In this document: positions 1-64,000 of the stretch, piece by piece
How the letters are laid out: the number at the start of each line of letters is the position of its first letter
How positions within the stretch are numbered: the first letter of the stretch is position 1
Assembly (NCBI RefSeq): GCF_006345805.1
Contig: NC_043005.1
Coordinates: 3,410,001 to 3,474,000, forward strand
DNA length: 64,000 bases
Reading direction: 5' to 3'
From: Octopus sinensis
Lineage: Eukaryota
Notes under the pieces: model-generated
Told to the model about the DNA's origin: nothing
Seen by the model: only the letters and a program-made list of their open reading frames with translations
Databases searched by the model: none
Made by a program: the position numbers and the translations under genes

Positions 1-292
1 ATTCTATCGGTCTCTTTTGCCGAACCGCTAAGTGACGGGGACGTAAACACACCAGCATCGGTTGTCAAGCAATGCTAGGGGGACAAACACAGACACACAC
101 ATACATACATATATATATATACATATATACGACAGGCTTCTTTCAGTTTCCGTCTACCAAATCCACTCACAAGGCATTGGTCGGCCCGCGGCTATAGCAG
201 AAGACACTTGCCCAAGATGCCACGCAGTGGGACTGAACCCAGAACCATGTGGTTGGTTAGCAAGCTACTTACCACACAGCCACTCCTGCGCC
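1..292 (-). mobile_element. tRNA-derived SINE family 1 (head GCAGGAGTGGCTGTGTGG, internal (TA)/(TG) microsatellite), truncated by window edge
   Basis: Reverse complement shows A-box-like TGGCTGTGTGG and B-box GGTTCAGTCC; near-identical copies recur throughout the window. Confidence 0.85.
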
Positions 293-325
<33 letters not shown>

Positions 326-376
326 TATACACACACACACACCACACACACACACATGTATATGTATATGTATGTA

Positions 377-425
<49 letters not shown>

Positions 426-492
426 ATATATATATGTATATATATATTTATATATATATATGTGTATGTATATATGTATATATCTATATATA
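293..492. repeat. Compound (TA)n/(CA)n/(TATG)n microsatellite
   Basis: Direct reading; source of the YIYI-type ORFs. Confidence 0.95.
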
Positions 493-1766
493 TTAGGTTG
501 GCCAAAAAGTCCGTTTTTTAGGTGAGAATCAAAACAAAGTAAACAATTGTGAAAAATGTATTTAATCAATACAATAGTTACCATTTGCTTCTATAACCTT
601 TCGCCACCTGTTGGGTAGATCTTTAATCCCCTGTTTGAAGAATTTAGGTTCTTTATTAGCAAAAAAAGTTTCCAAGAAAGTTTTCACGTCTTCATCAGAA
701 TTAAAATTTTTTCCATTCAAAGAATTTTGCAGTGACCGAAACAGATGGAAATCTGATGGGACCAGATCTGGAGAGTACGGAGGGTAAGGCAAAACTTCCC
801 ACTCAAGCTGCAGCAACTTCTGCCGAGTAATCAAAGCAGTGTGTGGCCTTGCGTTGTCATGGTGGAAAACAACACCTTTGCCATTCACCAGTTCTGGCTG
901 TTTTTGATGAAGAGCCGTGTTTAATTTATCAGTTGTTCACAATAAACCTCTGAATTGATGGTTTTATTCAAGGGAAGAAGTTCAAACAAGATAACACCCT
1001 TCCAATCCCACCATATCGATAATGGAACTTTCTTCGGATGAAGACCTGCTTTGGATGTTCGTTTTGGAGAATCCCCTGCTTTTTTCCATGATCTTCTTCG
1101 TTTCACATTATTGTAAACTACCCACTTTTCATCCCCAGTTACAATTCTTCTCAAAAAGGGTTCGTTGTTTTCCCTTTTCAGTAATGAATCGCAAATGGAA
1201 ACCCTCTGGACAAGATTTGCTTCTGTCAATTTATGGGGAACCCAAACATCAAGTTTAGAAACGTAACCAAGTTTATACAATTCATTTTCCACACTTGTTT
1301 TGGATATGTTAAGAATATCTGTGATTTGTCTGGTTGTAAGACTGCAGTCTTGTTTGACTACAGCTCTCAGTTGGTTGATGTCAATTTCTTTTTGCCGGTC
1401 AGAGCGAGGTGCATCTCTTACTGAAAAATTCCCTGATCGAAATCGAGCAAGCCGTTTCTGGAACACCTGTTCTGAAACAGCATTCTCTCCATACACATTG
1501 CATAACTTTCGGCAAGTTTCTGTTGCTTTCTTTTTCTGAAGTAAAAAAGCATAAGATGCCGATAGTGCTCCGCCTGGGCTTCCATGTCTAGGCTCAAATG
1601 CAATCAAACAAGTTGCAATCACTCTCCTTTGAGGCTTGTTACACACTGATGTAACCTTGGTCATTATACCGAATACAGTTTCTAAAGAAAAAGAATATCG
1701 GAACAGTGATTAGAAGACCGGACAGTTGATACTAAAAAAAATGAACGGACTTTTTGGCCAACCCAA
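493..1766 (-). mobile_element. Full-length mariner (Tc1/mariner, DD34D; mellifera-like)
   Basis: TIRs TTAGGTTGGCCAAAAAGTCCGTT / AACGGACTTTTTGGCCAACCCAA (1 mismatch), TA on both flanks (491-492, 1767-1768), 1274 bp. Confidence 0.95.
562..1585 (-). pseudogene. Mariner transposase with two single-base frameshifts
   Basis: N-term MEAQAEHYRHLMLFYFRK, WVPHKL, TGDEKW, HHDNARPH, YSPDLVPSD with 34 residues between the 2nd and 3rd Asp; split over three ORFs (breaks near 1530 and 930). Confidence 0.93.
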
Positions 1767-1796
1767 TATATGTATATATCTATATGTATATATATA

Positions 1797-2140
1797 ATCG
1801 TTACCAGCATCGCCTTACTGGCACTTGTGCTGGTAGCATGTGAAAAACAACATTCAAGCGAGGCCGTTGCCAGTGCCGCTGGAATGGCTCCTGTGCAGGT
1901 GGCACGTAAAAAAACACCATTTGAGCATGGCCGTTGCCAGTACTGCCTAACTGGCCCTCGTGCCGGTGGCATATAAAAGCACCCACTACACTCTGAGTGG
2001 TTGGCATTAGGAAGGGCATCCAGCTGTAGAAACTCTGCTAGATCAGATTGGGGCCTGGTGCAGCCACCTGGCTTGCCAGTCCTCAGTCAAACCGTCCAAC
2101 CCATGCTAGCATGGAAAGCAGTTGTTAAACGATGATGATG
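1797..2140 (+). mobile_element. 5'-truncated RTE-LINE 3' end (GC-rich modules, terminal hairpin, (ATG)n tail)
   Basis: Same 3' sequence as the RT-bearing copy at 20434-22438. Confidence 0.85.
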
Positions 2141-2496
2141 TAGTTTTGTTTCTGGAGTCCACCAGATCTGGAAACCTCGGGACATACTTAGATTGATAAA
2201 AAAATCGATAATATGGCTCCTGAAAGGGACCTTTATATCTATCTCATAACTAATTTTGAAAAAAACACCCAAGGGAAATAACCCATAGCACCTGTACAAT
2301 ATTTTTTTTAAACACTCAAGGGAAATAACCCATTTCACTGTTTATGTTCAGTTACTTTGAATATTGATTTTTTGTGTGTCCAATTTCTAATTTTTGCAGA
2401 CAATATCACTTGTATACTTTATTTGACATGTGGCATACTTAGATTGTTGAAAAACATCGATAATAGGGCACTTCCAATGGATCCTTCCATCTACTA

Positions 2497-3105
2497 CATC
2501 ATCATCATCATTTAACGTCCGCTTTCCATGCTAGCATGGATTGGACGGTTCAACTGGGGTCTGGGAAGCCCGAAGGCTGCACCAGGCCAGTCAGATCTGG
2601 CAGTGTTTCTACAGCTGGATGCCCTTCCTAATGCCAACCACTCCGTGAGTGTAGTGGGTGCTTTTTATGTACCACCGACACAGGTGCCAGATGAGGCTGG
2701 CGAACGGCCACGCTTGGATGGTGTTTTTTACATGCCACCGGCACAGGCCAGGCGAGGCTGGCACGGCCACGATCGGATGGTGTTTGTTACGTGCCACCAA
2801 CACGGAGGCCAGTCGATGCAGTACTGGCTACGGCCATGTTCGGATGGTTTTCTTATGTGCCACCGGCACTGGTACCACAAGTAGAGTTATGTGTCCCAAG
2901 AAGGAAGGTATGCACAGATGGACTGACTACGTCCCAGGTAGGGGCCATGGGTTATGGCCTCGCTTGTCCTGCCGGGTCTTCTCGCGCACAGCATACTTCC
3001 AAAGGTCTCGGTCTCTGGTCATTTCCTCGGTGAGACCTAAAGAGCGAAGGTCGTTCTTTACCACCTCATCCCAGATTTTCCTGGGTCTACCTCTTCTACA
3101 TATTA
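2497..3105 (-). mobile_element. 5'-truncated RTE-LINE 3' end
   Basis: (CAT)n tail at left, CCATGCTAGCATGG hairpin, module array. Confidence 0.85.
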
Positions 3106-4721
3106 CTAATATTTAAACAACCCAAGAGAAAAGCCCATACCAGCTGCAGATTTTAGCAAAGCGATCAATATTTGATTCTTATGATCAGCCAACCTAATTC
3201 TGCATTTCATTACTCAGTTTTGAACTGCTAAACATTATTATTGCACTTCCTTAATTTGAATTTTGAACATTAAAGACTTCATTCATACATTTCTATACAT
3301 ACATACTTTTTTGAATTCTGCATTTTTACAGTCACACGTTTTCCATGACAGTAGATAAATTTTTTATTTCACAACGTATTCCTAACATCTTTAAAATACG
3401 TTTCTAAACAGTGGCTTATTTTTGGTTGCAATCAGGTAATGCATTGCATTTTCCCCGACCAACTGTGACATGGTCAAGTGGTAGACCTGCCATCTTGTTT
3501 TTAAATCTTGTGTTAGGTATAGATGAGATTTTAGTTTTGAATCCGCTTAATTGTACACTGGCACATGTTGATCGAAAATCTCTTCATTTGCAGATAAGTC
3601 AGAGATTCTGATTGAAATAGTGGTAACAGACGAGATGACAATGGACTGAAATGTCTGGCAATATGAGGTTCTGGAAGTACTCTGTTCCACTTACATGTAC
3701 CATTTTTTCACACACTTTACCCCAATAAACCAAACTACCCCTCCTCTTCCTCGCATCTCTTCTTCATGCGCTATGCTTATCTTTCCCTCCCCTCTCCTGC
3801 AGCCCAATCCTTTCCTTCCTGCCAACTGCCATCCTGTCCTGCCCCCATACACCCAGGTTTTCCCAGTCACTCTATTCTCCCCCTCTTTTTTCATTCACAT
3901 GAATTACCTACTCATGTACCCTGGCCAATCCTCTACCACCCCCTTGATATTCACATCCTCACACCTTGAAAGTATGTCCTGGCACATTGCCACCATCTTT
4001 CTTGCTCCCCCCCCTTCTCTTTCTGATTGAGGTTACCAAGTCTCTTCTCTACAGCAAGACACCTGTTTCCGTCCCTCTGTCATACTCTAACCTCTCATCA
4101 CCTGGCACAAAGCCACCTCCTATCTTGACATCACCTGATGGTTGTAGATGAGTTGCTCCAGGATACAAGCAGAGTTGTTTATTTCCCGTCTTGTATTTCT
4201 GGCTATGGAAATATTAACCTTGTTTGGAAGCGGGTGGAGGTGAGTGTCAGGAAGGGCATCCAACTGTAGAAAATCTTCTTCGATAAATTTTTCAAACCCA
4301 TGCAAACATGGAAAAGTGGATGTTAAACAGTGACAAAACCACCCCCAGGTCCTTTGGATTTTGATCCTTTTTTTCTTTTTCTAGAATCAGTTGTGTTAAG
4401 GAATTCTTCTCATCATTGTCAGTCTTCCTGCAGTCGTTCCACATTGTTACACAACCGTTTGATGTGTTAGCAGAAAATATAAATTCAATTAGAAAAAATT
4501 GTTCAATGAATAAGTAATATTTCTTTGGCGTTAACAGAACTTTGTTACCAATATCCACATTGCATTTTTAAACTGATTTTCTAAAATTTAACTTGAAATA
4601 ACATGAATTTTTCTTGCCTTTTCCCAATACATTTGGTCCCTGTTAGTGCCTTCCTCATCTATTCATTCAACATATTCCACAATTTTCTTTTCAAAATGAA
4701 AAAACTGACTTTTTGACTGTG

Positions 4722-4865
4722 TTAAAAATTTTACTTCCCAACCACACGGTACCAGGTTCAATCCCACTGCTTGGCCCCCTTGGGTAAGTTTCTTCTACTC
4801 TAGCCTCTCAGTTTGACCAAAGCCTTGTGAGTGGGTTTGGTAGATGGAAACCTAAAGTAGCCTGT

Positions 4866-4904
<39 letters not shown>

Positions 4905-5098
4905 CTCACCATCACTTGTAAACCAGTGTTAGTGTGTTTACATCCCCATCACTTTGCAATTTGGCAAAGAGACTAATAGAATAAGTACCAGGCTTTAAAA
5001 AAAATAAGTACTGAGGCCAATTCACTTGACTGAAAGCTCTTCAATGCAGTGCCCCAGCATGGCCACAGTCTAATGTCTGAAACAAATAAAAGATATAA
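4722..5098 (+). mobile_element. SINE family 1 copy (diverged)
   Basis: B-box GGTTCAATCCC, internal (TA)(TG) tract, family-1 3' half. Confidence 0.75.
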
Positions 5099-5409
5099 GA
5101 AAAATTTACATGCTTTTCTTCTTAAATTTCTTGAATAAATAAATGTTCATAACTGTACAATTTGCTCCCAGAAAATGTCTTCATTATAACGACGAGATAA
5201 ACATTGGCAACTTTTGTCCCCTTTTCAAGTAAAATATTGATCCTGTTAAAAGGTGATATTGCCTTTAGCGACGCATTTTCCTGCAGGTGTTGTTTCAAAT
5301 ATTCTTGAACCATGGGGACATGTGACACATATACTTCCAGCAGGGGTTTTTGTGTCCAGCACTTCTGTCATCTTGACCCAACCCGTCAAATTCACAATAT
5401 CCCTTACTT

Positions 5410-5785
5410 TATCTTTTACTTCTTAGTCAGCTGAGTGTGGCCATACTGGGGCAGCACTGCATTGAAGAAGTTTAGTCAAATGGATCAACCCTGGTACTTA
5501 TTCTTTTTAAGTTTGATACTTATTCTGTCAGTCTCTTTTGCTGAACTGCTAAGTTATGAGGACATAAACATATCAACACTGGTTGTGAAGCAGTGAGGCT
5601 GGGGGACAAACACAGACAGAAAGACATGTGCACACACACATATACAACAGGCTTCTTTCAGTTTCCATCTACTAAATCCACTCACAAGGCTTTGGGTAAG
5701 TGTCTTTTATAGCAGATGACACTTGCCCAAGGTGTCATGCAGTGTGGCTGAACCTAGAACCATGTGGTTGTGAAGCAAGCTTCTT
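5410..5785 (-). mobile_element. SINE family 1 copy
   Basis: Reverse-complement match to family-1 head and tail. Confidence 0.75.
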
Positions 5786-6681
5786 TATTTCGTAAAAATT
5801 TGCCATGCAGGCATTGCACAGAGGGGACAAACGAGGACAGAGAAACATAAAAGGGTGAAGAAGCGTTGTCGATTAAAAGTTCTGTTTTAAATGAATGGTG
5901 AAATGCGATTAAAAATTGTGAAATTAAAAATCCAATGATTTCACATTGCCACATGCAATGTATCTTCTGAAGGAAAGGCACCCGCCCACCAGGGTAGAAC
6001 CTTTGCTTTTCTTCCAGGGCTCCACTTACCCGGTGCCACTCACTCCCAGCTTTCTTGCCACAAGCTTCCATCTTTTACCTATTCTCTCTCGTGACAGGTA
6101 CCTCTTCTGTAACCTGTTGGTAGCAATGCTTTTGTTATTCTGTAAATAATTCATGAAGATATAACTATAAATAGTTGTACAAAGACCATTTACATACGAG
6201 ATAGAAATACAACAGGTAACATATATAAGCAGTCACTGTTGTAGGTTAAGAGGTCTTCAACTTGTAATCAAACTGTAATCCATCTTGGCTTCTCAGCCCT
6301 ACAGCAATGAGTGTCTCAGCATATACATTACTCTCTCTCACACGCATGTGTGTGTGTGTATGTGTGTACGTATTGAGAGAGAGAGAGAGAGAGCAGATAG
6401 TCTACAGCATGTAGTCAAAAGGTGCTTGAAACAGGTATCCATTCTTTTCTTGTTTCTTTTTCCTTGCCTTAATCTCTTTTATTATGCCCCACTGTTCCAC
6501 TGAAACATTCTTCTGCTCCTTTCTTTTGACACACAGTTCACGGGGGGGGGGGGGGGCATTTTCTTTTTGTTCATTCTTTTGTTTACATTTTGTCCATTGC
6601 CTTTTGAATTTTAGTTTACCTCAAACTGCCTCTCTCTTTTCCTCCTCATTCTGTTTAGGCTGTTTACAAACATATATATGT

Positions 6682-7070
6682 GGAGGTGCAATGGCCCAGT
6701 GGTCAGGACAGCGGACTCGTGGTTGTAGGATCACAGTTTCGATTCCCAGACTGGGCGTTGTGAGTGTTTCTTGAGCAAAAACACTTAAAGCTCCACGAGG
6801 CTCCGGCAGGGGGGTGGGGGTGGTGGCAAACCCTGGCATACCCTTTCACCACAACTTTCTCTCTCTCTTCCTTTTTCTGTTTCTGTTGTACTTGTATTTC
6901 AAAGGACCAGCCTTGTCACACTCTGCATCACACTGAATCTCCTTGAGGACTACATTAAGGGTACATGTGTCTGTGGAGTGCACAGCCACTTGCCCGTTAA
7001 TTTCACAAGCAGGCTGTTCCGTTGTTCGGATCAACTGGAACCCTCATCGGCATAACTAACGCCATGCCAC
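6682..7070 (+). mobile_element. tRNA-derived SINE, head type 3 (GGAGGTGCAATGGCCCAGTGG) with tail X
   Basis: A-box TGGCCCAGTGG, B-box GTTTCGATTCC; 3' half shared with 23516-23812. Confidence 0.8.
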
Positions 7071-7442
7071 GATATATATATATATAATATATATATATAT
7101 ATCATATATATATACTAGCAGAGATACCCGGCATTGCTCAGGATTAAAGTGGCAGAGTTTTTAATTGTTTTACTTGTTTCAGTCATGTAAATGTAGCCAT
7201 GCTGGAGCACCACCTTTAGTTGAACAAATCGACCAAAGGATTTATTCTTTGTAAACCTAGTACTTATTCTGTTGGTGTCTTTTGCTGAACCACTAAGTTA
7301 CAGGGACTTAAACACAACATTGGTTGTCAAGCAATGGTGGGAGTACAAACACACACAAATATATACAGATATATGAGAGTCTTCTTTCAGTTTCTGTGTA
7401 TGAAAACTACTCACAAGGTTTTGGTTGGCCTGAGGCTTTAGT

Positions 7443-7675
<233 letters not shown>

Positions 7676-7903
7676 ATTATATAAAAGGGCTTAGTAAAAT
7701 AAATTACTTTGCCGCATACTGAACTCATTAGAAATAGCAGCTAAAAAACTTTTTTAAAGCTATTTCTAATACTTAACGAAAATCTCTTAACGAAAATTTT
7801 CGTTAAGTATTAGAAATAGCTTTAAAAAAGTTTTTTAGCTGCTATTTCTAATGAGTTCAGTATGCGGCAAAGTAATTTATTTTACTAAGCCCTTTTATAT
7901 AAT
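7676..7903. repeat. Perfect inverted repeat, 108-bp arms, 12-nt spacer
   Basis: 7676-7783 is the exact reverse complement of 7796-7903 (checked by hand). Confidence 0.93.
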
Positions 7904-8310
7904 GTAATAATTTGAATTCGCCTTGAATGGTCCCTTTGCATACTGAACACTTGGTGAAATTGATTAATAATTAATTAATTTTGCCCTCAATTGTTGAAAT
8001 TATATATATATATATATATATACATACATATATATATGCAGGTGTGGCTTTGTGGTAAGAGGCTTGCTTCTGAACAACATGGTGCTGGTTTCAGTCTCAC
8101 TGCGTGGCACCTTGGGCAAGTGTCTTCTACTATAGTGTCAGGCTGACCAAAGTTTCTGAGTGGATTTGGTAGATGGAAACTGAAAGAAGCCCATCGTGTA
8201 TATATATATAAACCCTCCTTCCCTTCTTTCCTGAGCGTCAAATAATACTTTAATTGTTCCATGTCCTCGCGTTGCTGTGTTTTTTCCTGTGTTTTCTTGT
8301 TTGGATTAAC

Positions 8311-8343
<33 letters not shown>

Positions 8344-8350
8344 GTATGTA

Positions 8351-8690
8351 TCTCTATATATATAAAACTGAGAATGTGTGTCTGTCTGTGTGTTTCCCTA
8401 AAACTTGAGAACTACATAACCAATTTCATTCAAATTTTACATATGCCTTACTTAGGGTCCATGTAGTTTCATGGGCAAAAAAAATGTTCAACTTCTTGCC
8501 TAGGGCGAGCCCATAGCAATATCATATCTTCTCCACTACGATTCCCTAAAACTTGAGAACTACACAACCAATTTCATTCAAATTTTACACATGCCTTACT
8601 TAGGGTCCATGTAGTTTCATGGGCAAAAAAAATGTTCAACTTCTTGCCTAGGGCGAGCCCATAGCAATATCATATCTTCTCCACTATTTC
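8351..8690 (+). mobile_element. Non-autonomous Helitron-like 5' segment containing a 148-bp-period tandem duplication
   Basis: A|TC start followed by TATATAAAACTGAGAATGTGTGTCTGTCTG, typical of Helitron 5' ends; 8394-8538 repeated at 8542-8686 with two T/C differences. Confidence 0.55.
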
Positions 8691-9049
8691 AGTATTATGT
8701 GTTAAAAGTGAAACAAAAACATTTCTCTATTTTATGTCAGATACTTTCACTTTAACAATAAAAATTAGAGATAATAATAAAAATTGAATTATATGTAGTA
8801 AGTAATAATTAAAATCAAACTAAAGTATAATATATTCGTAACATAACAAAAGTAAAAATAGCAATTGGTATAAAATTGCATCAATGACTTGAACTTGAAT
8901 AAGTGGTTTCTCATGAATGGGAATAAATTAAAAATAAAATTAGCATGCAGAAATGGAATAGTCCAGATGGAGGTGTGCACATACCGTTTACTACGGCTTT
9001 TACATTAGATTATCTGCTAATTAGCTAGCTTTAAGTATCTATATGAAGT

Positions 9050-9820
9050 TTGGCTGTATGTAATGTCTGTTTTCTCGAACAGCCGCTTCTACTGAGTACT
9101 GCTGTTGGTTTATTTCTTATACATAAAGGACTATAGCTTCAACTGATTGATAATCTATATATATATAAGGGAAACGTTGTTGTGTTGCATTTGTTAAATA
9201 ATTGTAAACTGTAACCCTCCCCCTTTGGGAGAAGGAGCTTCGGTTATTGTTTAAAATTTGAATTGTGTCCCTGTTTGGGGAAATTGACAATATTTTCACC
9301 GTTTACACGGAAGCATTTTTATTAGAATGCCTTCGATAGAAGAAAGTCCAAAAATGAATTTCGCTGCAGCCGTCGGCGGGCGCGAACTCATTAAAATTAA
9401 AATGGAAGAAATACAAACCTATTTCGGATTGATAACCAACAAAGACGGTGAGTCTAGGATAACACCACCAAACGAAATAAAAAATTAAATTAAAGAAAAG
9501 ACTATTGTCTATAAAGTATGCAATGTAGAGAAAAAAAAAAAGATTTGAACACCTGGAGGAAAGCACCATCGAAAAGTGTCTTGGTGCGACTATGAAAGAT
9601 ATCTAACCAGAGGCGGTAAATTCGGCACAATAGAGCCAAGGTTCGAGTCAACGGAGCGTGCAAGGGGGTACTCGACTCGAACCTTGCAAAGTGGAAATAT
9701 TTTATTTTTACCTTTAAAAATCTCCCCCCAGAAGTAGATGTAGGCTGGATTGTAGCCATACTTCTATACAAGAGGGAGGACAAGATACAATTGATCGAAA
9801 TTACAAGAAACGGGCCTACA
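9050..9820 (+). promoter_or_regulatory. CpG-rich non-repetitive region, probable promoter/first-exon region of the receptor gene
   Basis: Visibly dense CpGs (e.g. GCCGTCGGCGGGCGCGAAC) compared with the CpG-poor introns; strong donor CG|GTGAGT at 9447/9448. Confidence 0.45.
9327..9447 (+). other. Candidate first exon of the receptor gene (coding or uORF-bearing 5' UTR exon)
   Basis: Three in-frame ATGs (9327, 9354, 9402), open to a phase-1 GTGAGT donor compatible with the 14688 acceptor; peptide MPSIEESPKMNFAAAVGGRELIKIKMEEIQTYFGLITNKD lacks a hydrophobic core. Confidence 0.35.
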
Positions 9821-10217
9821 ATTCCAGTCTGTTATATATTTTGAGTATTGTTATCACTAGCGATATCAAGATATAACTTTGTATTTTGTATTTTATGTGT
9901 AGATGTATATATATATAGATGTACATGTAATATGTACACATATATACATGCACTAGCACTATGACCTGGCAATGACGGGTCATAATGCTAGCGTATGTAT
10001 ATATGTATGTATGTGTATATATTTGTGTGTCTGTGTTTGTCCCCCCAACATCGCTTGACAACCGATGCTGGTGCGTTTATGTCCGATAACTTAGCAGTTT
10101 GACAAAAGAGACTGATAGAATAAGTACTAGGCTTACAAAGAACAAGTCCTGGGGTCGATTTGCTTGACTAAAGGCTGTGCTCTAGCATGGCTGCAGTCAA
10201 ATGACTGAAACAAGTTA

Positions 10218-10442
10218 AACCATCCGTGGCCGTTTGCCAGCTCCGTCTGGCACCTGTGCGGGTGGCACATAAAAAGCACCCACTACACTCACGGAGTGGT
10301 TGGCGTTAGGAAGGGCATCCAGCCGTAGAAACACTGCCAGATCAGACTGGGCCTGATGCAGCCTTCTGGCCTCACAGACCCCAGTTGAACCGTCCAACCC
10401 ATGCTAGCATGGAAAGCGGACACTAAATGATGATGATGATGA
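10218..10442 (+). mobile_element. RTE-LINE 3' end
   Basis: Terminal hairpin and (ATG)n tail. Confidence 0.85.
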
Positions 10443-10444
10443 AA

Positions 10445-10680
10445 GATAAGGAAATAACTTATTCTCAAACACATGATAATGCTAATAATATAGCAACATC
10501 GAAAAATAGCTTAGGAATGAGAACCCAGGTTCGAAATTTCCCTAACACACCTGATGAAGGCTGGAAGTTAGATCAGCCAAAATGTTGCGATAGCAACAAA
10601 CAAGATGAGGACAAATATCCGTCAATTGTAAATAATGTAAATAATTCCTCATCTCTTAAATATAGATCTGAAACACAAAG
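10445..10680 (+). mobile_element. Penelope-like element remnant with decayed hammerhead ribozyme motif
   Basis: CTGATGA-A-GGCTG-(10 nt)-CAGCC-AAAAT at 10551-10583, the layout of minimal PLE hammerheads. Confidence 0.55.
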
Positions 10681-12114
10681 ATGCATAAATATATAGGCAC
10701 ACACACACACACGACAGGCTTCTTTCAGTTTCTGTTGACCTGTGGTTGGGAAGCAAACTACTTACCACACCAAAACTTTACAGCCAGATGCTCTTTCTGT
10801 TACCAGCTCTTAACTGTTTTATAAGTAAAGGGTTTATTTGTATGTGTGTATGTGTGTATATATATATATAATACATTAAAAGTCAGCTTGAATCATGTTT
10901 GCTTGCTTGCAATGTTACCCAGCCAAACCGGTGCATAATGGGAAAATACTATGAATTAAGTTGCCCCTGAAATGTTAATAAGAACAGAATAAAACAAATT
11001 TTGTATATCTTAATCGTTAAAGGGAAGAAACTCTTACCTTTCGATTAGACACAGTGACTTGACAATGAAAAAATACAATTTATTTTTTACAGTAAATGTT
11101 TCTATTTTCACTTTTGTTAAACAATATTTTAATCATTTAGAAATATTTTTAAGTGAATGTAATGTCAAAAATATAAGTTTTGTTCAGTAAGTATTTATAT
11201 TTTAGCCTTCTTTAAACAGACAATATTTTAATGTTTTTTAAAATTATTTTCAAGTGAATGCTTTTACATGCCACCGCCATTGGTGCCAGGGGAGGCTGGC
11301 AGTGTACAAAATTTTTTTTGACATATTTAAAAAATATTTTATGGTAAAAATGACTTTAAAAATACAGTAAATATTTTGTAAAAGACCTGTTCGTAATGTT
11401 GGTGTGAAATAATTTTTTCCATTGGGTTTTTTAGAGTGCATTCAACATATCTCACCTCCAAAGGTTTGACTGCTATTTCTGGCATGCCCTGCTACCACGT
11501 AACAGCTATTTGTGATAAAGGACCTGAAATACCTGTTATGTGGTAACGGGGCATGCATGAAATAGCAGCCAAATATTTCCTTTTCTGGGGAAAGGAGCTG
11601 TTTATGCGTGATTTTGATGTTACGTTTGTTGAAAGCATGAGAAATAACCTGGAAAAGAAAAAACCCTACAAAACAAAATTCCGTTGCTGGGAAACTCAGA
11701 GTTTCCCAGTGACCCAACAGGTCACGGGTAGTCTTGTATGTATCCCCATTGGAGGATACTTTGGAGATTTCCATTCATGGAATGAATGTGGGATTGTCAT
11801 GTATTTAGGTTGCAAATGGATGATATATGATTAGGGAGGGTTCAGAAAGGATGAAGTGGAACATCACCTGTGGATGATGATGATGGCAAATATTGATGCA
11901 GAGAAGGATGAGAGTTGGGTGGGTGGGGGACAAAACTGAACCCTTGGGGCCTGCATGAGTTGACAGAGTGAGGAACAGTACCATCAGCAAAGCTCATAAC
12001 TGAAAGCTACTAATTTTCTTGTAAAATAATTTTATAGTTTATTTCATGCACTTTGATGAAGCAGTTCCTATTTTTTATTTTATTATTTTTTTCTTTTTGG
12101 TCTTATGCTTAATT

Positions 12115-12632
12115 GTAGTAAAGATTGTTTGCCAACATAACATGGCAGTCCTGGTTTAGGACAAATGTTGCTGTAATTTAGCTCCAAGAGACATCAATTT
12201 CCAGGTTTTTTCCCTTCATCAGCACAGAATAATTGTTCAGCTAGAGGTGGCGCTGCCAAATTCCAGTTCAGAATATATAGTTTTCAAAGTCACAACTAGT
12301 CACTGATCTATAAATTAGAAAATTAATATTTTTTAAATCTCACAATGTGAGATATTCAGCAACAATACTTTGTAGTAAAGATTGTTTGCCAACATAACAA
12401 TCGCAATACACAGATATTGTTTTGAGCTGAGTGGGGGTGCTAGATTCCCTTATTTGAAAATATAAGGACACAGATCGTGTTGTATAGCCAGCTGGAGACG
12501 ATGTCTCCTGGGGCTAAATTATAGCAACATTCGTCCTAAACCAGGACTGCCATGTTATGTTGGTAAACAATCTTTACTATGAAGTACTATTGCTGAATAT
12601 CTCGTGTTGTGAGATTTAAAAATAGTAATTAT
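12115..12632. mobile_element. Rearranged repeat: direct and inverted fragments of one ~130-bp unit, Penelope pLTR-like
   Basis: 12115-12195 and 12321-12400 match two halves of the reverse complement of 12499-12632; minus-strand CTGATGA...GAAA...GTC at 12222-12190. Confidence 0.5.
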
Positions 12633-12693
12633 GCTTAATTGTTTTTAACTTTATGGAAAGCTACATATAAAATCACAGCACTGCTATAAACTT

Positions 12694-12925
12694 TAATCAT
12701 TTAGAATTTAAACTGGCCATTGCTGGCCCAAATATTCTTCCTGTTTTCTGTTCAAGCTGACCAGATCTGGCTTCTCACACTTCTCCTTTGATAAGTCAAT
12801 GTCATTCTAAAAAATAAACATCATAGAAATCTTGAAGCTACAAGATAATCCCATGATCAATTCAAAACAATGTGAATAATAAGCATTACATTGGACAGAG
12901 TCATCTGAATGCTAAAGAGTTTAAG
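12694..12925. mobile_element. piggyBac-type MITE (TTAA ends)
   Basis: Ends resemble TTAACCCTTTAGCATTTAAA / CTGAATGCTAAAGGGTTAA; same family at 24375-24596, 44981-45718 and 60112-60285. Confidence 0.6.
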
Positions 12926-13299
12926 GGGTTAGGGTGATAAAAAGTAGCCTGGTGCTTCACACTGGCCATGTATGCTTTAGGGTTTAGTCTTATCAATAGA
13001 TGAGCTTATTTTCTTTTGATATGAATGAAAACTGATTGCAAAACATTTTACAATGAATGAAATTTAAAAAGCAAAATCATCTGTTTTTCAACTATGAAGC
13101 ACATGAATTGTTATTTTGACTAGATGTAGGTTAAAAAATGTAGTTGTATATTGCCAGTGTGATATGATTAGTTTAGTGGGTCAGACAAAGCAAGTCTGGG
13201 TTAGTAACCAGGTAAAAGATTAATTATTATGTGCAAGATAAAATTGGTTGAGCTACAGGTGTGGTTTGTGAAAGAATGAATAATATATAAAAAAAATTG

Positions 13300-14270
13300 T
13301 AACAGGCGTCCGTGTTATTCTTACGCTAGTGTGTTGTTCTCTGCTAATTCTGTGTCACTTCAACCTAAACGTGATTTTGCTTGTCTCCGTCCCTCCTACT
13401 CTGTCTCTTTCTAGCCAGATCCTCTTCTAAATACATTTCTCCAATCCTTCATCTTCACACAATGATACCCATCTGTTTCTACCATCTACAAACCTGTAAC
13501 AATCCAAAACAGTAGTCATTATATTCTTTAATATGAAACAACCTGAATATAAACTATTGGCACTGTCCATTCTCCAAAGGCTGACAGATAAGATTGTATT
13601 AAACACATCCTGAGTGAGTGCCTCTCACACATCTTGAAAGTCTATATACTTTCGAGTTACCTGGTTCTATAATGAGAAAATTCTATAGAAAGGTTTTTGG
13701 CTTATGATAATTAATTATATTCATGGTTGCGTTTTAATGAAATGATTTTTTTCACTTCATCATCAAATTTTGCTGGTTGTGATCCAACTTCCATTTCAGT
13801 GTTAGTCTCAAGGCTCTTCTCCCTGGCTGCCTTTGTAGACTTTATATCTAAACCTCATACTGTTCCGTTCCAAAACCCTGCTTAGATCCTCAAAAGATCT
13901 AAAAGTCCTGACCGTGTGCTTTATATCTCAGAGTTGGGTTCATGCTAATCTCTCACAAACTCAGCCCTGTTTTTATTTCCTTGTGGTTTCCATGTCAAAC
14001 ACTGTATTGCGATTCTTGTGAGGCTACCCACAAAACTATGTCCTCATATAAGGCTCGTCTTTTCTTCCTGGTACCAGTTGGAACCCTTCAATGAATAGAC
14101 ATCACAGTGAAATCTATAATTGATTTGAATTTATCTCCTTTGAACCTATTTTATGAACTACAGGTGAAGCTGACTTTAAGGAGATTTAAATTCAAAAATC
14201 CAGACACACAACACTATCATAGCTTGAAACAATCCTATTAATCTCTTAATGACATTTTTACTATTTCACT
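13300..14270 (+). mobile_element. Highly decayed CR1/L2-like LINE fragment (tentative)
   Basis: Fragmentary peptides resembling the endonuclease-RT linker (KAD.., KPHTVPF); many stops. Confidence 0.25.
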
Positions 14271-14687
14271 CTGGGGCTCAGATTCTGTTTCATTAGTACC
14301 CAACATCTGGGTATTTATTGTCCACCCACACCAGTAACTCCTCTTTTCCTCTCCAGTAAACACAACACTTCAGGTTGATGAGTGCAGATTAACAGAAATA
14401 CACCCAAATATTTTATTGTATGCCAAACATTTCCACTGACCAGGTTTTTACAATCAATCCGAGTGGTCCTACAATGGGAGAGGAATGTCTTTCATCAATG
14501 GGAAACAGGGTTCTTGTTTCATGTACAATGTTGTTTTTCTTTTTGCTTGATTTTATATCAGAACCCGGCTTTTTTATTGATTCACCCCCACCCCAGTGGT
14601 TTTTATCTTTAAAACTAAACACAGTGAAATATTTTATTTTTACGAATGATACTGTTGCAACTTTGTGTCTTTCTCTTTGTTTTACAG

Positions 14688-14796
14688 GTTTGTTGTGTTC
14701 CTGTAATGAATGTACAAACACAAACACATGTAATACAACAGGGGTCTGCTATGCACTCATGACGCGGAGAAAACAGGGCAAGAAACTTATCTATAA
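14688..14796 (+). CDS. TGFBR1: TGF-beta/activin type I receptor, ectodomain exon A (phase 1 to 2)
   Basis: Polypyrimidine tract TTTACAG acceptor, AA|GTGAGT donor; LLCSCNECTNTNTCNTTGVCY holds the first 5 Cys of the ectodomain. Confidence 0.85.
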
Positions 14797-15126
14797 GTGA
14801 GTATTTGTCTAATGACTTTCACCTCTTTTCATTTGTTTACATCATTAGAGATAATATGCTGATTGATGTTGTTGTTGTTGGTGGTGGTGTCAAGTAACTT
14901 CCATCTGCTTTGCTTGAACTGATCTCTAAACGTATGAGATGTTTTGGCACAGTCATTTTTGCATCGTTTAATTGACATCGTCGATTTGATGTTGACTTAT
15001 TGACATGAGACATTTTAATGTGACTCTTATTTTTTTCTGCCTCTGTTATGTGTGTGTGTGTGCAGAGAATATTTCTCTGTGAGGAGAGGAAAAGTATTTG
15101 CATTGATCCTGTTCAATTAATAAATT

Positions 15127-15170
<44 letters not shown>

Positions 15171-15770
15171 GTATGTATGTGTGTGTGTGTGTATTTGTCT
15201 GCGGAACCAAAAATTACTCTTGTCAAAACAGGCTGAATATCCAGTCAGTCAGTGATGCTGGTTAGGGAGCTTGCTTCCTATCTATATGGTTTCGGGTTCA
15301 GTCCCACTGCGTGGCACTCTGGGTAGGTGTCTTCCACTATAGCCCCGAGCCGACCAGAGCTTTGTGATTGAATTCGGTAGGTGGAAGTTACTGCCGTGTG
15401 TGTATGTGTGTGTATAGCTGCTCAGTGCCTCTCCGAAAGAGAGAGAGAGAGAGAGCTGCTGCACTTGATCATTTCATTCTAGAATTCCGAAACAGAGATG
15501 GAGTGAATCATCATCACCATTCATTTTCCATGCTGGCATGGGTTACACAATTTGACAGGAACCGGCAAGGCTGGAGAGCTGCACCAGGCTCCAGTTGTCT
15601 CTTTTGGCATGGTTACTATAGCTAGATATCGTGTGGTGTGCATGCTGTATACATTGCATCAGCACAGGTATGTTATATTTTATGTGGTACCAGCCCAGTT
15701 GCTTTTTGCAATCTATCAATGCTTCAGTTCAGTTTGGAACTATCATGTTATTATATATTATTATTTTGTG

Positions 15771-16075
15771 AAGGCACATGGCTTAGTGGTTAGAGCATCG
15801 AGCTTACGATTGTGAGGTTGTGAGTTTGATTCCTGGACTGGGCTGCATGTTGTGTTCTTGAGCAAGACACTTTATTTCACATTGCTCCAGTTAACTCAGC
15901 TGTAGAAATAAGTTGTGACATCTCTGGTACCAAGCAGTATCGGCCTTTGCCTTTTCCTTGGATAACATCAATGGTGTGGAGAGTGGAGGCTGGCATGCAT
16001 GGGCAACTGTTGGCCTTCCACAAACAACCTTGCTCAGACTTGTGCCTCAGAGGGTAACTTTCTAGGTACAATCCT
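15771..16075 (+). mobile_element. tRNA-derived SINE, head type 4 (GAAGGCACATGGCTTAGTGG...TGTTCTTGAGCAAGACAC) with tail Y
   Basis: A/B boxes and core shared with 23516-23812; different 3' half. Confidence 0.75.
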
Positions 16076-17049
16076 CACTTTGTGAAAGTTAAGTTATGTT
16101 AAACCAAACTCTTTAGTCTTGCAGAGATAACCCCTTTAGTGCTGGTGCTGGTAGAACAGCAAAATCTTCTCAGCAGGCCATAAAGTGGTTGGCGATGGAC
16201 CAGAGAGAGCAGAGGGTAGAAGAGTTCTTTAATTTTGTGTGGAACATCACAACCTGGTCCCACATTAAAATGCTTTCTGTACATTCTTGTAAAGTGATTG
16301 TTGTTAGGAAGAGCATTCCTCATCCAACCAAAGAAACCATGTCAGAATGGTATGTAGGAACAAAATGTGGTCCCTTGATCTATGAGGGCAATAACGGAAT
16401 AAGAACTAGCTTCAATTCTGACAACTTGCCCAATCTATGGCTGCAGACATAAGGTGGTGGTGATGATGATGATAATGATGATGGTGAACTTGTCATAATG
16501 GAGCTCAAGGATAAGTTAAACACAAAACAAAGCAGCAAGTTAAAACTTCAAATTTTATCGCTGTCACCATTTACAAGAGCAGAAATGGAGACATTCTTTC
16601 GAGCATCAAATTACATGTAAAAAGTCGTTGGTGAGTCGATAGCTGGGCTAGTCATAAAATGTCAACTTTCTAAGCTTGTTATTAATTGGTGTTAACCTTG
16701 AAACTACGTACTTGGGAACTTTGGCATAATCATACTATATGACAGTGTGTAGAATTATATTTATATATAAATATTAATACTGAAGTAATTCAGAATGGTT
16801 TTGGTCGTGGCAGCAAGGTCTTGTTGACTGACCACTATCTGAATGTATATATACTTCCTATAGATTTCTTTATATTGCCCTGAAAAGATTTGAAGGTTTA
16901 TATCAGTAGTTCTCATTCAAGGTCCATATAAGATTTTTAAGGGTCCATGCAAGCAAAATAGTCAATTGGGGATCCACGATAATATTTTAAGGGTCCATGA
17001 AAAAATTTTGCTTTAGTTGTATTTATTGTAAGAAATAGCTAGATTTCTT

Positions 17050-17390
17050 TCATCATCGTCATCATTGTTTAACATCCACTTTCCATGCTGTCATGGGTTG
17101 GACAGTTTGAATGAAAACTGTTAAACTGGGGAGCTGCACCAGGTTCCAATCTGATTTGGCAAGGTTTCTATGGCTTGATGCCCTTCCTAATGCCAACCAC
17201 TCCAAGAGTATAGTGAGTGCTTTTTAGATGCCACCGTCATGGATGCCATTGACCTGACACTGGCATTGGCCACAACTACAGTCTCACTTGGCCTGACAGG
17301 TCAACATAAGCATGGCATATTGCCAAGGGTCTTGGTCACCCGTCACTGCCTCCATGGGGTCCCAGTGGCATTTCTTTCTCTCACATGGCC
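17050..17390 (-). mobile_element. RTE-LINE 3' end (nested in hAT)
   Basis: (CAT)n tail at left and family 3' sequence. Confidence 0.8.
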
Positions 17391-17504
17391 TCTGAATCAT
17401 GTTCTCTTAGGGAGTGTAACTGCAAACCTACCCAAGTGGATGGACAGAAAACAAATGAGGAATTTCGAAAGAACTCTCTATAAAACTAGTTTTTAAACAT
17501 TGCG

Positions 17505-17847
17505 TTGCCAAAGCGGCTATCTGGCCTCCGTGCCAGTGGCACGTAAAAGACACCATTCGAGCATGATCGTTACCAGCATCGCCTTACTGGCACCTGTGCC
17601 GGTGGCATGTGTAAAAGATTCGAGTGAGGTCGTTGCCAGTACTGCCTGACTGGTCCCCGTGCCGGTGGCACGTAAAAGCACCCACTACACTCTCAGAGTG
17701 GTTGGCGTTAGGAAGGGCATCGAGCTGTAGAAATTCTGCCAGATCAAGATTGGAGCCTGGTGCAGCTATCTGGTTCACCAGCCCTCAGTCAAAATTGTCC
17801 AACCCATGCTAGCATGGAAAGCGGATGTTAAATGATGATGATGATGA
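17505..17847 (+). mobile_element. RTE-LINE 3' end (nested in hAT)
   Basis: Module array, terminal hairpin, (ATG)n tail. Confidence 0.85.
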
Positions 17848-20433
17848 ATGGCTAGTGGTTGGTGGTCCACCTGAACGAAATGGTAATCCAAGGGGTTCAT
17901 AGATAAAAAAAAAATGGTTGAGAATCACTGCTTTATATTTTGATGTTTTATTTATTGGTCTCCTGTAAGGAATATAAACTGCAAAGACTGTTTATTTCTT
18001 CAATGGAGCTATAAGAGATGCCCGATGAACTGGATCGGCTTAGGCTGAATATTATTTAATGTGCAAATGTTTATTTAATTATATTAGCTACACAACAAAG
18101 AAGATAATAATTATTACTTAATTAGTTTTGTTTGTATCAAAGTGGCCTTGTTTTAATTGGACCTTCTTCCAAGTAGGGAAGACTCTTCTCGTAGTGGTAT
18201 GTCTTTCCTTGGAAAACTGTCTGGATCCTTTTGAAGACATATTTGAACCCCTGGGAAGACTTTAGGTGAGGCAGGTGAATCTTCATTGTCTTCCATTTGT
18301 GAATTGTCTTTTACTGTTGCTTGCCAAAGATTAATTCTGCAATATTATTGTCAGGGGTTGATAAATTAAGTCCCAGTTGAGCCACAGGGTCAATGAAATC
18401 CGACTCCCCCCCCCATCTCAGGCTTTGTGCCTAGAAGCACTGTGATCTACACTGTAATCTTTCACTATAGCTTTGCAAAATAGAAATAATGACAGTACAA
18501 GACTTGTGGAAGGAAATGGTAAATTACAATAGGAAACTTTCAGGGGAACATTTTTATCATTAAGGAATTTTACCAAAATCCAATCACCAAGAAATCAAAT
18601 AGTTACCTTAAACATTCAGTTATTAATGAATTTTTTTTATTTTCCATCTTATATCAAAATTAATGACAGTTTGGGAATTTGGGGTTATTCCATTTCCAAA
18701 CATGGATACTTTTATTTTATATTGCTACTGCAACAGGATAAGTTATGGTTATCTGAATAAAGGTTAACAGCTGACCTTAAAATGACCTTGCCAGTAACTT
18801 TTGAACTGTTGGTCAGATTTAGCTGCAAACTTAAGAATTGTGCTTTTGGGTCAAAACCCAGACCCTATGTTCAATTTCAGTAAATTTGGGAAGGTAATGA
18901 TGCTATTGCCCAACTTCAATGAGTGATCTGTTTTGGAATCCTTCAAGCACTCAAGTTATCTCTGTCTTCTCTTTAACAGATATTAAATACTCAGAATAGA
19001 ATTGCCAAATGGTCAGTCAGTCAGTTACATAGATCTGAGTAGACACACGGAAACAGCAGTTGGGATCATCATTGTCATTGCTAGCATTTGTTGGCATGGC
19101 AAGCTTTTGTTTGTTTGATCACCACCACCATTACCCTTGTATTCACATGCTTAGATCACAAATGGCACAGAATGCATCAAGGCTTTGTATAATATAGGAT
19201 GCAGTTAGATCTTAGACCACACAGAAGCTTGGCATACTTGATAAGATTGATCCAGGAGGCAGACTCAAAGAACCAGTTCTCATTGACTGAGTTAGTTGGG
19301 GCTCCTCAACAGTGATTTCTCTCTTTGAATACATTACCAAAATCTGCACAGCATTTGTTGCATCAGCCCAGATCTTAATACCAGAAGTGTAAGTCTTGAT
19401 CATAACATCAGCCTGAGTGTCCAGTGTTGTGAATTAATTTACTTTTATTCATTTGATCTGTTACTTGTGAGTCGTTAATCTACCAATGTTAATTAACAAT
19501 AGTTTCATAGAATTTGCAGGTTAATCCTGAATTAAAGCCGTAACATGTCTTAGATGTTGGATTGATGTGGTATGTCTTAATATGTATTGTTGTAGTTTTG
19601 CTTCAGGTGACCTGACACACACCACATGGCACTGACAATAAAAGCAGCAGTGGTTTTGTCCCACTTCATCCCTCACCCAACTGTTCTAGCCATCACAATG
19701 TAGTTAAGTAATTTTCATATTACTACAGCTGTTCTCACTCTCACAGATAACATTGCAATGTTACTGCTGTTACCATAACAACCAACATGGCAACTTTACA
19801 ACCTGTCATATACCACACCACTTGGCATCACTACAATACCATTGTACTGTAATGATTACAGTGTAGTCTTGAGCCTAGGTAATAATTTGCAAAATTGTTC
19901 GAAGGTTTGCTAGATTGCTTTGAATTCATTACAAAAAGGAGCCAGTCAGAGTGGGAGGAACTGGCATCGACCATGTTCAGATGGTGCTTTTTATGTGCCA
20001 CGAGCACGGGGAGCCAGACAGGTGGAACTGGCAACAACCCACCCATGAATGGTGCTTATTACATGCCATCAGCACGAGAGCCAGTTAGGTGGCACTGGTA
20101 TCAGCCACAACTACAATTTCCATTTGATTTGATATGATTTTGATGTACTTGACTCAATAGGTCTCCTCAAACACGGCATGTTACCCTACAATCCAAGGTA
20201 CTTTTGAATGCGCTGGTTATGTGACACAGCTGTGATTTCACTTTATTTGCTGGGTTTTCTCAATCACAGCATATCTCCAGAGGTCTCGGTCTTTCGCCAT
20301 TGCCTCTGTGAAGCCCTATGTTCAATGGTCATGCTTCATCACCTCATCCCATGTCTTCCTATGTCTACTTGACTGTGGCCATGCTGGGGCAGTCCCTCGA
20401 AGGGTTTTAGTCTATCATATTGACACTAATACT

Positions 20434-22438
20434 TATCATCATCATCATTTAACGTCCGCTTTCCATACTAGCATGGTTTGGATGATTTGACTGAGGTCTG
20501 GCGAACCAGATGGCTGCACCAGGCTCTAATCTGATCTGGCAGAGTTTCTACAGCTGGATGCCCTTCCTAATGCTAACCACTCCGAGGGTGTAGTGGGTGC
20601 TTTTACGTGCCACTAGCACGAGAGCCAGGCAGGCGGTACTGGCAACGGCCATGCTCAAATGGTGCTTTTTATGTGCCACCTGCACAGGAGCCAGTCCAGC
20701 GGCACTGGCAATGACCTCGCTTGAATGTTTTTTCACATGCTTCCAGCACAAGTGCCAGTAAGGCGACGCAGGTAGCGATCACGCTCCAATGATGCTACTT
20801 ATGTACCACCGGCACGGTGTGTGAAGCCAGTTTGTTGCTCTGGCAACGATCACGCTTGGATGGCACTCTTAGCGCTCCACTGGCATGGATGCCAGGCATT
20901 GAATTTGATTTTGATTTCAAATTCACTTGCCTCAACAGGTCTTCTCAAGCAGAGTTTAGTGTCCAATGGAGGAAAGGTACGCATTATATAAGTGGACTGG
21001 TTACACCTCTGGCATAGGCCACAAGGTTATGGTCTCACTTGGCTTGCCGAGTCTTTTCAAGCATAGCATATTTCCAAAGGTCCTGGTCACTAGTCATTGC
21101 CTCGGTGAGCCCAATGTTCGAAAGTCATGCTTCACCACCTCATCCCAGGTCTTCCTGAGTCTACATGTTTCACAGGTTCCCTCAACTTTTTCACACAGCT
21201 ATCCACATCCATACTCGCCACATGGCCATACCAGCGCAGTCGTCTCTCTTGCACACCACATCTGATGCTTCTTATGTCCAACCTTTCTCTCAAGGTACTT
21301 ACACTCTGTTGAGTGTGCACACTGACATTACATATCCATCGGAGCATACTGGCTTCATTCCTTGAAAGCTTATGCATGTCCTCAGCAGTCATGGCCCATG
21401 TTTCACTGCCATGTAGCATTGCTGTTCATACACATGCGTCATACAGTCTACCTTTTACTCTGTGCAAGAGGCCCTTTGTCACCAACAGAACTAAGAGCTC
21501 TCTGAACTTTTCCCAGGCTATTGTTATTCTAGCAGCTACACTTTCAGTGCACCCTCCCCTGCTACTGACTTGGTCACCTAGGTAACAGAAGCTATCAACT
21601 ATTTCTAGTTTTTCTCCCTGGAATGTGGCGGAAGTTGCTCTCTGCGCATTTTCAGTGTTTATTGCTCCTGAGCATCTGCCACATACAAAAACTATCTTCC
21701 TAGTTAGCCCTCCCTTGACGTTGCTGCACCTCTTATGTGTCCATAGCTTACACTGGGTACATCTTATAGAGTTTCTACCTACGCCTTTTCTACAGATCGA
21801 GCAGGGCTAACTACCTGAAGGGATTTGTGGTTTGCCTGCCTTCCTACTTATTAGGACTTTGGTTTTAGCTAGGTTGACTCTAAGGCCCTTCCATTCTAAT
21901 CCTTGTTTCCACACTTGAAACTTCTCCTCCAGTTCTGATAGTGATTCAGCAATTAGAGCAAGGTCATCAGCATAGAGGAGCTCCTAGGGGCATCCTGTCT
22001 TGAATTCCTCTGGTATTTCCTGGAGGATTATTATAAATGGGAGGGGGCTGAGGACTGAACCTTGGTGGACCCCTACCTCTACCCGGAATTCTTCACTGTA
22101 CTCATTGCCAACCCTCACCTTACTGACAGCGTCCTTGTACATGGCTTGCACAGCTCTCACTAACCATTCATCTATCCCTAGTTTTCTCATTGACCACCAG
22201 ATAAGGGATCGAGGGAGCCTGTCAAAGGCTTTCTCCATGTCTACGAGAGCCAGGTACAGAGGTTTATCTTTGGCTAGGTAGTTCTCCTACAGCTGTCTTA
22301 CCAGAAATATAGCATCAGTGGTGCTTTTCCCTGCCACGAACCCAAACTGCATCTCATCTAAACTAACTCTTTCCCTAATTAGTTTGGCTATGACCCTCTC
22401 CGTGACCTTCATTACCTGATCCAACAACTTGATACCTG
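20434..22438 (-). mobile_element. 5'-truncated RTE-clade LINE with reverse transcriptase remnant and full 3' UTR
   Basis: Minus-strand peptides DMEKAFDR, GVHQGSVLSP, LLYADDL, MLHGSETW, RRLRWYGHV; stops and frameshifts; (CAT)n tail at 20434. Confidence 0.92.
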
Positions 22439-23515
22439 TTTAATTATTTGTATCTAAAGCGTTACTAAATACATTATGTTACGTCAGTGTGCAAACAGAT
22501 GCACATCTGTATTTTTGTATATGCATCTGTGCCTGCAGAATTTATTTTTGTCCCTTGAATAAATACAGTTGAGAAACTGTTGGTTATCACTGCTCATGCA
22601 AGGCTCAAAGGTCCAGATATAGCTCATTTTGGAACCACATGCTTAGGGGTTTGACTGGTGTCCTGCACTCTAGCTTTTCGGGATGAAACTTTGTCAGCAG
22701 AAACTAGGAAAAACCTGCAATATATATACATAGACGGCTCAGAAGTAAATAGACAGCATCGTTTTTGAAAGATTTATTTCTTGAAACGAAATAATGTCAT
22801 TTGATGGGGTTGGATAGTTTGACAAGAGGTGGCCAGCTGGTGGGCTGCACCATTCTCTAGTTGTCTGCTTTGGCATGGTTTCTGTGGATGGATACTCTGC
22901 CTAATGAGTGCACCAGGTGCTTTTAAATGCAGCATCAGTACAGGTGCTTTTCATGTGATGCCAATATGTTTGCTTTTTATTCAGCACAAAAGCAACACCT
23001 GCACTGGTCCCATAGACATGCGTGTGTGTGACTGAGTGCATATCCCTTCTAATCTGGGCATGAATGGTAACACAGCACCACCATTCCTACAAATGGTATT
23101 GTTTGCAGTCATTCATGAATGCACATCCAGGCTGTTTGTCATACGGTAGACTGGGGGTGGGGGTGAGGTGTTGTGTGGAAACAGGTGAGGAAGAGCATCC
23201 AGCCATAGACATTTCTGTCTCTGCAAAACCTTATCTAATCCATAAGAAATGGCAAAATGGAAGCTAACACAGCAGAGAGAGAGAGAGAGAGAGAGAGAGA
23301 GTAAAGCAGGTGTTAGCATAGATAATGTAGTGAGCCAAAAAATTTTAATTGCTGAAAATTACATGTTGGTTAGTAATGATAACATGTCGTTATGCTAATT
23401 AGTAATTCTGATGAAGCAAGCAGTGGGGTGGGGTGGGGGACAACCTTTGAACAGAAATTATGATTAATCAAATATAGAATAGGGAAGGGGAGTGAGTTTA
23501 GTACTATAAATAGTG

Positions 23516-23812
23516 AAGGCACATACTTAAGTGGTTCGGGTGTTCAGCTCAAGATGGTAAGTTCATGAGTTCAATACCTGGCAGTGCATTGTGTCCTTGG
23601 ACAAGACACTTTGTTTCAGATTGTTCCAGTCCACTCAGCTGGCAAAAACGTGTTGTACCTGCATTTCAAACGGCCAGCCTAGCCTCCCTGAGAACTATGT
23701 TAAGGGTACGCATGTCTGTGGAGTACTCAGCTACTTACATGGTAATTTCACCAGCAGTCTGTTCTGTCGACCAGAGCAACTGGAACACTCACCGTTGTAA
23801 CCAACGGAATGA
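23516..23812 (+). mobile_element. tRNA-derived SINE, head type 4 with tail X
   Basis: Core TGTGTCCTTGGACAAGACAC; tail GAGAACTATGTTAAGGGTACGCATGTCTGTGGAGTACTCAGC. Confidence 0.75.
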
Positions 23813-24374
23813 CAGTTTTACCTATACAGACAGGTTTGTGTTTTGTTAGTCCTTATCTTATACAGGTAGAATACCACCACCAACAACAACAACAGCAACA
23901 ACAACAGAAGTAAATTAATTGCACTATACATTGACAGAGGTGGTGAGAACAAGCCCAGGCAGGAGACTAAATATTTATGACTAGAGTAGATATGTTGTTG
24001 GCAGAGAAATAGGGAGATAAAGTATTTGTAGTAGCCAGAAATAATAAGTTTAGACTAGTTGTGGTCAATGTGAGAGTGACCTATGTGGTCGTGTAGTTCC
24101 TGCTTTGTATAATGATGGAGTAGTTATGGTTGGAATACCTTTAATCACAGGTCAGCTTGATTAGGGCTGACCTGGGGCTAAACAATTTCAACAAATTTAT
24201 GGTTGTGTCAATTTTTTTAATTTGAGAGTTTCTAAGGTCAGTAATCAAAGAATATAACCTTACAGGCACTGTAAGGCGTAAATTACATTATATGTAACTT
24301 TATATATGTGTGTGTGTGTGCATGTATGCACACGTCTGTGTATTTAATAGAGTTTTCAAAACAGTTTCTTGATT

Positions 24375-24596
24375 ATTCTATTGGCATTTAAAGCAGTCAT
24401 ATGCGGGCCAAATACTTGTTTTATGTTCAACCCAACTGGTTCTGGCCTCTCACACCTACCCTACAATGTCATTCTAAAACTGTACAATCACATCATTGAA
24501 ATCTCAAAGCTCCAAGATAATCCATGGCTAATTCAAAAGAATACGAATAAATCAGCATTACAGTTGAGAGAGTAAACTGAATGCTAAACAGTTAAG
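24375..24596. mobile_element. piggyBac-type MITE
   Basis: Same family as 12694-12925; ends CTGAATGCTAAACAGTTAA. Confidence 0.55.
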
Positions 24597-24686
24597 CGGG
24601 TTCCTCAACTCTCTCTTTCTTGCTTATAATTCCCCTCTTTATCTGTCTGTCTCTTTTATTTTGAGTACTTTCCTTCTTTTGTTTAG

Positions 24687-24838
24687 TTGCCATCATAAGC
24701 CAGTGCCCAAAGATCGACCGTTTTTCTGTGAGAACAGTAATGTACGAAAGTATGACTGGAACATATCTTGTTGCTCGGACTCTGCATTTTGCAACAAAAA
24801 ACTCCACCCTGTTCTTGAACCATACAAACCAGATCCTT
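24687..24838 (+). CDS. TGFBR1: Type I receptor ectodomain exon B (phase 2 to 1)
   Basis: TTTAG acceptor, T|GTAAGT donor; PKDRPFFC (cf. ALK5 PRDRPFVC) and Cys box CCSDSAFCN. Confidence 0.92.
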
Positions 24839-24898
24839 GTAAGTATTGTCAGATCTTGAAATATTTTTGGACAGTTTATTTACAGAACATTTTTTTAC

Positions 24899-25178
24899 TT
24901 GCAGTGTGGGAGGTGTTTATAAGTCATTTAAAAACACACAAAAGCCGTTAGATTCACTTCAACATTTAAATTTAATTTGCCAAAATATTTTCATGACGAA
25001 AGAAGCCGCAACCTGTTCACTGACAAAATTGCATGCTGCAGCATGGAATTTTGTCAGTGAACAGGTTGCGGCTTCTTTCGTCATGAAAATATTTTGGCAA
25101 ATTAAATTTAAATGTTGAAGTGAATCTAACGGCTTTTGTGTGTTTTTAAATGACTTATAAACACCTCCCACACTGCAA
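24899..25178. repeat. 280-bp palindrome (140-bp arms, no spacer, one mismatch)
   Basis: Centre 25038/25039 within CATGCTGCAGCATG; only mismatch is G25031/G25046; mirrored ORFs on both strands in the ORF track. Confidence 0.95.
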
Positions 25179-25245
25179 TTGTTTTTGTTTCAGCACACGA
25201 TCTCAGATCAGGTCATTTGCTATGCAAGTACATCTCTGTAATATA

Positions 25246-25386
25246 TTAGGTTGTCCCAAAAGTTCGTAAACACTTGCGAAAATTGAATTTTTACTCGCCA
25301 AGTACTAATAAAAACAACAAAAATTATTCCTCAAAATAAAGACCATTATTTTCCAAGACTTTCTACAAACTTTTGGGACAACCTTA
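25246..25386. mobile_element. Mariner-derived MITE (~140 bp)
   Basis: TIRs TTAGGTTGTCCCAAAAGTT / AACTTTTGGGACAACCTTA, TA flanks. Confidence 0.8.
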
Positions 25387-25417
25387 TATATTATATTATA
25401 TATGTGTGTGTGTGTGG

Positions 25418-25593
25418 AACATAAAAAGCACCCACTACACTCACGGAGTGGTTGGCGTTAGGAAGGGCATCCAGCTGTAGAAATACTGCCAGATCAGACT
25501 GGAGCCTGGTGCAGCCATCTGGCTTCCCAGACCCTGGTCAAACCGTCCAACCCATGCTAGCATGGAAAACGGACGTTAAATGATGATGATGAT
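25418..25593 (+). mobile_element. RTE-LINE 3' end
   Basis: Terminal hairpin and (ATG)n tail. Confidence 0.85.
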
Positions 25594-25603
25594 ATATATA
25601 TAT

Positions 25604-25665
<62 letters not shown>

Positions 25666-25839
25666 GCAAACCTACATAGTAGGCATATAAACATTACAAA
25701 TTTAATTTTTTCTCCTATCTAACAGCCATGCATGCATGACAGCTTCAGATGAATATGCACACATTAATTAATTTAATTAGTTTGTCTGTTGTTATCAATA
25801 ATGACCCAAAATATCACATTGTAGAAGACAGAGCATAGG

Positions 25840-26205
25840 GTGTCTGGCTGTGGTCCCTCAGTCCAATGCGTGCTGGGAAGGCTCCACTGCAGGTGAGGCA
25901 CTGGTGGCCTGCCGCAATGGAAGGCAAGGAGTCGGCGCTGGATTTGTGCCTCTGCAACCTGCGCTCCTGTTTTGTTTGTTGGTTCAGCTTTGCCAGGTAG
26001 GGGGGTTACATGCCTGCTTTGTCCAGGTGTTGTGATTTATCCCAAAGCTCTTCACTGAGGCTTTGAGTGTGTCCTTAAAGAACTTTTTCTGCCCACCTTG
26101 CATGCACGTATCTTCCACCCGTTCACTGTAACACAGTCTCTTGTGGAGTTGCATGTCAGACATTCAAACAAAGTGGCCTGCCCACCTTACCTGTGCTCTC
26201 CTCAG
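25840..26205 (-). mobile_element. Second RTE-clade LINE family, ORF C-terminal remnant
   Basis: Minus-strand RWAGH, QGGQKKFFKDTLKAS and zinc-knuckle-like HQCLTCSGAFPARIGLRDH. Confidence 0.75.
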
Positions 26206-26368
26206 CAGCAGCACCACCACACAGGTGCATGTAGACACACATGCGGCCACATAATTCTTATACGGATAGCTCTCATCTGTCTCTTCAATGTATACTTTAC
26301 AACATAAGAGGAACACACACACACACACACTACAGCCACATAGCTCTTATATAAATAGTTGCCATCTA

Positions 26369-27478
26369 TTAAGTTGTCGAGAAAGTTTTTGTGGAATTTT
26401 TAATTTTGGTTATAAATGATGTATTTTCAAATTAATTTTCGTTAAATTACTTTGACTTTATACATCATTTTAAAGCCCGTTTTTCACTCTATCTAATCGT
26501 GTTACTTTTTTACTTTTTGAATAATTTAGGCCATTTTTTCCGGAATGTTGAATACAACAAGGACAAAAAGCAAATTCGCACAATTTTCTTATTCCAGTTC
26601 AAGCTCACGATATCAGTGATGCATTTGGCCCAGGAACTACTAATGAATGTACAGCACTATGGTGGTTCAAGGAATTTCGTAGTGGTGACGGGAGTTTTGA
26701 AGATGATAAGCGTAGTGGTCGGCCATCAGATGCTGACAACAATCAACTAAGAGCCTTAGTCAAAGCCAATCCACACACAAATGTTTGAGAGCTTGCTTCT
26801 GAATTAGATGTAACGTGTATGACAATTTCCAACCACTTGAAAGAGATTGGAAAAACAAAAATACTTTTTGAAGTGTCGTCTTCCCTTCTTTTATGCAACA
26901 AGAATGACCCGTTTCTCAACCAGATTGTGACTTATGATGGAAAGTGGATTCTTTACGACAACCGGTGATGCTCAGCTCAGTGGTTGGACGCCGACGAAGC
27001 TCTACGTCACTTCTCAAAGCCAAAGTTGCACCAAAATGTCAAGGTGACTGTCTGGTGGTCTGCGGCTGGTCTCATCCATCACAGCTTTTTGGATCCAGGC
27101 GAAACCATTATGGCAGAGAAGTACTGTCAGCAAATGGATGAAATTCATAAGAAACTCCGACAACAACAGCCAGCATTGGTCAATTGAAAAGGACCAATTC
27201 TTCTCCACTACAACGCTCGGTCGCATGTCGTACAACTGACCCTGCAGAAGTTGAACGAATTGGGCTACAGAACTCTGCCTCATCCGCCATACCAGACCTC
27301 TTGCCGACCAACTACCACTTTTTCAAGCATTTTGACAACTTCCTGCATAAGAAATGCTTCATAAACCAAGACGATGCCAAACACGCCTTCAATGACTTCA
27401 TGGCCACCGGAATGCAGCCAAGATATGTGCATCTGAATTTAAAGGTTAAAAACTGCAAGAACTTTCTTGACAACCTAA
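26369..27478 (+). mobile_element. Internally deleted mariner, Hsmar1/cecropia-like transposase pseudogene
   Basis: TIRs TTAAGTTGTCGAGAAAGTT / AACTTTCTTGACAACCTAA, TA flanks; peptides KKQIRTIFLFQFK, VTVWWSAAGLIH, YHFFKHFDNFL. Confidence 0.9.
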
Positions 27479-27519
27479 TACATTTCCTCAACTAATATTT
27501 TACTTGTGTGAAGTCGGCA

Positions 27520-27715
27520 AGCTTTCAGAATTGTTAGCATGCTGGGCACAATGCTTAGCAACATTTCAACTCTCTTTGTGTTCTGAGTTCAAATTCTGCA
27601 GAAGTTTGACTTTACCTTTCATCATTTCAGGGTTGATAAAGTAAGTACCAGTCACAAAAAAGTGGGGTCAGTGTAATCGACCCCTACCTTGTGCCAAAAT
27701 TTGAAATCAAAATTT
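27520..27715 (+). mobile_element. SINE family 2 copy ending just before the exon C acceptor
   Basis: CAGAATTGTTAGCATGCTGGGC head, GAGTTCAAATTC B-box. Confidence 0.7.
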
Positions 27716-27731
27716 TACTTGTTCGTTACAG

Positions 27732-27953
27732 CAAGAAGTGGATCTGAAGGAATGGACCTAACTAATACCGTAGTCATCACAATATGTGTTGGAGTGATCC
27801 TTCTGTTGCTGCTTATTGCATTCATCTACTTCTGCCAACGCCGGTCACAGATCTACTTGCCTGCTAACTCCACAGTTGACCGCTTCCAGGCCATGCAATG
27901 TGGCAGTCTGAGAAGTCTTATTGAAGACTGGTCCCCTTCTGGTTCCGGTTCAG
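27732..27953 (+). CDS. TGFBR1: Type I receptor exon C: transmembrane helix and start of GS domain (phase 1 to 1)
   Basis: TTACAG acceptor, G|GTCAGT donor; VVITICVGVILLLLLIAFIYFC then SPSGSGS. Confidence 0.93.
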
Positions 27954-28425
27954 GTCAGTTTGGACATTTTTGATGTTTTATTCTTCGTTGTTGATAGTAT
28001 TTATGATGATGCTGATGGTGATGATAGTCATCATCATCATCAGCATTATCATTATTGCTATTTGTGTATGTGTACTCTCCACAAACACCACCACCACCAC
28101 CACCACCACCAACATATCCAGCTGTAGAATCCGTGCCGTAACTGACATTTGGCACTTGCTGCAGCTCCTGTCAAACTGTCCAACCCATGCCAGCATGGAA
28201 AAATGGATGTTAAATGATGATGTAATTTGTAGTTTTGGTGTGTCTGTGTGTGTCACATGTATATGTAATTGTATGTGTAGTGTGTATGTTTGTGTGTAAT
28301 ATATGTATTTGCGTGTGTGTAAGGGTAGGCAGCAGGCATTGTCACGTGGCTAAGAAGTTTGTGTCTCCTATTAGAGCCTCGAAACTGGAAATGGTTGGCA
28401 GAAACAGTTTGGAAAGCCATAGTGA

Positions 28426-28516
28426 GTGTGTTTGTGTATGAGTGTTATGTGTGTGGGTGTGTTTGTGTATGAGTGTTATGTGTGTGGGTGTGTTTGTGTA
28501 TGAGTGTTATGTGTGT
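28426..28516. repeat. 31-bp tandem repeat x3
   Basis: Unit GTGTGTTTGTGTATGAGTGTTATGTGTGTGG. Confidence 0.85.
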
Positions 28517-28588
28517 CTCTACTTTCCCGGTTGTGTGTTGATATTGTGTATGTCCTGAAAAGAGGGAAAACCTTGACCCCTTTTAGAC

Positions 28589-30168
28589 CAGTGATTCTCG
28601 ACCATATTATACCTATGGATCCCTTTGATCCTTATTTTACTCTGCTGGACCCTTACAACTATTTAATGTTTAAAGAGAAACTTATAATTTTTCGTTGTTA
28701 ATACGTTTATTCATACACTGTTACGAAAATTTAACCTTTTTTAAGATACTTTCAAGCCTTCGCCATAACTTGATTATCTTCCTATCTCTCTCTCTACAAT
28801 ATTTAACCGCAGGCTGCCTCAAGCCGTAATCCATCTTTTTCCCATCTTTCAGTCATTGGCGGTCTTCTTTTTCCTCCTCTTCTTCTTCATATGCTAAACT
28901 TGAAAACCGCCATTACTATTACTATTACGATTCTGCAATTTAAATTCCCAGTTCAACTACTTTCTTCTTCAATTTCAACTCCCGCTCGATGACCGCAGCA
29001 AGTTCTTAAAAAATTTATCTTACTATATTTTTTATTCGTTGTTAATACGTTTATTCATACACTGTTACGAAAATTTAACCTTTTTTAAGATACTTTCAAG
29101 CCTTCGCCATAACTTGATTTATCTTCCTATCTCTCTCTCTACAATATTTAACCGCAGGCTGCCTCAAGCCGTAATCCCATCTTTTTCCCATCTTTCAGTC
29201 ATTGGAGGTGCGCCCGCCCCCCCACCCCCACCACCAATACCGTTGAACACTGTTCTCACCCCCACCCCCACCACCAATACCGTTGAACACTGTTCTCACC
29301 CCCACCACCAATACCGTTGAACACTGTTCTCACCCCCACCCCCACCACCAATACCGTTGAACACTGTTCTCACCCCCACCACCAATACCGTTGAACACTG
29401 TTCTCACCCCCCCCACCACCAATACCAGTATACCCCGTCTCTCTATCTACACCGGATACACCTTACTCATCTACACTGGGTACGCCCTACTCCCTCCTCC
29501 TCCTCCCACTACCACTTCTCCTCATATGCTTAAGACAAGCTGCTAGCGCCATAGCTCATCAACTGCCCACCGATCTTACGCTTCCTCCTGACACTGCCTC
29601 AATCCGACCATCCCCTTTTAGTACCCTCCCGCCTCGTCACCTACCCATTCTAAGTACCCCCCACCCATTCTAAGTACCCCCCTACCCATTCTAAGTACCC
29701 CGGATCCCCAAAGTACCCCGGATCCCCAAAATACCCCAATCCCCAAAGTACCCCGGACCTCGTTGCCCCCGTGCCGCTGACACGTTAAAATGCTCGAATC
29801 CGATCGTGACGATGCCGGACCCTCCGGCCCCTGTGCAGGTGGCACGTAAAAAGCACCCAATCCACTCACGGAGTGGTTGGCGTTAGGAAGGGCATCCAGC
29901 CGTAGAAACTCTGCCAGATTCAGACTGGAGCCTGGAGCGGCCCCTGGCTTCCCAGACCCGGTCAAACCGTCCAACCCGTGCTAGCGCGGAAAGCGGACGT
30001 TAAACGATGATGATGATGATGATGATGATGATATCGTTAGGAATTTCATGAGAAAATTCTTAGAATATGTTGTATATTGTAGAAGTATAACCGATTTGTT
30101 GCACATAAATTTATTTCAATAAACTCTTGACCCCCAAGGTTCTTGTGGACCCTGGTTGGAAACCACTG
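28589..30168. mobile_element. Non-autonomous hAT (Charlie-like) element with internal duplications and a nested RTE 3' end (29760-30030)
   Basis: Termini CAGTGATTCTCGACC / GGTTGGAAACCACTG; TSD TTTTAGAC (28581-28588) vs ATTTAGAC (30169-30176). Confidence 0.75.
29221..29426. repeat. C-rich 34/40-bp minisatellite, 5 full units plus a partial
   Basis: Core CAATACCGTTGAACACTGTTCTCACC separated by CCCACC runs. Confidence 0.9.
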
Positions 30169-30326
30169 ATTTAGACAGTGCTAATGTTTACTGTAAAAAG
30201 ATCTCCTTTTGTTTTATGGCTCACCATATGAAAGACTGACGGATTAAATACCTAAGTTGGAAATGAATTATTGGTAGTGACATAAAACTGCTTCAGCAAG
30301 TTTTGTTTGCTATTGTAGAAAAGGCA

Positions 30327-30725
30327 CAAATGTGATCATTGACAGAGCGGCTAACCGGCTTCCGTGCCAGTGGCACTTAAGAGGCACCATTCGAGCATGA
30401 TTGTTGCCAGAGCAGATATCTGGCCTCCATGCTGGTGGCACATAAAAGACACCATTCGAGCATGATCGTTACCAGCATTGCCTTACTGGCACCTGTGCCG
30501 GTGGCATGTGTAAAAGATTCGAGCAAGGCCATTGCCAGCACTGCCTGACTGGCACGTGAAAAGCACCCACTACACTCTCGGAGTGGTTGGCGTTAGGAAG
30601 GGCATCCAGCTGTAGAAACTCTGCCAGATCAAGATTGGGGCCTGGTGCAGCCATCTGGTTCGCCAGACCTCAGTCAAACCATCCAACCCATTCTAGCATA
30701 GAAAGCGGATGTTAAACGATGATGA
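30327..30725 (+). mobile_element. RTE-LINE 3' end
   Basis: Module array, hairpin, tail. Confidence 0.85.
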
Positions 30726-30782
30726 AGTTGGTGGTTGTATGACTTGAGCATGTTGAACAAATAGTTCAGTGCCTGTTGCTAT

Positions 30783-31085
30783 AGGGAGCACTCCGTCGGC
30801 TACGAGGGAACTGCTTGCTCGTGAAATTAGCGTGCAAGTGGCTGAGCTCTCCACAGGCACGTACATGTACCCTTAATGTTATTCTCAGGGAGATTCAACA
30901 TGACACTGTGTGACAAGGGTGGCCTTTTGAAATTCAGGTACTACTCACTTTTGCCAGCTGAGTGGACTGGAGCAACGTGAAATAAAATGTCTTGCTCAAG
31001 GACACAACACATCGCCGGGAATTGAACTCACGACCTTACAATCATGAGCCGAATGCCCTAACCACTAGGCCACATGCCTTCACAT
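30783..31085 (-). mobile_element. SINE head type 4 with tail X
   Basis: Reverse-complement match to 23516-23812. Confidence 0.75.
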
Positions 31086-31315
31086 GCATGTTGCTATATA
31101 TCGGTGGTAAGTGCAAAATAATTTTTAATCAGTTGAAATTGTAGCTAGAATGAGAAGAAAATTATTTTGTGTTGATGAAGTCTCACAAGGGATAAGAGAG
31201 AGAGAGAGAGAACTTTCTGAAATTTCAATTGACCAAAATTTAAAAGGTGGTGTTGATCTTTAGCAACTCCCAGTATTTCTGTTATAGAGTTCTTTGGTCA
31301 CTTGGCAAGCAATAC

Positions 31316-31712
31316 TGGACAGGTCATAGCTTCTATGTCAGTGTGCTGTGTCCCAAGTGATGAAACTGTTGGCTTGTCTCTTGTGTGGTAAAACCAAACT
31401 GGCACTGGTTATGATGACAAAGGTTCCAGTTGATTTGATCGACAGAACAGCCCTCTCGTGAAATTAACATGCACGTGGCTGAGTACTCCATAGATACGCA
31501 TGCCCTTAACATAGTTCTCAAGGAGATTCAGTGTGATACAGCGTGATAAGGTTGGTCCCCTTGTGAATTACAGGTACAACTCATTTTTGACAGCTGTGTG
31601 GACTGGAGCAGTGTGAAAATGAAGTGTCTCGCTCAAGGACTCGGCATGCTGCTAGGAACTGAACTCACGACCTTACGATCATGATCTGAATACCCCTAAC
31701 CACTTAACCACA
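31316..31712 (-). mobile_element. SINE head type 4 with tail X
   Basis: Reverse-complement match to 23516-23812. Confidence 0.7.
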
Positions 31713-31847
31713 TACCTTCCCTAACAGTTATATACTGGTGTCAATTCAATCTATCACATCCTGTTTCTCCACAAAGCTTTGTGTGTCAGTATGAACGACC
31801 CTTATTTGTTCGTTGTGTCACGATGCAATCCCCTCTTTTTGTTGCAG

Positions 31848-32078
31848 GTCTTCCTCTCCTTGTTCAGCGAACCATAGCAAGACAGATACGGCTCATAGAG
31901 ATTATTGGAAAAGGCCGTTATGGTGAAGTGTGGCGGGGACAGTGGCGGGGTGAGTCGGTGGCGGTGAAGATCTTCTCCTCACGAGATGAACGTTCGTGGT
32001 TTCGTGAGGCTGAAATTTACCAAACAGTGATGCTTCGTCATGAGAACATTCTTGGTTTTGTTGGAGCTGATAATAAGG
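31848..32078 (+). CDS. TGFBR1: Type I receptor exon D: GS end and kinase subdomains I-IV (231 nt)
   Basis: TTGCAG acceptor, G|GTAAGA donor; [38 protein letters not shown]. Confidence 0.97.
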
Positions 32079-32212
32079 GTAAGAAACTGGATTTTGGTAA
32101 AGTAAATACTGGTTCAGTCTCAGTGGCAGCTTAAGAAATTCTTTCGAAAATCCCTTTTTTTTATTAAAAAAAAAATTTTTTTTAAGAAGCAGTGTGGCCA
32201 ATGCTGGTTTCG

Positions 32213-32570
32213 TGTCAGTGGCACCCATGCTGCTGTCATGGAACTAACACCCATGCTGGTGGCATGTAATAAGCATTTTTCAAGTGCTGGGCCTCATGGA
32301 GGCAATGACAAATGGCTGAGAACTTTGACAATATGCTGTGCTTGATAAGGAAGATCCATCAAACCAAGTGAAATTGTAGTCATGGTAGATATTGGTGTTA
32401 TGCAACTGTTACCAGTGCTGGTGGCGCATAAAAGCATCTGTTACACTCTTGGGAGTGGTTGGTATTAGGAAGGGCATCCAGCCGTAGAAACCAGCCCCCT
32501 CACCTTAACAACCCTGATCAAACCGTCCAACCCATGCCAGCATGCACAATGGACTTTAAATGATGATGAC
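32213..32570 (+). mobile_element. RTE-LINE 3' end (diverged)
   Basis: Family 3' sequence and tail. Confidence 0.75.
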
Positions 32571-33559
32571 ATCAGAATTTAATCGCTCCCTGAAATTTTC
32601 CATCCTAATCTTTTGGTAGTTACTATAGTGTTAGAGCGTCATCTTCCATTAGGTTGCCTGGGTAACAAAAGCTATCAACAACTACTGTGGAGTCTTCTAA
32701 TCACTGAAAAATATTTCATCTCACTGATGTTTAACTGAATAAATATATTATCATTTATTTCATTTCAATTGTTTTGTTCACCTAAAATTCTTCAAGGCAG
32801 TGCCCCAGCATGGTCACAGTCTAATGAGTGAAACCTTGCCAGATCAGACTGGGGCCTGGTGCAGCCTTCTGGCTTGCCAGTCCTCAGTCAAACCGTCCAA
32901 CCCATGCCAGCGTGGAAAGTGGACGTTAAATGATGTTGACAATGATGATGATGATTATTATTATTACTGTTGATGGGCATTCCAAGTGTTAGAAATAGTA
33001 GAGCAACAAGTAAAATGCCTGGTGGTAGTTACATTCCTTTACATTCTCAGTTATTATTACTAGTAAATCCACCTGTCTACGATGGAGGCATAACACGAGG
33101 GAAGGAAGTCATAACAGCAGTATGTATTGAGAAATGTGTAAACGGACTTTGATAGATTACTGGGTGATGTCTCAGAGAAATCACATTGTTGTTGGTGATA
33201 CAGCATTCTATTGCAGCTGTATGGCATGTGTTTGCGACTAAGGGAGATGTGATGACGATTCACTCCCAAACTGAAATAGGCTCCCAGCCCCTGTATCATG
33301 AATGGTTATGTGGACCACTCCTAATAAAAGCCAGAACTTTCTTCGACCACTACATAAAAAGTATTAAGAGAAAAATGTTATTTAGATATACTTTTATTTT
33401 AGTTGTTTACACTATTTTACGCTTGTTTATACTCTTACACATTCAAAGTTCACAAAGTTCCTTATTTAAATTATGAACTGTATTCCTTTCAATAATAATA
33501 TGATTACAAAACTTCTTTGTAGATGATATTTTCTGTTTGGTTGATACTAATTTTCACAT

Positions 33560-34000
33560 AAAATGCACCATTTGTACATGGCCATTGCCAGTGATGCCTG
33601 ACTGGCTCCCATACCAGTGGCACATAAAAAGCACCATTCAAGCGTGGTCGATGACAGTACCGGCTGACTGGTCCCGTGCTGGTGACACTTAAAAAGCACC
33701 ATACAAGCATGGTCATTGCTAGTGCCGCCTGACTGGCTCTTGTGCCGGTGACACGTAAAAAGCACCATTCATGTGTGGTCGATGCCAGTACCACCTGACT
33801 GGCCCTTATGCTAGTTGCACATAAAAAGCACCCACTACACTCTCTGAGTGGTTGGCGTTAGGAAGGGCATCCAGCTGTAGAAACTGTGCCAGATCAGATT
33901 GGAGCCTGGTGCAGCCATCTAGCTTGCCAGCTCTCAGTGAAACCATCCAACCCATGCCAGCATGGAAAGTAGACGTTAAACGACAACGATGACGATGATG
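33560..34000 (+). mobile_element. RTE-LINE 3' end
   Basis: About 5 modules, hairpin, tail. Confidence 0.85.
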
Positions 34001-34349
34001 TTGCTCTACTCATTGCAATATATGACTGGCTGAGTGTAAACATTGGACTGAGTAAAAATACTCCTACACAATCTAAAGTCTGGCCCGGTGCCTTGTTTGC
34101 TGTGAATGTGTGAGCAGAATCTTTAAGGTTGCAAAATATCAAACTAAGACTTACTTCTCACTGTTCTATGCGAATAGTGTCTGGATGTTCTGGTACTATG
34201 GGTTATTTTGATTGACAGAACTGAGATTTAAACAACAGCCTCTTCGATTAGCTGTTTTGAATCCTGCTCAAGACTGACACACTCCAATAACCACTTCATA
34301 ATCACACACACACACATTATATACTGACACACACTTTTCCCATTTTATT

Positions 34350-35630
34350 TTCGCTATTAACCATCCTCACGATCCCCTTTATATCTACAATGGGGCCACG
34401 AACTATATGATGAAAATCCAGAGTTACTCATGGTTGGTGAATTTTTAATAATGCAAAGGGGGTTTATCAATTCAAAAATCGATATCCATGAAATAATCAT
34501 ACTTTCTGATTTTTTAATGCTAAAAGCCTTCCTGATGACCATCTTTGTGATCCCCAAAAGTATTGAAATCCTTGGTCCAGCTGTCTGGCCATGAAGAGGG
34601 AACAAACAGAGAAGGACATAACGCCCATTATAGTAAGACATCAAATCTGCCCCTTTATGATAGGAAATAAAGGGATAGTACCACAAATTTAAACCCTCTA
34701 AATTCACGAACTGTATGGGGATGGGGACGGAATCCAGGGTTAATTCTCGTCACTGAAATTTTAACAAAAAAAAAAACGATGATTTATTAATACAAAATTC
34801 AATATCCACTAAATAATTATACTTGTTCACATTTTTTTCTGCTAAAAACCTTTCTGATTACCTCTTTTGTAATCCTGAAAAACATCGTGACCATTGGTTC
34901 AGCCGTTTGAGTGTAAAGAGAGAACAGACAGACACAATGCCGATTATAGTAAGATTACTGGTCCAATAAATTGTTGGAAGTTGGCATGAAAATGCCATGC
35001 GGAGGTTTTGGCTTGACATTATGAGTTCAAATCTTGTCACAGTCAACTTTGCCTTTCATCCTTTTAGGATCAATAAAATACTAGTCAAATGCTAGGGTCG
35101 ACTGAATGGACCAACCTGCTCCCTCAAAAACTGCTGGCCTTGTGCCATAATAAAAAATTATTATTATTATTGACACAATTGCCCTGAGTTTGTGTGAGGT
35201 TTGCTCGCCAGAGGCTGGTTTCTATAAGAATTCTGCCTTAAGTAAGGGACATAACTCTGTATGGGTCGGTATTTCTTGAGAAAGAACAGCCTCTCCTTCA
35301 CGAGTGAATTAATTAAACAGTAAGAAAAGGTGTCTGGCCATGAAGAGGGAAGAAACAGAGGCGGACATAACGCCCATTATAGTAAGACATCAAATCTGCC
35401 CATTTACGATAGGAAATAATCACAAATTTAAACCGTCTAAATTCACGTACTATATGGGGATGGGGACGGAATCCATGCAGCCACGGAAAAGAGTTGTCAA
35501 AAAGATAAGAAGCCAAAATATAATTAAAACTGTGTGTCCTCCTCCTCGCTTACATTCTAACTTTACCTTTCTTCCAATATTAATAAAATACACTCATTTC
35601 TGAAATGTAGGTTCAAATCAATAACAGACT
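34350..35630 (+). mobile_element. Cluster of related repeats with ATTATAGTAAGA(C/T) ends, possibly non-autonomous Helitrons
   Basis: 34582-34740 duplicated at 35333-35478; three ATTATAGTAAGA motifs; ACAGACAGAC tract. Confidence 0.35.
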
Positions 35631-35732
35631 TCTCCCTTACAACTTTGTGCCCATTTACCAATGATACCAGATGCTGTTGTAAATAAATTTCTCAATCTGA
35701 TATTAAAACAAAAAACGTTTTCTCTTTTTCAG

Positions 35733-35900
35733 ATGATGGTACCTGGACTCAATTGTGGTTGGTTACTGATTATCACGAAAATGGTTCACTTTATGATTTT
35801 TTAAACAAGAATGTTATTACAAAACAAGATTTGATCAAAATAGCCCTTTCAATTGCTTGTGGTTTGGCTCATTTGCATATGCAGATATTAGGGGTACAAG
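35733..35900 (+). CDS. TGFBR1: Type I receptor exon E: L45 loop to subdomain VIa (168 nt; absent from ORF track)
   Basis: TTTTCAG acceptor, G|GTAAGT donor; [25 protein letters not shown]...[13 protein letters not shown]. Confidence 0.97.
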
Positions 35901-35933
35901 GTAAGTGTGAACTACACTGATATCTGAAACTGG

Positions 35934-36163
35934 GCAGAGGGATAAAAATATGCACCCCATCTCATTTTGCCTTTTTTTTTTTCCATCTTCAGATTGTAAT
36001 GTTTTCACGGCATTTCGAAATTTAACCCCACTCCCTCCTTCTGAGAAAATCTTTTTCTGAAATTGCAATCTTTTTTTACAAAAATTACTCCCCTCCTACC
36101 CCATATTGGAATCTGTAGAGGAAAAACGCGAAATGGGATGGGGTACGTATTGTTCACCTCTGC
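35934..36163. mobile_element. MITE-like element with ~45-bp imperfect terminal inverted repeats
   Basis: GCAGAGGGATAAAAATATGCACCCCATCTCATTTTGC pairs imperfectly with the reverse complement of 36118-36163. Confidence 0.6.
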
Positions 36164-37029
36164 TTGAAATTGGTAATTAATTTTATTAGTGTTTCATAAC
36201 TTTCACAGAGGTTTGTCAGTTGAGGTGGGCATCTGCGAAGCCAAAATATTGTAAATTCATCCATTGTTGTCCTCAACAAACTGCTTCCTTCCACATAACT
36301 CAGTCACATTTGTATGGTTTAGAAGTGAATTCTTTGAGCAACTCATCCAACCATTCGTCTGTTGTTTTTTTGGTTTTTACCAGAGCTAAACCACAACAGT
36401 CCTATTTGAAAACTTTAACTCTGAAATAGAGATATTTTTTCCATTCCAGCATATATATTCTTTTATTTTGTTTTTACTGGATGCAATCATTAGACTGTGA
36501 CCATGCTGGAGCACTGCTGGTATTTATTTTAGTCAGAAACATATTTTATTGGAGAGACAAAAGGCAAAGTGGACCAGAATTTAGTAACTAAGCAAATACC
36601 ACAAGGTGTTTGGATACACTCTTCTGATTCTATCCACCAGTCATAGGATATTCTAAATGAAATAAAAAAAAATTTTTTTTTAAATTTAGACATTTACATA
36701 TTAGAAGTGTTATTGTTGTTCTTCAAGTCAGCCCTGATTGAACAGACCTATAATCAAAGGCATTCCAACCATGATCCTTCAATTTTTGTTTTAGCCACAG
36801 TCTACCTAACACTAAACTAGTCAATGCATTCCTCACTTTTCTAAAGATGGAAAGATGTAATTCAAGGCATTTAAATAAGATTGACATCTGTTTTGTGACA
36901 TTGTTAAGAATTCATCACTATGTCTACAGAGCTCTTGTAGGCATTGTACTCCACACTGAAAAATTTAGAACTGTTTTTATATTTTATCTTAATTATTGTA
37001 ATTAATAGGTAATTTAGTGTTAATATATT

Positions 37030-37254
37030 TAACCCTTCTGTTATCATATTTCTAACAAAACACCTTATTTTATTTGAATTGATATTGAAAATAATGAAGA
37101 ATTTAGCAAAATAATGTTGAAATCATTAAGCTAGTGTTTGGAATGTAAATGAACAAGAAATTTCGTTGGAAGGTTTTTGAGATCACTTTAAAACAGGAAG
37201 TTTGTATCAGAGAACCAGAGGCAGTGTCTGTCAGGTTGGTATCAGAAGGTTAAC
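37030..37254. mobile_element. piggyBac-type MITE, second family
   Basis: TTAACCCTTCTGTTATCA ... TGGTATCAGAAGGTTAA termini. Confidence 0.6.
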
Positions 37255-37751
37255 TTGCAATATTGTGAAGCAATCAATGATGTTACCATTTCTTAAGCAA
37301 GTGATTCATCTCCCCACAGGCACCTACTGTGAAAGATTGTACTTTGTTGAGGAGGATAAGCTAAGACCAAAGCATTTCTAAAGTTGCTTTTCAGATTTGC
37401 CAGTGAAATGAATAACACCGGTCATTGGTTAATATTGGTTTTTATTTGCTTTCTGACTCCATATTTATTTGTAGTTAGTTTTCTGCATTAAATATGTTAG
37501 CACTAAATTATTACCCTGCACGCCATAAGCGAAAACAGGGTATTGTAATCACATGTCTTTGTTAGTCTGTGTGTTTGCAAAATTACTGGAAAACGGCTGA
37601 ATGGATTTTCATCACATTTGGCAGAAATATTCATTGGGTGAGGGGCTCAAAATGATGATCATTTGGTTTGATTATCCTTAAACAGACAGACAGAAAAAAA
37701 AAGAAAAGAAAATCGAACTTACAAATTACCTGATAAGCAAGTGGTCACATT

Positions 37752-38457
37752 ATTTTATTCTTTTATTTGTTTCAGTCATTTGACTGCGGCCATGCTGGAG
37801 CACCGCCTTTAGTTGAGCAAATTGACCCCAGGACTTATTCTTTGTAAGCCTAGTACTTATTCTATCGGTCTCTCTTGCCGAACTGCTAAGTGACGGGGAC
37901 GTAAACACACCAGCATCGGTTGCCAAATAATGTTGGGGGGGCAAACACAGACACACAAACATATACATCATCATCATCATCATCGTTTAACGTCCGTTCT
38001 CCATGCTAGCATGGGTTGGACGGTTCGACCGGGGTTCTGGGAAGCCAGAAGGCTGCACCAGGCTCCAGTCTAATCTGGCAATGTTTCTACAGCTGGATGC
38101 CCTTCCTAACGCCAACCACTCCGTGAGTGTAGTGGGTGCTTTTTACGTGCCACCTGCACAGGTGCCAGGCGAGGCTGGCAACGGCCACGGTCGGATTGGT
38201 GTATTTTATGTGCCACCGGCACGGAAGCCAGTCGAGGCGGTGCTGGCATCGGCCACGAGTCGGATAGTGCTTTTTACGTACCACCAGACCAGGGATCCTG
38301 GCTGGTTCAATTCGGTTTCGATTTCGCTTGCCCCAACATGTCTTCGCAAGCAGGGGGGGTTGGCATGGGTGTCTGTCGTCGGATGAAGTTCTATATCGAC
38401 TTCGCTTGCCTCAACAGGTCTTTGTGTCCAAGGGAGGAAAGGCATTCATATACATGC

Positions 38458-38490
<33 letters not shown>

Positions 38491-38675
38491 CACATACACA
38501 CACATACAACGGGCTTCTTTCAGTTTCGTCTACCAAATCCACTCACAAGGCTTTGGTTGGCCCAAGGCTTTGGTTGGCCCAAGGCTATAGCAGAAGACAC
38601 TTGCCTAAGGTGCCACACAGTGGGACTGAACCCAGAACCATGTGGTTGGTAAGCAAGCTACTTACCACACAGCTG
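37752..38675 (-). mobile_element. SINE family 1 split at its internal microsatellite
   Basis: Tail half 37752-37965, head half 38455-38675. Confidence 0.8.
37967..38450 (-). mobile_element. RTE-LINE 3' end nested in the SINE
   Basis: (CAT)n tail at 37967, CpG-rich young copy. Confidence 0.85.
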
Positions 38676-39340
38676 CATTCACTTTCTTTTTCATATGAAT
38701 TGACCCTTGTCTGCATGTATAGACTATAGCGTACCTATGTGCGTATATACATACATAAATACATGCATAGATATGCGACTGTGTGTGTGTGTGTGTACAG
38801 TGATGGATTTGAGGGTTTCATTTATTTATGACTTGATTTCTTAATTTCACCAGGGTATAAATACCTATAATGGTGATACTTACAAAAAAAATTTTTTTGA
38901 AATCAATCTCACAAATTTCCCAGTAAGCAAGTGGTCATATTAATTTGTTCACTGTCTTTTTCATATGAATCGACCCTCATCTGCGTGTGTATAAATCATG
39001 GTGTACCTATGTGTATATACATGTGTGCGTACATATGTAGATATGCAACTGTTTGTGTGTGTGTGTGTGTACAGTGATGGATTCAAGGATTTCACTTATT
39101 TATGAGCCAATTTCTTAATTTCACCACAGTATAAATACCTAAAATGGTGATATTGAAAGGAAATTTAAAGAAATTCAGTTGACTGTGTAAGCAACACATT
39201 GTAAGCCATGCTATAATTTGTGAAAAAATTTATCTGCACGCAGGGTATGCATTGCTCCTCCAATACCTTTTTTTTTCATCTACGTTGCACATAGTTTCCC
39301 TGAATCATTTGATATCATTAAGGATTGTTTTATTTTCCAG

Positions 39341-39424
39341 GTAAACCTGCCATTGCCCATCGAGATTTAAAAAGTAAGAATATTTTAGTAAAAAGAAATA
39401 TAACCTGTTGTATTGCTGACTTAG
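39341..39424 (+). CDS. TGFBR1: Type I receptor exon F: catalytic loop to DLG (84 nt; absent from ORF track)
   Basis: TTTTCCAG acceptor, G|GTAAGT donor; [29 protein letters not shown]. Confidence 0.97.
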
Positions 39425-39599
39425 GTAAGTATTGATATCTTGACGGATTAATTTTTTTAGCCATATTCTGCTACCATGTTACCATGTTGACATTAAACTA
39501 CGTTTGTCTCAGTTTTGAAAATAATGTAAAATTTCGTAAATTAACTTTGTCGTTATTAACCCTTTCCTCACCTTATTCCTGTTGGGGGTTGTTGGGAGC

Positions 39600-40290
39600 T
39601 TGTGTCATCAGATGTCATCAGAGGTCCTTTGATGTTTCGTCGATGCTGCTATAATAGCTGGTTAAGTTAATGAATGAAAGCATATTTCTTGGCTGCAGGA
39701 AAAGTAACTGAACCACACCTGCAGACATTTAACAGAAGAATTTATTGCTGTACATAAGACAAACTGTGTTGGTCTTTTACAGTTAACAACAACAACAACA
39801 ATTACAGCCTGGGAGAGAGAGACACTTCTCTGAGCTTACAACAAGCTATTGGTGTGGCAACATGCAGCTTGTTCAACATAACTGGAAACAATTGTGCTAC
39901 ATTCATGGTGATGGAGGTTTCTGGTCACCTGTCTGCACCACCTGGCTTAGCCATCTTCTTGGGTTGTCTTAGCCCATCTTCTTGGTTGCTTGCTTTGGAA
40001 AACAGGGAGGGGTTAGTGACAGGAAGAGCGTCTGGCTGTAAAATAATGCCTCTGTTGGCAAGAGAGGAGACGCATATTGCTTAGCCACCTTTCAACATTC
40101 TTTGATTAATTACTGCCAAAAGTAGCTTTTATAGAGTACAAGAAGGAGATTCTATTGGATTGAATCACACAATAGCTTCATGCTGATTGGCTGCTTAATA
40201 AACCAATCATGTGAAACTATTGTGGTTTGGTTGTGGCACCTGACCAATTACTGAGCAGTTAGGTTTTGAATCATCACAACAAAGGATACT
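39600..40290 (-). promoter_or_regulatory. LTR-like cassette with antisense TATA box, four CCAAT boxes and downstream AATAAA
   Basis: Minus-strand TATAAAAG at 40133-40126; CCAAT at 40154, 40186, 40203, 40244; minus-strand AATAAA at 39746-39741. Confidence 0.4.
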
Positions 40291-40701
40291 GCCTTGGAAA
40301 ACAGGGAGGGGGGGTTAATGATAGGAAGAGCACCTGGCTGTAAAATAATGCCTCAATGATTTGTATTCATCCAACCCATGCTGGCATGAATAAAAAACTG
40401 TTGTAAAATAAATGTATGTATGTATGTATGTATGTATGTATGTATGTATGTATGTATGTATGTACGTATGTACGTACGTACGTACGTACGTATATACATG
40501 TATATATATATATCTATGTATGTATATGTGTATATGTAGGCACAGACAACATGGCTGTGTGGTTAGGAATTTTGCTTTGAACCTACATTGTCTTGGGTTC
40601 AGTCCCACTGCACTGCAACTTGGGCTGGTATCTTTTACTCAGGCCATTCAATAGCTTGAGATTGAATTTGATAGATGGAAACTGTGTAGAAGTCTGTCAT
40701 A

Positions 40702-40766
<65 letters not shown>

Positions 40767-41029
40767 ATATGAGTTAGAGGTTATGCGACCGTCTAAGGGA
40801 TAAACATATCTGTAGGCACTACAGGTGTATTACCTAACTATGTATAGGCCTTGTTGTAAGGTTAACAGTAGTTGGTAATTTTATATGGTAAACCGTGGTT
40901 TACTATATTCAGATAAGAAAAGAAACGGAGCAACAATTAACAATTAAAAGTTGATCATTGGTATTAAATGGTCATAGTTTAATACCAACGCTTAACTTCT
41001 AATTAATTTTTGCTCCATTTCTTTTCTTA

Positions 41030-41396
41030 TCTGAAGATATATATAAACAGCAAAATGTGTGTGTGTGTGTTCTTTATACAAATCCACAATTTTTCAGTTA
41101 GAGGGCTCGCTTTTTCTATGGTCATTCAAAACTGTCCAAGGGTGGTCATGCACATCTTTACATTTCCCCAGTCACCCCGCAAAGCCATTAAAAAATCAAT
41201 AGAAGTGACTTTTTTTGTGAATTTTCTATCCAAAACCCAATCAAAATGCCCGAAACTTGATACGCCAATTGAATGCCAGCTAGCTGTATGTGATTGGTCA
41301 GAGATCTGGACAGTACTCGCGTGTATGTGCGCACACACGCAGCTGTATATGCATGCACTAGCAGTATGACCTGGTGTTGCCGGGTCATAGGGCTAG
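41030..41396 (+). mobile_element. Complete non-autonomous Helitron (367 bp)
   Basis: A|TC 5' end, terminal hairpin and CTAG|T 3' end, no TSD. Confidence 0.75.
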
Positions 41397-42337
41397 TAGA
41401 TATATTAAAGAGAGAGCGATATAACAAAATGAAATCAAACCAAATAGAGATATTTTGGAATCGTTTAATTTGTTTCAGGTTTGTGTAATAGGTAAAAGGA
41501 AATGCGTGCATTACATAAACCTTCCTCAGTTAAAACGTTTCAAAAAACTGAGCAAGATTTATGAAAGGGATGCGTGTTTCCTATCATTATTATGCAAGCC
41601 TAAAACATAATATTAAATAAGTTCAAAATATCACTTTGGTTTGATTTCCGTGTTACAACTAACACGACTCAATGCCAGTACAGACTGGTCAGTCTTGATT
41701 CCACTTATGCGAGGACTCTAACAACAATTTGGAGTAGTTTATTAAATTTGACTCAAATAAAAAATTCTGGTACTCTGTGCCTTTTCTTAGTGTAACACAA
41801 CATACATACATACATAACATACATACATACATGTGTGCGTGGATGTGTGATCATCATCATCTAACATCCGTTTTCCATGCTGGCATGGGTTAGACGGTGT
41901 GACCAGAGCTGGTAAGCTGCACCAGGTTCCATAGTCTGTTTTGGCATGGATTCTATGGCTGGATGCCCTTCCTAACACCAACCTCTTTACAGAGTATTCT
42001 GGGTGCTTTTATATGGCACTGCTCAGGCACTTTCAGGTGGTGCCACACAGGTGCTTTTGCATGGCACCACAACAAGTGCTTTACACCACCAGCAGGATTG
42101 ATCTTAACACTTCTGCTGCAAGGTATAGGCCTTCTTGAGTACAGGTAGGTGCCCGGTAACTCAGTCCCTTGTCATCTTGCCTGAAGGGTTCAGCTTCCCA
42201 AAGCTGTTCTTTAGTATTTCACCACATGTCTTCCTGGGTCTCCCACTTCCATGTGTTCCATCCACTTTGAGAGATTGGTACTTCTTTATGAAGCTGTCAG
42301 CACCCATCCACATCACCTGACCAAACATGCATATATA

Positions 42338-42741
42338 TCATCATCATCGTCGTCGTTTAATGTCCGCTTTCCATGCTAGCATGGGTTGGACGGTTTGACT
42401 GAGGTCTGGCGAACCAGACTCCAATCTGATCTGGCAGAGTTTCTACAGCCGGATGTCCTTCCTAATGCCAACCACTCCAAGAGTGTAGTGGGTGCTTTTA
42501 CGTGCCACTGGCACGAGGGCCAGTTTGGTGGTACTGGCAACGGCCACGCCCAAATGGTACTTTTTACGTGCCACCTGCACAGGAGTCAGTCCAGCGGCAC
42601 TGGTGACGACCTCGCTCAAATGTTTCACATGCCACCAGTGCAAGTGCTAGTAGGGTGACGCGGTGACGATCACGCTCGAACGGTGTGCTTAACATGCCAT
42701 CGGCACGAAGACCAGCTTGTTGCTCTGGCAATGATCTCACT

Positions 42742-42742
<1 letters not shown>
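42338..42742 (-). mobile_element. RTE-LINE 3' end
   Basis: Tail at left, modules; another diverged copy at 41850-42320. Confidence 0.85.
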
Positions 42743-42789
<47 letters not shown>

Positions 42790-42935
42790 TAGAATTTTCT
42801 TTCATTTCATTTCCAGTCTCACGATTGAGATTATGAAATTTAAATAACAGTATGTCAGGTGCCAACTGCAGTAAAGAGACCCACCACACACACACACAAT
42901 GACAAATGCCTTAAATTTTCCTTTTTTGCTGATAG

Positions 42936-43133
42936 GTTTGGCTGTGCGACATGATTCAGAGACCGACAAGATTGATATACCCCACAACACACGGGTTGGA
43001 ACCAAGCGTTACATGGCACCAGAAGCGCTGGATGAAACGATAAATGTTAACCAGTTTGATTCATTTAAACGAGCTGATGTTTATTCCTATGGTTTGGTTT
43101 TGTGGGAAACTGCAAGACGCTGCAATGGGTTTA
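42936..43133 (+). CDS. TGFBR1: Type I receptor exon G: activation loop to subdomain IX (198 nt)
   Basis: GATAG acceptor, A|GTAAGT donor; [37 protein letters not shown]. Confidence 0.97.
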
Positions 43134-43656
43134 GTAAGTATTGTGGGAATTCTTCACATTCATCTCTTCTTTTTTACTCACCCCCCCATGTCTTGCTTTA
43201 TCTTTTTCTAGTTCTCTCTATCTTTCTCTCACTCTCTCTCTCTCTTACTCATTCTCTCTTTCTCTCCTCCACACCACCCTCTGTTTCTTTCTTTACCTCC
43301 TCTTCTTTCTCTTCTCAGTTCCCCTCTTTGTCCATTAACGCAACTCCCTACTCACTTTCACTCTTCCTCTCATTATTAGATGCATTATCACAAACCTCTC
43401 TTCACACTCTCCCCTACAACCTCCTACAGACCTTCTCTGTGTTGCAGAATGCAACATTCTCCTCCACCGCCACCTCCACCACCATTAATATTTCAACCAA
43501 AGCTACAAAGCACAAAGGGTTCTCTATGTAGCCACTCGGCTTGCTAGAAATAATAGCTAAATCTTTGGCAAATCATGAGAGTGTTTAGAACAAGTCGTTT
43601 ACAAAACTTAATACCATACACATTCACCCTCCCCTACCCTCAGTGGTAACCCTTAA

Positions 43657-43984
43657 TCACGGTTTCGATTCCCAGACCGGGCGTTGTGAGTGTTTATTGA
43701 ACGAAAACACCTAAAGCTCCACGAGGCTCCAGCAGGGGGTGGTGGCGACCCCTGTTGTACTCTTTCGCTCCAACTTTCTCTCACTCTTTCTTCCTGTTTC
43801 TTGTCCCCGACTTCCTACGCAACCGCTGAGCCTGGATGCGCATTCATCCATCCGTCGATGCTCTCGGTGTCGGGGGTTGACCTGCTTTCTCTTCTGCGGG
43901 TCTTACGAATAGCAAAGGACCACGTTGCGGACTTCTCCCACTACAAGGACGAAGACCGCTTCGCTCAACAAACAAACAAACAAT
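43657..43984 (+). mobile_element. SINE head type 3 (5'-truncated) with tail Z and (CAAA)n end
   Basis: GGTTTCGATTCCCAGACCGGGCG shared with 6682 and 53716 copies; distinct 3' half. Confidence 0.7.
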
Positions 43985-44092
43985 ACTGACTTCCACATTG
44001 AAAATCCAACGACCATCACTACATTTCCATAGAAAATCTTGTCCCTCTCCTCAAGCCAGTTTGTTCTTATTTGATTTTTTGGACAACAAGTG

Positions 44093-44480
44093 CAGGTGTG
44101 GCTGTGTGGCAAGAAGCTTGTTTCCCAAACACATGGTTCTAGGTTCAGTCCCACTGTGTAGAACCTTGGACATGTGTCTTCTACTGTAGCCTCGGTCTGA
44201 CCAAAGCTTTGTCAGTGGATTTGGTAGATGGAAGCTGAAAGAAGCCTGTTGTATATGTGTGTGTGTGTCTGAGTTTGTCCCCCACCACTGCTTCACAGCT
44301 GGTGTTGATGTGTTTATGTCCCCATAACTTAGCTGTTTGGCAAAAGAGTCTGATAAAATAAATCCCAGGCTTACAAATAAATACTGGGGGTCAATTTATT
44401 TGATTAAAATTCTTCAAGGTGGTTCCCTCCCCCAGCATGGCTGCTGTCTAATGATTGAAACAAGGAAAGGATAAAAAGAA
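44093..44480 (+). mobile_element. SINE family 1 copy ending 35 nt before exon H
   Basis: GCAGGTGTGGCTGTGTGG head and family tail. Confidence 0.8.
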
Positions 44481-44514
44481 AAAATAAACTGTTGTTTAAA
44501 TTTGTGTTTTTCAG

Positions 44515-44654
44515 ATTATTATTCATCATATGAAGAATATGAGCTGCCATTCTATGACATGGTGCCATCGGACCCAACCCTTGAGGACATGAGGAAAGTG
44601 GTTTGTGTTGAACGACTCCGCCCTACCATACCTAACAGATGGCACACAAACGAG
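44515..44654 (+). CDS. TGFBR1: Type I receptor exon H (phase 1 to 0)
   Basis: TTTTCAG acceptor, GAG|GTGAGG donor; [31 protein letters not shown]. Confidence 0.95.
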
Positions 44655-45134
44655 GTGAGGACTGTTTATGTTAGCACTTGGTAATTATATATCCATTCTG
44701 ATTCTTCTTCAGTAGAACTGGCCATTTCAACAAATTACCATAATATGTTGCAAATATGAAAACAAGGTTATAGTCTGGAGAAGCATGGGGTCTGCCAGGT
44801 GGACTTAGATGCAAAAACCGACAGAACAACTTCAGGGATTTCTCTGTGAACCAAAAGATTTTAGAGAAACAAAACTAATGTTTATCATTAATCTCTCAGA
44901 AGAAACTTTTCGCTATATATTGGCTGTTCCTCAAAGATAATTAGTACCATCAGCATCTCTTTATACTAAATTAGTTACTATTTAACCCTTTAGCATTTAA
45001 ACTAGCCATATCTAGCTTGAATATCCTACCTGTTTTATGTTGAAACAGGCCAGGTCTGGACTTTCACACCTTCCCTTTAATTTCATTCTAAATATGAATA
45101 ATCATACTGAAATCTTGAACAAAATTAAATTCGA

Positions 45135-45665
45135 TGACTGGCGTCCGTGCTAGCAGGGTGCAAAGAGCACCATACGAGTGTGATCATTGACAGAGTGGCT
45201 AACCGGCTTCCGTGCCAGTGACACTTAAAAGGCACCATTCGAGCGTGATCGTTACCAGCGTCGCCTTACTGGCACTCGAACTCCGTGCTAGTAGGGTATT
45301 AAGAGCACCATCCAAACGTGATCGTTGCCAGAGCAGCTATCTGGCCTCCGTGCTGGTGGCACGTAAAAGACACCATCCGAGCGTGATTGTTATCAGCATC
45401 GCCTTACTGGCATCTGTGCCGGTGGCATGTGTAAAAGATTCGAGTGAGGTTGTTGCCAGTACCGCCTGACTGGTCCCGTGCCAGTGGCACGTAAAAGCAC
45501 CCACTACACTCTTGGAGTGGTTGGCTTTAGGAAGGGCATCCAGCTGTAGAAACTCTGCCAGATCAAGATTGAAGCCTGGTGCAGCAATCTGGTTTGCCAG
45601 ACCTCAGTCAAACCATCCAACCCATTCTAGCATGGAAAGCGGACGTTAAACGATGATGATGAGGA
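45135..45665 (+). mobile_element. RTE-LINE 3' end with ~6 modules, nested in a piggyBac-type MITE (44981-45718)
   Basis: ~65-bp modules, terminal hairpin, tail; MITE halves on both sides. Confidence 0.85.
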
Positions 45666-45768
45666 TGAGATAATGCATAATTAATTCAAAGCAATCTGAA
45701 TGCCAAATGGTCAATTAAGCAAGTCTTTCTTTGTTATTTTAATTCTATTTTTCTCTATTTTTTCGCAG

Positions 45769-45894
45769 ACTGCCAGTCACATGGCTCGACTGATGAAAGA
45801 ATGCTGGTACCACAGTGCTGCTGCTCGCCTTACAGCTCTACGCATCAAGAAGACATTGACGAATATGGCTCTAAGGGAGGACTTCAAGATTTAA
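45769..45894 (+). CDS. TGFBR1: Type I receptor terminal coding exon I (126 nt including TAA)
   Basis: TTTCGCAG acceptor; [22 protein letters not shown]...FKI*. Confidence 0.97.
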
Positions 45895-47200
45895 GGGCTG
45901 TTCGGATGTTTTTTTAGGGGTATTATTTCTGTTTTACTTTTACCATGTATCATCAATGGAGAGTAAGCAGCTAGCATCACATCATACACCGATTTGCTGC
46001 TCCCCCTTCCTCACTGAATTGGTGTGCAGTTGGTTCCTGCTCTGCTGGATGCTTGCTGGCTCTGTACAACAACAACAACAACAAAAAAAAACAACTACAA
46101 ACAAGAAGGAAATGGAAAAAAAAATAATGGCATTTGCCAAAAAAATGGTTGGAAGAAATATGTAAACTCCTATTCTACCCACTCCTAGATATTCTGTGTC
46201 TGAAACAAAAACTGTGAGATGGTCATAGCTGGAATGCCTTTGGCTTTAACATAATTAACAGGCCTGCTGATCTGGCCCAATGTGAGGCTAAAAAACTCTT
46301 TTTTTCAACCAGCTCAATTTTTCAGAGTTGCTCACCATAATAGCAAACAGCAACCAAGTAGTTAACGAAAGCCATCTTCAACATCTACTTCTTCAACAAT
46401 ATGTAACAACAACAACAACAAGAACAGCAGCAACAATTGTATCAGCAGAAAGAGCAACAATGTGCTCACACACACTCACACACACACACACACACACACA
46501 CCAAGCAGCAAGGGGTGAAAAAACTGTCTTGCCCAAACAAACCAAGGAATTTTAAACCAAGTTAAAGCCAGATGGTTGTATTGAAGAAAAAGAAAAAAAA
46601 AATTGATTAAGCCATTTAAATGGGTCTTTGTACCATTTTGGGTTGATAAACTCCTTGCCACAAATTGACCCATTGTGGATGTTTTTAGTCTTTACAACAT
46701 TTCAAAAGAAAAAAAAAAACAAAGAAAGAGAAAGAATTTCTAACCTTTCTGTCAAATCACACTCAGAAATCCGCCCTCACCATTTTCTTAAAAGATTTGG
46801 CTGCAAGGTAACAACAACAACAATCTCAACAACCAATAATCTATCGTAGATAATTTTCAAATATAAACCACAACATATTTTTTCCCTTGCCTTAGTTTGT
46901 ACAAATTTTACAGCTGAACAATGAATCATTTGGAATTGTCCCTCACACCACACAACACATCATCATCGTTATCAGTTTCATCAGCATTGTCATCATCAAT
47001 CATTATCAATTATCATTATCATCATTACCATTTTACTGAACATGTATTTTTTTTTCAATGACTGTCACCATAGCAACTTTCCAGAGATATCACGTACCAG
47101 AGTAACAATCTTTTTTTTTAATGACTTGATGTCTTTTCTTCAACACCAATTATGGTACCTGTGAAAGGGTGGATAAGCATGACCTATTATTATTATTGTT
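45895..47200 (+). other. Proximal 3' UTR of the receptor gene (distal end undetermined)
   Basis: Follows the stop codon; (CAA)n and (CA)n tracts; no AATAAA seen before the SINE array. Confidence 0.6.
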
Positions 47201-47211
47201 ATTATTATTAT

Positions 47212-48438
47212 TGAGGCGGCAAACTGGCAGAATCGTTAGCATGCTGGGCAAAATGTTTCACAGAATTTTGTCCATTTTTACGTTCTGGGTTCAAATTCCG
47301 CCGAGGTTGACTTTGCCTTTCATCCTCTCAGGATCAATGAAATAAGTACCAGTTATGCACTGGGGTCAATGTAATCGACTATCCCCCTTCCCTCAAAATT
47401 TCAGGTCTTGTGTCTATAGTAGAAAGGATTATTATTATTATTATTATTGTAAAGGTGGCAGGCTGGCAGAATTGTTGAAATGCCGGGCAAAATGCTTGGT
47501 GGGATTTCATCCATCTTCATGATGTTTGGAGTTCAAATTCCACCAAGGTTGACTTTACTTTTCATCCTTTCAGGGTTGATAAAATAACTACCAGTTAAAT
47601 ACTGGGGTTGATGTAATTGGCTTACCCTCTCCCTGAAGTTGCTGGCCTTGTGCCTTTAGTAGAAATTATTATTATCAATATTATTTGTTTTGTTTCTGAT
47701 TTGAACAGTTAACATCAGTATCATGAATAATGAGGTGCACGTTGTCAAGGAAACCAACCTTGTTCATTCGGATGTCCTCCTGTCAGAATGCTCTGGCAAC
47801 ATTTAAACATTTGGATGTGACTACTGTGTCTCAACTTGTTGATGTCTTTACAAAGAGATGCTCTACCGAACCCAGATAGACATATGGAATCTGATTATAC
47901 TACTACTACTAATAATAATAATAATGATAGCAATTATTATTATTATTATTATTATTATGGGCAAAGGTGGCAAGCTGGTAAAATTGTTAGAGTATTGGAT
48001 AAAATGTGGTATTTTTTTTTATTCTCTATGCTCTGAGTTCAAATCCCACTGGAGTCAACTTTGCCTTTCTTTCCTCCAAGGTCAATGAAATAAAGTACCA
48101 GTTGATTATATCGATTGGGTTCGATATAACTGACTAGTCCCCCTCCGTTCAAAACTGCGGGCTTGTGCCTAAATCAGAAACAACAACAACAACAATTATT
48201 ATTATTATTATTATTATTGATAGTATTGATTGGCAGAAACAAGAAGACAACAAACAATACTTCTGGCAGTTATCTAGTTAAGTCCCTTCTTTTGAATTCA
48301 AATCTTATAAGGGGCTGACTTTGCAGTTCATCTCTCAGGGTTTGATAAATTAAGTCTTAGTCAAGTTCTAGAGTCAATTTAATCAACTCCCATGCACTAC
48401 TCCAAAATGAAATTTGTGATCTTCTGCTTAAGTTAGAA

Positions 48439-48475
<37 letters not shown>

Positions 48476-48808
48476 TCATTTATACACAACAAATTAAACT
48501 GTTGGAAAAAATTCCTAACATTAGGCTACAATAAGTAATCTTGAATGCCAAGAACCTTCCTAGTTGTCCCTAATAACACTGTTTTCTGGAGTTGCACTAA
48601 ACTAGGTTTACACCCCTTCCCATATTTGTGACACTCTTCAATATAAGAGATTGGCAGAATTGTTAGAGAACTGGGTAAGAATGCCTTGTTGTGTGTTGTG
48701 GCTCTTTATGTTCAGGTATCAAATCCTGCTGCGATTAGTTTTGCTTTCATCCTCCCCAGTGTCAATGAAATATGTATTGGTCATGGTCGGGGGTTTGATA
48801 GAACCAAC

Positions 48809-48880
<72 letters not shown>

Positions 48881-50790
48881 TCCAAAAATTCCTGGCTTTG
48901 TGTCTCAGTAAGAAATTACTTTTATTATAGCAAATACTGTCAAGTTGACAATTCAACTTTCCATTCCTGGCTATTTCATTTTATTTATACTGCTAATGTC
49001 TTCATGAAACACATGAATGTTACAAAGATCCTAGTTTGCCATCTCCTAAAATTCAGGGCCTTGAGGTCAATCAAAAAAAAAAAAAAGCACACCTTTATTG
49101 TTGTTATGAAAATTTGAAGGGAAAATTTCCGCATTGTATGTAGTTGTGCCATCAGGAATGGTTGTGTGATTGTCTGTGCTTACCTTGCTGCATTTAGCCT
49201 TGCTTCGTGTTTTAAGTTCAAATTGCAATGTTGCTAGCTTTGCTTTTCATCTTTTTAACTTTCACTTATGTGAGAAGTAATCATCATCATCATCATCATC
49301 ATCAAGGCAGTGAGTTAGCAGAATTATTTGCATGATGTGTATTTCGTCTGTCCTAACATTCTGAGTTCAAATTCCGCCGAGTTCAACTTTACCTTTCATC
49401 CTTTTGAGGTTGATAAAATAAGTATGAGTGAAACACTGGGGGTCAATGTAGTCAACACATCCCCCTTCCATCCAAATTTTAGGCCTTGTGCCTATAGTAG
49501 AAAGGATTATCATTATTAGTATTATTAATTAAGGTGGCAAACTGGCAGAATCGTTAGCACGTCGGGCGAAATGCTTAACAGTATTTTGTCTGTCTTCACA
49601 TTCTGAGTTCAAATTCTGCCGTAGTTGACTTTGCCTTTCATCCTTTTGAGGTTGATAAAACAAGTAACAGGTGAGCACTGGGGGTTGGTGTAATTGATTT
49701 GCCCTCTCCCTCCGAACTTACTGGCCTTGGGAATAGGTTGGAGACTCGATCCAGTGAGGTATTGGCTTATAGTCCTTTACGTTTTCGAGTTCAGCCCCTG
49801 CTAGAGTTGACTTTGTTTTCCATCCTTTTAGGTCAGTGAAATAAGCACCATCCAATTACTAGCTTTGATATAATTTAGTCCCCCCTCCCCAAATTAGTGA
49901 CCTTCTGTCTGTTTTAGAAGTCCTCGTCATCATTATTGTTTTTAGGAAAGGCAGGAAGCGGGCAGAATCTTTGGCACAGGGGGGGGGGATGCTTAGCAGC
50001 TTTTCATCTGTCTTTATATTCGAAGTTCAAATTTTACTGCAGTCCTTTCAGGATCGATAAAATAAGTACCAGTTGCATATTGGGGTTGATGTAATCGACC
50101 ACCCCTCCTTCTCAAAATTTCAGGCCTGGTATCAATAGTACAGAGACTATTATTGTTATTTAAGACGTTGCACAGTATCCAATATCTTGTTGATGTTGTT
50201 GATGATTGTTATTATTATCATAATCATCATCATAAGCATTGCCATGATCATCATTATTATTATTATCAGTATTTATTTCCTATCTTTTACTTTACTGCTG
50301 CTCATCAGCGCTTTTGCCTTTCTTCGCACTAACATCGTATCTTCTTTTATCACTATTGCTGCTGCTTCTCCTCCTCCTACTACTACTGTATTATTATCAT
50401 TATTATTATTATTATGATAAGGGTGGTAGGGCAGCGGAGCGTCTGACAAAATGCTTTGTGGTATTTACTTGCTTGCAGCTCTTTACATTGTGAATTCAAA
50501 TGCTTCTTTGGTCAGCTTCACCCTCCATCCTTCTGCGTTCAATAAAATATCATAGCCCCTCCCCGGCTCTGTAAGAAATTAAGGATGGTGGATTGGCAGA
50601 ATTGGCAGAATTGGCAGAATTGGCAAGGTGTTGGACAAAATATCTTGCAGCGTTTATTGTGGCTCTTTACTTTCTGGTTTCAAATCCTCCTAAGGTCAGT
50701 TTTGCCCTGTGTCCCTCTGTCAAGTAATGAGGTTGGTCAATTTGACTCCTAAATATGTGGCTTTGTGCCTATGTTACTAATTAGTATCAA
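47212..50790 (+). mobile_element. Head-to-tail array of about 12 SINE family 2 copies, all plus strand
   Basis: Repeated AAGG(T/C)GGC..CTGGCAGAAT heads, GAGTTCAAAT B-boxes and (ATT)n tails. Confidence 0.85.
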
Positions 50791-51569
50791 TCATTTTAAT
50801 TATCCAAATGATCACTAACTGATACATTAATTAACTCGTATTTTACTTGATATCTTTTTTTTTTCTTCATCTTTCATTTTTTGTGAGAAACTTACTTAGT
50901 CTGCTGCTTCCACAGCCAGTCAGTTCGTCGTCAAATGGCACCAGATATCTCTAGAAGGCCTTTTTCTAGCCCTTTCTTATCCTTTTAAGCTAATGAAGCC
51001 AGTTAGAAAGAGCTGCAAGTCTTTAGCATCACTGCACCTGTCAGTTCCTCTTCGAAACAAAAGGATGTCTTTAGCCCCGTGTGTCCACTCACTAAAAAGG
51101 AGGAGACCAGTTTTTAGCTCTTCTCTCGATTCTTGTGTTCGGTCAGTCAAAAGGAAAGATTGACTGGAGATGGTGACTAGGTGTCCTTAGGCCCCCTCCC
51201 CCCTCCCCTCATTCCATTCCTCTTGATCTTTGTGTGGCTGTTGTCTTAGCTTCAGCCTTTCTTACCTTCAACAGGAGAGAGGTCCAATTCGTCTCAATAA
51301 CAGTTTTTTTGGGGGTTTTTTTTACCTCTTCTCCTACTCATCCTTTCTTTTCCCTTGATGTGCTCCCTCCCTGCAAACGAGTGAGACGAGTGATAGATTC
51401 AGAGATGGTGGTGATGGATTTGTATTTTATTTCAATTGTCATTGTGTTTTAAATTTCATTTTTTCTCTTTTTTTTACATTTCTTTTTCATTTCATTTCAG
51501 CTTGTAACTATGGTTAACTATGTAGATACCACACTACACACATCTATGCATACATGTATATATATATAT

Positions 51570-51657
<88 letters not shown>

Positions 51658-51777
51658 TGCAATTGCTTTAAAGCATAACATATCACGTGTATTGGAAATG
51701 TGTTTATATCTGTGCAAAGAGAGAAAGAAATACAATTTTTGTATATATATTTGTGTATGAAAGTGCTTATTGTTTAT

Positions 51778-51809
<32 letters not shown>

Positions 51810-52139
51810 TGCTACCGCTATGTTTGCATATGCTTTTCTGTAAATATGTTTGTGTGCGTTTCAAATGTTTTCTCTGTTAATCCTGTTTATGAGAAATGAT
51901 CCTCTTGAAATCTCAGTGCTTGATCCTTTTCATACCAACCCACCTGAGACTGCTTCACACTCTTCCAGGCAAAAAAGCCTCTCCTAAAATGTAATTATTT
52001 TATGACTTTCCATCTTGATTCTATGTCTGCCGAACGTTATTTTAAGCTGTGTTCCTAACATCAGGTGAATAAGGGAATAGGTGATTTCTTTTATCAAATC
52101 CCTCGAAATGAAATAAAATATTTGGGACATTAATAGAGA

Positions 52140-52455
52140 CACGCAGTGGTAAGAAGCTTGCTTCCCAACCACATGGTTGCAGGTTCAGTCCCACTGCATG
52201 TCACCTTGGGCAAGTGTCTTCTATGGCCTCAGGCTGACCAAACCCTTGTCAGTGGATTTGGTAGATAGAAACTGTAAGAATCTTATCGTTTATATACATA
52301 TGTGTGTGTGTGTGTGTCTTTGTACCTGTGTTTGTCACCATTTGACAATAGGTGTAGCAGTTCGGCAAAAAGAGACCGATAGAATTAAGTGCCAGACTTT
52401 AAAAAAAAATATAGTCCTGGGGTCAATCCATTCAACTAAAATAAGTAAAAGATAA
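52140..52455 (+). mobile_element. SINE family 1 copy
   Basis: Family head and tail. Confidence 0.75.
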
Positions 52456-53147
52456 AAAGATAAGGGACAGTGTTGAGTCCAGAAAGGGTTAAGTAGGGAT
52501 AATGTAGGTTGTTATAGGAACTTGTCTATAAGGGTATTTTGCAATCTGAGTTCAAATCCTGTTGTGGTTGACTTTGATCTTTCTGGGGTTGATGAAATAA
52601 GTAGCAGTCAAAAGGTGAGTGGAAGGCGTGAGCTTATAAGTTAATCAGAGGAGGAGTAGTAGTAGTACCCATGACCTTTGCAGGCCCTCCCAGACAAGTG
52701 CTAGTGCTATGACAGATGCCCAGCCTAAAGACCTACAGAAAAACAAAGCAAAAATCATGTGGGCAGGAAAGGGTCTGGAGATTTGGTTTGAATGCTTACA
52801 ACAGGGTGAAGTGTGTTGAAGGCATCCAAGGATCAGGTAGTAGTGTTAGACTGGGTCATGTGTTTGGCCTATTGTTCAGATTGATTGCGCTGTGGTCGCT
52901 TGACCTGTTAGAAATGACAGCCAAATCTTGCTCAAATGACACATTGGATAATGTCGTCTTAGATATGCTGTATCAGCAAACAAGATGGGATGATCATGGC
53001 TGGAATGCTTTTGATTATAGGTCTGCTCAAACCAGACTGACCTGGGGCTAAACAACAACTATACTCTTCTCCTATAGTTTATGACCTTGTACCAAACTTA
53101 GCAATTATTATTATTATTATTTTTATTTTTATTATTATTATATTATT

Positions 53148-53178
<31 letters not shown>

Positions 53179-53349
53179 TTATTATCATCAATATGCTGCC
53201 AAGGTTGACTTTGCCTTTCATCCTTTCATGCTGAAGTAGCATGAAACAATTCTACTACTCTACCTTGGATATCCTTGTTGCTTATTTGGATATATATATA
53301 TATATATAACTAACTAACTAACACATATATATATATGTATGTATATATA

Positions 53350-53406
53350 TCATCATCATCATCATCGTTTAACGTCCGTTCTCCATGCTAGCATGGGTTG
53401 GACGGT
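53350..53406 (-). mobile_element. Minimal 57-bp RTE 3' end inserted in (TA)n
   Basis: Only the terminal stem-loop and (CAT)n tail. Confidence 0.8.
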
Positions 53407-53443
53407 ATATATATATGTATGTATGTATATATATATCACGTGA

Positions 53444-53716
53444 TCACGTGACCGACCAGTCCATCAGATGTAGTTACACATCGCTGGTCACAATGCATTC
53501 GCATTGTTTTAGCCTTTGAATGACGCCACCCCGCTGGCTAAGCGAGCAGGCCAACAGAAGAAAGAGTGGTGAAAGAGTACGGCAGGGATCACCACCCCCT
53601 GCTGGAGCCTCGTGGATCTTTTAGGTGTTTTCGCTCAATAAACACTCACAACGCCCGGTCTGGGAATCGAAACCGCGATCCTACGACTGCAAGTCCGCTG
53701 CCCTAACCATTGGGCC
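53444..53716 (-). mobile_element. SINE head type 3 with tail W
   Basis: Reverse complement TGGCCCAATGGTTAGGGCAGCGG...GGTTTCGATTCCCAGACCGGGCG; distinct 3' half. Confidence 0.75.
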
Positions 53717-53907
53717 ATATATATATGTATGTATATATGTGTATGTATGTATATATATGTGTATGGATGTATATATATATGTATGTATATATATGTGTAT
53801 GTATGTATATATGTGTATGTATGTATATATATGTGTATGGATGTATATATATATGTATGTATATATATGTGTATGTATGTATATATATGTGTATGTATGT
53901 ATATATG

Positions 53908-53958
<51 letters not shown>

Positions 53959-53974
53959 ATATATATATGTATGT

Positions 53975-54014
<40 letters not shown>

Positions 54015-54019
54015 GTATA

Positions 54020-54052
<33 letters not shown>

Positions 54053-54085
54053 TAATATATATATATATGTATGTATATATGTATG

Positions 54086-54116
<31 letters not shown>

Positions 54117-54185
54117 ATATATATATATAGATGTATGTATATATATATATATATATATGTATGTATATATATATATATATATATG

Positions 54186-54224
<39 letters not shown>

Positions 54225-54267
54225 ATATATATAATATATGTATGTATATTATATATATATATGTATG

Positions 54268-54325
<58 letters not shown>

Positions 54326-54682
54326 TATGTATATATATATGTATGTATATATATATGTATGTATATATATATGTATGTATATATATATGTATGTATATAT
54401 ATATATGTATGTATATAATATATATATGTATGTATATATATATGTATGTATATATATATATATATGTATATATATATGTATGTATATATATATATGTATG
54501 TATATATATATGTATGTATATATATATATGTATGTATATATATATATATATGTATATATATATGTATGTATATATATATGTATGTATATATATATATGTA
54601 TGTATATATATATGTATGTATATATATATGTATGTGTATATATATATGTGTATATATATATGTATGTATATATATATGTATG

Positions 54683-54718
<36 letters not shown>

Positions 54719-54874
54719 TATATATATTATGTATGTATATATATATATATATATATGTATGTATATATATATGTATGTATATATATATGTATGTATATAT
54801 ATATATGTATGTATATATATATATATATATGTATGTATATATATAATATATGTATGTATATGTATATATATATC

Positions 54875-54907
<33 letters not shown>

Positions 54908-54938
54908 GTATATATGTATGTATATGTATATATGTATG

Positions 54939-54987
<49 letters not shown>

Positions 54988-55045
54988 TATGTATATGTAT
55001 ATATATATTATGTATATGTATGTATATGTATATATATATATAATG

Positions 55046-55088
<43 letters not shown>

Positions 55089-55248
55089 GTATGTATATAT
55101 ATATATATGGTATATATATATGTATAGTATATATATATATATATATATATATGTTATGTATATATATATATATATGTATGTGTATGTATGTATATATATA
55201 TATATATATATGTATGTTATATATATATATATATGTATATGTATATAT

Positions 55249-55282
<34 letters not shown>

Positions 55283-55320
55283 GTATATGTATAATATATG
55301 TATATATATATATATGTATG

Positions 55321-55363
<43 letters not shown>

Positions 55364-55367
55364 GAAT
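53717..55367. repeat. ~1.65-kb compound (TA)n/(TATG)n microsatellite
   Basis: Direct reading; almost no C on the plus strand. Confidence 0.97.
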
Positions 55368-56472
55368 GCACACACATATCCATTCTTGAAAAAAGTATTT
55401 CCAGGAACCAACGAAAAACCCAATATAATTATTCACCCGACAAGAAAAAGGAGGCAAATATCCCTCGCAGCACAATGTTCCATCTTCAAAGGGAACAACA
55501 CTTAGACACAGTAATCCTACAAATCTTATCTCTAACATAAAAAGAAACAGGATGGTCACATGTGGAATGCTTTTGATCATGTGTCTGCTCCACCAGTGTT
55601 GATTTGGAGCAAGATGTTCTTGTTTTGTGGATTATATTTTGTGTCACTGTTTATCATGGAACTTTTCTTGACTTTTATTTCTAACAAATGATTCACTAAA
55701 AGTTTTTAAATATGAAGAATTTGAAGAGATTTAGAGTAAAACGAACAACTTTTCCATTCATCGAAAGCCAGCAATATTTGCTTTGTAAGTCACTTTTGAT
55801 TCAGAAAATCATTTCACACACCACTATAGCTCCAGTGAATTTATTTGCACACACACACACACATACGGGTTCAGCTAAAGATTGCCTCAAAAGCAATAAC
55901 TTGAGAGGAGTGATTATGAAAACTTGAATTTCTCAAAATATAAAATGAATTTTAAAACACAATGGATTATATTTGGTGATATTTTCTTGTGGCTGACAAT
56001 TAGAATCTTTGCATTTTTCCAAGCATTTTTTTCCTATTTTCTTATTCTTTTTTCTTTGTTCTTAATTATTGAATATTTTGAAATGAATTTGCTTCTGTAA
56101 ATAGCTTAATTGAGTTTTCTATGAAATATTATCATTATTATTACATTTACTATTATCAAAATGGTGTGATGACAGAATTGTTAACACACTGAGCTCATTG
56201 CTTGGTGGCATTTTGTCCATCTTTACGTTCTAAGTTCAAATTCTGCCAAGGTTGATTTTTGCCTATCATCCTTTTGGGATTGATAAAATAAGTACCTGTT
56301 AAATACTGGGGTTGATGTAATTGACTAACCCCCTCCCCTGAAATTGCTGGCCTTGTACCAAACTTTAGAGCAATTGTAACCTGTTCAGCGCTTTAACTAG
56401 AAAAGATTATATACTCAGGAGAGTTTATAGTTTCATTTAAAATCTCTCATAATTGTTTGTCAATATAAATTC

Positions 56473-56852
56473 TTTTACTTGTTTCAGTAAATTGACTGTG
56501 GCCATGCTGGAGCACCACCTTTTTAGTCGAGCAAATCGCCCCATGACTTATTCTTTGTAAGCCTAGTACTTATTCTATCGGTCTCTTTTGCCAAACTGCT
56601 AAGTTACGGGGACATAAACACACCAGCATCGGATGTCAAGCGATGTTGGGGTGGGGGACAAACACAGACACACTAACACACACACACATATATAATGGGC
56701 TTCTTTCAGTTTCCATCTACCAAAACTACTCACAAAGCTTTGGTTGGCCCGAGGCTATAGTAGAAGACACTTGCCCAAGGTGCCACGCAGTGGGACTGAA
56801 CCTAGAACCATGTGGTTGGTAAGCAAGCTACTTACCACACAGCCACTCCTGT
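56473..56852 (-). mobile_element. SINE family 1, full length
   Basis: Complete head-to-tail match. Confidence 0.85.
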
Positions 56853-57569
56853 GCCTATTTATTTCTCATATATTCTCTCAATGTATTCCTAGAATTTGAC
56901 AAATGTGAGACAAATTGCTGTTAATTTTGGGCAAATAATGCCAAACATTTCCAATCAAGAAGGGACACTTGATATAAAAGGTTTTGTATATTAATAAGTC
57001 TTTCTTTTCCTATTGGGGTCTGTTTGTTCTGTGCTTCCCTCTAAATTAATTAGTTGGTGGATTGTTAATTGGACAACAGAATATCATGGTTGATGTTTTT
57101 AATTTGTTTCTATAATTAAAACTAGCGCAACTTGATGTCACTGTTGCTTGACCTGCTTAATGTAGCAACCAAATCATCTTCAGTTAATTTCTTACTGTGT
57201 TTTTAAAATGGGGACCATATGTTTTTTTCTGTCCTACATTTTGGGACACTCTACTCGAAGATGTGGTGGCCAGGATTGGAAGCACTAGTTAAATGCTTTT
57301 ATCTTGTTGGCTATCTAGTAGCAAGTATATTGTTAATGAAATAAAGTTTGGTTTAATCATTTTATCATTTCATCCTTGGTGAGGCAGTGTTTCTGTTGGA
57401 AGAGGACAACAAATTTTGCTGGTGAAGAATTTCAGATTCTGTTGTAGTTTTTACCATTATTCTTGAACATGATAGTTCTGTTTTTGAATTAGTGTTGTGT
57501 GTGTGGGGACAGATGGAAAGGGCCAGCCTTGAAAGCTATGCTATTCAGTATAATAATAATATGCAGAAC

Positions 57570-57720
57570 AGGATTGCAGGGGTTTGAAGAAAATGTGAAC
57601 ATGTCCAGAGCCAACTCCCTGCTTTCAGTCCCAACAGACCCACCAGTGCCTGATCTGCAGCACACATCGGACTGATTGACCACAAATGGACATACCCTGC
57701 TACATCTTCTCCCATGTGAT
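57570..57720 (+). mobile_element. RTE C-terminal remnant (same family as 25840-26205)
   Basis: HQCLICS...HIGLIDH. Confidence 0.5.
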
Positions 57721-57779
57721 GTCCTTGGTCATTGTTGACAACTAATAATAATAATAATAATAATAATAATCAGTATATG

Positions 57780-59040
57780 ATTGAGTCCCATTTGAATCTC
57801 ATCCTGATCAACTTTTGTCTATCTCGATTTGATTAATAAGAAGGACCGATAAAATAAAAGTGTGAAACAGTTGGACTTTTAGGAGAAGAAAAGGACCTTG
57901 TGGGAATGATGGAAATGGCCGAGTTAGCAGAACGTGAAACTGAATGGTATTTTAGATTCGTCTCACTCTAGTTGCCAATACAACAGCTCCCTATATGAAT
58001 AATCACTCTTTGTTCTAATGTTATCACTAATATTCTGGGGTTGATTTAATCAACTGTTCTTTTTCCTTACAAATATTGATCTTACTTCTACTTAATGAAT
58101 ATTTTCTTTTCATGTAAGCCACTCCCAACCTAGAATGATAAGACCTCATGTTCTAACCATTTGTTCACCAAACACCGCAACCTGTGGGCCTGAATCTTTA
58201 GGCCTGGTCTTATAATTCTTAGTCTTTGCATCACTCAACAGAAGTGAAAAGACCCCTGCTCTTCTCTCACCATTCTTTGTGTCAGTGTTTCCTTTCTTGC
58301 CATCAAACTACTTAGTGCTGATTGTTAAGTGTTCTTTTTCAGAAACCCTTGCCAAAAACTAGTAGTTCTTTCTGTAGTCATCACAATAACTGAATCTTCC
58401 GTCCACAATCCAAACTCTATGTCTTGGACTCAGGGTGTTTCACTTTTTTACTTTTAAATTCTGCTTAAAGTAACCCCATTGCTCCCTGTATATTGGAAAA
58501 TTCACCAGTTAATTTTATGACTTCTAACAAATATAGATGCTTAGTGTTAGTGCAGCTGGCTTGGGGTTTCTGGCACAGATTTCAAGTTTATCTTCAGATA
58601 AACCAATCCATGTTTCCAACAGTGAAATAACTTTAGTCAAACTTTCCTTCACATTTGGCTTTGAACATTTGAGACAGGGTGCTTGATCCCTTGTGACCCT
58701 TTTCATCTGATTGAGAAGGCAGGATATGAAGATCAATCTCAACAGATGATGCTGTTGTTGACCAAGATCTGTGGGTCTTTAGAACTTATTGATTTAAGCT
58801 GAATGATCTAATGTTGATTAATGTTTGGTATCACTGCTAACATATAGAAACATCACAAGAGGAATAAATGTGTGTTGTGTTGTTTGAGGCTGTCTGATTT
58901 ATTTCTTGAACATTACTTGGGTGTGGGGTGGGCGAGGGAATAAACATATTCATTTCTGATGAGCTGATCCAGGCTAAATCTAATATTAATGATTTTTTTC
59001 TGAAGAGATGTCTTGGAGTCAACTGATCTCTGAATATAGT
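57780..59040 (-). mobile_element. Decayed LINE endonuclease-like remnant (tentative)
   Basis: Fragmentary LNQ.V..PT...LDL-type peptides; many stops. Confidence 0.2.
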
Positions 59041-60662
59041 TATATCTGTATCTATCTATCTATCTATCTATACACACACACACACACACACACGTTTCAT
59101 GGTATATTGATTTACATCTGGCAGTGATCTCTTCTACATCTATTGGTAATCTCTGTTGTACATCTGGCAGTGATCTCTGTTCTATGTCTGGTGATGTTCT
59201 CTCTTCTATTGTTCCCTATTATACATCCTGTGCAGATCTTTGCTCCACATCTATAGGTGATCTTTCTTCTTCACCTAGTTAATGTTCTTAATTAAACACC
59301 TGATGATAGTTTGTATTCTCAGTTCTTTAGCTGTGGAAGTTCTCTCACCTGTTGAAAAAAAATCTCATTACAACTGCCAACCTAGTGAACAGTGATTACA
59401 GTATCATGATTGCAGGTACCAACCAGTATTTATCATTTATAGGGTTTCATTATATGAATAAACTGGTCAGCTATTGTACCTGTGTTTGTCAGATCTCAGA
59501 ATTAACTGAGTGACGTATGTTCTTAGTTTTTACTTCTCCAAAAACAATCATTGATTCTCCTTCTTATGAGAGCATTTATCTCGACAAAAAGAAAAAAAAT
59601 TACTTTTCTTGATTCTCGGTGTTAAAAATATATTTTCACCTTAACAAAGCTTCTTACTTATTTATCCTCTTCACTTACCTTATCTCCTTTGATTGTGAGA
59701 TGCACCAACATATTCCATGTTCTGTTGATGGAAGTTCCGTCTGTGACATTTTGGGTCAACTTCTTTTCTCTCTCGTTTCAATTTTGCCTTATCTATCAGT
59801 GTGGAATGTTCTTTTCACCTCCATCATTCTTTATCTCCTCTTCCCCTCCCTCTCTACTTTTACTTATTGCCATACCTGTATATATATATATGTGTGTGTG
59901 TGTGTGTCTGGGGACAATGTGCTTGTGCAGTTTGAACATAGTTTAATCATCATGACAACTGATGAATTTTTAATGGTTGATACAATTCAAACATCCTGCC
60001 AACCATCGGCCAAAACTGACCAAAGAATGTGTTGACCTTGGAACAAATCAATGACAAGCCACAGCAACAAACTGCATCTTCATATCTCTCATAATTTCAA
60101 TATTGTCCTCCTGTTTAGCATTTAAACCGGCCATTTCATGCCTAAATATTCTCTCTGTTTTATGTTTAAAGTGACCAGATCTGATCTCTCACACCTAACC
60201 TACAATGTCATTGTAAAATGAATAATCTTATCAAAGCTACAAGATAATGCATCTAACAGAACAATCTGGATGCTAAAGGGCCAAGTCTCCTGTGATTTGA
60301 GTTTGCATAAATTATATTTTAACCCCTCTGCTTCTTCTGCTTCATCTCCCTATGTTCTCAGATCAAATCCTGCCTGGGTCAACTTTACCTTTCATTCCTC
60401 CACAGATGATAAATAAGTACCTGTAATACACTGAGAGGAATTCAGTCCTCTCTACCTTCCTCCTCCAGAAATATCATTAGACCTGTGTTGAGTTTTTAAA
60501 ATCAAAAGTTGATATATTCATACTTCCTTTCTCCAATTGTATTTTTCTGCTCACCAAATTTGTATTTTTGAAGAATTTACAAAAAAGAAGAAAAAAGGAG
60601 CAATCTCCCCAAAACCCAGTCCCATTCATTGATTTTGTACGACGAAGAATGATTCTGAAGAG

Positions 60663-61050
60663 GTTTTGTAGGCATGGCTGTGTGCCAAGAGGTTTACTTC
60701 TTAACCACATGGTTCTAGGTTCAGTCCCACTGTGTGGCACCATGGACAAATGTCTTCTATTACAGCCTTGAGCTGAGCTAAGCCATGTGAGTGGATTTGG
60801 TTGATGGAAACTGAAAGAAGCCCATCATATATGTACTTGTGTGTGTGTCTTTGTGTCTGTTTCTCATCACTGCTTGACAACTGGTGTCAAGTGTTTAATC
60901 CTTAAAACTTAGTGGTTCGGCAAACGAGATTGATAGAATAGTATCAGTTTAAAAAAAATAGGTATTCAGGTCAATTCATTTGACCCAAAATTCTTCAAGA
61001 TGGTGCCCCAGTATGGCCAAAGTCTAAATGCTGAAACAAGCAAAAAACAG
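60663..61050 (+). mobile_element. SINE family 1 copy
   Basis: Family head and tail. Confidence 0.75.
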
Positions 61051-62719
61051 AAGGTAGAAGATATTGGTGTGAAGACGAATCTGCAGACAGTAGCATCTTC
61101 TTTGTCCCCTTAATACAAAGAAGAAGGACACCAGTGATACTCACCCATGGTTTCCTACGAGTCTGCAGTTATTGCAGGCATTTGTTTGGGTTGAGTGGGG
61201 GGAGGGGAGGGTGGCAGACTCATTTCTTGGAAGTTATAACTTTTAGCTTCTTTAGGGCTCTAATTATAATTAAACCTTGTTGGATTCTGTTATAGAATGA
61301 AGCTAATTAATTTGATAATGATGACATATGTCAAAGCCATTGTTTATAATTAGAAGAATGTGAAAAACAAGAAGAAGAACAACAACAACCAAATAGAGAC
61401 GTTTCTGTAGAATTGGCCAGCCTTGTACAATCAGCAGTTGTGACCTTTAGTCAAAAATAGAGAAGTTCTGCAGAAGTGGATATAAATCTAATATCAAAAG
61501 TAGATAAGTTATACGTTCTGTAAACTTGGGATCCCCATCGTATGACAGGTCCTAAACTTTTAATCTACATGGTAACAAAAATGAGTGACAGAATTCTTAT
61601 AGCTGGGATGTGTGTGAAGTTGGAACATCCACTGCAATGGATGCAAATAAGCACAATGGCAAAGTGTACGGAGGGAAGAAATGATATAAAATGCATCTTG
61701 CATTTCTTATACTTTTTCCTATAAGTGTGTGTGTGTAATCCAGCTGAATAGGAAAGTTCAGGTCGGAGATAATTAGAGAATCTTTTTGAGTGGTCTATTT
61801 GGGAACTGTAGCTATAAGATTGTATAACAGTACCCTGTCTTGTTGGCTATTTATTTGTTTTAGCATGACTGAAGACTTCATCTTCACAAATGAATTTACT
61901 TAATAAGTCTTAATCTCCCCAATCACATCAAATTTGTTCAAAAATGTATAAAGAAGATAACAAAATGATGGGTTAACACTTTGAGCTGGGGTTGGATTTT
62001 CTGTCGAAGACCTTGGAGTAGAGGAATAGATTAAAGACTGACATGGAACCTAGCATAAAAGGAAATATTGATAATGTCTAAAATATTAGTGAAGTAGAGA
62101 TGAAAGCCTTGAGTTGTTTGTATAAAATCTCAGATATTTCTATTGTTGGGTGATGGTCAATGCAATGAAAACTTGTGTATAACAACAGTTGGTATTTTAG
62201 TCATTGCTTTCTAGTTTGGGCAAGGAATTTTTCTCAAAAAACTTATTCCCATAATTCTTTCATATCTGTAAATGACATTAAATCATCATTAGTTCACATG
62301 GTTATATGGAATGGCAGGCAGAGAGTTAGGTTTTCTGATTTTCATGTTTGACATTTGAGGACTTTGGTCTCCAATTATTCAAAATTACTAACAATAACAC
62401 TAAAAAGATTGATACAAAGAGGGTAGGTATGACTAATCCAAAAGCGACCCTCCAGTCTATCTAACCCCTAAACAACAATTCTCTTTACATTTATTCTCCA
62501 CTCCATATATTTATATTTTTAATGCTTTTTATATTCTTCATATGACAATACTGTTCTCTCTCTCTTCATTACACTCTAACTTGCCCTCCTTTCTTTTTCA
62601 ACTGAAGTAGGTGTCTCTAGCAAGACACCTATCTCTGTACCTCTAGTCTCCTATCAATTGGCACAGCGCCACTACCCCCTCTACTACTTGCTCCTCCCAG
62701 CTGAGGGGGACCATGTCTT

Positions 62720-62952
62720 AAAAGTTATTTGGTAACCCAGTCAGTGCTGATGCCACACAAAAAGCACTGGGGCAGGGCCCACATAGAAAGCACCTGGCAC
62801 ACTGTGTAAAGTGGTTGGTGTTAGGAAGGGCATTCAGCTGTAGAAACCATACCAAAACAGACAAATGGAGCCTGGTGTGGTTCTTGGCCTTACCAGCTCC
62901 TGTCCAACCCATGCCAGCATGGAAAAACAGACGTTAAACAATGAAGATGATA
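62720..62952 (+). mobile_element. RTE-LINE 3' end (diverged)
   Basis: Family 3' sequence and tail. Confidence 0.75.
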
Positions 62953-63280
62953 TGTATGTATATATCCTACTCTCACTCATCCTATACTTTCTACTTTTTA
63001 ATATAAACTCATGTTAAAGTAAACCAAACAGCTTCATTACAAAACAAATGCTTGTGCACACACACACACACACACACACCTCTATCTTAATGTCCAATTC
63101 AATAACAGTGAATGTATTTAACATGAATGATTGTTGCAAGTAGTGAATCAAAAAACTACTTGAGATGAGTTTTTTTTTTTCTCCATGTCATCTCAAACGA
63201 CAATGATTTGTCCTCAGTTTTCTGCTCATCTATAATCATTGTGGCCTCTCTCTTAAAGACAATGATTATTGTTATTATTA

Positions 63281-64000
63281 AAGAGGCAAGCTGGCAGAAT
63301 CATTAGCATACTGGTTAAGATGCTTAGCAGCATTTTTTCCAGTTTTTTAGGTGTTAGGTTCAAATCCCACCAAAGGTTGGTTTTGCTTTTTGTCCTTTTG
63401 GGGTTGTCAATAAAATCAGCACCAGCTGAGTAACGGGGTCGATATAATTGGATCTGTCCCTTCTAAAATTACTAGCTTTGCACCAAAATTTCAAACCATT
63501 GTTATTATTATTATTATTATTATTAAGGTGGTGAGCTGGCAGAATTGTTAGTAGACTGGGTAAAGTGCTTAGTGGTATTTTGTCTGTCTTTACGTTCTGA
63601 GTTCAAATTCTGCCGAGGTCGACTTTGCCTTTCATCCTTTCGGGGTTGATAAATTAAGTACCAGTTGCATACTGGGGTTGATACTGGACCCCCCCCCCAA
63701 AAAAAAAATTTCAGGCCTTGTACCTAGAGTAGAAAAGATTACTGGGATAAATGCTTACCAGCATTTAGTCTGCATGTTCTGATTTCAAATTCCGCCAAGG
63801 TCAACTTTGCCTTTCATTCTTTCGAGGGGTCAATAAAACAAGTATCAGTTTTATCTGGGGTCAATGTAATTGACTATCACCCTCCAGAATTTCAGGCCTT
63901 ATGCCTATAATAGAAAGGATTATTAAGGAGACAACAAAAGCTGGCAGAATGGTTAGCACACCAGGCAAGATGTTCAGTGGCATTTTGTCCATCTTTATGT
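63281..64000 (+). mobile_element. Second head-to-tail SINE family 2 array (4 copies, runs off the window)
   Basis: Heads at ~63281, 63526, 63745 and 63925; (ATT)n linker between the first two copies. Confidence 0.85.

What the first reader, a model, noticed from the sequence alone, without database searches (positions are those of the whole stretch)
24899..25178. Near-perfect 140-bp hairpin 60 nt downstream of the exon B 5' splice site
This is a spacerless 280-bp palindrome with a single G-G mismatch. In the receptor pre-mRNA it would form 140 bp of almost continuous dsRNA immediately after the exon that encodes the ligand-binding Cys box. That is an ideal ADAR or Dicer (endo-siRNA/hpRNA) substrate and a possible modulator of exon B splicing or editing. 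Such palindromes are unstable in DNA, so it is either recent, selected or an artefact; the internal mismatch argues slightly against a simple read fold-back.
Basis: partly seen in the sequence, partly recalled or inferred. Interest (0 to 1): 0.7.

Follow-up and report, generated by a model that had tools for sequence, protein, structure and literature searches.

The report
Ancient intronic palindrome in octopus TGFBR1
A real 280-bp near-perfect palindrome sits in an intron of an octopus TGF-beta receptor gene, has been there for at least about 34 million years, and has most likely been kept near-perfect in one lineage by its two arms copying each other, so it is a tidy example of a known kind rather than a new regulatory device.

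Summary
Arms 24899-25038 and 25039-25178 are 140 nt each with no spacer and one G/G mismatch (25031/25046). The palindrome starts 60 nt after the 5' splice site of the exon encoding the CCSDSAFCN box of a TGF-beta type I receptor.

The window is Octopus sinensis (GCA_006345805.1). The palindrome lies at the orthologous intron position in independent assemblies of O. vulgaris (ONT) and O. bimaculoides. It is therefore neither an assembly artefact nor recent: it predates a split dated at about 34 Mya.

- **O. bimaculoides:** it has decayed at roughly the neutral rate, to 104-nt arms that are 91% complementary around a degenerate 55-nt centre with a 16-nt deletion.
- **O. sinensis and O. vulgaris:** it stayed near-perfect.
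- **Gene conversion:** a complex 8-nt variant, present only in the right arm of O. vulgaris, is mirrored exactly in the left arm of O. sinensis. Point mutation plus selection cannot do this; arm-to-arm gene conversion can.

As RNA the palindrome would form a 140-bp duplex (-257 kcal/mol). That is a plausible ADAR hyper-editing substrate, of a type unusually common in octopus. I found no pairing with exon B, no Rfam family membership and no equivalent hairpin in Argonauta. Published work reports that molluscs lack the endo-siRNA machinery. How the palindrome arose is unresolved.

The parts
24688..24838 (+). Exon 3 ('exon B') of the TGF-beta type I receptor gene; encodes the CCSDSAFCN cysteine box of the ligand-binding ectodomain
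   Evidence: Splice signals read; tblastn of XP_029640841.1 (P0121); Pfam Activin_recp over residues 26-98
24839..24898 (+). First 60 nt of intron 3, from GTAAGT to the base of the hairpin; 56/60 identical in O. bimaculoides
24899..25038 (+). Left arm of the palindrome (140 nt)
   Evidence: orthologues at L004 68479-68617 and L002 32346-~32477
25039..25178 (+). Right arm of the palindrome (140 nt); its outer 99 nt differ from O. bimaculoides at only 4 positions
25036..25041 (.). CTGCAG at the exact centre of symmetry, a short natural palindrome. All three species share the same centre point
25031..25046 (.). The only mismatched pair (G25031 / G25046). It is shared with O. vulgaris, and O. bimaculoides has C-G here, so the left-arm G is derived and older than the sinensis/vulgaris split
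24995..25002 (+). GACGAAAG in the left arm: the 8-nt block that in O. sinensis mirrors the right arm. O. vulgaris left arm and both O. bimaculoides arms carry the ancestral CAC-TTTG / CGC-TTTG form. This is the gene-conversion tract
25075..25082 (+). CTTTCGTC in the right arm: the donor of the converted block, a derived state shared by O. sinensis and O. vulgaris
27731..27955 (+). Exon 4 (transmembrane segment and GS motif); marks the 3' end of the 2.9-kb intron that carries the palindrome
32741..32755 (+). AAATATATTATCATT: the empty target site in O. sinensis (and O. vulgaris) where O. bimaculoides carries a 64-nt copy of the arm's outer end flanked by a 15-bp duplication of this sequence

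Best explanation
This is a genuine, old DNA palindrome in intron 3 of the octopus TGFBR1/baboon-type receptor gene.

Shown:
- It existed, with the same centre point and the same outer ends, before O. bimaculoides split from the O. vulgaris/O. sinensis lineage, a split dated at about 34 Mya.
- In O. bimaculoides it then decayed like neutral intron DNA. Single-arm substitutions accumulated and a 16-nt deletion next to the centre turned the middle into a 55-nt imperfect spacer.
- In the vulgaris/sinensis lineage the arms evolved in concert. Two single-base changes are present in both arms. A complex 8-nt replacement that arose in the right arm before the sinensis/vulgaris split has been copied into the left arm in O. 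sinensis only.

Inferred:
- The near-perfection seen in the window is maintained by intrachromosomal arm-to-arm gene conversion, not by recency and not necessarily by selection.
- The palindrome arose once by a strand-switch or fold-back join at a short self-complementary motif (CTGCAG). Such a join automatically gives equal arms and no spacer.
- When the gene is transcribed, the 280 nt fold into a self-contained 140-bp duplex. Like the very many inverted repeats in octopus transcripts, this duplex would be promiscuously deaminated by ADAR and removed with the intron, with no specific effect on exon B.
For: - **Identity and independence.** Window positions 1-47894 are 100% identical to GCA_006345805.1 CM016867.1. 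The orthologous loci come from GCA_951406725.2 (O. vulgaris; ONT, NextDenovo, Hypo polishing) and GCA_001194135.2 (O. bimaculoides).
- **Presence in each species.** Window 24400-25624 aligns collinearly to L004 at 98.6% and 24401-25246 to L002 at 91%, and both alignments include the palindrome. The inverted-repeat finder gives arms of 99 nt (99%) plus 37 nt (97%) in O. vulgaris, and 104-nt arms (91%) with 55 nt between them in O. bimaculoides.
- **Pair table.** Watson-Crick pairs number 139/140 in O. sinensis and 134/140 in O. vulgaris. In O. bimaculoides there are 106, plus 7 G-U, 11 mismatches and 16 gapped positions.
- **Gene conversion.** The O. vulgaris left arm reads CATCAC-TTTGAAGC, identical to the reverse complement of the O. 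bimaculoides right arm, so this form is ancestral. The right arm of both O. vulgaris and O. sinensis reads as the complement of CATGACGAAAGAAGC. Only the O. sinensis left arm also reads CATGACGAAAGAAGC. Double-sided changes occur at arm positions 7 and 26 (C-G in O. bimaculoides, T-A in O. sinensis and O. vulgaris).
- **Neutral yardstick.** Mismatch columns in collinear aligned blocks are about 6.6% between O. sinensis and O. bimaculoides and about 0.8% between O. sinensis and O. vulgaris. The 9% arm-to-arm divergence in O. bimaculoides is about what unconstrained arms would reach. The 0.7% in O. sinensis is far below that.
- **RNA potential.** MFE is -256.9 kcal/mol, z = -36.7. Octopus is the strongest hyper-editor surveyed, and its long near-perfect dsRNA loci are unusually frequent (PMC5625713).
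- **No link to the exon.**
Against: - No reads, RNA-seq or small-RNA data could be examined, so editing and neutrality are inferences.
- In O. bimaculoides, 6 of the 9 non-Watson-Crick positions in the outer 99 bp are G-U on the sense strand. The right arm's outer 99 nt are more conserved than the background (4 differences). Both are weak hints, statistically unconvincing, that RNA pairing could matter.
- The O. sinensis-specific 8-nt homogenisation rests on a single assembly. In principle it could be a consensus or polishing error.
- The origin is unresolved. No target-site duplication flanks the palindrome, yet its outer 64 nt were mobilised in O. bimaculoides. That fits a mobile-element terminus better than an arbitrary duplication breakpoint.
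Confidence: 0.62

Rival explanations
1. The hairpin is a functional RNA element of the receptor pre-mRNA, for example tuning use of the nearby 5' splice site, recruiting ADAR, or setting the fate of the intron. On this view its pairing is kept by natural selection.
For: - It has been retained at the same position, 60 nt from the splice site, in three species spanning about 34 My.
- In O. bimaculoides, 6 of the 9 non-Watson-Crick positions in the outer stem are G-U on the sense strand, so the RNA stem stays largely intact.
- The right arm's outer 99 nt differ at 4 positions, against about 6.6% background.
Against: - The 8-nt complex variant mirrored in the other arm cannot arise by compensatory point mutation.
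- A 6:2 split of G-U to A-C is not significant (one-sided binomial p about 0.14; my arithmetic).
- The left arm diverges faster than the background (12/99), and the centre has collapsed in O. bimaculoides.
- There is no complementarity to exon B and no alternative exon.
- Argonauta hians has no hairpin after this exon.
Confidence: 0.12
2. On origin: the palindrome is a copy of a mobile element whose terminus is the outer end of the arm, not a one-off local inverted duplication. Candidates are a fold-back or MITE-like DNA transposon, or a head-to-head dimer of the 3' end of a non-LTR retroelement or SINE.
For: - In O. bimaculoides a 64-nt piece starting exactly at the arm's outer end (within 2 nt) is inserted 5 kb downstream with a perfect 15-bp target-site duplication. 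The site is empty in O. sinensis and O. vulgaris. A 15-bp duplication is typical of target-primed reverse transcription (general knowledge).
- The same gene holds a second near-perfect hairpin, found in O. sinensis but not in O. vulgaris (7673-7906), and a mariner MITE next to the palindrome. Hairpin-type insertions are therefore ongoing in this genome.
Against: - No target-site duplication of any standard length flanks the palindrome (flanks ...TTTTTTTAC and TTGTTTTTG...).
- blastn and an nhmmer profile of the arms find no other copy in about 250 kb of octopus DNA, whereas the local SINE occurs more than 10 times.
- The extra O. bimaculoides copy shares two states (A12, A46) with that species' own left arm, so it may simply be a copy of this locus.
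- There is no tRNA-like or Rfam signal.
Confidence: 0.3
3. It is a hairpin-RNA (endo-siRNA) or microRNA-type gene processed by Dicer.
For: The shape is that of a long perfect hairpin within a transcribed region. Rfam long-hairpin plant MIR models align to it on structure alone.
Against: - All Rfam hits are far below their gathering scores (for example MIR821, 144.7 against 249 bits) and match both strands equally.
- Molluscs are reported to lack Dicer-2 and siRNA-class Argonaute, and a mollusc small-RNA library lacked an endo-siRNA signature (PMC11114477).
- A 140-bp perfect stem is not a canonical Drosha substrate (general knowledge).
Confidence: 0.03
4. It is an assembly artefact, from a fold-back or chimeric long read or a missed adapter.
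For: Spacerless perfect palindromes are a known signature of such artefacts, and the window comes from a PacBio-based assembly (citing Li et al. 2020).
Against: - The same palindrome, with the same flanks, is in an ONT-based O. vulgaris assembly, and in diverged form in the O. bimaculoides assembly.
- Both flanks are unique and collinear with the orthologues.
- There are no N runs in the window or near L002 32346-32608.
Confidence: 0.01

Closest known systems
Large palindromes and inverted repeats homogenised by arm-to-arm gene conversion (human and ape Y-chromosome palindromes P1-P8; plastid inverted repeats)
   Same: Arm-to-arm identity (99.3%) far exceeds the identity of either arm to its orthologue in a species that split after the palindrome formed. 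A multi-base variant has been copied from one arm to the other, and some changes are present on both arms.
   Different: It is three to four orders of magnitude smaller (0.28 kb against 9 kb to 1.45 Mb arms), has no spacer, carries no genes, and lies inside an intron. Conversion is seen in one lineage only, while the sister lineage decays.
Palindromic AT-rich repeats (PATRR11, PATRR22, and PATRR17 in an NF1 intron) of humans
   Same: It is a near-perfect, spacerless palindrome a few hundred bp long, in non-coding and in one case intronic DNA. It persists across related species, and the centre is prone to asymmetric deletions that stabilise it, as seen here in O. bimaculoides.
   Different: It is only 65% A+T and its centre is not AT-rich (60%). 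No evidence of polymorphism, breakage or translocation could be sought here. This comparison is from memory of the literature and was not tested.
Intronic inverted repeats as ADAR hyper-editing substrates (inverted Alu pairs in primates; palindromic Harbinger repeats in Xenopus; inverted repeats in octopus, PMC5625713)
   Same: It is a long, nearly perfect intramolecular duplex inside a pre-mRNA, in the animal with the strongest hyper-editing signal reported.
   Different: It is a single-copy spacerless palindrome, not two neighbouring copies of a high-copy repeat. Editing at this locus has not been observed.
Fold-back elements and MITEs (for example mariner-derived MADE1, which gave rise to mir-548)
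   Same: The whole unit is two inverted terminal halves. A genuine mariner MITE sits 60 nt downstream (25239-25393), and a second hairpin-type insertion found in O. sinensis but not O. vulgaris lies in intron 1.
   Different: No target-site duplication was found and no family was detected in about 250 kb. The ends (TTGCAG...) are not followed by TA as in Tc1/mariner.
Drosophila hpRNA loci (endo-siRNA hairpins)
   Same: It has a long perfect hairpin shape.
   Different: The host phylum lacks the Dicer-2/AGO2 pathway (PMC11114477). The hairpin is intronic and no target gene is known.

Membership tests
Palindrome under arm-to-arm gene conversion (concerted evolution) | The arms are more alike within a species than either arm is to its orthologue in a species that diverged after the palindrome formed | tested here: met
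   O. sinensis arms match at 139/140. O. sinensis against O. bimaculoides shows 12/99 differences in the left arm and 4/99 in the right (outer part), with more in the centre.
Palindrome under arm-to-arm gene conversion (concerted evolution) | A complex variant present in one arm in one species appears as an exact mirror in the other arm in a sister species | tested here: met
   The 8-nt block is GACGAAAG (24995-25002) paired with CTTTCGTC (25075-25082). The O. vulgaris left arm and both O. bimaculoides arms keep the CAC-TTTG / CGC-TTTG form. It rests on one assembly per species.
Palindrome under arm-to-arm gene conversion (concerted evolution) | Substitutions are fixed on both arms together | tested here: met
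   Arm positions 7 and 26 (and 135) are C-G or G-C in O. bimaculoides and T-A or A-T in O. sinensis and O. vulgaris.
MITE / fold-back DNA transposon | A target-site duplication flanks the element | tested here: not met
   The flanks are ...TTTTTTTAC | TTGCAG...CTGCAA | TTGTTTTTG in all three species. No direct repeat of 2-10 bp abuts both ends, and there is no TA or TTAA.
MITE / fold-back DNA transposon | Multiple dispersed copies exist in the genome | tested here: inconclusive
   Only about 250 kb of octopus DNA could be searched. It held no further copy except a 64-nt fragment in O. bimaculoides. A metagenome scan gave 0 hits.
MITE / fold-back DNA transposon | An empty orthologous site exists in a related species | tested here: inconclusive
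   The site is filled in all three alignable Octopus species. The Argonauta hians intron is not alignable beyond 8 nt.
MicroRNA precursor families (Rfam) | Score at or above a family's gathering threshold | tested here: not met
   The best hit is MIR821 at 144.7 bits against a threshold of 249. All others are also below threshold, are plant long-hairpin models, and hit both strands.
hpRNA / endo-siRNA locus | The host has a Dicer-2 and siRNA-class Argonaute pathway, and 21-nt small RNAs map to both arms | not testable with these tools
   Literature only. Dicer-2 and siAGO were not found in Mollusca, and no endo-siRNA signature was seen in C. gigas libraries (PMC11114477). No octopus small-RNA data were available here.
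ADAR hyper-editing substrate | A long, nearly perfect intramolecular duplex lies within a transcribed region | tested here: met
   There are 139 of 140 pairs and the MFE is -256.9 kcal/mol. The duplex lies inside intron 3 of an annotated, conserved gene.
ADAR hyper-editing substrate | Clusters of A-to-G mismatches in RNA reads from the arms | not testable with these tools
   No RNA-seq access.
Editing-site complementary sequence (ECS) for exon B | An intronic sequence pairs with the exon to form the editing duplex | tested here: not met
   The longest exact reverse-complement match between the exon and the region 21.5-27.8 kb is 10 nt (E = 0.68). Exon-arm duplex energies of -34 and -42 kcal/mol lie within the shuffled range of -38.6 +/- 5.1.
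PATRR-type palindromic AT-rich repeat | A spacerless near-perfect palindrome of a few hundred bp with a very AT-rich composition | tested here: inconclusive
   The geometry is met. The composition is only 65% A+T, and 60% in the central 40 nt.

The most novel reading that the evidence does not exclude
The hairpin may be a selected RNA structure of the TGFBR1 pre-mRNA, kept for more than 34 My at a fixed distance from the 5' splice site of the ligand-binding exon. Gene conversion would then be the means by which pairing is restored, not a neutral by-product. A more speculative extension follows from the 64-nt copy in O. bimaculoides, which starts exactly at the hairpin base and carries a 15-bp target-site duplication. 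The excised hairpin might survive as a discrete RNA whose end-defined fragment can be reverse-transcribed and re-inserted.
Probability: 0.08. Interest if true: 0.6.

Novelty: new member of a known kind. Interest (0 to 1): 0.3.

Why it matters
For the receptor gene it probably matters little. The element is most likely a passenger that is spliced out and, in octopus, heavily deaminated.

Its value is as a small, clean natural experiment in palindrome biology. The same spacerless 280-bp palindrome can be followed in three genomes. In one lineage it shows the textbook decay route: single-arm substitutions plus an asymmetric deletion next to the centre. In the other it is kept almost perfect by arm-to-arm conversion, with one conversion tract caught between two species only about 2.5 My apart.

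This shows that long perfect palindromes, often dismissed as assembly errors or assumed to be recent, can persist for tens of millions of years in an animal germ line. It also gives a concrete locus for testing hyper-editing and cruciform-related instability in cephalopods.

Tried and rejected
- **Spurious ORF as a protein query.** I searched with the ORF that runs across the palindrome (24846-25118) to find independent assemblies. There were no candidates.
- **Short concatenated receptor query.** A 190-aa query returned no cephalopod hit; every hit was 332 aa or shorter. A 472-aa concatenation of the exons was needed.
- **Other copies of the arm.** I found none in the window (blastn). In all fetched octopus loci, blastn and an nhmmer profile found only the 64-nt O. 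bimaculoides fragment. A scan of JGI metagenome contigs with a 26-mer gave 0 hits.
- **Target-site duplications.** I looked for TA, TTAA, 3-bp, 8-bp and 9-bp duplications around the palindrome and found none. The start CAGTGTGGGA recalled, from memory, Tc1/Tc3-type ends, but the flanking dinucleotides are TG/CA rather than TA, so I did not pursue this.
- **tRNA-derived SINE head.** Weak A-box and B-box resemblance suggested one. ARAGORN found nothing in the arms or in the O. bimaculoides copy, and Rfam gave only noise.
- **miRNA family membership.** Rejected: all hits are sub-threshold and structure-only.
- **Exon B to intron pairing (ECS idea).** Rejected.
- **Mutually exclusive copies of exon B, as in insect baboon.** tblastn of the full protein on the 78-kb locus finds this exon only once, and the two O. 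vulgaris isoforms differ only in their first exon.
- **Positional conservation in Argonauta hians.** The intron is not alignable and has no hairpin near the exon.
- **Source of the 8-nt right-arm change.** I could not derive it from a simple inversion or a quasi-palindrome template switch, so it is left as a complex substitution.

Full report
**1.

The inverted-repeat finder reports arms 24899-25038 and 25039-25178, 140 nt each, 99% complementary, with no bases between them. A base-by-base check finds one non-complementary pair, G25031 against G25046, 8 nt from the centre. Symmetry stops at 24898 C / 25179 T.

The centre is CTGCAG (25036-25041). The arms are 35% G+C. Folded as RNA with its flanks, the region gives one uninterrupted stem with an MFE of -256.9 kcal/mol. 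One hundred dinucleotide shuffles give -82.7 +/- 4.8, so z = -36.7.

The upstream exon ends at 24838 with GTAAGT following, so the palindrome starts after exactly 60 intronic nucleotides.

**2. Where we are**

Homology mapping places a TGF-beta type I receptor gene on the + strand:
- Ectodomain exons end at 14794 and 24838.
- The transmembrane/GS exon is 27731-27955.
- Six kinase exons lie between 31844 and 45891.

A search with the concatenated exons gives three top hits: Octopus sinensis XP_029640841.1 (97%, the shortfall coming from my crude exon joins), Argonauta hians (88%) and O. bimaculoides (84%). The genomic locus of the O. sinensis protein is 100% identical to window 1-47894. The window is therefore GCA_006345805.1 CM016867.1:3,410,001-3,474,000.

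Pfam confirms Activin_recp, TGF_beta_GS and kinase domains. The exon next to the palindrome encodes the CCSDSAFCN box within the Activin_recp match. tblastn of the full protein finds this exon only once in the 78-kb locus, and the two O. vulgaris isoforms differ only in exon 1.

**3. It is neither an artefact nor recent**

I fetched the orthologous loci of O. vulgaris (GCA_951406725.2, L004), O. bimaculoides (GCA_001194135.2, L002) and Argonauta hians (L003). Window 24400-25624 aligns collinearly to O. vulgaris at 98.6%, and 24401-25246 aligns to O. bimaculoides at 91%. Both alignments run through the palindrome with the same flanks.

The O. vulgaris assembly was made from ONT reads (NextDenovo, Hypo polishing). 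The O. sinensis assembly is cited as PacBio plus Hi-C (PMC10700109). The same paper gives about 34 Mya for the split of O. bimaculoides from the vulgaris/sinensis clade and about 2.5 Mya for sinensis against vulgaris. The palindrome, with its centre and ends already in place, is therefore older than about 34 My. There are no N runs near it in any of the loci.

**4. How the three versions differ**

| Species | State of the palindrome | Watson-Crick pairs |
|---|---|---|
| O. sinensis | 140-nt arms, one mismatch | 139/140 |
| O. vulgaris | Same central G/G mismatch, plus an internal bubble where the left arm reads CATCAC-TTTGAAGC and the right arm pairs as CATGACGAAAGAAGC | 134/140 |
| O. bimaculoides | 104-nt arms, 91% complementary, separated by 55 nt; the right arm has lost 16 nt next to the centre and the remaining centre pairs poorly | 106, plus 7 G-U, 11 mismatches, 16 gapped |

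Mismatch columns in collinear aligned blocks of this locus are about 6.6% (O. sinensis against O. bimaculoides) and about 0.8% (O. sinensis against O. vulgaris). The blocks were not filtered for exons or repeats. Two arms drifting independently since the O. bimaculoides split should differ by roughly 6-7%. O. bimaculoides shows 9% in the outer stem, which is about neutral. O. sinensis shows 0.7%.

**5. Why the arms stayed alike: gene conversion**

Aligning all six arms, with right arms reverse-complemented, shows the following:
- The form CATCAC-TTTGAAGC occurs in the O. vulgaris left arm and the O. bimaculoides right arm. The O. bimaculoides left arm carries a further-diverged version of the same form (TGTCGC-TTTGAG). 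This form is therefore ancestral for both arms.
- The right arm acquired a complex replacement (C to G, one inserted base, TTT to AAA) before the sinensis/vulgaris split.
- In O. sinensis alone, the left arm now carries the exact mirror of that replacement: 24995-25002 GACGAAAG against 25075-25082 CTTTCGTC.

An identical eight-base complex change cannot be reached by independent point mutation under selection for pairing. It is what copying one arm from the other produces.

Two further positions (7 and 26 from the outer end) are C-G in O. bimaculoides and T-A in both arms of O. sinensis and O. vulgaris. Most 'O. bimaculoides-specific' differences lie in its left arm: 12 against 4 in the outer 99 nt. 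This asymmetry is expected if left-right differences already existed at the split and the vulgaris/sinensis left arm was later overwritten by the right arm, the same direction as the 8-nt tract.

One caveat applies. The O. sinensis state rests on a single assembly. A polishing error is conceivable, though long reads spanning 280 bp make it unlikely.

The asymmetric deletion beside the centre in O. bimaculoides is the classic way long palindromes become stable (established knowledge from work on bacterial, yeast and mouse palindromes, not tested here).

**6. What it would do as RNA**

The duplex is self-contained. Neither arm nor any sequence within about 3 kb is complementary to exon 3 beyond chance. 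The longest exact match is 10 nt, and duplex energies lie within shuffled controls. It cannot therefore serve as an editing-site complementary sequence for the exon.

All Rfam matches are below their gathering scores. They are plant long-hairpin MIR models hitting both strands on shape alone.

The Dicer/hpRNA idea is weakened by a phylum-wide survey. It found no Dicer-2 and no siRNA-class Argonaute in Mollusca, and no endo-siRNA signature in a mollusc small-RNA library (PMC11114477).

By contrast, octopus has the strongest hyper-editing signal among 21 surveyed metazoans, and an unusually high fraction of loci able to form long near-perfect dsRNA (PMC5625713). ADAR hyper-editing of this intronic duplex is therefore the expected fate, and is ordinary for this genome. 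That is inference, because no RNA data could be examined.

Argonauta hians, a more distant octopod, has no hairpin after this exon and its intron is unalignable. This gives no sign of deep positional conservation.

Two weak hints point the other way. In O. bimaculoides, 6 of the 9 non-Watson-Crick positions in the outer stem are G-U on the sense strand (not significant). The right arm is also somewhat more conserved than the background.

**7. Origin: unresolved**

The centre of symmetry is a natural short palindrome (CTGCAG). A strand switch or the annealing of two like-stranded ends at such a motif automatically yields equal arms and no spacer. This is my inferred mechanism, and it does not say what was duplicated.

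Evidence against a transposon copy:
- No target-site duplication of any standard length flanks the palindrome.
- No other copy turned up in about 250 kb of octopus DNA by blastn or a profile search, although the local SINE appears more than ten times.
- A metagenome scan found nothing.
- Tests for tRNA-like features were negative.

Evidence for a mobile terminus comes from O. bimaculoides. Five kb downstream it carries a 64-nt copy that begins, within 2 nt, at the arm's outer end. It is flanked by a perfect 15-bp duplication of AAATATATTATCATT. The site is empty in O. sinensis (32741-32755) and O. vulgaris. A duplication of that length is typical of target-primed reverse transcription (general knowledge).

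The copy shares two states with the O. bimaculoides left arm (A12, A46). It could therefore derive from this very locus rather than from a dispersed family.

**8. Context**

The window holds a second near-perfect hairpin (7673-7783 / 7796-7906, 99%, 12-nt spacer). It lies in intron 1 of the same gene, within a stretch that O. vulgaris lacks. A mariner-type MITE (25239-25393) and a SINE (25407-25593) sit just downstream of the palindrome. O. bimaculoides lacks both, while O. vulgaris carries the MITE and the adjoining SINE region aligns collinearly there. Hairpin-forming insertions are thus routine here.

**9. Verdict**

- The dilemma 'recent, selected or artefact' is resolved by a fourth option: the palindrome is old and homogenised by gene conversion.
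- The regulatory readings are unsupported, and the Dicer one is unlikely.
- I file it as a new member of known kinds: an intronic inverted repeat that is a putative ADAR substrate, and a small palindrome under concerted evolution. It has modest interest as a well-resolved example of long-term palindrome persistence and decay.

Noticed in passing
window 7673-7783 / 7796-7906: A second near-perfect hairpin (111-nt arms, 99% complementary, 12-nt spacer) lies in intron 1 of the same receptor gene, embedded in TA/ATG microsatellite. O. vulgaris lacks the stretch 7570-8000 at the orthologous place, so it looks like an insertion in O. sinensis since the split from O. vulgaris. It is unrelated in sequence to the 24899-25178 palindrome.
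   Followed up: partly
L002 (O. bimaculoides) 37753-37846; empty site at window 32741-32755: A 64-nt copy of the outer end of the palindrome arm (GTAGCGTGGAAGG...CACTTCCG) is inserted with a perfect 15-bp target-site duplication AAATATATTATCATT. The site is empty in O. sinensis and O. vulgaris. A duplication of this length suggests reverse-transcriptase-mediated insertion, and the source (this locus or a family) is unknown.
   Followed up: partly
window 25239-25393 and 25407-25593: A mariner-type MITE (30-nt terminal inverted repeats, TTAGGTTGTCCCAAAAGTT...; weak sub-threshold Rfam mir-548-like hit) is followed by a copy of the abundant octopus SINE. O. vulgaris carries the MITE, and the SINE region aligns collinearly there. 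O. bimaculoides has only (TA)n at this point.
   Followed up: partly
window 921-1664 (- strand): A 247-aa ORF with Pfam HTH_48 and Transposase_1 (partial DDE) matches: a truncated Mos1-type mariner transposase, plausibly the autonomous relative of the MITE at 25239-25393.
   Followed up: partly
L002 38662-40194 (O. bimaculoides); window 35732-35905: The O. bimaculoides protein model (443 aa, named 'activin receptor type-1') lacks the kinase exon DDGTWTQLW...ILGVQ. A 1.5-kb run of N lies between the flanking aligned blocks, where that exon would sit. This points to an annotation and assembly gap rather than a biological difference.
   Followed up: partly
window 53717-55358: A 1.6-kb imperfect (AT)n / (TATG-type) microsatellite block drops G+C to 17.5% over 54-56 kb and generates many spurious inverted repeats and ORFs.
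   Followed up: no
window 24688-24838 (exon 3), codon for V in ...NSNVRKY...: The O. vulgaris protein has A (NSNARKY) where O. sinensis and O. bimaculoides have V. [quoted passage not shown]
   Followed up: no
window 8394-8686: A 148-bp unit is duplicated in tandem at 98% identity in intron 1.
   Followed up: no
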